DNA of 64,000 nt. Source: Eledone cirrhosa (taxonomy: Eukaryota). A model generated the notes under the pieces. The model made no database searches, was not told the origin of the DNA, and saw only the letters and a list, made by a program, of their open reading frames with translations. The DNA is taken from the NCBI GenBank assembly GCA_964016885.1, contig OZ024753.1, positions 17,980,001 to 18,044,000 of the forward strand, read 5' to 3'. Numbering within the stretch: position 1 is the stretch's first letter; each line of letters begins with the position of its first letter. Below, piece after piece: positions 1-64,000 of the stretch. A program made the position numbers and the translations under genes.

Positions 1-2320
1 CCATTTCTGAGTGAGACTGGCTACCCTTCCCGTTACCTCCTCCCAATTCTTAACCACCTGGAGGTCTGGCCCGAACCAAACCCCTAGCAACTTTACCGGT
101 CCATCTGTCCACCGCCTAACAACGCTGATGGACGGCATGGACTTGCCTTTCCAGGTGCCGAGTTGCAAGCCCACCGATTTTTCCGGGTTAGGTTTTACTC
201 CCGTCAAACTTTCATATTCCTCCAATAAGTTGCCGACCACCTCGATTTCTGAGGTGTCCGACACCATCACGGTGATGTCGTCAGCAGAAGCCGACACAGC
301 CTTTCCGTGTCCCGGTTTGAGCGGGATTCCCTGCAACAGCTCCAGCTTCCGCAGTAAAGGCTTGAGAGTCAATACGTACAGAAGGGAGGAGAGAGGGCAC
401 TTTGACGGACCGATCGGGAGACCTGAAACGGTTCCGAGAGGTGGCCATTAACTTTGACCACCGAGCAGATGCCGCTGAGCATTGCAGCGATCCAGCTTCT
501 GAAGACGGGGCCGAAGCCAGCCGCCTTGAGGACAGCCTCCAGATACCGATGGTCGACCCTATCGAATGCTTTCGATCGATCTAAATTGATCAGAGCCCCA
601 CCGGAGCCAGGTTTACACCCTACCCTCTCTATGATGTATCGCATTAGGTGGAGGTTGTCGTGTATGGACCTGGTTGGGATTGCGCAAGTTTGCACCTCCC
701 CAACCAAATCCCCGACGACAAGCGCCAACCTCTTCGCTAACACCCTGGCCAAAATCTTAAACTCTGTGTTGAGCAGAGTTATGGGCCTGAAATTGTCTAA
801 TGTGTCCCTCTTGTTCTCGTTTTTCCATATCAGCGTCACTACGCCCAGGCTCACAGAACTGGGAATACTCCCGTTTTGCTGTCAGTTGAAGTAGAGGCCT
901 TCGAGTAGATTGGAGAACAAGTCAGGCATATTTACGTAAAGTTCGTAGGGCAGACCATCCAGACTTGCGCCTCATGCAGCCGACAAGAGCATCCTGAATC
1001 TCGGCTGAAGTAATTGGCCTTTCGCAGCGCCCAGCGTCAGCCGTCGAGAGTTGCGGCAAGCCATCGAGGTAGGGACTGAAGTCCGCCACCATCTCTGACC
1101 CGCCACTTCCCCCGAACAACCGCGCAAAATGTTGGCGAAAGCCCTCACACATCCGCTTGGAATCGCTCAGCTCGTGTCCGTCTCGGTCCGTCAAAGACCG
1201 AATCATGGTTTTATTACCACGCTGCGCCTCTGCCACGCGGGCCCATCGAACAGCTTTGGTTCCCTCGTTTCTCAGAGCACGCGCCTTAACTCTGACAATG
1301 CAGCCTTCGTGTTCGCATTGAAGAAATGGTCTAATGCCATTCTCGCCGCTAGCACGTCAGTTGCAATGCCACTACCAATAGCCACGTCTAACTTATCTAC
1401 CAACTCCCCCTCCTTTCTATTTTTCTCTAACGCTACTTCTTTGATAAACTCTATCGACATTACTCTAATCTCTCTTTTGAGAGCCCCCACCATCTATTGT
1501 TGACGACTCCCCCTATCAACATTTTCTTAACTAAATTGTTGACCTGTAAGCCTTACGTGCCGGAAATGACATGTTTAGCTTCCAGTAACCAGGTCTTAAC
1601 CTACGCGTCTTATCTAGGTCGACCATACAGATCACAAGCTTGTGATCCGAATAGGCGACCGTTTCAAAACGTGGACAGCTTACACTATTTCTGTCTATTT
1701 TCCTCATGAATATCCTGTCTATATATGATCTAGATGACCCTATGCGGTTAGCCCAGGTCCACACTGGCGCATTAGGGAAATCTAGTCGGTACCTGTCAGA
1801 CAGTTGGAACTGGCTGATAAGTTCTTGAGGCTTTTGCACCCCCCGCTCCTATCGGATACTCTCACACAGTCCCAGCGTGCGTCTAAGATGCCGTTCCAGT
1901 CCCCTGCTAACAGTAAAGGGCGAGACGTACCTAGAAAGGCTTCCATGCGTCTAAAGAAGTCCGGCCGTCCTGCCCCAGTCGGAGCATAGACGGCCACCAG
2001 TTTAAATGCACCACTTTCGTTATTGTTCACGTCCAGGACCACCAACTTCCCGTCCGGGTACGGAAGATCGACCTTACCTCGAGATCCAGGCCTTTCCTAA
2101 ACAACACTGCCACCCCGCCTCCCATTCCCGGCCGGCTAACAGGTGCAAAGATCAGATAGTCGTCGAAAATGGGGGCTAGTGCGTGCGTGTCGGAAATCCT
2201 GGTCTCGCTGACGGCAATTACATCCATTTCTATAGACCTGAGGTCATTGAGCAGGTGGCCCTGGTTCCAGGACGATCCCAGGCCTCGAACATTTAAACAT
2301 CCTACTCGTAATACGGCCAT
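1..2320 (-). pseudogene. ORF2 remnant: APE endonuclease plus reverse transcriptase
   Basis: MAVLRVGCLNVRGL..VSET (2027-2320), VYAP..LAGDWN (1782-2045), SYIDRIF..SDH..PGYWKLN (1531-1839), NFRPITLLNTEFKILARVLA..KAFDRVDH (369-854), catalytic motif decayed to SADD near 280; several frameshifts. Confidence 0.93.
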
Positions 2321-2352
2321 GTTGGCAGGTTAAAAAGAGAGAGAGGAAAGGT

Positions 2353-4316
2353 TTACTTACCTTCCGGGCTCTTGTGAAGGTCGGGTTGTTCGACCTCCAT
2401 AGCGGGTGAGGTTTCTTTTGGGAACCCCTTTAAAAGTCTTGAAGTGGGTTTTACGTTCGGGGTTCCCACGTCCCGAGTAAAGCTGTCTCGTATTTCTTTG
2501 TATAAATCGAGCGACATTCGCACCAGAACCATATCTTCCGGCACGCGAAACGTGCTCGATTTAAAAATTTCCCCCTCTTTTTGTATATTTTCACTTCGTG
2601 CTACGAGGGCCATCAGTTCCTTGTTGGCCCTCCTGAGGAGCACGAAATTTTGTATGTTTTCTTGGTGTGATTTTATTTGTTTGCGTGGCTGTGGTGGTGA
2701 TCGTTTTGGTGGTGTTGTTTCGGTTGTGTCTGTATTTGTTGTGAGTGCGGTGTCTGTGGTTTCAGATGTTTGTGTGTATATTTGTTCTTGCGTCTGTTTA
2801 GGCTGTTTGCGTTTGGGGGATTCTGGTGATGGTCATGGTGGTGTTGATGTTGGTGTTATTGGAGAGATGTTTGCGTGGGTGGTGTCTGCGTTTTTTTGTG
2901 GGTGATTTTGTGCTTTGTTGAGTTTTTTTTTCTTTTTGTGTTTCCTTTTTTGTATTTTGGGGGATTTGGGTTTTCCCTCATCTTCACTACTGGTATATGA
3001 GGTGTCTGTGTCTTTAAGTGTGTCTGTATGCATGATTATGGTTGTATTGGTGTGTGTATTTTTTGGGGAAGGGGGAATTTGACAGCTTTCCTCGTTTCCC
3101 CCCTGGGTGGTCAATGTTGGTGGTGGTCTTTCTATTGGTGTTGTTGTTGGTGGTTTTGGCGGTGCTGGTGTTGGTTGTGGTCCTCGCCCCGGCGTCGGCA
3201 GCAGTGGAGTCTTTCGACCCCTTGCATCTTTAAGCAGTTGAGGGCAGAAGGCTCGCAAATGGGTTTTTTCCCCACAAACAAAACACTGCGGCCTTTTTCC
3301 TGCTGTCATAATGTGAATGACCGTCCCATTCTGAAGGCGGATGTAGTCCGGGATTGTCTTCACATTCTCGGGCCTGATCTGGAGAAGGTTCTCCAGGTCA
3401 ACCCGGACCAGTCCTCTCTGGACGTTCTGGTCACTTCTATAGGGACGGTGTCCGTCCCATCCACAATCACACATCCCAGAAGCCACCACATGTCAAGTCC
3501 TGGTGGGATTCTGTGAATACAGAGACGGGCCTTTCTTTTTGCCATGTGGGATGGTTACATTATGACCTTGCTTGTTTTGCAAGGAGTCATAGCGAGGACT
3601 TCTGACTTGAACATCACCGAAATGGTGCCGTACTATTGCCCCTCTCTATATATTCGGTGTCTTCTCTGATGCACCTCAGCCCGACTTCGACATCTGCTTG
3701 CGGGATTAAAGCTGCCCTTTTGGTATGTACTGAGATGCATCTATAATGCCCGTTCTGCGCTCCACTGCCTCAATAGCTTCTACCGACACAGTTAAGTTGG
3801 CCTAGGTTTGCTCTTGCTTGATGAGCTTCCATGCCTGGGCCAACATTTCATCTTTGTTTGAGAGGTCCATTTGAAGCATGGCCTCTTTTTTGCTGCTGCC
3901 GCAGCGAAAGTGTTCTTGTTTTCGTTGGGGGTGTTATTGTCGTTGTCGTTGTTCTTGTTGGTGTTGTTGTTATCACTGTCGCTGTTATCATTGTTGTCTT
4001 TGTTGCCACCGTTGTTCTCGGTGCAGTTTGTATTGTTGCTGTTGGTGTTGTCTCTATTTGTTTTCATGTTAGTGGTGTTGATATTGTTTTTGCATTTGTC
4101 ATTTTTTTTGTTGTTATCTGTATTTTCGTTGTCGCTGTTACTGTCATTTTTAAAAAAATTAGAGTTCTCATTGGTATCATTGGTGTCTTTGTTTACATTA
4201 TTTGTGGTGGTGTTTGTGTTATCAATTTGTGTTAATTTCGCTGTAGCGCTCCTCTCAACTTCTACGTTGTTGTGGAACGACAGCAGACATATCGCTGGAG
4301 GGCGTGGCTCAGCCAT
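2353..4316 (-). pseudogene. ORF1 remnant (gag-like nucleic-acid-binding protein)
   Basis: Zinc knuckle CFVCGEKTHLRAFC (ORF 2833-3489), Asn-rich N-terminal tract, Pro-rich and Lys-rich tail; ends ~30 nt before the ORF2 ATG. Confidence 0.85.
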
Positions 4317-4521
4317 GTCTTTTTTTCTCTGTAAATTTTTTAAAATGTGAAAAAAGTTCAAATATTTGGGCCAAAAGGCCCAAATATTATACTTTGCCCT
4401 TTACAGGGCAAAGTCTAATGGCTTATATCCCTTACAGAACAAGAAATATTTAACAACAAATAAGTTTAACATGCAAATAAAGCGACTTACTGGGAGCGAG
4501 CAAAATACGCCCGATTAGACC

Positions 4522-4565
<44 letters not shown>

Positions 4566-5444
4566 TAAAATACTAAAATCCAAAGAGAGCTCCATAAGGA
4601 AAAATATATATCAAATATATAAGAACCGCAGAGTAAATATATATATATATATATATATATTATATTATATTTTGAGAATAAACTCTCAGTGGTTTACAAT
4701 AATTAAGCTCCAGGAAGGGGCTCTTCCGAGCAGTTAATACATTTAAAGTATATGATAAACACGAAATGTGTTTACATTGCAACAGACAAAGTTAGCTATT
4801 AATGAAATAAACTAATAAAAGTGAATACAATTTGTCTGTCTCGATACAAGTCAATAAAGACTTGTATCGAGACAGACAAATTGTATTCACTTTTATTAGT
4901 TTATTTCATTAATAGCTAACTTTGTCTGTTGCAATGTAAACACATTTTCGATTCTCTTTATTTTTCAATTCACATTCCACCGTTGCGAAACTTATTTGAG
5001 TTTCGAGGTTCAAATTCGTCTACAGAACAGGTTTGAATTTTGAAATTTAAATATGTCCAGGAATCATGGCAGTTGCCAATATAAGCTTGTCTTTATTGAC
5101 TTGTATCGAGACAGACAAATTGTATTCACTTTTATTAGTTTATTTCATTAATAGCTAACTTTGTCTATTGCAATGTAAACACATTTCGTGTTTATCATAT
5201 ACTTTAAATGTATTAACTGCTCGGAAGAGCCCCTTCCTGGAGCTTAATTATTGTAAACGACTGAGAGTTTATTCTCAAAATATAATATAATGTATAGCTC
5301 CTTTATTGTAAGAGCTGATCCTTAATCCTGCATAAGCGGCTGTTATTTCTAGCACCGTGAATGTGGGATAGCTAGTTTTGGCCTGCCTACCCACGTGTAG
5401 TCAGACCTGCAAAATGTTTGATGTGAGATAGACTAATCTTACTG

Positions 5445-5621
5445 GATTCCTGTTGATAAGCACAGCAGATTTGGAAATTTCACTCTTTTATTTCTATTCC
5501 ATTTCGATTCTCTTTATTTTTCAATTCACATTCCACCGTTGCGAAACTTATTTGAGTTTCGAGGTTCAAATTCGTCTACAGAACAGGTTTGAATTTTGAA
5601 ATTTAAATATGTCCAGGAATC
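5445..5621 (+). ncRNA. Large type I hammerhead ribozyme (U3-A8 core)
   Basis: Stem I GAUUCCUG/CAGGAAUC; core UUGAUAA; stem II GCA/UGC with ~80-nt insert; GAAA; ~26-bp stem III rich in G-U pairs; GUC site ending 5613. Confidence 0.75.
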
Positions 5622-6000
5622 ATGGCAGTTGCCAATATAAGCTTGTCTTTATTGACTTGTATCGAGACAGACAAATTGTATTCACTTTTATTAGTTTATT
5701 TCATTAATAGCTAACTTTGTCTGTTGCAATGTAAACACATTTCGTGTTTATCATATACTTTAAATGTATTAACTGCTCGGAAGAGCCCCTTCCTGGAGCT
5801 TAATTATTGTAAACGACTGAGAGTTTATTCTCAAAATATAATATAATGTATAGCTCCTTTATTGTAAGAGCTGATCCTTAATCCTGCATAAGCGGCTGTT
5901 ATTTCTAGCACCGTGAATGTGGGATAGCTAGTTTTGGCCTGCCTACCCACGTGTAGTCAGACCTGCAAAATATTTGATGTGAGATAGATTAATCTTACTG

Positions 6001-6177
6001 GATTCCTGTTGATAAGCACAGCAGATTTGGACATTTCACTCTTTTATTTCTATTCCATTTCGATTCTCTTTATTTTTCAATTCACATTCCACCGTTGCGA
6101 TACTTATTTGAGTTTCGAGGTTCAAATTCGTCTACAGAACAGGTTTGAATTTTGAAATTTAAATATGTCCAGGAATC
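6001..6177 (+). ncRNA. Second copy of the large HHR, core mutated GAAA to GAUA
   Basis: Same fold 556 nt downstream; TGCGATAC instead of TGCGAAAC. Confidence 0.6.
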
Positions 6178-6647
6178 ATGGCAGTTGCCAATATAAGCTT
6201 GTCTTTATTGACTTGTATCGAGACAGACAAATTGTATTCACTTTTATTAGTTTATTTCATTAATAGCTAACTTTGTCTGTTGCAATGTAAACACATTTCG
6301 TGTTTATCATATACTTTAAATGTATATATATATATACATATATATAGTAATAATAATAAAATTGAAGACTAACATCCAAAATATATATATTTAATTGTTG
6401 TTCGAGTAGGCGCCTGTGTTGATATAACATTGATTTATGTATTCTGTTGTCACTAAAGGGAATCTCCTTAAACAGAGATATGTGTGAAATATTTGACTGT
6501 AACATTCGCTTCCTTTCTCTTAATCTTCAATGTTATGAAGGGTAATGTAGGGAATTATGAATATATAATTATACCAGAGATATATCTGTATTAATCCCAC
6601 AGTTGTCGCAAACAACCTGGATCCCAAAGAGAGAGAGAGAGGCTGGG

Positions 6648-6742
<95 letters not shown>

Positions 6743-6888
6743 CGGAGAGAGAGAGATGAGGCCGAGAGAGGCTGGGAGAGAGAGAGAGATAGATAGAGAG
6801 AGAGAGAGAAAGAGAGAAAGATATATGAGGGAGAGAGAGATTGTAAACTTGTATTCAGAATTTCATGAAATATAAATGATATTTAAAG

Positions 6889-7140
6889 GTGCCATACCGC
6901 CATAGGTAGCTGTTGTTCCCATTAATTATGGACAGCTTTTAGAAGCTCAGAAATCTCATAGCTTGAAATGTTACTGAAAATAGAGAAATAATATTTTAAT
7001 ATTTGATGAGATTTCATATGTCCACCTGGATTTGATATATGTAATGCATTCTTTGTGTAAATAATACTCATATACTTGGATAATACAAAATGTATTCACT
7101 TTGTTATATAACTTTGAAACAATGGAATACTCTCACTTTG
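6889..7140 (+). pseudogene. Decayed Ig-domain-like exon
   Basis: After AG acceptor reads AIPP*VAVVPINYGQLLEAQKSHSLKCY*, then YSYTW and NTLTL in nearby frames; resembles Ig A/B/C/E strands. Confidence 0.35.
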
Positions 7141-9006
7141 ATTCGCCGAAGTTAGATCCCAGATATATTTTAGGCTCTTAGTAAAGACAAATATTCTCTT
7201 TTCCGACGTAATACTAAAATACGTCTAAAACATAGCATCTCATAAGAAGCTTACCATTGCATTAAACTATATGAACTAGATACTAGAAATAAAATCCTGT
7301 TACACAGCTTTTCCATGGTAGTTGTTTTATTAACTTTCATTTAGATAATATCATATGAAACAATACATAGTTAGTAAAAACGTTAGATCCTTTTGTGTAT
7401 GTTTACGTTGTAAAATAGATTTGTTTGGTTAAAAATAACTGCTTCAAGGCCCAATAGTATTTTCTTACTTCATAACACTGTAAGGATCATGTAAATATAG
7501 TGCTATATATTATTTTTGGTGTCTCTCTGCTCCATTGCTCAGACCTCCAAATATGTTATCTAGTTAAATGCTTAAATTACAACAACAATAGACGTTCAGT
7601 CGTCTGCTTCCTCCATGTCCTTTGTAATGCTTCTTTACAACACTTTCATGTACTACTATGATTACATCCTTCCTTGTAATTGTTTTCCTCAGAATCATAT
7701 TCATATTAACCCATTAAAATCCGTATACTCTTGTGCGTAATTAAAGACGACCCGGAAACACAGCCCCTTATGATAATGGTTTGGACTTAACATTTAAAAG
7801 CTTTTGAAGATCACACAGCGTAGCACGTTATAGAGTTTGTTTCGTAGACAACAGTCACTTTATGCTTGCCTGTGGCAGTATTTAGTTTCTAAGTAAAATA
7901 TTATGTATTATATGAAGTTATGACAGGTTCTTTGTGAATAAAGAGAAAACGGACAAAAGGAAATCATTAAAAGTTTAGTCGAAAACGATTCTTGCATAAA
8001 TGATAAATTCTTAAAGTTCATAACAACGAATTAAATATATCTATAAATATTTAACACTTAGTTATATAATTGTCAACGTAAATGTAGTTCTATGCATAGC
8101 TTCGTCCGCAAGAAATAACGTACGAAGTAAATAAAAAAGAACACTATATGATACGAAAGAATATATCTTTGCAACAAGTTATTCAATTAACTATGCTATA
8201 GAAATCGTCAAATGTATGGCATTGAAGAAGCTTGCTTGCAGGTGAGATATATTGTACAAATTAGTGGCTAAAAAGAAAATAATTTCACTTCACAAGATAT
8301 CAATATTTACATCTGAACGTCATTAATATACTTAAAGAATATGTTTAATAACAGTTGCTAATTCATTCATTGGGCACTCTAATTAAATTCAGTTACTTTC
8401 TTACGTACATACAAAGTAGGAGAATACAAACACATAAACACACAATCATGATACATTTATTGTACAACGGCCATTTTGTCCAACGGCCATTCTGTCCAAC
8501 ACGAAAGTGCAATGAAATATTCTGATAATAGCTTCAACAATTCTATACATGAAAAATGCTAAACGTTGCTTTTCTTTATTAAGATGGCGAATTGTGCTAC
8601 GGCATTTTACATTGATAGATCACCAGAATTAAATGAGTGGATATTTAAAACGTGAAAAAGAATTAAGATATGGAAGTTTTATGATAGTCAGATTAGAAAA
8701 AGTAAAACAACTAAAAAATAACAGAAAAAAACAAGAAAACAAAAATAAAAGCGACACAATGCAGGTAATACTTTTATGTCAATGATGAAATATATAGGAA
8801 GAATATAGGACGGAATCTATTACATAACATCAGATGATCGATATCATGAACAATACTCAATCATTTTGGACTGGTATCATTTATGTTATATCAACTGGTA
8901 TTTCTATTATTCACATAGAACTGGCTCAAATAAATACATATTAACATTTTACTGATAACATAATAGGAACAAGACTAAGGATTAGAAATTTAGATTTAAG
9001 CATATA

Positions 9007-9037
<31 letters not shown>

Positions 9038-9171
9038 GAAAAAATATTGTTTCTTACTAAAACAATATATAAAACTAGGCGGAGAAGCAGCTCAAAATAC
9101 AGTAATTTATTAGAATAAATTATATATATATACATATATATATACCCCCCCCCCCACATATATATATATAT

Positions 9172-9412
9172 AGTAATAATAATAAATTTGAAGACTAAAA
9201 TCCAAAGAGGGCTCGATAAGGATAAATATATATCAAATATATAAGAACCGTAGAGCAAAGTATCGTCTTTCTGTCTTCTTCCGGTTGCAACGTTTTTTGA
9301 AATATCCACTTCTGCGTTTACAGATTGACTTTGTTAGTTTCAGAAGATCCCGTTAAGGGTGAAAGCAGCGATTCTTTGCTTAAACTTTAATCTGTTATTT
9401 TAATAAATATAT
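9172..9412. mobile_element. PLE pLTR-derived non-autonomous fragment (inverted terminus plus HHR)
   Basis: 9172-9260 is homologous to 4560-4637 and to the reverse complement of 39320-39410; 9341-9397 matches 39253-39308. Confidence 0.65.
9337..9385 (+). ncRNA. Variant HHR (CAGAAGA core)
   Basis: GUUU-CAGAAGA-U CCC GUUAA GGG U-GAAA-GCA..UGC-UU-AAAC. Confidence 0.55.
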
Positions 9413-10423
9413 ATATATATCTAAGGAGTTGACGGACCCACCATATTTATCAATGCCAGGACCAGTTGTATCTCAGCGTACTCAATAGGCAATGTAAGAT
9501 ACATTCCCAGAGTATACACATAGTTAATCGCTTCAACACAACACACGTGAAACGGGTGCCTATAATAGTTCCCGGACTCGAGTTTCGGCCACACTAATGC
9601 AGCAGTAAGGTGCACTGCACCATCCGTCTGCATATATTATGCAACAATGCACAACCAGCTTATGCGGCTTCATCAGCGGATATCGCCTAATCAATAACCA
9701 ATCGATCGACAGAATACAAACACCAGCCCATGCCGGTCATGACTGTTTGTGACGACTGACACGGTAAAGCCATTTGCAACTGGCCCCCGATACGATTCTA
9801 CCTCTCGACTAGCCACCGATTTACAAATTTTACGTGGCGGCGGTAGACTAAAAAATCAATCTTTTCGTTCCCGTAAAAAGCACTCAGCCAACGTGCCTCA
9901 CACACCACACACATTATTAAGAGGTGAAAAGATGGCTATTAGAAATATATATATATATATATATAAAATTACAAGAAACGAAGCAGGCTGTATGGTTACT
10001 GTAAAAAAAGTGTAAGATAGTGATATGGATGTCAACAAGAGAAAAAATTCTTCATCAGCTGTTAACTGCGGATCATAGATGTTTTGGCGCTGAAAACAGG
10101 ACATCGAAAACGACCAGCAGCGCGCCCAGGCTTTTTATCAATCAAAAGACCATGAGGGAAAGAAAAGAAAAGATAAGATAATGAAGAGACAGGAAGAAAG
10201 AGAAAAACGGAAAGAAGAAAAGACGAATATATATATATAGGAAAGGAGTCAGGCCCCGGCGGCTGAGCTCCGGCCGTTTCGAACAGTTAGGATCTAATCG
10301 TCGAAACGGCCGGATCTTAGCCGTCGTGGTCCTGACTATTTTCATATTACCCACTCTACTACCCTAAGTATTGAGTACTCTGGTGCGTTATGGTCCACGT
10401 GGTATCCTACCACACCCTCTCTG

Positions 10424-10842
10424 CTATATATATATATGTATATATATGTATATATATGTATGTATATATATGTATATATATATATGTATATATGTATATA
10501 TGTATATATATATGTATATATATATATGTATATATGTATATATGTATATATGTATGTATATATATATATATATGTATATATGTGTATATATATATGTATA
10601 TATGTGTATATATATATGTATATATGTATATAGATATATATGTGTATATATATATGTATATATGTGTATATATATATGTATATATGTATATAGATATATA
10701 TATGTATATATATATGTATATATGTATATAGATATATATATGTATGCATATATGTATATATGCATATATGTATATATATATGTATATATGTATATATGCA
10801 TATATACATATATGTATATATATATGTATATATGTATATATG
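10424..10842. repeat. Compound (TA)n/(TATG) microsatellite
   Basis: Direct inspection. Confidence 0.95.
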
Positions 10843-10977
10843 TAATATTAAGGATACTATTTATAGTTATGTATATTTTAAACTATAAACAGGGAAGGTC
10901 AGTAATTTATTACTACCTTATTACCAGTAAGAGAAATAGCTCAATGTAATAACATCAGTTGTTCTACAGAGCAGTTT

Positions 10978-13680
10978 TATAGAATTCACAAGAATCAAAG
11001 CTGTGTTCAAAGCATTTACTCACTTACAGGTGTTTCATCCAAAAAATATATACAACATACCATAAACCTAAAGAAAAACTAATTTACGTAGATACCAAGT
11101 CTAACCACCCTAGATCAATACTAAACTCTATCTCTAAAGGAATATCCAATAGTATCTCTAATCTATCTCATGCCGAAACCATATTTAGCAAAAACCCACA
11201 ATACTTAATCAGGCATTAGCTAGATCAGGCCATAATAATGAGATCGAATTCCTACCTATAAAAACACATAGTTGCAACATTATTTTTCACAATATGTCCA
11301 TGACGAAAAATAGTAATAAGAGTAATAACCACACATACACTAATACGAAGGGTAGCAACAAACGTAACCCACACCAGAGAAGACACCAAAATACCATAAA
11401 CGGAAACACCTCAACAGATATAAAAAACAAAAATAGAAGAACTAATACATTTTTCAACCCCCCTCTCAATCTAAACGTCTCTACCAACCTACCTAAGGCT
11501 TTCTTCTCACTCTTGGGTAAAAACTTCCACTCTGGCCACAAGTACCATAGTCTTATAAATAAAAGCACCATTAAAATCTCATACTCTACCACGCCTAACA
11601 TAACATACCACATAGCTAGTAGCAATAAAAGAAAGATTAATACTTACTTTCAACAAACTAAAACACAGCAGGGGGTAAACTTTCAAAACAACGTAATATC
11701 TGCAAACCCTGATATCAATAGTAATAATAGTAATAACACTAGTGAAAGCAATAACGCTAGGAGCGACTACCCCCCATAGCCATAATGCAATACCTAGCAA
11801 CCAGACTTCTACACAACATAATAACCGGCAGGTTAACATCCAAAATAATTGTAACTGTAGATCTAATAGAACCTGCCCTTTAGATAAAAATTGCTTAGTC
11901 AAGGACATCATCTACTCATGCACGGTCAGAACTAGCAACTCTTCTGAAACCTATATAGGGTTCTACTTCGAACTGCTTCAAAACCAGATACAATTCACAT
12001 CTCCATTCTTTCAAAAAACACAGTCTAGCCAACTCCACTTCACTATCTAGCTACATACACTATCTGAAAACTGAATGTTTGCGTCGTGCCAGCACCGCTT
12101 CCGGCACTCCTTCCAAAACTTTAAACCCAATATATAACAATGTCAGACTTGAACCCATCACCGCTTCTAACACCACACCTCAAGGGCATGCCTTACACCA
12201 CTGCACCACACTCTCTGATCCAACCTTCCCTCGACACAAATCATTCTATCTATCTATAAGTTTATACCCTAGAAATATCCTCATAAACACCAACTTTTAA
12301 TATAATTACTTTTAATTACTTATAATTATATAGTGATAGAAATATAATACAGTCTATATAAACTTTAAATACTAGATACGGCAGTGAATTATATATGTAT
12401 CTGTAATTAAATGTATGGAGTAATAACATTATATATATATAGGATTAATGTATTAACATAGGGATATGTCTAACTTATATGTAGGGTGGTGCAATGAATT
12501 ATGTATGAATTATATATGAATGTATAACTTGATGGATAGATTAATGACATTGTAAATGAGGGATCTATTTGTCTACCCAAGAGTTGTATTTGGTTTTGTC
12601 ATGCAAACAGCCATACGCTGCTCCATAACTTACCTGGGGTTATGTAGACAACATTCTAATAGGTCTTCTGATATGTTTCGAGAGTAGACTGTATTTACAG
12701 TGAACTTTGATATAAAGATATGGCACTTTGTATGGAAATTTCAATTATAGCACTATATAATAAAGAGTAATCAACTTCCTATAGATACCTTTAATACATC
12801 TATCGAGTGGACTGTATTCAAAATTGAAAATTAGATATAAATATATAACCTTTTATATAAGGGATTCAATTGAGGCACCATATAATGTATGTTAGAACAA
12901 TGAATTTAGTTTTGAGAATCAGCAAGTTATCTCCCCTTACGCATTAACTCCCCTTACCTACACACCTACTTCTGGGTAATAAACCACTGTAAATTATCGC
13001 AGCAGAAAGAAACTATTCTATAAATATGGATTAAATAACACTGAGCCTCAATACGCTACAATAATTTAATGCATCAAACATTCAATACGGAACATCGTAA
13101 CTTATGTGATGGATGTAAAAACGATAATTCCTTTTTCTGAATGTGAAAATGGTGGTGGATTCGAAAACTATAACTTTCTTTTTCTTTTTCTTTCTCTTTT
13201 TCTGCACACATACTTTTTTGATCTATACAAAAAATACCCTACCACTACAACCACCATAATACTCTTGCTTGCCCGCTTAAAATGCTTGCATTACATGTAA
13301 CACCTTGCCACACAATAATCGTATATAAATGAGACACACTTGCATGCTCCATGTGTAACTAATGCATACACTACCCACAAGATCTGACTATCAAACTATC
13401 CTCTTGCATTATCTGTGTTATCTGCCGAATGTATTTTAATTTTAATTTTGATTTTGATTTTGAATTTGAATTGCTGTACAAATATAGTATAGTATAATAT
13501 TGGTCACTCCACTGTACATCAATATATATATGTATCTGTATGTCTCTTGCGTTGGATAGGAGGTCAATTATATGTACAAGCATTGAAAAAAGCTCCGGAG
13601 ACACCAAGCCTAGGTTTGGATGAAACAATTGTAAGTGAATAAATGATTTGAACACAGCTTTGATTCTTGTGAATTCTATA
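10978..13680 (+). mobile_element. 5'-truncated PLE (Naiad-like) with short inverted termini
   Basis: RT thumb YHKP..IYVDTKSNHPRSIL near 11060-11130, FFNPPLNLNVSTN, GIY-YIG CNCRSNRTCPLDKNCLVKDIIYSC..TYIG; 10978-11011 is the reverse complement of 13647-13680. Confidence 0.85.
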
Positions 13681-14057
13681 TGTATATATATATGTATATA
13701 TATATATATATATATTTAGTTAGAGAAGCAAAAAATTGCTTATTGTGATCCAGTTCTTGGTTAAGAAAGCCAGTTCCATCGATGGTTTCAACGTACGGCT
13801 AGGGGTAACTCCACAAGTTTGTAAGAATTCCGTTCAATCTTGGAGTATAAAGTATAATTGAGAGGCTGCTATTTGCATTATAGCAATATAAGGTTGCACT
13901 TACCAATGAAACGGTCGTAAATACCTGGATAAAATCCTTCTCTTAATGCTTACCTGTGTTTTCTCTTTTATACTATATATATATGTATATATATATGTGT
14001 ATAACGGCGATGAATTAGTTTTGCGAGGTTTTTTATATGAAATCGTGTGTCGAAACA

Positions 14058-16355
14058 AATATTGTTATACTTGGGGAGTGTAATATTTGGGTAACATTGC
14101 CACAATTAATAACAGAACACACTCACTGTTTGGTTGGTTTTCGCTTCTGTGTCTTTTATATCGGTTAATTTAATTTATTCGGTCCTCAATGTTGCCATTG
14201 ATTGACCAACGGTCAAAAATACAGATACAATATAGACACAAACATATAGAAAAATGTGTCGAGATGATCATTGAGAGTGAAGTGGAGTTCTGCGACGTCG
14301 ACATAGACGAACTGGGCCTCCTACTTAGACTTACCTACGACACTGACTACCTAGACAGCCATGACCTTAGACGTTTCTGTCCCAGTAGACCCATAAGGGT
14401 TAGACCCCCACCATAACCTCAATGGCTAAAACGACTCCCATGGGAAGGTGGATTCGGTGGACCAAAGCTATACGGACACCCCAAAACAATGATCATGTAA
14501 GAAAAATGGTTGCACATGCAATAGGGGCTAGTATCAAAACTACCCTAAAGAGCCACATATTCAAGTTTAACGAGAAGATCTACACCCAAAATGAGGGAGC
14601 AGCGATTGGCGTAAGCATAGCTGGTGACGTTGCCAAACTTTTTATGGTATGGTGGGAAAGGAGACTTAAAGATCTCCTTAATGAGAGCTCCATAGACCTC
14701 ATCATGTACTCTCGTTACGTAGACGATATCAATATGGTTATAAGAACATCCCCACAAGAGAGCACTAACAAGTTTGATTTAGAACGTAGCACAATAGAAA
14801 GCATCCAGCAGATAGCTAATTCCATACACCAGAGTATAACTGTAACTATCGACTACCCTTCCAAACACCCTAACAATAGACTACCTGTATTAAACGCGGA
14901 ACTCTGGATTAACACTATAAACGAGAGAGCCCAAATTCTCCACTCATACTATGCTAAACCCATGGCCTCCAAATACCTGATACTCAAAAACTCAGCAATG
15001 TCCAGTAGTGCTAAGTTTATTATTCTGATCGCAGACTTGGTACGAGTGATGAAGAACGTGTTCCGCATGTGAGACCCAACAGAAATGGAAAGACACATCC
15101 AACACTTCATCAACCGCATGCAGTTCTCTGGCCACAACCAAAGGGACATAATCAGAGTATACGAAGGAGCCACGCAGAAGTATAAGACCCTCATAGAACT
15201 GGACATGAAAGGAATTTGCCCATTATACAGGAGCAAATCATGGAATAGCTTAGATAGGGCTAGACATGAGATAGGGAAAGCCACCTCATGGAACGACAAC
15301 CAGAGATACCAGAGTGTCATGTTTGTGGACGCTACCCCTGGAGGGAAATTAGCTAACCAGTGTAGACAGGCCCTGAGAAAGACCCACTTAAAGATTAAGG
15401 TGGTATAAAAGCCAGGAACCACCATAAAATCCCTGATCAGCAAAACCTACCTTTTTTTAAGAAAACCCACTGTACTAATAGGAAATGTATCATATGTAAG
15501 GTAAACCCATGGGTAAACTGTAAAACTAGAAACGTAGTCTATAGCATAAGATGTACAGAGGGTACTTGCAGAAACATGACAACAACATACATAGCGAGAC
15601 AGCGCGTAGCATAGGTGAAAGGATAGACCAACACTGGGGGAAGCTAAAAGGACGAAAAAACGGTTCAGTACTATACGAACATGCCAGACAACAACACGAG
15701 GGTAACATAGACATCATAGAAATTAGAATAATATCTAAACATAGAAATGACCCAGCAGATAGGCAAATCAGAGAGGCCAATGAAATAGAAAAAATGAATG
15801 GAATATCAACAACACCCAAAAAAATAACACTGACCTAAGAGAAGTATAAATAAATAAATAAATATATAAATAAATAAATAAATACATACACAATAACAAC
15901 AAACACATCTAAACACATACTAGTAAAGATAGAATACATTAACCAATACACAGTCACCCAATCACGACACACATCAAACAAAACACTATACACACACGCA
16001 AACGCATGCGCAAAGAAGACAAAATAAAATAAACAAATAAATAAATATATAAACAGACTAAATAAAGATGGCGTAGAAAATACAATAGGGAGGAAAAAGA
16101 TAGCACCACTCACGATGTTGCAGATGTGCAACGAAAGAACTTTGATAAACTATATATATATATGTGTTTGTGTCTATATTGTATCTATATTTTTGACCGT
16201 TGGTCAGTCAGTGGCAACATTGAAGACCGAATAAATTAAATTACCGATATAAAAGACACAGAAGCGAAAGCGAAAACCAACCAAACAGTGAGTGTGTTCT
16301 GTTATTAATTCTGGCAATATTACACAAATATGACCCTCCCCAAGTATAACAATAT
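14058..16355 (+). mobile_element. PLE with ~190-bp inverted pLTRs
   Basis: 14058-14248 vs 16163-16355 inverted; RT QNEGAAIGVSIAG..YSRYVDDI (14422-15072); GIY-YIG remnant RNVVYSIRC..ETARSIGERIDQH (15530-15838). Confidence 0.9.
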
Positions 16356-16368
16356 ATATGTATATATA

Positions 16369-16456
<88 letters not shown>

Positions 16457-16750
16457 TATATACATATATATATTCGGCCATGACTAAATTATAACCATCA
16501 ACATAGTCAAGGTGTGTCAGGCATCAACTTATTTTATCTGATGGTAACGCACTGTTGAAATAGCTCAGTACCTCTGAAATATGTATAATAAAATATATTT
16601 GATCACAGGAATGTCTATATTTATTAATATTTTGAAGTATGTATGTATATATATATATATATAAATATATTTATCCCAGGTTAAATCGGGCGTAACCGCA
16701 GTAAGTAACGTACTCAATAGAAACCAGAGTATAAATATTTAAAATAGAAA

Positions 16751-16801
16751 GGGTTCTACAGGACTAGAACTGTTTCATTCGGGAGAAATCATCAGGAAGC
16801 C
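16751..16801 (-). ncRNA. Type I HHR with intact core
   Basis: GGCUUC-CUGAUGA-U UUC UCCC GAA U-GAAA-CAG..CUG-UA-GAACCC; mutated mirror copy at 16820-16872 (+); truncated copy at ~28338-28378. Confidence 0.75.
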
Positions 16802-16873
16802 AGAAAATCAGAAATCATCAGGCTTCCTGATGATTTCTCCCGAATGAGATAGTTCTAGTCATGTAGAAGCCTT

Positions 16874-16950
<77 letters not shown>

Positions 16951-17157
16951 TAGAAAATAGAAGCTTTCACCGTATTTTTGGACTAAAGAAATTTTAACCT
17001 GATAGTGGGGTTTAGAACCGTCAGGAAATGGAAAAAGATGAGTATTGACGTATTCATTAGTTAAGCAAAACAAGACCACAAATTTCACAAGGAAGACATT
17101 ATTAAAATATTGTCAACAGAGTTTTAGTTTAATGTAAGGAATGTAGAGAATAATAAT

Positions 17158-17270
17158 AATAATTGTTTCTACTTTAGGCACAAGGCCAGCAATTACTCAG
17201 TGCATTACTGGTACTTTATTTTATCGACCCGTAAGGATGAAAAGCAAAGTCAACCTCGGTGGGATTTGAG
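17158..17270 (-). mobile_element. tRNA-derived SINE, 3' part (second partial copy at ~17670-17772)
   Basis: TTGTTTCTACTTTAGGCACAAGGCCAGC..GGTACTTTATTTTATCGACCC family sequence. Confidence 0.85.
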
Positions 17271-17447
17271 TATAATAATAATAATAATATTAATAATGTC
17301 CGTTTACAATGTGTGTGTATGTATGTATGTGTGTTTGTGTGTGTTTATCTACATGTATAAACAAATATATATATATATATATATATTCATTTATTCATGT
17401 AGATACACACACACATTCACACACACACATACACACACAAACACACG

Positions 17448-17514
<67 letters not shown>

Positions 17515-19182
17515 ATTTATAACTCTAATATATCTATTTTCACAGCTATAGAAATCAACGACAGGGTGCATGTCAATAAGATACTAGCTCAAAAAGCCAT
17601 TGGTCAATATAACAAAACACTTTCAACCAATGACGAACCACACCCACCCGAAATACCCAAGTAAACAGTAATTGTTTCTACTTTTGGCACAAGGCCAGCA
17701 ATTATCTCAGTGTATTACTGGTACTTTATTTTATCGACCCCCGTAAGGATAAAATGCAAAGTTAACCTCGGCAAAGTTACCCAAGTAAACAATAATGACC
17801 TGTAATTGTTATTATAAAATCTCTATATACACATACTTATTGCTTTTCTTTGTCTTGTATGTCAACTCTTTTTCCCATCAACACTCCAACACTTCTTATA
17901 AGGTACTGACCTAATACAAGTCAGTATTCTGTTTTGCTAACATAGGCCTTCAGACAAAAAAGAAATGAAATGATGCAGGAGATATTTTGACTGATTTTAT
18001 AGATTTTCAGACCACTGAATCCAAAAATAATACTAATTGCTCACCGTTAGCTTTAATTTTCTTGCATATGTACACCCCTTATTCTAAGAAAATTGCCGTA
18101 TTCAAGTATCTCTTGTTCAATAGGAGTAAGAATTCCAATTAGACTTAAAATATGAAATTCTTTTCACAAGGAGGAAATAAGAAGCACACCTTCAGTATAA
18201 TTTAACAAGTATTTCGTTTCCATAGCATCAGACTACAATGAGTCACAGGAAGGAAAATCTATGATTTTAGGAAAAATAGGCATATTCAGTAGATGGAAAA
18301 TGTGAACTGACCAAGACAAATGAATGTTATTTTAAGATTCAGCACCACAAATCTAATAAAAAACTGCTCAAATAGTCTTTACACCAAAATATATGTTGAC
18401 TTATGTAATTTGATGTGTTGGGAGTAAAATTTGTGTACCACAATTGAATTCGATTTTTCCCATATATGATTGGTATTGAGGATTTGTAGGTGAGTTTCCA
18501 CACATGTTAATGGAACGTAAGAAAATGTTTGAAATGAATTCTCTTGTACAGAGAAATGTGAATCTGTGTAAATCTTTATCTAATTGCAATTACTCCATGG
18601 GTTACTGATTACGGAAACTTGTAAGCATCACCCTACGATCGACCTCCTGCAGTAACTCATATATTGAATAAAAAAACATTGTATGCCCAGAGAGTCCGCG
18701 ATCCGCGTTACTCTAACTCTTATACACGAGTAACAGAAAACGATTAATAGTATACATATATATATGAATGTAACTACTCCAAATTCTTAACTTGTTGAGC
18801 TGCTCTCAATGCAACTAGTAATTTGATCCGCTTTCTAGCGAATATAACGTCCAGTCCCTTTTATATCTGCCGCCTCAGTTAAAACGTTCTCACACCATTT
18901 TGTCTCCCTTTCCCGCTCTCTCTCTATATATATGCACACACACACATACACACACACACACATACACACATACACACACACCACACACACACAGACACAC
19001 ACACACATATATATATATATATGCACACACACACACGCACATATATTATATATAAATCCAACCGAGGTTAACTTTGCCTTTCATCATTACGGGGTTGATA
19101 AAATAAAGTACCAGTAATGTACTGGTTAATTGCTGACCTTGTACCAGAAGTTGAAACAATTATATATGTAAATATCTTTAAG

Positions 19183-20095
19183 TCGTTTGGAAGACTCGAC
19201 AATGCAAATGGGTAAATCTCCGTGTACCAACGAGTTTTGAAGGTGTTTGCAGTGCTGCCTATATAGTGCCAGGTTACGCAATAAATCACCCCCAACACCG
19301 TTACGTAACGACTCTCGCCGACAAAATTTGGCACTTAAAAGGGAGTAACCGACAATACACCCTTAAATGGACCAAACTCTCACATGCTCCTCCATACCGG
19401 AGTGGGATGAAAACGTGCCCGTTAGTAAATAATGAACTCTTCCATATCCTAAGCTCAGGCCGCCAACTACTCAACAACAAAATTGAAAGGTCAATCTTTT
19501 GCCAGCATAAACTAAAAGCGAAGTTCTCACACTTCAAACCTTCAACTAAATCTTAACACTACCTCTCTTCCTTTTCTACCCTAAATAACAATTCTACACT
19601 CCTAAAAATAGACTATATATGAAATTTAATACTTTCTTCCTTCATCTATTCTCTGGTAAAACTTTCGCCTGTTCACTACCAACTGCCACTTAAAATTCTA
19701 TCTTCCTTCTCTCTCCCTCTACTCATCACAACTTTTAGCACACAACCTTCCTCCCCCTCCCTTCTTGTAACTTAACTATATTCTATACAAATCCTCTCAA
19801 ACCACCCTATCTCATTCTCTTTCTCTCCCTACCTGCGTACCTTTTCTTTCTCTCTCCCCATCTCTTTTGCCCCACTCTCTCTCTGTTCCTCTATCTTACA
19901 CTACTACCCCTTATTTCATTTCCTAAGGTCATTTCAACTTTGTATTTTGAAAATTCGGATGCCACAGTATCTTTCTTGATTGCCTATTATTACATGGTGT
20001 AGCAATAATGGACTGAAATTCTGATGAAACAATTGTTAATACGTGGATTAAATTCTTTTGTAACTGTTTACCTACGTCCTATTTCTCTTTTTTGA
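19183..20095 (+). mobile_element. PLE (Naiad-like) GIY-YIG 3' fragment with 5' inversion
   Basis: - strand YIGSTANTFKTRWY (19183-19265) joined to + strand TTLADKIWHLK..YTLKW..TCPL..LLNNKIE..CQHK (19266-19556); pyrimidine-rich 3' UTR. Confidence 0.8.
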
Positions 20096-20256
20096 TATAT
20101 ATATATTTATATATATATAAATGAAAGTTAGAGTTAATAACTCATTCTGAAACCCTGTAATTAACAAGCTCAAAGTGTAAATACTGAGCATTATAATAAT
20201 ATATGTAGTAAGAAACACAGTAAATCGTGCGTCTAATATTACGAGGGTTGATGATG

Positions 20257-20332
20257 CTCGCTGATGATGCCCGTGGATTATCTGTTACAAACACACTCAG
20301 GGCGAAACAGATTAATCCCTAATCTGTTCGAG
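20257..20332 (+). ncRNA. Type I HHR with canonical core and full stem III
   Basis: CUCG-CUGAUGA-U-GCCC..GGGC-GAAA-CAGAUUA AUCCC UAAUCUG-UU-CGAG. Confidence 0.85.
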
Positions 20333-20498
20333 AGATATAATAGTTATTGAGGCGGTTTACTCTTTTACTCTTTTACCTGTTTCAGCCATCTGTCTGCTTC
20401 ATGTTTAAATATTTCAAACATATGTGGTTCTTCAACCCTCGTAATATTAGACGCACGATTTACTGTCTTTCTTACTACATATATTATTATAATGCTCA

Positions 20499-20848
20499 TC
20501 TGCGGATGAAATGGCTGACTAGGGAAAGGGCCTGGGACTCATCTCGGCTGAAGATGCGGCGGATCCTGAGGAGTTGGGAGTAGGGAATAGAGTGTTTAGT
20601 GTGTGTAGGGTGGGAGGAGGTGAAGTCGAGGTAGGAGTGGGAGTCGGTGGGTTTGAAGTAGGCGGAGGTGACGCGGGAGTGGTGGGAGGGGTCGATGGCG
20701 ACGGTGATGTCTAAGAAGTGGACGTGGGTGGTGGAGATAAAGGTGGGTAAGTGGAGGGAGTGGTGGAATGAGCAGAAGAAGGAGAGAAAGGAGTCGAGCT
20801 GTTCTCAGGTGAGGGTCGTGGCTCCGATACAGTCGTCGATGAAACGAG
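20499..20848 (-). mobile_element. PLE RT fragment
   Basis: Manual translation RFIDDCIGA..HFLDITV..YFKPTDSHSYLDFTSSHPTHTKHSIPYSQLLRIRRI. Confidence 0.85.
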
Positions 20849-20874
20849 AAAAATAAAAAGTGAAAAAAAAATAT

Positions 20875-21059
20875 TTTTCTTCCTAATAATCTCAGAATTG
20901 GCACATATTGGGTAGGGGACCCCTGGGGGCAGGAACCCCCTTTTGAAAAAAGCCGATGGTTTTGTAAAAGTATAGTTTTAGAAGCAGCACTGAAGTATTG
21001 ACATAAATGGTATACACAACTGCTATTTAATATCCAAGCAACGCCGGGTACCTCTGCTA

Positions 21060-21060
<1 letters not shown>
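20875..21060 (+). mobile_element. Non-autonomous Helitron 3' end
   Basis: ATCCAAGCAACGCCGGGTACCTCTGCTAG followed by T: subterminal imperfect hairpin plus CTAG terminus; left boundary uncertain. Confidence 0.7.
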
Positions 21061-21107
<47 letters not shown>

Positions 21108-21244
21108 GAAAACAGGGAGAAAAAGACCATTATTAGGAAGAAAAATATATTTCTTCCCTTTTTATTTATTTCTCTCTTTTTTCTTTATATATATATATAT
21201 TTATATTAAATATATATTGAATCTTGTTTAACTCTTTAATATAT

Positions 21245-21720
21245 ATAAGCTTCAACAAAAGCGAAACAAGGCCCTTGTCGGCTCATCTCCCCTGTTTGCT
21301 GAGATTAAAGTAAGTGAATTTGTCACTACTCTAAAACAATAGCATACGGTCTTCAAAATGCTTTTAATTAAGCATAAAGTGTATTGCAAAATACATTATA
21401 TATACATCCATATATATATTGCTATTTCAGAGCTCCAATTCTAATTTTTAATTTCTGCCTGACCAACAATCGCTCTGTATAATCAGCTCCTGATTATTTA
21501 CTAGAATTCTATAAGAATATAACATCAGTAATCTCAGTAGATAGGAGGGGTAGCTAGCCTTGATAAGCTTCAACAAAAGCGAAACAAGGCCCTTGTCGGC
21601 TTATCTCCCCTGTTTGCTGAGATTAAAGTAAGTGAATTTGTCACTACTCTAAAACAATAGCATACGGTCTTCAAAATGCTTTTAATTAAGCATAAAGTGT
21701 ATTGCAAAATACATTATATA
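21245..21720 (+). repeat. 318-bp-period direct repeat (1.5 units) carrying an HHR; retrozyme-like
   Basis: 21245-21402 nearly identical to 21563-21720; (TA)n on both sides. Confidence 0.9.
21556..21601 (+). ncRNA. Type I HHR with U3-A8 core
   Basis: AGCC-UUGAUAA-GCUU..AAGC-GAAA-CAAG GCC CUUG-UC-GGCU. Confidence 0.85.
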
Positions 21721-21757
21721 TATATATATATATGGAGAGAGAGACGAGAGAGAGATT

Positions 21758-21942
21758 AATAATTGTTTCTACTTTAGGCACAAGGCCAGCAATTAACCAG
21801 TACATTACTGGTACTTTATTTTATTGACCCCGTAAGGATGAAAGGCAAAGTTAACCTCGGCGGGATTTGAACTCAGACTGTAAAGGGACGTAACTATGCT
21901 AGAAATCATGGCGTCCAACCCTCTACCGATACTGCCAATTCA
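21758..21942 (-). mobile_element. tRNA-derived SINE, full length
   Basis: A-box-like TGGCAGTATCGG, B-box GAGTTCAAATCC, body CCTTTCATCCTTACGGGGTC..AAAATAAAGTACCAG, ATT-rich tail. Confidence 0.9.
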
Positions 21943-23176
21943 ATAACACAAAAACAGACGTTTCCTATATGTGACAGATGCTCAGGTACAAATAAAACAT
22001 ATACTACTTTTATATAATTACCAGGATTTGTTTTAGCACAAAATCATTGGAGTTGTCTAGCCTAGCCAATTCATTGTAAACAAGTTTCTGATAAATTTTG
22101 TTCTGATAAATTTTGATGAAAAAAAAAACAAAAAAACTTAGTGATTCATTAATTCTCTTGTGAGTTTAGAAATCAATTACCATAATTAAAACTAATTAGG
22201 TAGTGATGTATTTGAATATAACTTTGCACGTCTGTAGCGTAGTCATTCTTATTTTATCGTCTCGTGTCATTTTGTGTTATTTTCTGTTTCAATTATACGT
22301 AACTTTTAAAGTACCCATGATCTTATTTGAATTACTGCAACACATTGGCTAGCTCATAACAACTCAGTTTTCAACGAAATTTGCTTCAGTTGTTTACACA
22401 TTTAATTTCATTTAACCGCGAAAAGCAAATGTTTTTAGGCATATATTTTCATTCAACTGCGAAAACAATAGGAATTTCAGTATTATATATGTTCATAAGT
22501 ACATAAATATTATTGAGCCAGACAGGTCGGCGCGTGTTGTTGGACTTACGATCATAAAGTCGTGTTCAATTACTAAACGGGTTAAAATGTTTCCAAATTG
22601 CCCTGTCAATTCTTTCCTTTACAATCAGTTGTAAGTACACTTATAAAAGTACACTTAAAAAAGCACCATGGCAAATTTGATTAACCTCTTGCTAACAATT
22701 AAATATTTCTAGAAAAATATCACATGATCCACATGACAGGTGCAATGTGTCCGAACACTGAAGAACCGAACTCCCAGTGTCATCGCCTCCATCTCTTTCG
22801 CCCTCCCCATATCTCTGTATTGTGAGAAAATGAGGTCGCACTAGCTGGCCGCCCCACAGCACCGATAGACAGAATGAAGAAGGCGTTTCCCCGGAGGATG
22901 GTAAGGGAGGTGCGGAAATTATAACTAAATCAATGTCTCAATTCTCCCTACTCTTGCTACAAGAATGTTTTCAGCACACTGCTAAAAATCGAGAGAGTTC
23001 TAATGCCAGATAAATATTTGACTATCTTGTATTTCTAAGTTGAACACTTCCTGCTTGGTTACAAATTATGTAAATTTTTCGCAGCATACAGATATATCTG
23101 TTTAATACGAAATAACAACATTTTTTAAATGGATAAAATAATTATTTTTGAATTTTAATATTGTGTTCTAATTAAA

Positions 23177-23398
23177 GGCGGTTCATTTGCAGTATTGGTA
23201 GAGGGTCGGAGGCCATGGTTTATGCCATAGAGTTACGCACACTATCGTTCTCAGTTCAAATCCTGCTGAGGCTAGCTTTGCCTTTCATCCTTACGGGCTC
23301 AATAACATAAAGTACCAGTAACGTACTGGGATCGATTTAATCGATTTTTACCTTCCCCGAAATTGTTGGCCTTTTGCCTAAATCAGAAACCAATATTG
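23177..23398 (+). mobile_element. tRNA-derived SINE, long variant
   Basis: Same family with internal GATCGATTTAATCGAT segment. Confidence 0.85.
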
Positions 23399-23774
23399 TG
23401 TTCTAATCAATGCGGTCGTTATCTAGACTTCAGGCGTACTTGGAACCTGTACCGCCGACGTCTTTCGGAAAATCGGAAAGTGAGCGACCCATTTGTGAAA
23501 AATGCCCCGTGTGGTGGGGTGGCTGTTGCAGCGGCTGTCACTGGCATTGTACGCGGGAATGCTTTTGCGGTTTTGTCCTCTGGGCGCAGCCCCATTACCA
23601 CCGCGCCCTAGCCAATCAGCCGAGCCAATCACCCTCCTCATTCTTTGTCACACTAAAGCCCTTGCTTTTCCCTCTTTTTACGGGTTTTTATATTTTCTTA
23701 TTATACATTCCATTCGTTCTTCTCAGTCTATTTTTTTCTTTTTCTATTAAATTGTTTTTTACTATTATAAACAT

Positions 23775-23950
23775 TGATTTGCTTTCTTTTAGGTGGACTT
23801 TGTATGAATTCTATCCTTCCAAATGGTGCTGAGTGTATTCAGGACTGTTCTTGCTAGTGTTGCCCTTATTTCCCCCACTTCCCTCTGCTGTCTGCTCTAG
23901 TATTGAACCAATGTATTTGAACTTCTCGACTTGTTCAAGCCTAGCACCTT
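23775..23950 (-). mobile_element. RTE LINE fragment
   Basis: GARLEQVEKFKYIGSIL post-RT motif. Confidence 0.65.
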
Positions 23951-24244
23951 GATTAGAATTAAACTGGGGTTAAACAACAAACAGAGCCATCACATACACG
24001 CATCTCTGTTTCATATCTGTAATATCGATTTCTAATGTTCTCATAAAATGTTAAGCAATGATTACTGCCAATACTATCGAGCACAATAGTAGATTGTTAC
24101 TTACTTATCAACTCCAGAAAGATAAGGAGAATTACCTCTGATGGAAGTTGAACTCAGAACATCAAGCGAAGTATCTAGAATAAACTAACACAATTATATT
24201 TACACAAATATACTATATGATTTGTGTTAGTCATCCCAACTCTT

Positions 24245-24835
24245 TAGACTCTGTGTTCAAACCATGCCACGGTCAACTTTGCCCTTCATTCCTCGATGTT
24301 GGGGAAAAGAAGGTAAAATAAATACCAGTTAACTGATGTGGACATTTAAATCGACCTCCCTCTTCCCTAAGTTTTCTGGTCTTGCACCTAAAGTAGAAAC
24401 AATTATTATAAGGGTTTGCGGATTGCCAGTTTCGGTAGAGGGTCGGACGCCATGCTTTGCAGCAAAGAGTTACGGCCCTTTACCGTCTGAGTTCAAATCC
24501 CGCCGAGGTTAACTTTGCCTTTCATCCTTACGGGGTCGATAAAATAAAGTACCAGTAATACACTGGGATAATTGATGTCCTTGTGCCAAAAGTAGAAACA
24601 AGTATTATAAGGGTGGCGGATTGGCAGAATTGGTAGAGCGTTGGATAAAATACCATTGCATTATTTGTTCTGACTCTTTAAATTCTGATTCCATATCCTG
24701 CCGAGATCAGCTTTGCCTGTTCTCCTTCCTGTGTCAATAAAATAACGTACAACCCAAGTTCTGAAAGCGGGGATCTTATCAACTGTGCACTTCACTCAAA
24801 TGTTTGGCCTTGTACCTAAATTAGAAATCAATATT
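24245..24835 (+). mobile_element. Head-to-tail cluster of three SINE copies (youngest 24411-24610)
   Basis: Family sequence repeated; TATTATAAGGGT duplicated around the middle copy. Confidence 0.85.
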
Positions 24836-26510
24836 GTATATTAATCGAAGATCATTGATACAAGATTTATTTTATTAAGCTGTGCCGTTATTCAATATAT
24901 TCCCATTTTTGGCACACAAAACTATAGTTATAAATATTCGAAATATTATCTAAACGTATTTAAATATTCTCTACTCGCATGTAAAGCTGCTTTCGCGACT
25001 TACTGATGTATGCAACATTTACAGGGATTATATTCTCATGACAAGATTATGTAAGAAGGCTATAAGAAAGGTAACTACTCCCGCTCCTCTGGTGCACACC
25101 ACGTGCTACTTACAGAATACTTCTCCAAGTATTTAATATTGTTTACTTCTACTATCATCTGTCAGTAGTTGATAGGTCATCATTCTTATGAATATTTAAT
25201 TTATAGCTACTTTTGAGTTGAACCATACTAAAGACTTGTCAATACTATGAGAGTATTGTACTTTAAAGTAAGACAAGCTTTGAAGCCTGGATCGAAAAGT
25301 TAATTTCCTCCATGAGAGTCTAAACAGAACGAATTGTATTTACTTCACAAATGACATTCAGAAATACGTAGGAAAGATAAATCCAGATTCAGCACACTTT
25401 TACATTTATATGCATGTGCCTAATTCAACAAATCATTCATGCAATAAACTATTCCCTATCTATAGGAAAATACACCCATTCAATACTGTAAGGTATTAAA
25501 TGTTTGTGAGACACGCAACACAGCTTGATATTTCATATATTCTTCGGTTTTAGCAACCGCGTTATTTTTTGGCCAATTCTCAATGTGTGAACATCTCCAT
25601 TTTATGTGATATAATTAGTTACGTATCAATTTTTGTGAATAACTAGACACCAACCAATAGATAATCATTAACCATTCAGTGAGAAACTATTATTGCATGA
25701 ATAATATATTTAGAAATTACATAACAGTGAACTCACTGTCTTCTAAGACAATTAACGTTTAATTGTATAATTGTCAACGTAAATCTAATTCTGGGATAAG
25801 AAACGAAGAAAATATAATAATGACCAATATTTGAGATTATTGTCTATGTCGAACACAAATTCTGCTAACTACGTTATAGCATTTTACTAATTTATACCAT
25901 ACAAGTCTTATGAATACTGAACAGAGATGTTACTCACATTAGCTGCTAAAGCAATTAAAGAAAGTTCTCTTAACTTGAAGCTGACTAATAGAAAGAAAAA
26001 GTTTACACATACACGTTGTTAATAAATTGAATTAGGTGTGCTATAACCATTACAAAGTCACACATTTTCTCTCTCCTTTTAAATGTTGTTAGTCTACTGA
26101 TAAAAGCTTGAGCGGGTCTGATGAAAGATACTTTTATTTTGGTCTTGTGAAATAACTGGTATTACCTCTCTGTATTGAGCTTTTGGAGGTACATAACATG
26201 TCTTATAGTTACAGGTCTCCAAATATGAAGAAATGACTATATAAACATATGAGAAAAATTAAGATATGAATGTCGACTAAAAGTTACTCTCTTGGAATGA
26301 AACATTGGAATGAAACATAACAGTTAATAATAAGAGGAGTTGAAATCAACGCATGCAAGATTTCACAGTTCTAGCATCATTTCTTCATAATAAGTCTATA
26401 AAAGTTTCCGTCGACCCTAGAACTATCCTGATTAAAGGTCATTTCAGCTTGTTCTTAAGAAATAAATGATATTGCAGTTTATCGAGCTTCTGGGATACAT
26501 AGAATATATC

Positions 26511-26695
26511 ATAATTGTTTCTACTTTTGGCACAAGGCCAGCAATTACCCAATACATTACTGGTACTTTATTTTATCGACCCCGTAAGGATGAAAGGCAA
26601 AGTTAACCTCGGCGGGATTTGAACTCAGACCGTAAAGGGACGTAACTATGCTGGAAAGCATGGCGTCCGACTCTCTACTGATATTGCCAATCCAC
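26511..26695 (-). mobile_element. tRNA-derived SINE, full length
   Basis: Family sequence with A and B boxes. Confidence 0.9.
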
Positions 26696-27204
26696 ATCAT
26701 AATGATAAATCACTGAATAGAAATAAAAATGTAATCATTTGAGAAGAATTAAGAGAAGTGAGCTTTCTAAAACAAAAAAAGGCTAAAATGATTTAAAAAA
26801 AACAAACATTGTGTGCGAATTTGTTTATGAAAATGAGGGGAAAAATGGAACTAATATAAAATATAAAATATGTTTCTTCAGTATGAGAACAATACTCAGC
26901 TGACCATGCCACGTGTTATGCTATACGATATGGTTCTTGTTAAGTGCACATTGATCAGGCTAAATTAAGTACATTGGAAATACATCTTACTATACGGACA
27001 TATATATGCATGCATGTATATACGCACACACATACATGCATGCTCAACACACAATCACATACAGAAACGCACACATATATATATGTGTGTGTGTGTGTGT
27101 ATGTGTATTTATATTTATATATATATATATATGGGATAACAAGTTATCGTTTTAGGTAATCCAGTTAGAGGTTTTGTACAGCCGATCATGTTATTCTTCT
27201 CTAC

Positions 27205-27617
<413 letters not shown>

Positions 27618-27710
27618 TAGAAGGGGTATTTAATTTGCTGGAAATACAACAAGTATAATTGTTTATAATTGTTCCAGATCACTCGACAGTTTCTGGAGTA
27701 AATATTCAAT

Positions 27711-28020
27711 AATAAATGGAAACTATATTTATAAAACCATATTTATTCTATTATATATATTTCAAGGGTACCAAAAAACTTTGGTACGCTTTCATCAGAT
27801 AAAATATAAAGAGTGTTTTATAAATGTTGACATAACCAAGGAAATCATACCTTATCAGTTGAAACATTCAACTGATAAAGTATGATTTCCTTGGCTATGT
27901 CAACATTTATTAAAACACTCTTTATACTTTATCTGATGAAAGCGTACCAAAGTTCTTTGGTATCCTTGAAATATATATAATAGAATAAATATGGTTTTAT
28001 ACATATAGTTTCCATTTATT
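27711..28020. repeat. Fold-back palindrome of an HHR-bearing pLTR
   Basis: Arms 27711-27863 and 27868-28020; HHR on each strand (27746-27804 -, 27928-27984 +). Confidence 0.9.
27928..27984 (+). ncRNA. Minimal HHR with palindromic stem III
   Basis: UUUAU-CUGAUGA-AAG..UACCAAAG UU CUUUGGUA..CUU-GAAA-UAUAUA-UA-AUAGA. Confidence 0.75.
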
Positions 28021-28473
28021 TAATATCATTGATTATATATATATATATATACATATATATACATAAATACATATAGTAAATGAGTGAAGAATAACATGGA
28101 GGGCGGTACAGTAGGGTTTATTTAAAGTATTAACAAATGTTTCATTAGTCAGGTGTGTCTAAAAGTCGCTGATTATAAAATGCTACATCACTCAATTTCA
28201 ATTGCAGAATAATGATTTGTGAACATGATACAGTGCTCTAGTATTTATAGATACATGAAAAATAACAAGAATAGAAGCAACAATAATAATAATAACATGA
28301 AAAAAGTGGTATGAAAAGATTATACGATATATATATAATGATTTCTCCCGAATGAAACAGTTCTAGTTCTGTAGAAGACATTTCTATATTAAATATTTAT
28401 ACTCTGGTATGTATTGAGTACCTTACTTACTGTGGTTACCCCTTATTGAACCCAGGACAAAAATACACACACA

Positions 28474-28511
<38 letters not shown>

Positions 28512-29005
28512 TATATATATAGATAGTAATAATAATAATATTTATACTAATATATATTTAATATACAATTATAAATATGGAGGGTAGTACTAAGTACTAG
28601 CCGGTTACCGGTAGGAGGAAAGACTCAGTGTAAATTATCAAGTGTTTTACAGAGCCGAAATACAATATATTAAAACAATCAAATCTTAATTTAATACATT
28701 TATTGACTCTTGCATTATATACCCTGAAGATTTCCTGATTTCCAATGCTATGATGTCTTATGTCTATCTTATGTTACGTCTTTTTTTACTTGTCCCTTTT
28801 CCACATGTATTACCTTTAACAATACCTTTTATACATAATATGTTTATTTTTTCACCATTGCTCCTTGTAATCGTGTTTTCTGAAGCATACTATTCCTTTT
28901 TCACTCTTCATTTTATATATGATGTCTATGATATTGACAACAATTATGTATCTACCTAAATGTTCTGAAGACTAGGATTTTAATCACCTGTTTAAACAGT
29001 CTCTA

Positions 29006-29052
29006 TGCTCCGATGAATCCATATATCCCTCTGGAAGAAACAATTGTCAGCA
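29006..29052 (+). ncRNA. Minimal HHR, U4C variant
   Basis: UGCU-CCGAUGA-A UCCA..UGGA A-GAAA-CAAUUG-UC-AGCA followed by AAUAAA. Confidence 0.65.
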
Positions 29053-29092
29053 AATAAATGTATTAAACTAAGATTTGATTGATTTAATATTT

Positions 29093-29139
<47 letters not shown>

Positions 29140-29184
29140 ATAATAATAAAATTGAAGACTAAAATCCATATATATTTATATATA

Positions 29185-29232
<48 letters not shown>

Positions 29233-29762
29233 AAAGAATAGAGGTGTAACACACAAGTTATTATATATTGGTAAACGGAATAGAAAATGCTGACAAATTG
29301 TTCACATTTGAAAAATGGTTTAATTAGGAATAAAAGAGTATTAGTGATTGTATGGGTTAGTATTCAGTTGTGGTTTTAAGTTTTTAAGTTTTTACCGGTT
29401 GCGCATTTCTAAATGCTTTTCAAAAATAATTTTGAGATAGAGTGTCCGTGCTGTTTGCTCTGATCTGATTAGTTTTGGGAATTCTACCTGTTTTTATGTT
29501 AAAAAAGTGGCTCCAGCGTTATTTTTGTGTTGCAAAAATGCTTGTGGTCAAAACAATTTTGATTGGTCGGTAGAGGTCATGTGAATGTAAAAAGTTGATT
29601 TTGCGCCAAGACTGTTTTTATGTTAAAATGTTAAAAAAGTGGCTCGAGCAAAAATTATTGGTCAAAACAATTTTGATTGGTCGGTAGAGGTCATGTGGAT
29701 AAAAAATTGGTTTTGCGCCAAGATTGAGAAATGACTCTTTCACAACAAATATGTGTGTGTGT

Positions 29763-29813
<51 letters not shown>

Positions 29814-29903
29814 TGTGTGTGTGTGTGTGTGTAGTAGTAGTAGTAAGGTGTTCGATGCTGCGACAATGGCCAGCAGCGATGTGTGTCAAATGGCTATTAA
29901 GAT

Positions 29904-29992
<89 letters not shown>

Positions 29993-30030
29993 AGTCTCTT
30001 TGTATGTTGACGTACGCGTGTGTATGTGTT

Positions 30031-30069
<39 letters not shown>

Positions 30070-30390
30070 ACCAGTATTTTTTTTCCCCTGGTAAAATGGT
30101 GTACATTATTCGATTTTTTCAGTAAAATCGGTTCTCTTAATAGAACATCAACAATCTTAACAATAAAAGGTGTGAAATGATATTCACTATATATATATAC
30201 ACACATACACACATTCACTACATATATATATATATATATATACATATATACATACATATATATGCACATATATTTTTTTGTATTGCACCATAGAGCATGT
30301 GTGTTTACGTGTGTCATTGTGTTTATATGTGGGTAGAGATGTGTGCTGATGTAGGTATGTATGTTGACGTGTGTATGTTGTGGGTTCGTC

Positions 30391-32647
30391 TTAGGGAGAA
30401 GTGTTTAGACGGGGTCCGTATTTGTTAATGAAGTAAGATTCCTTGCTGATGCGCTGGGTGTGGGTGGCATTATCTTTAAATTTGTAGAGGGGAAAGGTTC
30501 TGAAGTTGGGATGATTTTGGGCGGCACAGGTATCAATGTGTTCACTCAGTGGTATTTTCCTGTATTCCCGTATTTTAATTTGGGATCTATGGACAGTCAT
30601 GCGTTGGCGGAGGCTGTCTTTGGTCGGGCCTATGTATTGTTCTCGACAACCTGAACAAGTTAATACATATATTAGATTTTCCGATGCACATGTGAAATTG
30701 TGTTTTACTATAAAACGTTGTCCATCTTTGAAATAGAATTCCGAACCCTCTATTAGGTTGATGCAAATGCCACAGTTGGGTCTATCGCATTTTTTTTACT
30801 GTGGGTTTCGTTGTTGTGGTTGGCAGTACTTTGGCATGTGTTAAGATGTTTTTCAATGACTTGGATTGTCTTTTGCTCTTTATGATATCGTGTGTTCGTA
30901 GAATTTGGTTCATTCTATGGTCCTTTTTCAATACAGGGATGTTCTGGAGGATGGTGTCAAAGGCCTCATTGTTGAGGGGGTTGTGTGTGGAGATGTATGG
31001 AAGAGCTTTTAGTTTTGGTTGATTTACTTTATGGTGTCTAAGGTCCTGGGTACTGAGTTTTAGGGCACGTTGGATTCCATTGTCAATTAGTGATGCAGGG
31101 TAGTCCCTGCCTATGAGTGTGTCCTTTAGTTCTTGTAGCCGTAAGTAGCAGATGTTTTTATTGGAGACTATAGTACAGATTCTCTTGGCTAAGTTGTAGG
31201 GAATATTATTTTTAACGTGTCTAGGGTGGCAAGAGTTGAAGGGGAGGTATTGCTTGGAGTCTGTGGGCTTGTAGTATATGTCTGTTTCTACTTTTTTGTT
31301 ATGGATCTTAATGAGGATGTCGAGGAAGGGGAGTTGTTGATGGCTGTATTCCATCGTGAAGTTAATATTTGTGTTGAGCCCATTTATAAGGGTGTGAAAT
31401 TCTTTAAGTTTTTCGATGTTTTCGTGCCAAAGGATGAAGCAGTCATCTAGATATCGCTTCCAGTTCCTTTCAATGTGTAAGTGGAGGGTGTTTCCAAATT
31501 TGTTTAGGACTTTAGTGTAGAGGGTGATTTCCAGGTATCCCATGACTAGGTTGGCATAAGTAGGGGCTGTTTTCGTTCCCATAGCGGTCCCAGATTTCTG
31601 CCTGTAGGGTTTGTTATTGAAAACGAAGTAATTGTTCTCCAAGATAAATTTGAGTCCCTCTATCACGAATTCTTTTTTGATGCGTTGTGGGAGTTCATTG
31701 TGGAAATTATCCAGCCAGAATTGGATAGCTTCTATTCCTAGATTGTGGGGGATGTTGGAGTATAGGTTGACTACATCAAACGTCACTAGTAGGGTTTGTT
31801 CAGAAAGTGGCATATTAGGGAGGTGATTGAGCATATCTAGGTCGTCTCTTATATAGCTTTTGATGTGCTTGAGGAAGGGTTTGAGAAGGGTATCAATGAA
31901 GTTGCTAAGACGGTGCGTTTCGCAAGCGGGGCCTGCTATTATAGGTCTTAATTTGAGATCATTGGGTGAGGGGACATTGATGACTATGTCTGTGGCTTCC
32001 TTGCATGCCTTACTGATTGATTCGCTTTTATGTACTTTAGGGATACCGTAGAAAAGGCTGGATTTACTTGTGAAGTCTGTGATGAAGCTGAATTCCTTGT
32101 TAGTGAGTCCTTCTTTGTATTGGTTGATTAGAGTTTTTAGGTTTCTCATAATTTTCTGTTGATTTTAGTGTTCAGCCTTTTCGTAGTATGTTTCGTTTTC
32201 CAAAGTGGAGAGCGCTAAGTTGATATCGAATTCTGTCTCCATTAGGACTACTGTACTCCCTTTATCAGCCTCTTTAATTGTAATGGTTCTGTCGGTTTTT
32301 AATCTATTTAATTCTTCCCATTCTTTCTTGTTGAGGTTTGGCTTGTGTTTTTGTCTGTGCAAGTGTTGGTAAGGGAAGTTTGTGATGTGTTCACAGAATT
32401 CGTCCAGGATTTTATTTTTACCTTTTGAAGGGGTGTAATTGCTTCTATTTCTGGCTAATGATTCATCCTCATTGTACTGGTCGAATAGTTGTTCACTAAG
32501 TCGTAACTTTCTACAGAAGTCTGTGATGTCTTCCTTCATTTCATAGTAGTTAGGACGTAGTGGGGTCGGTGTGAATTTAAGACCTTTGGAGAGTAAGTTG
32601 ATAAGGTTGGGTGTTGGTTCTGCACTAGTAAGACCTCTACCGACCAA
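30391..32647 (-). pseudogene. PLE RT-GIY-YIG polyprotein, frameshifted
   Basis: LSKGLKFTPTP, IKEADKG, FYGIPKVHK, RPII, TFDVVNLYSNIP, GTAMGT, RYLDDCF, Cys-rich linker, LIYVLTCSGCREQYIGPT..RMTVH, ESYFI..LN. Confidence 0.95.
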
Positions 32648-32783
32648 TCAAAATTGCTTTGACCACAAGCATTCTTGCAACACAAAAATAACGCTGGAGC
32701 CACTTTTTTAACATAAAAACAGGTAGAATTCCAAAAACTAATCAGATCAGAGCAAACAGCACGGACACTCTATCTCAAAATTA

Positions 32784-32821
32784 TTTTTGAAAAGCATTTA
32801 GAAATGCGCAACCGGTAAAAA
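32784..32821 (+). ncRNA. Variant minimal HHR in pLTR (U3-A8, GCAA); mirror copy 29389-29426 (-)
   Basis: UUU-UUGAAAA-GCAUU UAGA AAUGC-GCAA-CCGG-UA-AAA, identical in both pLTRs. Confidence 0.6.
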
Positions 32822-32938
32822 CTTAAAAACTTAAAACCACAACTGAACACTAACCCATACAATCACTAATACTCTTTTATTCCTAATTAAACCATTTTTC
32901 AACTGTGAACAATTTGTCAGCATTTTCTATTCCGTTTA

Positions 32939-34235
<1,297 letters not shown>

Positions 34236-34956
34236 CAGTAAATTTGTATTCCAATGTTACTAAGTAATTATATTGGATGGAGTCAACCGACGTCGGAGAT
34301 TGCTCAACGTATAATAAAGTGTGTTTTAAAATCCGGAGAAAAGGTTATGAAACGGAAATGTGGGTATAAAGAATTTATTAGGTAACAATTGTTTCTATAG
34401 TGTATGGGTTACCTATACCTCGCTATTTGAATAATATAAAAATATTATCATAAATCGGAGGTACACGGTAAGCAAACACAGCATGTCGTCAGACCCTCTG
34501 TATTGGAATGATATGAAAATATGTTATACACTAGATAAAAGAGAAAGAAGGAGGTAGGAAGAGAAGGGGAAGAGGGAAGTGAGTAAGGGGGAGGGAGTCC
34601 TAGGATTTGAGACTGTCAGGCTAGTAGAGATTGTAAGGAGAGAATGTTTTGGCAGCAGTTAGCTTAATGAGGCGTGTTAGGGTTGGCGGGGGAGGTAAAT
34701 TCTTCTAGTGGTGTTGTTTGGACAAAATTTAGTTAAAGGGGTCAAAGTGGTACAGAGTTACAGACAAGTTATTGGGGCTATTATAGTAGCAGGTTATTTC
34801 TAAAGTGTTTAGTACTGAAATTCCAAAGTCATACAGACTTTGGAATTTCAGAGCGGCAATATAAAAATACATAAAGATAGCTTAAACGTCCCGAAACGTG
34901 TAAAATAAATAAATATATAAATAAATATATACATGTGTTATGTAATATATATCAAA

Positions 34957-35115
34957 CGTGACACAGAATATGACAAGGCTCGCCCTATTAGAGATATAAC
35001 TCATATTTTGCCAGCTGGGTGGACATGAATAATAAAGTGTCTTGCTGAAAAACACAACACACCGCCGAGATTCGAACTCCCAGGCTGACGCTCATAAGCT
35101 GAATACGCTAACCAC
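34957..35115 (-). mobile_element. tRNA-derived CORE-type SINE
   Basis: Reverse complement has GTGGTTAGCG..GAGTTCGAATCTC then TCAGCAAGACACTTTA. Confidence 0.65.
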
Positions 35116-35521
35116 AATATTACTCACCCGCACCATCAGTAAAACAACTACTATAGAGACATTGTGTAAAGGGAATTTTGTTTCTGGCATATAGATCAAA
35201 TATTTTAATGCAATAATAAAATGCTGTCGAAATGGTGTTTTACGTAACAGGGACGTTAAATTAAGTCGCCGAGAAAGATAATTTATTCATTCCTTTCGAC
35301 AATCGTCTAAGTGCTTAGAGTACACTTGAGAAAGAATTTCGGTAAAACCAAATTTTATTATTACATTATCTCAATCTCATCGAGTTAAGTGCAGGTATTT
35401 CCAATTTTCAAGATATATCAATTTTTTATCGACACCAAATGGATGAATTCTTCAAAATCCACGTGGTTTAATAAGGATGTATGATACCTGACTAATTATT
35501 AAAATATGAATTTTCCTTGAT

Positions 35522-35565
<44 letters not shown>

Positions 35566-35566
35566 C

Positions 35567-35647
<81 letters not shown>

Positions 35648-35659
35648 ACTGTGTTCATG

Positions 35660-36195
35660 TACGAGATGATAAAATCTCCAACGCCGACATCCTAACCAAA
35701 TATAACGTTGGGGGAATTGAATCTTTCCTTATGCAATCTTAGCTTCGTTGGGCTGGCCATATCATCCGCATGAGTGACAATAGAATTCCAAAAGTCCTCC
35801 TGTATGGTCAGCTTAGCAGCGGCAACAGGTAGGTTGGTAGCCCATGGCTAAAATATAAGGATAAGTTGAAATCAAATCTCACTGCTCCTGCAATCCCTTT
35901 CCGTGATTGCGAACAAATTGCTGCTGACAGAAAAGACTGGAGAGAAAGTGCCATAGTGCCATCAAGAACTTTGAATCCAGTGGCATAGATAAATTGCGTG
36001 TTGACCGAACAGGGACAAAGCAACGGACCTTGATACCTTCAAGACTCTCCATAAACTCTTGCTGTTGTGCTCTATATGGCTGGTCTGTGGGTCGCTGGTG
36101 GGATTGAAATGCAACATGAGACACGGCCATCCAGAGAGCTGAACTTTTGTTCGACACTCATACTTCGGATATCGACGGGAGAGTCCATCATACAC
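35660..36195 (+). mobile_element. RTE LINE 3' fragment
   Basis: LRWAGHIIRMSDNRIPKVLLYGQL..KYKDKLK..DRKDWR; short 3' UTR and CAT-type tail. Confidence 0.85.
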
Positions 36196-36821
36196 ATAAT
36201 AATGATAGTGAGTAAAATCGAAGTTGCAACTAATGCAGCATTTCTCGAAAATAATAAAAATATTAATGGTGTGACCAATTGAAAACTGTGGCTAGGTAAA
36301 AAAAGAGTGGCACAACAGCCATTACAACAGCAACAATACAAACAGGCTAATACGAACCTCAACCTAGTCGATAAAATATCTTCGATTGGTTTCTGTGAAA
36401 TCTATATCAACAATAAAAATTACGCAATGCGCATGTCTTTACTGATCGAGCGTGGAATCACTTTACCAACATAAATATATATATATATATATGTATATAC
36501 ACATATACATATACATATATATTTAAGTAAATAAGGTATCGTTTAGGGCAATCCACGTAGAGGTTATGAGTGCTCTGTACCGTGGAGGATTGTAACGTTA
36601 GGCGTTGTTTGTCTCAAGATGTCTACTTAGTTGTGGTTTTCAGGTGAGCAATTCCAGACAGTTCCTAGGTAAGGGTTTACTGGAGTATTAATAAAAAGGA
36701 GTGAAGAATAATGGGTCAGCTACTTAGACCCTCCGGACCAATGAAACATTTGTTAATACTTGGAATAAACACTACCGTTTAGCTGATCCATGGTATTCTT
36801 CACCCCTATGTATACACACAC

Positions 36822-36855
<34 letters not shown>

Positions 36856-36871
36856 GTTATATATATATATA

Positions 36872-37394
36872 TGATGGCTGCAAACTCTGCTTAGAGTGTT
36901 GTATTCGCTTGTCAGATTACAGAAAACCGTGCACTTTTAGGCTACGGCCAGCCACATGAACCTGTAACAGTTCCTGATCAAGCAATGCCTGTGCTTTGAA
37001 GGTGTTTTTATGTGGGGTAAAGGCCTTGCACTCGACCTATCACACTCTCTGAGCATCGAAAACACTATCCAAAAAGGAGTACTAGTCAACATCATCGGAT
37101 GCCTTCGAAGCCGCAGGTTTTTTTTTCAGAGTTTCCCTCTCCTAGGAAGGTGTTGGGACAACAACTGGGAGCCTTTCAGTCCCAGGTAAAAAAAAAGACT
37201 ATATGGATGGCCGTTGACTCTGCTGAGTTCGTCCACCCTTTGCCGGGTCTTGCAATTCATCCCGCAGGGTGTCCAAATACCACCTCCTCACCAAGAAAGC
37301 TTGGTGGGTTTGCCGGTTTAGTCACCGACGGCCCGACCATGACACAGATTATACTGGGTTAAATGTTGCCAGTAGCACTCGAGAGCGACCTGAC
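36872..37394 (-). mobile_element. Non-autonomous RTE-related element (5' UTR-like, tail GCCATCAT)
   Basis: GC-richer island between microsatellites; AGGAGAGGGAAACTCTGA motif resembling RTE 5' UTRs (from recall); 5' end similar to 62138-62205. Confidence 0.5.
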
Positions 37395-37634
37395 ACACAC
37401 GCACACACACACTCACACTCACGCACACGCACACACACGCATACACACACAAATATATATATACATATATTTAAATGCACACTACCAGTCATCGCAATCA
37501 TCATATATATATTAGATATCATAATGCAGATAAGTATATATATGGTGATGTTGATGATGAGGAATATGATGATGACTGGGATAAATGTATAATGGATATC
37601 TCAGTTGAACTCATCCGTAGTTTGTGTTCAAATC

Positions 37635-38237
37635 ATATTTAGCTTCGTCTGTTCAACTGATATTTAGCTTGATCTGTTCAACTGATATTTAGCTTGATCT
37701 GTTCAACTGATATTTAGCTTGATCTGTTCAACTGGATATTTAACTTGATCTGTTCAACTGGATATTTAACCTGATCTGTACATCTGGATATTTAACCTGA
37801 TCTGTACATCTGGATATTTAACTTGATCTGTACAACGTGATATTTAGCTTGATCTATACAACTGGATATTTAGCTTGATCTGTTCAACTGGATATTTAAC
37901 TTGATCTGTACAACGTGATATTTAGCTTGATCTATACAACTGGATATTTAGCTTGATCTGTTCAACTGGATATTTAACTTGATCTGTTCAACTGGATATT
38001 TAACCTGATCTGTACATCTGGATATTTAACTTGATCTGTTCAACTGGATATTTAACTTGATCTGTACAACGTGATATTTAGCTTGATCTATACAACTGGA
38101 TATTTAGCTTGATCTGTTCAACTGGATATTTAGCTTGATCTGTTCAACTGGATATTTAACTTGATCTGTTCAACTGGATATTTAGGTTGATCTGTTCATC
38201 TAGATTGTTAGCTTGATTCCTTCAACTGAATATTTAA
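37635..38237 (+). repeat. 23-24 bp minisatellite (GATATTTAGCTTGATCTGTTCAACTG-like), ~25 units
   Basis: Direct inspection; variant units recur in blocks. Confidence 0.95.
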
Positions 38238-38870
38238 TGACCCTGTTAATGACCCTGCGAAAGGTATCCGCCAAAGAATATATTCTGATAATTTTAAAGA
38301 TAAGTTTATCACGTGTCATTCTATAATTCTCAACACGATGATAGAAGCATGTGACTTCGTTTCACCCATGATGCCGAAAGACTATTAACAACAAGGAGAC
38401 ACAGGATCACAGGAGCGCACATACATATATGTGTGCGGGCACCGACACCGAAACACATGCTCTCACGCTGGTATATTCTCAATGGAATGCACACATGTGA
38501 CCTGAAAGATATAATAGATTGATAATGAATATGATATATGAAATATCTATATATATTTTTTCCCATGAGTAATTCAGGTACTGCATTGCACTCTATTAAT
38601 CTAATTGTTTCTTATTTCACATACGCAGTTCACCTTTACGAATGGAAAGGTATTTTCTATTAATTTATCTTCTTTTAAGGTGAATTACCGATATGTAATC
38701 GTTATTAGAATTTGAATTTCACAATGCCCTTAATTGCAATTGTTGGTTTTTAATGTGTATTAATGTGTATATATATGTTATATTAATGTGTAAATATAAT
38801 GTGTATATATATGTTATATTAATGTGTAAATATAATATGTATATATATGTTATTAATGTATATATATATA

Positions 38871-38994
<124 letters not shown>

Positions 38995-39100
38995 TATAGG
39001 TATAATAGTGGAACACTGGCAAGTTATATCTGTAGTAGTAGTGCACTCTGTCAATGGGATGAGTTCGGTAGAAGTAGTTCCATAACAGTTAGTTCCCCAT

Positions 39101-39143
39101 ACCGAGCTTAAGATCCGCATAAGGTGAAACATTTGTTCTCGGT
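39101..39143 (+). ncRNA. Variant minimal HHR (CUUAAGA core)
   Basis: ACCGAG-CUUAAGA-U CC..GG U-GAAA-CAUUUG-UU-CUCGGU; homolog at 46898-46938 (-). Confidence 0.55.
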
Positions 39144-39170
39144 AGGGTGAACTAATTGTTGTGGAACTAC

Positions 39171-39199
<29 letters not shown>

Positions 39200-39202
<3 letters not shown>

Positions 39203-39408
39203 TATAAGAACAGATTAAAGTTTAAGCAAAGAATCGGTGTTTTCACCCTTAACAGAAGATCCCGTTAAGGGTGAAAGCAGCGATTCTTTGCTTAAACTTT
39301 AATCTGTTCTTATAACAAATATTTGCTGTACGGGTTTATATATATATTTATATGAATATAATCGTCAGCAATCCCTCTTCGGATTTTAGCCTTCACATTT
39401 ATTATTAG

Positions 39409-39410
<2 letters not shown>
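39200..39410 (+). mobile_element. PLE pLTR fragment with fold-back 5' end
   Basis: Palindrome 39200-39317; same family as 9172-9412. Confidence 0.7.
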
Positions 39411-39453
<43 letters not shown>

Positions 39454-39558
39454 TTAATGGTAGCTAAGATGCTTGCATAGGCGGTATGCCGGTCGAGTAC
39501 TCTATGCTCTTACAGAGCAGAGTATGATAGAATAGATAACGAAAAATCAGTGATGATC

Positions 39559-39601
<43 letters not shown>

Positions 39602-40330
39602 TTATATCTGTTAGACACGCAGTGACTAACAACAGATTGTTTAAGTCTGCCTGTCTGATATATATGCGTAGCTTGTGAGTAAAAAATTCAAGGGGTGTCG
39701 CTGGCCCTGGTGATCTCTGCCAAACATGTTGTGTAATGTATCGTCTTATTAGTTAATTACATCGTCTTATTGGCTAATCAACCAACGAGAGTAATTGTTG
39801 CTCAAAAGCATCCGCCATTGTTATTTGCACGTTTATTTATCGTTTCGCTCTCGAATCTTCCTCCTGTATTTCGTCGTTTTTCATCAAAATAATTTTCTCG
39901 TTTTGGTAAGTTATATTGTTAATTTATATATGATTTTTAAAATTTATATTAACTATTTTTTTTAGTTCGTTATAACCTGCTTATAGTATTGGTTGTATCA
40001 TATTTACTTGTATATTTGTCCATATTATTGTTCGTTTTATGTTGGATTATTTTATTATTATTATATTAAACTATTTGTATGTAATATTTAATTTTTATTA
40101 ATTCACCTATAACAATTATTATGTAAAATATATTTATTTAATATTGATAGTTTTTGTAGTTGTTTATATTAAAAGTCTGAAAATACTTTTATACATCTTA
40201 CAATAATATTTATAAGATCATTTATAAAATAACAATTATATAATCTAATTACATTAGAACGATAATTTATTATTAATATATATCATGTTTAACTAGAGTT
40301 ATTACAAGCATTGCCTTTAAAAAATATTAA

Positions 40331-40777
40331 ACTAGACCTGAAAAATGCGCAAGCTAAAAAGAGACACAGAATGTTATAATAAACCTTCAAAAGTGTGGGG
40401 CTAGAGTTGTTGCTCAAAAATATTGTAATCATTATCTATCGTACATTCTGTGGCATCCTTATTATAAAAAAGAGAATCATAACGAACTCAAGACGACACG
40501 ATAATTATTTAAATGAATTTATAAAATAGAATTCGGTTTAAGTGCATTTCGTATTAATCATTATTAAACATCTACTATGAGATATTGAACATTAGCTTAA
40601 ATAATTATCGCGTCGTCTTGAGTTCGTTTTGAGTCTCTTTTTTATGAAAAGACGCCACAGAGTGTTCGATAGATAATGGTTACAATATTTTTGAGCAACA
40701 ACTCTAGTCCCACACTTTTGAAGGTTTATTATAACATTCTATGTCTCTTTTGAGCTTGCGTATTTTTCAGGTCTAGT
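40331..40777. repeat. ~180-bp inverted repeat with ~85-bp spacer
   Basis: 40331-40512 vs 40597-40777, diverged arms. Confidence 0.9.
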
Positions 40778-40963
40778 ACATATATTCATATATATATGTA
40801 CTTATATTTTTATATGTATATATATACGCTATTTATATATATATGTACTTATATGAATATATATATATATATATATAAATATATAAATGTATATATATAT
40901 ATAGGTACACATACACACACACACATACACCCACACCCACACACATATATATATATGTACATA

Positions 40964-41045
<82 letters not shown>

Positions 41046-41330
41046 TATATATACTCATATATACAATTACATATTTACATAAGATTTCTGTTTAATCTAT
41101 CTGTAGGTCCCATCGAAAGTTTTGGGTTCATATAGCTTTGGTTTGTGATCCAGTAAGAAAGGAACCCGAAGATGCATTATTTCAAATATTGTCAGATGAA
41201 ATTAACACAGATATTGTAAGTATTAATCCTCCAGACAACTTGGATGGCATTTCATCTTTGCTGACTCTCATTTGATTAATTCATTCCTTACATTTGTTTC
41301 GTATTACAAGTTCACAATCAATATTAATCA

Positions 41331-41740
41331 GGCGGTGGATTGGCAGTATCGGTAGAGGGTCGGACGCCATGCTTTCCAGCATAGTTACGTCCGTTTTCGA
41401 TCTGAGTTCAAATCCCGCCGAGGTTGACTTTGCCTTTCATCCTTACGGGGTCGATAAAATAAAGTACCAGTAATGAGCTGGGTAATTGCTGGCCTTGTGC
41501 CTAAAGTTGAAACAAATATTAATCAGGCGGTGGATTGGGAATATAGGTAGAGGGTCTGAAGCCATGCTTTGCAGCATAATGTTACAGCCCTTTATGATCT
41601 GAGTTCAAATCCCGCCGAGGTTAAATTTGCCTTTCATGTTTACGGGGTCGATTAAATAAAGTACCAGTCACGCACTGGGGTCGATTTAATCGACTTTCCC
41701 ATTCCCCAAAATAGCTGGCCTATATAAGAAACTAATATTA
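41331..41740 (+). mobile_element. Two tandem SINE copies (short then long variant)
   Basis: Family sequence; AATATTAATCA at 41320, 41515 and 41734. Confidence 0.92.
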
Positions 41741-41764
41741 ATCATGCAATAACATAAATAAATA

Positions 41765-41970
41765 CCGTATATACTCGAATATAAGCCGAGGAATATGTGA
41801 CCAAAAACTCGATGGCCGCAGGAGGAGACTTATATTGGAGGTTAATATTTTAACGATTTTCACCAACTTCAAACTCTACACAAATAAACTTTGGATTTCT
41901 GTCCATTTCTCATTTATGAAATAGTGGGGTCGTCTTATTTTGGTATCATATTATATTCGAGTATATACGG
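41765..41970. mobile_element. Tc1/mariner-superfamily MITE
   Basis: 20-bp TIR CCGTATATACTCGAATATAA at both ends; TA target duplication. Confidence 0.9.
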
Positions 41971-42859
41971 TATATATTTGCTTCTTCATCACTTAGAAAT
42001 ATACATAGAATCCTTAGTTAATATTGTGTGTTTAACATTGTCTTCAGAATTGTAGAATGTTATAGAGATGTTTAGATAAACCAACATACAGACAAGTAGA
42101 TGTAGACATATATCGATAGCTATAGATAGACATATATACAGATAGTAGGGCTGATAGATGGATGTATAGATTAGCAGATAATCAGACAGATCGACAGTTA
42201 AACAAATATAAAAATAAATAAAAGAGACTGATGTGAAACAGAGACGGGTAGATATAAATATTGAGAGATAGACAGGAATGTAGGATATAGAGAGGGACAG
42301 ATAGAGATCGTGAGATATAGAGATTGAGAGAGATAGACTACTAGAGAAATATAGTAAGGTAGGAGATATAGAGGGACAAATAGAGATAATGAGAGATATG
42401 GACTACTAGAGATAGATAGTAAGGTACAGATAGAGAGATGGACAGATATAGAGATTGAGAGAAAGATAGTAATGTATGATATAGAGAGGGACAGATATAG
42501 ACTGTGGGAGAAAGATTGGAATGCAGGAGATATCCTAGTTTAAGATGAGTCCAACGTGATGTTGAATGCACCAGCAACTAACTAATGGTGGAACACTATT
42601 TCCCTATAGATTAACGTGGAAGTAAAATAAAATTGCATGCACACTTTGGATATTCAGTTATGTTTAGTGAACATAGGAAAATTAATGTAGTCTGGGATTA
42701 TTATATAATGCAATGTCGTAAAGACATTTGTATAACATTTATGGAATTTCGAATTATGAATGTTATTCTCTGATAAATGCCGATGATAAAATTAATCTCC
42801 ATAAATTATAAGCATAATTCATCGATTTATTAGGAAGCTACAATACTGTAAGTTTATTG

Positions 42860-43190
42860 TAACATTAGCACATGTCCAACATACGAACAGACATGGATGC
42901 GTTTATTATAGTCATACGACATAACGAGCAAACAGAGAGGAATCCTGTCCGAGCCGAGTGTTCTCAGTTTGGTGAAACCATCACATATCCCTGCCAGATG
43001 GTTCACAATATATCAGGAGACATAAAATCATGTTTAATTACCTACTGTGTAGGAGATGTGCGGATATGAATACCATATCCCATATACTATTTGATAGGGA
43101 ATCTTTGGGAAATCGAAATGATGGCTGGATTCATTTGAATAATAACATCCTGTCTTTGCCTACATATAAATTGGATCTATGTTGAAATCA
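42860..43190 (+). pseudogene. Decayed Ig-domain-like coding sequence
   Basis: Across frameshifts: HMSNIRTDMD..VYY, RNP..PSRVFSVW, MVHNISGD..TYCVG; GTAAGT donor at ~43191. Confidence 0.35.
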
Positions 43191-44200
43191 GTAAGTAGAA
43201 TATGCATCAATCGTGAGAGGCAACATCCTCAGTTGACCTTCACATACATTCCTCTCCTTATAACCTTTTCTTCATTATTTGGTTGTGGTTTTCGAGAGAG
43301 AGAACCCTTAAAGAGCGGAGCTGTTACCTTCAATATGTAATGATAATTACCGTTATTTGAAGATGACATTCAAAATATTTTCATATCTGAGTGTCTAACG
43401 CACACACATACTCAGACCCATACACACATATATATATATATGTATAACAAACAATAATATAACAGAGAAGATATTCTTACACAATCTATGCGAGTATTCT
43501 ACAACTCTTTACACAGAGTTAACACGAACGATTCACATTTCACGAGCAATCTACACAAGTGCTTCTAGATGATGTACGACAAACAACACAACACTTATTC
43601 TATACAAATACTCTATCTCCGGTACAAAACACATACACAACTCAATCAATCTATAGTTGTTTATTTTTAATGTGCATACACAGTAAACGTATTTCAAAAG
43701 CATTTACTTGAAACTATATTGTAAAATTTAATCAACCTTCACAGGTTTACAGAAGTTGAAGTATTAAGCAATTTCCCTTTATTACATATGTCATCCGACG
43801 TTCTAATTAGTGTAAAAAAAAGCCAACATTATTGCAGAGTCTTCAACTTCAGTGAATTCATTCGTTTCTTGTATTATTCCTTGCTTTAGATATATAAATG
43901 CCTTTGATTTTTGAAAAACTAATATGAAGTAAAGGTTACGCTAACATGAAACCTATTTAATGTCTGTTTCAATTGGCATTAATGAGATTCTTACATATGC
44001 CGCTAGATTTTCACATTATTGCTTTTGAAATAACCTAGTAAAGTCAAAATTTCTATCATCATAGATTAACTTAAAGGTCGTCAGTTTAAATGGCTTCCAT
44101 TAATATATTTCTCTCCTTGAAACTATAAGACATCGACACATCATTTATTCTGAAGGAAATGTTATTGAAGAACTAACTGCATTACAGATGAAACCTGATC

Positions 44201-44295
<95 letters not shown>

Positions 44296-44519
44296 TATAT
44301 TAGTGTGTGTGTGTGTATATATAAATATATTGAAATAGAAATAGAAGCTTCATCGTAATGCATATTTGTCTATAATGCAGTATAATAATGGGGCGTAAAA
44401 GATGGATACAGTCTCGAAATATTACGGTGAAATATCTATTTCTATTTCAAATTTCAATTTCAATTGTTGCGTTTTAAACTCCCTGTACATGTATACATAC
44501 ACACACACTCACATATATA

Positions 44520-45268
44520 TGAGCTCTAGGTACCCCTCTAAACATATCACTGCCCTTGACTTTGCGGATGACATTGCACTTCATGCAGATTGCCTAGAAA
44601 ATGCGCAACAAATTTTGACAACTCAAGGAAGCAGCCGACTTGATTGGCCTTCATCCCATGAGGGTAAAACAGGGTGTATATCAAACAGTACGGGCAACAG
44701 TATCAAAGTAATCAACAGCAGTGATATCAAGCAAGTCGAGGATTTCAAGTATCTTGAGTCCTGGATCATGGACTCTGAAAAGGATTTCACCAACAGAAAG
44801 GCGCAAGCGTGGTCAGCTTGCAACAAGATGGATAGAGTTGGGCGCTCAAATCTTTCCAAACACACCAGGATCAGACTCTTCCAAGTAACAATTCAACCAA
44901 TCCTTCTATATGGAGGTAAAACATGGACGCTTTCATCCAAACAACAGAAGCACCCTGATGTCACCTACACTCACCTGCTTCAAAGCATTCAGAACATAAG
45001 CTGGCGACATCTATCTTTGAGGGATATATATGCCGGCCTCCCACGCATATCTGTCCTTAAACGTAAAAGGAGAGTAAGATTTGCTGTGTCCCCATTAGTT
45101 CTTTTGAAACCACAATCAGTCACTAATAACAGGGGAGCAAGCTTTCCTATCTCGATGTCATCTCCAGAGATTCTGAATCGAAATCCAGGATTTGGAACGG
45201 AAACGAACGACAGACCCACGTGGAGATCAATTGTTGAGTCCATTTCGGCTGAAGCCACCGGATGATGA
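44520..45268 (+). mobile_element. RTE LINE 3' fragment (RT catalytic region to tail)
   Basis: LDFADDIAL, QVEDFKYL, IRLFQVTIQPILLYGGKTWTL, DRPTWR; GATGATGA tail. Confidence 0.9.
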
Positions 45269-45337
<69 letters not shown>

Positions 45338-45916
45338 TAGATACACACACACACATACACACACATACACACATACATACATATATACATACATATAGAT
45401 GCACACACATACACACACACACATATATATATATACATACACACACACACCCACACCCACATACCCACACCACACACACACGTACACAATTCATACACAC
45501 ACATACACACACATATATATAAATATATATATACAATCGATGACCATATTATACACATACGCACATTCTCGTATATATGTATATATGAAAAGGGAAATGT
45601 GTGGTTGCAATTAAGTATAATGCAAAATAAACGTTACGGGCGAAAGAGAGGAATATCCATCGTCAGTTGTCTGCTAGAGATCATAGGTATTTCTTCGCGT
45701 TAGAGACAAGATGCTTCAGCCTAGGGAGAACAATAATTAAAATAAGGTGTTGGGACAAAAAAAGCGCAGGGGGGGGGGCATGTCAACAGACACGTAGCAA
45801 CTAAAAGAGAGGAAAATAGGAAAAATATCAAACCAACAACTCATCTCGAACGTAAGAACTGGCGAATTAGACGAGAGACAAACAGACAGGTCTTTACTGT
45901 AGCAGTGATTTTTAAA

Positions 45917-45964
<48 letters not shown>

Positions 45965-45967
<3 letters not shown>

Positions 45968-46310
45968 TACGATATTAACAAATGGAAACTATATTTATAA
46001 AACCATATCTATTTTATTATACATATTTCAAGGATACCATGTTAAATTATGGTATGCTTTCATCAGACAAAATACAATATATACCAGTTTTATAGATAAA
46101 TATTGACATACCCTTTCAAAATGCAACCATTACTTTTGGAAGAAACGGTCGCATTTTGAAAGGGTATGTCAATATTTATTTATAAAACTGGTATATATTG
46201 TATTTTGTCTGATGAAAGCATACCATAATTTAACATGGTATCCTTGAAATATGTATAATAAAATAGATATGGTTTTATAAATATAGTTTCCATTTGTTAA
46301 TATCGTATAT
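45965..46310. repeat. Fold-back palindrome of an HHR-bearing pLTR (same family as 27711-28020)
   Basis: Near-perfect arms about centre ~46137; HHR 46010-46074 (-) and 46201-46265 (+). Confidence 0.92.
46201..46265 (+). ncRNA. Minimal HHR
   Basis: UAUUUUGU-CUGAUGA-AAG C AUACCAU..AUGGUAU C CUU-GAAA-UAUGUA-UA-AUAAAAUA. Confidence 0.8.
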
Positions 46311-46410
46311 TTACTCCAAATACTTGTCGAGTGCTTTATATCAGTTATAAAAATATTTGCTTGTTGTATCCCAACAATTTAAATAGAACTTTTGCATATA
46401 TATATATATG

Positions 46411-46446
<36 letters not shown>

Positions 46447-46486
46447 CATAAATATTAATAATATAGATGTCCATTTGATCAATTAC

Positions 46487-46540
46487 ATTTCATTATACAT
46501 ATTTCGGATGTACAACAGTACGTCCTCATCAGACAAAATA
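46487..46540 (-). ncRNA. Minimal HHR with canonical core
   Basis: UAUUUUGU-CUGAUGA-GGA C GUAC UGUU GUAC A UCC-GAAA-UAUGUA-UA-AUGAAAU. Confidence 0.82.
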
Positions 46541-46836
46541 TAATGATACATGACATACCCTGGGATGTTAAATGGTTAAGATCAAATGGAAAATTATTTC
46601 CTCGTAGAGTGCTTCCAATCTACTGTAAAACTCATTCTTTGACATAATCATTGAATATCGTTTAACACTTTAATATATATATATATATAGTTTTTCTTCT
46701 TGACTTGTTTTGAATTAAGAATGTATTACTTATCCCATATCTTTCGTTAAACATTTTTCGTATTCATCTTATAGTCACTTATATGTCTGAATTATTGTTG
46801 GCTACTTGCTGACATTAATTTCTCTATTTTCATATA

Positions 46837-46868
<32 letters not shown>

Positions 46869-47891
46869 CGTAGTTCCACAACAGTTACTTCACCATTCCG
46901 AGAACAATTGTTTCACCTAATTCAGATCCTGAGCTCGGTCTAAATGAAGTTGTACGGAAAAGGAAAAACAACCGTACAAATACGCCTGTGCAGAAAATAG
47001 TCACTTCTCCTGGGGGAGGTAATCCCACAATAGATCGATGTGAGGGAGATTATTGGACTATGGAGTATGAAGTCCGGAATACATCATTCATGTTATTCAG
47101 AATATTATAGATTGTTCATGTTAGTCAATCTGGGGATTTGTAATTATGTAATAGGTGTTTCCAGACGTGTGGACAACCTGAACAAATTTCATTCCTTGAA
47201 TTTAGGCAATCGATATTGTGTAATCGTGGGCTGTGCATTGAAGAAAGGATCAATATCCTAAGAACATTAAGTAATAACGATTACCTAAATTCAAGGAATA
47301 TACATAGATGTTTGTTTTTGTTAATGTTTGCGCTGGGTGGGGTCTGTGTGTGCAGATGTCTGTGTGTGCAGATGTCTGTGTGTAGAGAGGGTGCATGTGT
47401 AAGTGAGTATGCGTGGGAGTGTTTGTGTGCGTACTAATAAATATAGATACAATTCAATACCAGGTAAAACTATCAGAGGAAATGTAATTTTTACCGAATA
47501 ATAATAGATGTGTATTTAACAGCAAACTCCACTCGCAGTAAATAACTTATTTACTTTTCAATAAGCTCAGTGTTTCGTTTTTCCTATTGCATTGCTGCTA
47601 GAAACATTGGATGTATCTAGAAACATATTTATGTGTCCAGTCATTCCGACTACTGAAACAACGACTGATCAGATTTTAACTTGGAAAACATCATTAAAAT
47701 ATAAATGTGTAATCAAAATAGTTTTGACAATTGTATACATCTCTTCGGCGAAATCTTCCTGGATACATAATCATGCAGAAATCACTCTAGGTAATACATA
47801 CATACACACTCCAACACACATACACACTAGAATACACATACACACGCGAACAGACACACATACACACTCATCCATATGTGCATATATATAT

Positions 47892-48023
<132 letters not shown>

Positions 48024-48232
48024 GTGTGTGTGTATACGCATATATGTATATATATATATATAGAGAGAGATATATAAATATACAAGGGTGTGTATGATTG
48101 TGTGTAGAAGATTATATTAATAAAAGGAATTGCAACTTTGTCTGATTTACTCGGTTTATTTACAATCCTTTTAAATTTATAATTCTATTAGAATGAAATA
48201 GTATGGTAGAATATTAAATGTTAAGTGTTAAT

Positions 48233-48271
48233 TGAACAAGTACTTTCATGCTTTTGCAATCTTCAGGTTCA
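48233..48271 (-). ncRNA. Minimal HHR (39 nt)
   Basis: UGAAC-CUGAAGA-U UGC AAAA GCA U-GAAA-GUAC-UU-GUUCA. Confidence 0.8.
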
Positions 48272-48394
48272 TAATGTGTGGTGACAGTCAAGTTTGCAAT
48301 TTTCAACTATATATATATACACATATATTCTCTACCAGATATTTTGTTTTAGTTTCATTCATTCTCAAAATATCTAGTAGAGAATCTTGAGAAG

Positions 48395-48971
48395 CCAGAG
48401 GGGATCACTAATGTAGGTGGGAAGACGCTAGAATTGGTTGAGGATTTCCTGTATTTGGGAGTAGAGATTGGGAATACGGAAGATGATGTGGTTGAGAGTA
48501 AGAACAAAGCCTGGGCGGCGTGCCACAGCTTGAGATCGGTGTGGAAGTCAGACCTTCGTAAAGAACTGAAAATCCGCCTCTTCATTGCTGTAGTGGTGTC
48601 TGTGCTGCTGTACGGGTCTGAGACTTGGACACTGACCAATAAACACTCAGATGGTGGATGGGTGCTACACGAGAATGCTGAGGATGTCTTTGAAATCTAA
48701 TCAGTATGCACTGAGGATGAACAACTCAGAGCTGTATGGGAGCCTCCGAAAATCAGCTCAAAAGTGACACAGAGGAGACTGAGGTTAGCTGGACATGCTC
48801 ACCGACATCCAGAGTTGACATTGCAGTCAGTGCTCCTGTGGGAGCCCCTGCATGGACACACTGGAAGAGGAAGACCAAAGTTAATATGTTGATGCCCTAA
48901 GGACAGACACTGGTCTGTTGGAGACGCAGGACATGGCAGCGATAATAAGAGACAGAGACCGCTGGAGAGAA

Positions 48972-48975
<4 letters not shown>
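48395..48975 (+). mobile_element. RTE LINE 3' fragment
   Basis: [50 protein letters not shown]. Confidence 0.88.
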
Positions 48976-49060
<85 letters not shown>

Positions 49061-49073
49061 TATATATGTATAC

Positions 49074-49114
<41 letters not shown>

Positions 49115-49116
<2 letters not shown>

Positions 49117-49366
49117 GAGTAAGTATGTTTTGAAACAGTGAGCAGGTTTGAAATTAGAAACTAGAATAGCTTTCACCGTATTTTTGACTAAATAAATTTT
49201 AGCGTTTAGAACACTCAGATAAATGGAAAAAAATGAGTATTGATGTACATCAATACTCATCTTTTTCCATTTATCAGGCTAAAATTTCTTTAGTAAAAAA
49301 TACGGTGAAAGCTATTCTAGTTTCTAATTTCAAACCTGTTCACTGTTTCAAAACATACTTACTCGT
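49115..49366. repeat. Fold-back palindrome; arm homologous to 16945-17060
   Basis: Centre TATTGATGTACATCAATA at ~49247. Confidence 0.88.
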
Positions 49367-49689
49367 ATACATATATATATATATACAGATACATACGCAT
49401 ATGTGCTTATGTGTATGTATGTATGTATCTATGTATGTCTATATGTATATATGCATATGTGTGTGTGTGGAGGGATGTGTGTGCATGTGTGTGTGTGTAG
49501 CAAATTAATATATAATCAAATTATCAATGTCCTGTGAGTAATGATAATATAAAGTTAAATGGGCTTCCGTCAGTTTCCTCATGATTATCCCAGTATTTGA
49601 TCAAACCTCATATTCCTTAAACGATAATTTAGGTTGCTTAGATCTAATCATACAGTTCTACTCTTTGTGTGTTTGTCTTTTTGATCATT

Positions 49690-49925
49690 ATCATCAGGGT
49701 TACTGATCTGTCTCATCGTCATTGGGACAGTGCACCAACTGCCACTAATTCTAGGTTTGTTACAAATATCTTCCCTTCTACTCAGCTATCTTGTTTGTTT
49801 TCCGCTCCCCCTGTTTCCTCCACCTTCTCTTTACCAGCACTGTTCAGTGGAGAATTGTCTAAGAGAGTCCGTTCTATCTTATTACATGTTCACACCACCT
49901 CAACTTTCACCTCTTCACCAGGGTC
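49690..49925 (-). mobile_element. Old RTE 3' fragment
   Basis: KLRWCEHVIR..TIL motif and ATG-repeat tail. Confidence 0.55.
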
Positions 49926-50170
49926 AGCAGATCTTCTTAGCCATTATAAACGAGGCTGGACAGAGTGCCTTATAATGAAGGTTTCGCTTCAAACTGTTTC
50001 TGTGTTACAAGATTCCCTCAACGGACTGATGCTTACAAGACGCAATGACAATAAAACGAAATTACATTATACATTTTATATTTATACATTAACAACTATA
50101 ATGATTAAATATCATTGGCTATAAAAATATTTATTTACATGATACTTTTGTATGATGATTCAATATATAG

Positions 50171-50277
<107 letters not shown>

Positions 50278-50375
50278 TGCATGTGTGTGTGTATGTGTGG
50301 TGTGTGTGTATGTATGTGTGTTTATGTGTGTGCATGTATATACATATATATATATATACATCTTTAAATTTATAC

Positions 50376-50414
<39 letters not shown>

Positions 50415-52075
50415 TGTTTCTGTGTGAATGTGTGTGTCTTTATTCTATGCTATTACGTTTTAAGGGTCACTACTTAGATTAAGTCCATTGGTGATAGTAA
50501 CATTAAACAGATTTGTAAGCAATTGATGTTGCATAACCTCAAGTGACTCATCTGGTAAATTGCTAGCTATATGTGAGTACTATGTTAACCGAATCGTACA
50601 TATTTAGATACAGGCTCTCTCATAAACATCACACTACAAAGAAATGAGAACAACATAGTACTAAACTTCATTCCTGATATATTCGGTCAAAGATCTGCTT
50701 GAACAAGATGTGACTGTGAAGCATATGTTATTAATTTAAATTAAAAGGACGATAGCTTAACAGTTTCGGTAGGGCCTCGGTCAATATGCTTTGGGACATT
50801 TAGCTACATCCTTTTAGGTTCTGAGTTCAAATAATGTCGAGGTTAGCTTTGGTTTCATCCTTAAGGAGTCCATAAAATAAAGTACCAGTAACGGTCTGGG
50901 GTTTGTTTAATCGACATTCCCTTCCCACCAAAATTGTTTTCCTTCTGCCTGAATGAGAAACATTTAATTCATATTAAAACACTCACCCAATTCGCTTATA
51001 CTTTCATATTAGATCTGGGCAACGTTATTTGAACTTATAACAAATCACTTAAACCAAGAACTTTATTTGTGACCATGTCAATACGTTAAACGGTTGCTCA
51101 TCTCAAACAGCAACAAAAAGACTAAGATTCGCTACAATATTGGTGATTGATATTCACAGTTCAACCAACAAGACATGATTATAATCTATATCATAAAAGA
51201 AAAGCTGTTTCTCCGTCTGTCTGTCCAGCATATGTATATGTAGAAAGAGTAAAAGGGTTATAGGTAATAAGGTAAGATCTGTGGATGGGGTGGGAGTATC
51301 CAGTGTGAAGTGGAAACCTACTAGGAATAATTCGTAACAATGACTTCGTGTTTTATCGGCCATGTTTGTATAAACATCAAAATTGTCCTTGTTAAGATTT
51401 ATACACATAATGTAAAAAAATCATAATTAAATCCCCCAAGGTGCATTGTTCGATTATTTAACTATTATGTTTAATTGCAATGATAAGGATAAACTATAAA
51501 TACATTGGCCAATATTTTACAGAAAGCCATACATCATTTGTTTATCTTCAATATGTTTCTTGCCATGTTTATATTAGCTTTGACCTTTCGTGTTATCACT
51601 GAACAATTTTGTTTCCTCGGAACATTTTTACGCCTGTTTTCTATAATGTATCAGTTGCTCATTTAAGAAAAGAAATATTTATTGCATTTTTCAAACAAAG
51701 AATAAAGTGGATAATTATAAAAGATACGAGCTAGAAGTCATTAGGTAGGTTGAAGAATTGAAGCAAAAGACAGTAACACTAGTAAAGATTTCTATATCGC
51801 CATCACATCTAGAAAGAACAAATAATAAACTAATAATATAATCGTTTCTACTTTTGGCACAAGGCCAACAATTATCCCAGTGCATTACTGGTACTTTGTT
51901 TTATCGACCCCGTAAGGATGAAAGGCAAAGCTAACCCAGGTGGGTTATGATGGAAAATAGGTTCACAGAAAAAGAGATATTAATCTAACGTGTACCGATG
52001 ATATTGACAAATAACAATGGGTATTTATGGTACATATATACAGTTGTATATATATGGGACATATACGGTAGTGAA

Positions 52076-52190
52076 GGCGTGGGGCAGAGTGGTTAGAGAA
52101 TTGGATTCGCAATCATGAGGTTGTGAGTTCGATTCCTGGACCAGGTGATGCGTTATGTCCTTGAGCAAGACACTTTATTTCAAGTTGCTC
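52076..52190 (+). mobile_element. tRNA-derived CORE-type SINE
   Basis: GGCGTGGGGCAGAGTGGTTAG..GAGTTCGATTCC then TGTCCTTGAGCAAGACACTTTA. Confidence 0.75.
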
Positions 52191-52522
52191 CTTCTACCTG
52201 AAGTTGCGACCAATAGATAGTATTAGCAATTGGAAAGAACTACGGAAACATTTTTTCCTCGGTCCGATTTAACGAAAGTTGATCGACTATCGATATATGG
52301 TAAGACAGACAAATTTAAAAAACAAAAACCAATGATATACAATAAATCAACTTTGGCCACCAATGTATCTATGAACTCTAACTTCTGATTGAGTCGTAGG
52401 GGTGCCATATTGACATATAACGTTTCTAGAGCATTTCTGTTAAACAACTGGTGGAGCCCATCTCTCCAGATCGGAATACAGGAGAATTTCTCCCAAAGAA
52501 GGATATATATATATATATATGA

Positions 52523-52558
<36 letters not shown>

Positions 52559-53580
52559 GTATAATCCATTCTACTACTGGATTGTTACTTTTTTATCGAC
52601 CTTAAATGGATGAAAGGCAAAGTTGAGCTCGGTGGGATTTGAACTCAGAGCCAGGACAAGTACTGCAAAACATTGTATCCAACGTTGTAACGACTCCGTT
52701 AAATCGCCTACGATATTCTTGTTTTATCTTTTAACTGTTCCAGCCATTCGGCTGAGACCATGCTGGGGCACCGGAATACTGTTATACACAATACTACAGC
52801 TTTAGATTTCAACTCAATGCGATCAGGCAACGCAACATGCAACACAAGATGCCAATACCGTACAAACCTTAATTAAAACAGCAGCAACAAAATATAAATA
52901 CATAAAACATCGTATATTTAAATAAAAATATTTAATACGGATCACAAAGTTGAGAAGTTCACATACTCCCAGGAATGATGCTTCTAAAATTTCGGAGGGA
53001 GTGATTCGTGATTCTTTCAGGTTTTGCAAATATTCTCTAACAACACAGTGTACTGCTTACGTCTTGAAAACAAAACAGCTATGTGGGGATGGATGGAACC
53101 ATATATAGGTGGAAGTGTTCCAAGCATACTATCGACATGGTTATATTTTATCAACATTGATTAGCACCATTATATTTATTATAGAGAATTGGAGATGAAA
53201 CGATAGCATTGAAATCCACTGGGGAATATATACCGAGTATTATAAATATTAAATATAAACTCTGAAATAGAAATAGAACAGATCATGTAAGGCATACCCG
53301 TTAAGACTGGCCAAGGAATAATAGAATCGTCAATGCAAATTGTTTGCACAAATTAAGAGGAATATTAACAGCGCAGAAAACAGCTAATAGAGAACAAACT
53401 TATAAACCTTTACAATAGAAATAAACCAATACAACAAAAGGATATAACATCCAGTTGAGCCACAATATACAATGTAAATAATTCAGAAGACATGACTCTA
53501 TACGAACAGAGCTGTTCCATGGAGATTCAATTATGTTGGAAAGACATACATGAGGATATACGGCACAATAAACATGTACA

Positions 53581-53760
53581 TAACTGTTTCTACTTTTGGC
53601 ACAAGGCCAGCAATTATCCCAGTGTATTACTGGTACTTTATTTTATCGACACCATAAGGATAAAAGGCAAAGTTAACCTCGGCGGGATTTGAACTCAGAC
53701 CATAAAGGGCGGTAATTACTCTGTATCAAAGCATGGTGTCCGACCCTCTATCGATACTGA
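53581..53760 (-). mobile_element. tRNA-derived SINE with 17-bp TSD
   Basis: AATAAACATGTACATAA at 53567 and 53763. Confidence 0.92.
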
Positions 53761-54441
53761 ATAATAAACATGTACATAATATTAGAGAGGAAATGGAAAA
53801 CATATATATAATGCAATATGCTAGGCCTGCCATATAACACGGGGAATTATCGACAAAACTATGAACACAATTTGATGGCACACACATTTATAAAGGCCAC
53901 AATGTTTGTTCACATTACTTCTTCAGTATGTATGATTCTGTAGCAAGAGCTGTTAAATTATTTCAGTAGACGATCTGGATTAACACCAAATCTTTTATAA
54001 CTAAATAATAAATTATTCACTACAACTTATAAAGTGAAGACGTAAATCATCTCAAATTAGTTGGACATCTTGAATATAATATATCATAATATGTTATTAT
54101 AGGATTTAGAAATTGTATTAGAAATATCTTACTGGCTTCATAGAAATGTTATTTATTTCCTGCAAATGTGAAAACCATTAATTCTGTTGTATATTGAAAT
54201 AGAGTAATAATATGAAGAAGCATAATCATTTAATTTATATATTCGTATGAATACCATACCTTCATTTGATTATATTAACAATGTGGATAATATCTGACAC
54301 TCTATTGGTTACGATGGCGAGTGAAAGTGCGTAAATGTATTTTGTATATCACCATCTTTTCATCTTAAACAACAAATAAAATATTCTTTTCGTTAGCTTT
54401 GTTTGAAATTATCTTAATTTAGCATTGCTTCCAATGTTTAG

Positions 54442-54514
54442 TATGCCGAGCTGAGACATCGCTGTGCATGTATTAATGGTTGTGGTGAAGCAGCAGTTAA
54501 CTTCACTCAACAAG
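54442..54514 (+). CDS. Candidate exon: end of an Ig-like domain
   Basis: TTTAG acceptor, YAELRHRCACINGCGEAAVNFTQQ, strong donor AAG/GTATGT, phase 1 end. Confidence 0.5.
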
Positions 54515-55009
54515 GTATGTAATACGCTGATATTTATATTTCTAATATATATTTCTTAATATCCAATTAATGATGTTGAAATATTCACTTGCTGTAGTTC
54601 TGTGACGTCATTGTGATCTTTAGGAGATGGAAATTGATAGAAAGTTAGATTAATATATCTTTGATTCAGTCTCATTACAAACTGAGTTTCTATTGGAATA
54701 CAGTTGGTGTCAGTTTTGCTTTCCCATTTCAGAAATTCGAAATATTAATGCTACTAAAGTACTATGATAGTCTCAAGCTTTTACCCGTCTAGAAGGAAAA
54801 ATAGTAATATAAAATCCTGAATAACACTTCTCTGAAAAAGAGATAAGCTGATGTTTCGCCTGTTATATTCAGGCTTGAAATCAGGCCTAGATCGACATTG
54901 CCTTTTATTATTCAGACAATATCTATTGTATGTATTATAGTGTTAACCTAATCTAGGATATCAGCATTGTTTCATAATGGGCTGTATAATATGGGAATAA
55001 TGTATGAAC

Positions 55010-55275
55010 GGCGCTTGGTGCAGTCTGTGACTAACGAAGGCTTTGTTGCACTTTGGGCCGAGAATGGGAAACTCTCCAAATATCAGCAAGTTTGCGGTCG
55101 AGCACGTAGCAGTAGAGATTTCTGGTGTCCTTGGCCCTATGACTACCTCCCTACTTACCACCATAGACACGGAGTTGGCTACCCGCATGTGTGACCCTCA
55201 TGGACTGGAATGGATCTTCCGACGCATCTCCATCACCCTCCTCCGGCGAGATGCCTTCTCTATTTTGTCCTCCAG
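55010..55275 (+). mobile_element. CRE-clade non-LTR 3' fragment (restriction-like endonuclease end)
   Basis: KLSKY..AVEISGVLGPMTTSLLTTI..DP..WIFRRISITLLRRDAFSIL. Confidence 0.75.
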
Positions 55276-56229
55276 GACCGCGGGGCTACCAACGCGTGGG
55301 TCCCCATTTACTTATGATAGTAAGAGATGGAGAGACCAAGAGATATGAAGGCAGGTACTGAAAGAGAGAGAACATCAACACAGACACACACATTTGATAA
55401 GTCATATGGTCTGTCTTGTTCCTGTTTTTAAGGTGTAACGTTTCTGCATTTCAAAATCGCAAGTTGGTGAGTGCAATTTCCAACAGCGCATTGTGTACTT
55501 GAGCAAGGCTATGGTACAAGGTGTCAAGTGAGGATTCAAACAATGACGCTCTATTTGACAATGACCTTTGGCACAGAATGTTATGGTAGTGTAGCAGAAA
55601 GTAACACAAAAAACACCGGGGAAAATATTTGCAGTATTTATTCACGCTTTACTGCTCTCGCTGAAATATCTATTAATAAGCTACTGGGTCGATTAGAGAA
55701 TATCCCTAGACATGTATGGTCTTAGGTAAATACAAGAAATAAAATATATTTGTGTCGCAGGATTCATTTAATGAAGAGAAATGATTCTCAAAATCAACAG
55801 TGGCAGGCTGGTTTAGATTTAGGCCTTGGAGAGTCCGAGACACTTCAGGTTTGGGGTTAGGATTATACAAAAAAAAAAAAAAAAAATAGAATACATAGCA
55901 AAACCCCCAATTTTGCATATCAAACGTAACTTGGTGCAAGTAATTGGAATTGAAAAGTTATACACTTAGGTATTAAATTCAAAAATTCTAACGATCCTAA
56001 AACTAAAAAGCTCAACTGAAGGCACACATAAATTGCTACAGCCGTCGCTGGTCGGGCCCACAACTGTAGGGAGCGCGAGACAATTACCCACGTTGTCCCT
56101 CATTAAAACCATCCTTGGAGGCAGTCAGAAGAAAGTTACACGCAATCGATGATCAAGTTTGTGTTGTCTTCTGTGTTCAGGCAGATGAGTTGGATTCTAC
56201 TCTATTGTTATTATCATTATTATTATAAA

Positions 56230-56786
56230 TACCAGTAATACACTGGCAGCCATTAGTCACCTTCCCCCGCCCCTAAATGTGTTGGACTTATGCCTAAATC
56301 AGAAACCATTGTTAATATAATGGTGGTAGAGTGTTACTTTCGTTAATTCGCCGGATAGTTTGCTTCCCGGCATAGTTACGGTCATAGAGTTACGGCCCTT
56401 TACGTCATGAGTTCAACACTCACCGCGGTTAGCTTTCCCTTTCATCCCTACGAGGTTGATAAAATAGAGTACCAGTAACGCACTGGAGTTGATTTAATCG
56501 ACTTTGCCCTGCCCCAAACATTGCTGGCCTTGTGTTTAGATTAGAAACCCTTATTATTATCATTATTATTGGGGCGAATGAGGGCGGTGGATTGGCAGTA
56601 ACGGTAGAAGGTCGGACGCTATGCTTTGCAGCATATAGTTATGGCCCTTTATGATCTGAGTTCAAATCCCGCCGAGGTTAACTTTGCCTTTCATCCTTAC
56701 GGGGTCGATAACATAAAGTACCAGTGATATACTGGGGTAATATCCTGCCTTGTGCCAAAAGTAGAAACAATTATTATTGGGGCGAA
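56230..56786 (+). mobile_element. Head-to-tail SINE cluster (youngest 56583-56778)
   Basis: Family sequence; TSD ATTATTATTGGGGCGAA at 56562 and 56770; further degenerate copies at ~19054, 50760, 51840, 52570, 57480, 60000, 61000, 61205, 63170. Confidence 0.85.
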
Positions 56787-58121
56787 GTATAAGAGAGTTG
56801 GTAAAGCGCCCGAGGAAATTCTATTCACTATTTAATATTTTGAGATTAACTCCCATGGGAATAGTTTTTTTCTTTTACAATCTGCCGATGCCGATAAAAT
56901 AAAGGATAATTGACTACAAACCTCTTTTGATATTTGATGCTTTCAACCAATGTTAAAAATCAATTATTTTGCATTTGCTTCATATCAATTCCTTCTAGTT
57001 TGCTAGGTTGACCCTATTCAATTATTGATTCTTTTGTTCTTACACACAAGACAATATGTTGACAGAATGAGAAAGAAATAGATATTTTCATGTTTCATTC
57101 ACACCTTTCATCTTGTTAAGCGGATGTGAAGTAACAACTTTAGCCACAAATAGAACATTTTCATATCTGTGAGAATTCTTCTTCTCTTTAGTTTTCATTC
57201 TCACATCTTTTAATGTCAAATTCCACAAAACTACCGAAAATAATGTCACTTTACTCTAGGTATTAATACTGATACAGTTGATACCAATAATAATATTTGT
57301 AGAAAATATATTATATTTGCGTCTTCTTACACCCTCATTCCCTAATGTTGCTGCAGGCTAAAAACCCCGTGTGACAGACCAAGTTTTTTTTTTGTTTTTT
57401 TTTGTTTTTTTTGCATCTAAGCCTGGCGGAATCTATCCTTCTCCAAGTGTGACCATAGAGAACCACAAAAAGTAGAATGGACCCCAGCATAGCATTGGGG
57501 ACTTTATTTATCAACTACAAAAAAAAAATGAAAGGCAGAGTTGGTCTGGTCGGTATCCGAACTCAGGTCCCTAAAACACAGCAAATATCACACAACACTC
57601 TGACACCACTTTTCCGTCCTGCCTATTTACCAAATTGATTATAACCATAAACAACATGGGACTATATATTAAATACACAATTGCTATTAGAATATATTCC
57701 ATTTTGTAGAACACGAATAAATAATAGCAATCTTCGGTCAATTCTATAAAGAAATATCTGAGAATGGTAGCAATAACATACCTGAGTGCGGAGGAGGTCT
57801 TTGTAGGTGGAGGTATAAAGGGAGACAAAATATTGACGTTAGTGTTTATTTGAACTTCAGCACAATTTCAATACATTTGTTTACTTCGAAAATATGTTAT
57901 TAAATATTTTTTTTAAATATCATGGACGTTTCTTAGTGTGGGAAATCCATATTTTCTCATATAATAGTGGTCTTTTGCTAATGTGTGATATTACTGTTAT
58001 CGTATTTTGTATTGCAAACCAAAGAGCAAGAAGTAAACTACGTCTATTCCGAAAATAATTATACATTTTCTGTTGTGAATTCATTTCGATCCATTCAATA
58101 TATTCCTGACTTTAATAGTAT

Positions 58122-58632
58122 TAAACGGAAAAAATGAAACGAAATTTCATTTCCCATTCTTAGTACGGCTGTTACTTAAATATAAGTATGTATACGTACA
58201 TACATATATGTATACAGACGTACAGTAGTATGTATATATATACATACATACATGCACACATATATATATATATATATGTACGTATGGATTCACCGAACAT
58301 TTATTATAATGCTAGGTGTGTTTGTAAACAAACATCCCGTATTAAGCCGTAGTGTCTAGCAGCCATCGTTGCTCGTTTTTTCAACACTGACAAAGAAACG
58401 CTGTACTAGTTTCAAGCTTATTAGCTATCGACAGCAACGCATACCTTCCTGCCAGATTGTTGAACGTATATACTTACATTATGCATATTAACGGTTGAGT
58501 AGCCCAATTTGCATATCGAGTGGGTTAATCGGCCGGGTGCACCGAAAACGATAAACGGAAAAAATGAAACGAAATTTCATTTCCCACTTTTAGTACAGCT
58601 GTTACTTAAATATAAGTATGTATACGTACATA
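58122..58632 (+). repeat. 80-bp direct repeat, 430 bp apart
   Basis: TAAACGGAAAAAATGAAACGAAATTTCATTTCCCA.. at 58122 and 58552. Confidence 0.9.
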
Positions 58633-61600
58633 GTATTGTTGGATATATAAACACAACAAATTCGATTTTTCTCTTTCTAAGATATTATTTCTAGCAATGA
58701 GGTACTCGGCAAAGTATAACCCTCGAGTACATTTTGGTAAATATGTTTATCTTTGGATAATACAGTATCGAATATAATGAACCTAATTTGATATTAATTA
58801 AACCAAATATTTGTGCGGCTTCTAATTGATATCGTAAGAAATTTTACTAGATTAAAAAAAATAATTGTCAAAAATGTGAGTTATAGATTATTGTAGATAA
58901 ACAAATATTATTCTGTAATTCAATAGTATTTTAGTTTTATATATTTGGTTATCATTGATATTAAACATCATATCATCAGAATATTCCCATGGATATTTAA
59001 TTGTATTTCATAGTTTTCTGCCAGTTCTACTATTGTGAATTTACAGTCAGATGTACAGTGTTTTTAGATTATTTAAGTTTTGCTTAGTTATTTCTAGAAA
59101 TTCACTTGCCAATTTCGTTTATTATAGTTATACTTATTATCGGATCATAACCCCCCCCCCACCTCACTATGTATTCAATGTATTTATTTATACAATACAT
59201 ATATTTTTAATCTTATATTTGAGAATAGTTTAGGTGGTAGTGCGGTGAAATAATCTAGAACTTAATTTCCTTTCAGAAATAATACAATGTTGTTTTTTAT
59301 GTAAAGGAACAGCAAACAATGATAACAGGAAATTACATTATTATAGAGTGTTATATACCTTCTAACAATAATAATCGATAAAGTTTACGAATCCTTTCAA
59401 TATATCTTTCTACGGCACTTGCGGAACTGGTTGACATTTTAAAATCTTTATTTGTTCCGTTGTTTTTGTTTTTTGGTTTTTTTCTTGTAACCAAATCAGC
59501 TTAATATATTTCATAGCTAGGAACAAAGCATTCAGTTCAACTGAAATTGAACAAACATCGTAATTTTTTCATATATTTTAGACTAATCTCCAGAAACAAA
59601 AGCCAAATAAAATAAAGATGAGGTGTTATAAGTACATTGAGCTACTTGGACAACATTCAGCGCAATTCAGATAATCTTTTTTGAACCATAAATCCCATGT
59701 GGATTAAAATAATAATAATTATATAAATAATTGAATTCGTATATAAGAAATGCTTTTTTTTTTATTATCTGGCAAATAAAGGCAACATTAAATAGACAAA
59801 ATAAAGGCAGCAAACCTCAACCTAACTATTGTTATTTTACTAGTTGTAAATTCTGAATGGTTGCCAAGCTAATCTTGCATGAAGCAAAAATTCAAAATAT
59901 GTGTCTGTGATTGAGATTCTGTATGGTTCGTCCACTTGGTAGAATTAGTAGTGAAAAATCCCTTGATCATATCTAACAGATATAAAGGGCGGCGTATTGG
60001 TGATAGGTGGCGAATTGGAAGAGTCGTTGTTAGAGCGCCGGATAGAATGATTTGCGGTGCTCGTTCCGGCTCTCTTCTCTTTGAGTTCAAATCCCACCGA
60101 AGTAGACTTTGCTTTTCACCCTTTCAAGATCGATAAGAAAAGTATCAGTGTAGTATCTATATCTCTATTTCATTTCTTCGCCATCATTTTCTATCCTTCT
60201 CTGGGGGAACTCTGCTGTAATCAGATGTGGAGGGGAGATGGGCTCCATCAGGTCAAAAATTCCCACCAAACGTGGTAATGCCACTACGGTAACCCTACGA
60301 CTCCATCAGATGTGTTGCGGCATCAAAACTTCCCGATTCCTGAGGGCAATACATAGTGGCAACAGCTTGAGATCGTTTCATAATGGAAATGAGCAATCAA
60401 AATCTGATCTGGGCTAAAACAAGAGCTATACAGAATAGACACACATATGTATAAATTAGCATGTGCAGTGTAGAATATTTGTAAGCACCCGTGTTAAATA
60501 ATATTCAGATTCGACCTGTCAGCATTCAAGCCATGAAGGAAGAAAGTGAATTCTACTTAAACGATGTAAATTTTAGAAAAAGAAGCCAATGCTATCTAAC
60601 GTCACAACCCATTATCTGAAGAAGAATATTTGAGACAATATAGTTCTCGATAAACTCCATTTCCCAGTGGAATATGTCTCGGTATTGACAAAGTACTAGC
60701 TAGATGAGATTACTTCATGATAAACACTTAATACATCGTTTCAAGTTGTACCAACTTGAATCTACCACGCTCTCTAAACATACATAGATTAAACAGTAAA
60801 TTACTTCTGATTATCTCTCGATAAATCTTTCGTTGTACCAAGTTAACTCTATCACAATAAAGACAGAGAAATTAGACATAGTAAATGAAGTTTTCTAATA
60901 GTTACTTCATATTCAGGTTTTGGGATGTTATAGCATCAAACTGCCTTAGTTATTATTGGTTGACATTATGTGTCTGTGTTCTAGAGCGCTATATTGGGAG
61001 TAACATTGAGAGAGCTTCGGACAAAATACTTCGTGGCATACAGACAGGTCCTTATATGTTCTGAGTTCAAATCTTGCCGAGTTTAGCCTTGCATTCCATC
61101 CTTACATGGTCTATAAAATAAAGTACCAGTAACATACTGGTATCAATTTAATCAACTCATCCCCCAAACAAAATAGTGATAGTGTGTGTGTGTGTGTCCT
61201 TGGACGGTGGATTTGCAGGATCGGGCCACAAACTTTGCAGCATATGCGAGTTACCTCCCTTTATGTTCCGAGTACAAATACGGCCGATGTTAGCTTTGTC
61301 TTTCATTCTTACTGGTTTGATAAAATACTGTACCAGTAACGAACTAGGGGAGATTCAATCGATTCCGGCCCCTTGTGTCCAACTTATGTATTTTCCGAGG
61401 TGAAATAACTTATGATAAAACGGTAACCTGGTCTGTTTATTCGTTCTAATATTCGAAGTGTAAGAAAGTATTTCATGTTTCGTAAAATTACAGTTTAAAT
61501 TTATGAATAATAATGTAATTAAACGGTAAAATCCCATTTATTATGTTTCTGATTTATATATTTCTTATTAACAGAGATAATAAAAGTTATAGAATCTCAA

Positions 61601-61769
61601 TAAAATTATGGAATATCAATAACAATTATGTAGTGGAATCATTAGTAGATCTTGTTAGTGGGATGCTAAGAGAGAGAGGGGGCGGGGACAAACAAACAGG
61701 AAAAGGAAGAGAGGAAGAGGCAGGCTATGGGTGGTGGTGGTATCCATAACAGCAGTAGCTGTGTGTGAT

Positions 61770-62208
61770 TATCATGTCATCCATAGACGTAGTGCTCAAT
61801 TGAAGTCATTCAGTCTAGAATGTATAGATATGTACCGAATATTTCCCTGTCAAACGTCTGTATTGTATGTTGTCCCAAATATTTCCAATCCAAACCAAGG
61901 CCTCCTGTTGGAGGAACTCCTTCCTGGTTGAACTCCACCATTTTCTTTTTGCTTTTGTCCTATCAGGTGTGTAGCCGTACTCACCGCGCTTGGCCGATTG
62001 CTGTTTGTTAGGGTTATTTAACCCGTAGTCCGGGTGGATGGCTCTTGAATCTGAGGAGTTTATCTGTCCTTGTAAAGTTCTTGTTTTTTTGTGCTGCTGG
62101 GGTTCAACTCCTCACCAGACTAGAAACCATTGGAGAAGTCAGTTTAGTAGCCGACCACTAGTCTAAGAAGCAGGTTGTAACAGCAGGCATAGAGGCTGAT
62201 CTGACATG
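61770..62208 (-). mobile_element. RTE-like 5' fragment (UTR plus decayed APE start)
   Basis: 5' end similar to 37313-37394; GGGACAACATACAATACAGACGTTTG resembles a frameshifted GTYN..TL APE start. Confidence 0.5.
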
Positions 62209-62292
62209 ACTTGGCCATTGTTACCATTGCAGTATTAATATCATGTTACCTCTTGGTGTTAAAAAGTTCTTTACCTATGTTTTCTTTTGCAG

Positions 62293-62454
62293 AGTTTGTG
62301 ACAACCAATGTGACAGAGAAGATAGTATCAAGTGATAAAGAAGTTATCATGAGTGGGTTGGTCGTGGGTGGAATAGCCTTACTCATGATTATTATCCTCA
62401 TTGTCGGACTCTGCCACAACTCATCATCTCTTAATTTTTACCAGAAACTTCCAA
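62293..62454 (+). CDS. Candidate exon: stalk, transmembrane helix and start of cytoplasmic tail
   Basis: TTTTCTTTTGCAG acceptor, (E)FVTTNVTEKIVSSDKEVIMSGLVVGGIALLMIIILIVGLCHNSSSLNFYQKLP, GTAAAT donor; 162 nt, phase 1-1, in frame with 54442-54514. Confidence 0.7.
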
Positions 62455-63470
62455 GTAAATATATTTTATTCTGTAAACATTTTTTTTTAATATCTGAAAT
62501 TATTTTTCTAGTGATAGAAATTAAATTTTGTTTATATAATTTCGTATAGATTTCTGTTTTCCTTTTTCGGATTTGTTTTTGGAGATGTAGAATATTTTGA
62601 ATTGAATCTTCAAATAGATGAAGCTGATATGTTTTCAAAGATCAAACATTAGAAGGAGATATAAGGAGGAGATAGAGTGAAGGGAAGAGAGAAAGAAATT
62701 GAGAGAGAGGGAGACAAAGAGCGAAAGAGAGAGATGGAATGTAATTGTAAAAAAAATGTGAAAGTAAAATATTTTCAGAACTGTATTTCAACAGGCATTG
62801 CATGGGAAGGGGGTTATGAGAAAAGAGTTAATTACGTAGAGGGAATAGTCACAGAGAGAGAGAGAGAGAGAATCTTGTGACTAAATCTGAAGTTATTATT
62901 ACAATATAATAAAAAATAAGACAAAAATTTGGTTTATAAAAACATTTCTGTTTTATTATTTTAATAATGTAAATCTTAAAAGAAAACACTACAGATTATC
63001 AGTAAAAATAGTAAAAACCAATCGATTATTCTTTATTTCTGATATTCATCCCTCTCATTTTACACTGATAAGCTCTGAAGTAAGAAGATTGTTTTAGAGT
63101 TTCATTTCAATTATTCATACTTTATTTTGAAGCAAAACTAAAACAATATATTTGAGGATCAATTAAACAAATTTCAGTATATTACTGATATTTATTTTAT
63201 CGAAACCACGGGGATTAAAAACAACTTAGAAACGACGAAATTTGAAATCGGAACGATGCTTTTGTTTGTAAATATCATCAGGGCCCAGGAATTATTTAGG
63301 ACTGAGTTTCATCCAGTCTTATGATACATTTAGTTTCTGTGAATGCTAGACGGGTCACCAGTCTATAACCAATTTAAGCTCCATCTTTTTCTGCTAATCA
63401 GTTTTTCAGCGAATTGGGATGGTGCTACGAGAAACGAAGTACCTTCATATAAAAAACGTTGACAAGTCTA

Positions 63471-63557
63471 TGGATCACACGAGTGGTCTTGGGATCACAC
63501 GATTGGTCTTGGGATCACACGAGTGGTCTTAGGATCACACGAGTGGTCTTGGGATCA
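63471..63557 (+). repeat. 20-bp minisatellite GGGATCACACGAGTGGTCTT, ~4 copies
   Basis: Direct inspection. Confidence 0.95.
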
Positions 63558-64000
63558 TCCGTTGAATACTTAACAATACTACAAGCACACAATTACAAGT
63601 CAATGTGTTTGGTTCTCTACGGACTATTTCATTTACCTCTGTATTAAATTAAAGGGCAATTCTCAGATAATTACACTAAACTATGCAGATTAATTCATGG
63701 CTGAGCCAAGCTAAGTGCTGTATAATGGAAATGTATTTCCTGCAATTAATACTGATATATGGCCGTGAGCAACACGTGGCAATGATTTGGTTCATTATCT
63801 TGAAAATAATTACTACATAAATTAGAATAGATGGTACCATGGCAGGAACTATGGAATTCATGGTCGATACTATAGCTATGTACACTGTGTACGTAATAGA
63901 CGTGCCCACATGTCTCAGGACATTACATCTAGCCTCAAGCCGGCCCTGGTTTTATACGGTTTATTTAAACCTGCCTATATTTAATTATCAAATTCCGTCA

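Follow-up and report, generated by a model that had tools for sequence, protein, structure and literature searches.

Retrozyme monomers of metazoans span 51 to 972 bp, and cleavage was seen in only one of nine predicted retrozyme dimers (Li et al. 2026, 10.64898/2026.07.22.740005; here as below, our statements refer to the accessible portions of the cited papers). The hallmarks of Penelope-type elements (PLEs) comprise partial tandems, an inverted 5'-truncated copy, a tail and a bias towards (TA)n (Craig et al. 2021, PMC8557442). Among hammerhead ribozymes U3-A8 constitutes a natural, active variant, an A6C core is slow, U4C is enough for viroid infectivity and outer contacts have been suggested to offset weak cores, repetitive type I copies having been set aside in that survey (Perreault 2011, PMC3088659). 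A mammalian hammerhead is split by several hundred nucleotides (PMC6765202). The locus described here lies in a 64,000-nt stretch of Eledone cirrhosa DNA (the window, to which all positions refer) from an assembly of 3.0 Gb and very probably belongs to a dispersed non-coding retrozyme family with Penelope-type ends. This class of element is already known; the novelty of the family is its variant core, its size and an additional conserved helix designated X. No description of the family was found in the literature searched, which included few subscription papers. With a length of 556 nt the monomer of the window falls within the published range and is not unusually long, as had been supposed in an earlier note on this DNA.

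As that note had stated, a direct repeat with a lag of 556 is present at 4946-6325. It comprises 2.48 units with 5 mismatches in 824 bp, and its GUC/CAGGAAUC junctions end at 5057, 5613 and 6169. The extent of 4948..6325 given previously is too short, as the element also includes an inverted arm and a fold-back piece at 4654-4947. The whole insertion thus covers 4654-6325, is two-armed and lies within (TA)n, the 556-bp tandem being its long arm. If position 1 of the monomer is set to 5058, the first base past the GUC cut, the long arm (4946..6325, + strand) consists of monomer 445-556, two full 556-nt units and monomer 1-156. Its outer end is the fixed “156” end of the family and is followed by (TA)n, which begins at 6326. 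The short inverted arm (4654..4861, - strand) runs from monomer 239 to 32, and its outer end, the fixed “239” end of the family, adjoins the left (TA)n target (4637..4653); within this flanking microsatellite a target duplication is unreadable. The fold-back piece (4859..4947, + strand) corresponds to monomer 41-129, meets the long arm via overlaps of 2-3 nt and produces a palindrome at 4764-4947 which is centred on a hairpin at monomer 32-43. We infer self-primed second-strand synthesis at this piece.

Hammerhead positions are numbered here as is conventional. While each unit had been thought to carry the motif, only one of the three sites is complete. The hammerhead ending in GUC 5057 (4946..5065, + strand) is 5'-truncated: its sequence starts inside the loop, at 4946, and provides core 2, stem III and the 3' strand of stem I without the 5' strand of stem I and core 1, so that it is unable to fold in cis. 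The third one (5979..6177, + strand) has A14 replaced by U at 6101, an exchange (GAUA) found at one of the 180 sites covering that column, and is predicted to be inactive; A14U, like G12A, is expected to inactivate hammerheads. The complete hammerhead (5445..5621, + strand) is predicted to cut after 5613 (U16.1 and C17 at 5612..5613). The GAUA in the last copy had already led to the suggestion that the locus is only partly active, which agrees with one intact predicted ribozyme out of three. Since a single ribozyme is intact, the two cis cuts required to free a 556-nt monomer are impossible at this locus. Two consecutive units with complete hammerheads, by which Li et al. define an active locus, are found at other loci of the family (e.g. 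L006) and not in the window.

The complete hammerhead is composed of an 8-bp stem I, the core UUGAUAA, a 3-bp stem II, a 77-nt apparent “loop II”, GAAA, a 65-nt stem-loop III and GUC, all on the + strand. The 5' strand of stem I (5445..5452), which pairs with 5614-5621, is followed by core 1 (5453..5459; U3 U4 G5 A6 U7 A8 A9, with U3-A8 instead of C3-G8) and by the 5' strand of stem II (5460..5462), the partner of 5540-5542, whose G10.1-C11.1 pair covaries to A-U in subfamily H. The apparent loop opens with 21 nt (5463..5483) that form the 3' strand of helix X, the 5' strand of which (5423..5444) is located directly upstream of stem I and could alternatively fold into a local hairpin in the window copy. 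A U-rich linker (5484..5539) completes the loop; it comprises 56 nt here and 7-65 nt within the family and appears to have grown by slippage. The earlier note's estimate of about 80 nt for the loop is therefore close to correct, its description as a plain loop is not, as it holds a helix strand and an expandable linker. Because this giant loop consists mostly of helix X and linker, the segment 5445-5621 on its own omits part of the motif. Core 2 (5543..5546) reads G12 A13 A14 A15.1 and leads into stem-loop III (5547..5611), a relic of a 37-nt tandem duplication. The element at 5614..5634 comprises the 3' strand of stem I (5614-5621) and a small conserved hairpin (5623-5634) whose loop varies while its stem is kept.

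As had been claimed, stem III is rich in G·U pairs (7 of 26) and folding is confined to the + strand: the z-score of 5440-5625 amounts to -2.85 on the + strand and to -0.27 on the - strand, and for the circular monomer the corresponding values are -5.7 and -1.7 (40 shuffles each). The core of the window copy does not conform to the strict consensus C3 U4 G5 A6 N7 G8 A9, G12 A13 A14 A15.1, U16.1 H17. As U3-A8 has been documented in natural hammerheads that are active (Perreault 2011, PMC3088659), we class the ribozyme as variant, not canonical, and U3-A8 is less unusual than it had been taken to be. The expectation that default searches would miss the motif is borne out, since Rfam gives no hammerhead match at E up to 5 in window positions 1-15000 and no hammerhead at gathering score in six family loci, and a standard hammerhead descriptor fails to detect it as well. 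A canonical-core pattern combined with the stem I of the window stays at chance level genome-wide (214 matches vs 213 in the control), and the canonical core CUGAnGA occurs in 0 of 200 family hammerheads among the matches listed (0/100 and 0/100 for the two patterns).

A genome-wide search for the unit, which the earlier note had proposed, reveals a dispersed family. Exact core-flanking patterns, in which all seven core-1 bases were left free, yield 722 matches for subfamilies A-C (control: 0) and 811 for subfamilies D-H (control: 1), the eight subfamilies A-H being labels made in this analysis. Since the two patterns do not overlap, there are at least 1,533 exact matches, a lower bound on motif copies and not on loci. 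Loci for closer analysis were collected by similarity and from pattern lists on one contig and hence form a non-random sample. Where two junctions are visible the unit measures 473-567 nt, apart from few rearranged exceptions. Subfamilies G and H share 72-78% identity with the unit of the window outside gaps. The longest ATG-started frame in the unit encodes 32 aa and the GC content of the region is about 33%; the family units are, as retrozymes are, non-coding, low-GC tandem monomers of a few hundred bases. The motif is also found in contigs of four sequencing runs, which shows its presence only. Viral sequences contain no match to the family pattern; three metagenome matches are GC-rich and were dismissed as chance.

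Covariation was evaluated in 317 complete hammerheads at 219 sites, four truncated candidates being left out. The 3:8 pair is U-A in 274, C-G in 32, U·G in 7 and otherwise composed in 4 copies, while C·A does not occur, so that nearly all copies possess the Watson-Crick pair expected at this position of a type I hammerhead. A hand count in 100 listed, unselected matches to the D-H pattern gives U-A 51, C-G 40, U·G 6 and other 3. Pair 10.1:11.1 is G-C in 277, A-U in 18, A·C in 12, G·U in 8 and different in 2 copies. In stem I, pair 1 exchanges G-C (282) for A-U (29), pair 5 U-A (219) for A-U (93) and pair 7 A-U (228) for G-C (60) and G·U (21). Compensatory changes thus affect three pairs of stem I, a single pair of stem II and another near the base of stem III, and each of these pairs rests on one or two lineage events. 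Stems I (8 bp) and II (3 bp) are constant in length over all 317 hammerheads. G5 (314), U16.1 (311) and H17 (313) are conserved while N7 varies freely; the invariance of G12-A15.1 is partly built in, these bases having served as extraction anchors.

In 51 copies, after four rows misaligned at the 3' end had been set aside, 95.0% of the stem cells pair. Two-sided changes occupy 73 cells compared to 26.3 +/- 4.3 in shuffled and at most 20 in slid alignments, and 65 vs 27 cells if subfamilies A-F are considered alone; the number of double-change pairs, however, is not above that in shuffles (7 vs 7.0, and 3 vs 3.1 for helix X). Covariation of the stems across copies, put forward earlier as a check, is hence present, and the proposed variant type I fold with U3-A8 is upheld by it in stems I and II and at 3:8: three stems, of which stem I is open. 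RNAalifold alone recovers stems I and III and misses stem II. One might suspect a hammerhead-like pattern arising by chance in an AT-rich repeat with inverted duplications, given that the core is off-consensus and that stem III and part of helix X could come from duplications alone. We consider this extremely improbable, as five compensatory pairs fall exactly at the hammerhead stems and at 3:8 and as folding is restricted to the + strand. At the level of the DNA sequence the comparison of copies demonstrates selection on stems I, II and III, the 3:8 pair and helix X of the + strand, and very probably the hammerhead fold is under selection as RNA.

Several core changes which would be expected to impair catalysis have nevertheless been amplified: U4A in 29 copies at 21 sites, U4C in 14 at 9, A9U in 33 at 18, A6C in 3 at 2 and A10.1·C11.1 in 12 at 11 sites (of 317 copies each). 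The spread of the A9U, U4A and U4C lineages points to catalysis which is slow or relaxed; natural U4A or A9U hammerhead cores were not found in the literature searched, in which few subscription papers were included. If upstream sequence is excluded, a probability of 7e-4 is predicted for the active fold of the window copy. The cut site, too, displays no excess of template switches (6 in 83 tight intervals vs 3.5 expected) or of 5' ends, nine of 238 arm 5' ends lying at monomer 1-3 and some of these being alignment breaks. C17 carries 8 private changes and is among the highest positions in this respect, though not alone. Copies within a site differ by 1.4-1.7%, no less than nearest other sites do (1.2-1.5%); 27 of 127 sites look mosaic, and 24 private alleles are common to all copies of their site, at 20 of 127 sites. 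One circular template per site does not follow from these values. The amplified lineages, including A6C and A10.1·C11.1, the low probability of the active fold, the inconspicuous cut site and the mosaic arrays would all suit a hammerhead fold which is kept as a structural signal, for RT binding or RNA stability, or as a relic, with cleavage weak or lost and uncut multimers serving as templates. Nevertheless, we regard this as unlikely because compensation at 3:8 and 10.1:11.1, the retention of G5, U16.1 and H17 and the free N7 form the pattern predicted by catalysis. Measurable cleavage at 5613 is, in our view, fairly likely if the flanks are included. Among lineage changes A>G (67) exceeds U>C (41), with weak counts of 17 vs 12 at site level, and in stem III 24 of 34 changes are A/G; ADAR editing and selection for G·U pairs account for this excess equally well.

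Both peripheral parts of the hammerhead have grown. The apparent loop II varies between 25 and 86 nt in the family (n=317), its length changing partly by increments of about 15 nt, and the length of stem-loop III ranges over 15-66 nt (n=317), with 65 nt in most copies and 28-29 nt in many copies of subfamily G. The long form of stem-loop III stems from the tandem duplication of a 37-nt segment made up of core 2, hairpin and GUC; the halves are identical at 35 of 37 positions in locus L341 and at 24 of 37 in the window copy. The duplicated stem III has refolded into one hairpin, and its lineage changes are mostly A/G opposite U.

In helix X the 21 nt at 5463-5483 pair with the 22 nt just before stem I (5423-5444), and the duplex reaches -8 kcal/mol or lower in all 239 copies of subfamilies A-F with intact upstream sequence. 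Pairing amounts to 92.1%, with 19 double-change cells vs 7.9 +/- 2.0 in shuffled alignments, although a slid control gives up to 17 such cells. The innermost three pairs are kept in 51 of 51 copies, one pair occurs as U·G, U-A or C-G and another as U-A or A-U, and more pair variants are seen in subfamilies G and H. A retrozyme hammerhead with a helix of this kind was not found in the literature searched, with its few subscription papers. A short pseudoknot between the 3' end of the loop and the 3' flank was also considered and rejected, as CpG decay accounts for its changes and the pairing is disrupted in one variant.

With regard to its function, we hold a pseudoknot clamp to be slightly favoured over a lock. 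Helix X encloses the 5' strand of stem I, core 1 and the 5' strand of stem II, a topology shared with the pseudoknot formed by loop I and the tail behind stem II (Perreault 2011, PMC3088659). It pairs with no core base and joins stems I and II via invariant zero-length junctions, which speaks against a lock. The upstream strand of helix X, however, can pair elsewhere: a rival local hairpin fits as well (89% paired), and in nested folding the window copy prefers this hairpin. In such folds helix X, being more stable than stem I, excludes it in five of seven copies. In addition, the linker following helix X measures 7-8 nt in subfamily G, a length which, by our estimate, is just about enough to bridge some 17 bp. 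This exclusion and the short G linker make a lock a serious rival to the clamp. Element and ribozyme would be the same, yet helix X would form first in transcription and keep monomers or circles uncut until opened by the local hairpin, a protein or a helicase. The competing hairpin exists in subfamilies A, B and H, and self-pairing likewise keeps the hammerheads of plant and viroid circles blocked (Cervera and de la Pena 2020, PMC7229834). In subfamilies C-G, by contrast, which lack a good alternative hairpin, such a lock would leave the ribozyme permanently off, even though stem I and the 3:8 pair still covary. All in all, the lock appears to be the less probable of the two.

The Penelope-type ends become apparent when insertions are compared. 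Of 148 insertions scored, 90 are two-armed with opposed arms and 58 one-armed, and in 77 of the 90 one end falls at monomer 140-162 and the other at 228-240, which places the fixed outer ends some 156 and 239 nt beyond the GUC cut site. The same two outer ends recur in subfamilies G and H. Arm 3' ends adjoin (TA)n in 206 of 281 cases, while the 5' ends are scattered, the median arm comprising 544 nt and the longest one 1,940. On the 5' side of 282 arms, 190 are flanked by family sequence, 28 by (TA)n and 64 by other DNA; among the 92 flanked by (TA)n or other DNA, 28 represent family sequence, and the shared remainder consists of other repeats. Partial tandems, an inverted 5'-truncated copy, tailed fixed 3' ends and (TA)n, as expected of a non-autonomous PLE, are thus found together, whereas an RT plus GIY-YIG ORF between pLTRs, as expected of an autonomous one, is absent from the 190 sites examined. 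One candidate for an autonomous copy (L146), in which 2,483 bp separate two motifs, proved to be a duplicated segment with no ORF.

The genome harbours two very young coding PLE families with frames of 821 aa and 784 aa and copies which are 98-100% identical; from their motifs we take these to be Hydra-like and Neptune-like, respectively. The unit displays no detectable homology to either of them, UTRs included (30 loci each), and viral contigs contain no relative of the Hydra-like ORF. Hydra-like protein fragments occur near 18 of 190 family sites compared to 1 of 25 controls, which is uninformative as PLEs and the family both target (TA)n. The units could be orphan pLTRs of an unseen coding PLE, amplified along with it or locally as satellite DNA: retrozymes have been traced back to pLTRs (Li et al. 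2026, 10.64898/2026.07.22.740005), and the two families compared stand against tens of thousands of PLE candidates in the genome. We judge this very unlikely, since no shared ORF body is present 5' of the arms at the 190 sites, arms continue across the junction into further monomer, and insertions are dispersed, short and two-armed. That the unit might exist solely as the pLTR of a coding PLE, which the earlier note had named as an objection, does not hold at any of these 190 sites.

Taken together, the data are probably best explained by a non-coding family with Penelope-type ends and a unit of 473-567 nt whose covarying off-consensus type I hammerhead is likely to cut its RNA into monomers, copying into (TA)n being likely performed by a PLE RT. 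Tandem loci would be transcribed and the ribozyme would cut after C17 (5613 in the window). Helix X would most likely act as a pseudoknot clamp as known from bacterial and phage hammerheads and, as such, would buffer the weak cores (U3-A8, A4, C4, U9) and the 3-bp stem II. As cleavage is probably slow, multimers and monomers would coexist. As in the retrozymes of coral, mussel and axolotl, monomers may be ligated to circles in an RtcB-type reaction; a circle as insertion template has, in our view, an even chance. A PLE endonuclease would nick (TA)n, and two RTs would prime at 156 and 239 and read across the cut site, their products being joined head to head. Rather tentatively, we envisage a class of animal hammerhead kept active by a helix of 17-21 bp which staples stem I to stem II, leaving the core free to drift and the periphery free to reach 200 nt. 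Judged from its genomic copies, the family represents a real and previously unreported variant of Penelope-type retrozyme with an off-consensus, enlarged hammerhead and a conserved extra helix.

Like metazoan non-LTR retrozymes, as far as the accessible part of PMC7229834 describes them, the family is non-coding, consists of AT-rich tandem units, each of which carries one type I hammerhead, and co-occurs with PLEs. Unlike these retrozymes, its cores are off-consensus in 200 of 200 cases among the matches listed, its hammerhead extends over 90-200 nt with the long helix X replacing loop-bulge contacts, and its arrays are short and two-armed. The unit, known here from DNA sequence, also exceeds the retrozyme RNAs of 170-400 nt studied by experiment. 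With EN+ PLEs (Craig et al. 2021, PMC8557442) the family shares partial tandems, the inverted 5'-truncated partner, the tail at one end, (TA)n and a type I hammerhead; it differs from them in having no RT or GIY-YIG ORF, a tail of about 83 nt instead of 30-40 and a long stem III in place of a minimal palindromic one. Retrozyme searches use the canonical hammerhead, and a family of more than 1,500 copies with none canonical among the 200 matches listed implies that current retrozyme counts can miss whole families. If cores are indeed rescued by a clamp, whole retrozyme families with thousands of copies would escape all consensus-based searches, and the present family would amount to a mutational scan of the hammerhead core performed by nature and read out by transposition. 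Whether clamp or lock, helix X bears on how animal retrozyme circles avoid being cut again (Cervera and de la Pena). The family offers natural pairs, namely C3-G8 vs U3-A8, U4 vs A4 vs C4, A9 vs U9, short vs duplicated stem III and a 7- vs a 56-nt linker, which allow one to test peripheral rescue of a damaged core and the need of cleavage for Penelope-driven spread. In the accessible part of Perreault 2011 (PMC3088659) hammerheads with U3-A8, U4C, A6C and a short stem II resemble those of the family, and the pseudoknots described there join, as helix X does, a strand preceding stem I to one following stem II. Those pseudoknots, however, comprise about 4-6 bp and are mostly bacterial or from phages, whereas helix X comprises about 17-21 bp and resides in an animal retroelement, and unlike the cases described there, one single family samples U3-A8, C3-G8, U3·G8, A4, C4, U9 and A10.1-U11.1.

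Outside its ribozyme, the studied 556-nt monomer (position 1 being the first base after the GUC cut) contains two hairpins, at monomer positions 271-309 (window 5328-5366) and 25-65 (window 5082-5122), both of which display compensatory or wobble changes among the 65 full monomers compared. These hairpins are candidates for RT or promoter signals. At several loci of the same family elsewhere in the genome (L123, L131, L140, L142 and L029) several common alleles differ between the arms or units of one and the same insertion, which suggests more than one template per insertion. At L146, L207-L208 and L183-L184 the insertion is repeated together with its flanks in identical or nearly identical form, in two of these cases at a spacing of 2.5 kb; either a segmental duplication or a duplication within the assembly accounts for these repeats.

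A short repeat beginning at (TA)n is present on both flanks of the studied insertion (window 4560-4640 and 6345-6400) and is found again at 9170-9260 and 29135-29170. Possibly, it constitutes the end of another PLE-type element. The window further harbours a decayed LINE on the minus strand (1-3500; zinc-knuckle ORF1 and RT fragments) which, by its motifs, is presumably Tx1/L1-like, additional RT fragments at 14404-15405, 44399-45262 and 48353-48697, and a satellite comprising 23 copies of a 26-bp unit (37635-38236).

Window 30394-32647 (minus strand) is occupied by a frameshifted copy of an RT and GIY-YIG element, presumably Neptune-like by its motif. With at least 92 copies which are 98-99% identical its family is very young, and in many of them a frame of 784 aa is still open. 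The ~1.1 kb of sequence 3' of elements of this type showed no canonical hammerhead. A second very young PLE family, which we assume to be Hydra-like and which is represented by loci L266-L295, comprises at least 96 copies at 98-100% identity with an 821-aa frame (e.g. L270:625-3090), and a diverged relative is located at window 11189-12297. In the young family, the pyrimidine-rich 3' UTR of 1.2 kb ends in a canonical hammerhead of its own, about 55 nt ahead of (TA)n, with a 36-nt stem-loop II and a minimal, palindromic stem III.

Canonical hammerheads also occur in two related palindromic elements of the window. One of them, flanked by (TA)n (27640-28030), carries one at 27798 (minus strand). 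The other, situated within (TA)n (45950-46560), contains three CUGAUGA hammerheads, at 46066 (minus), 46209 (plus) and 46532 (minus), whose stem-loop II measures 20-30 nt and whose stem-loop III is minimal (6 nt); this element looks like the two-armed ends of PLEs.
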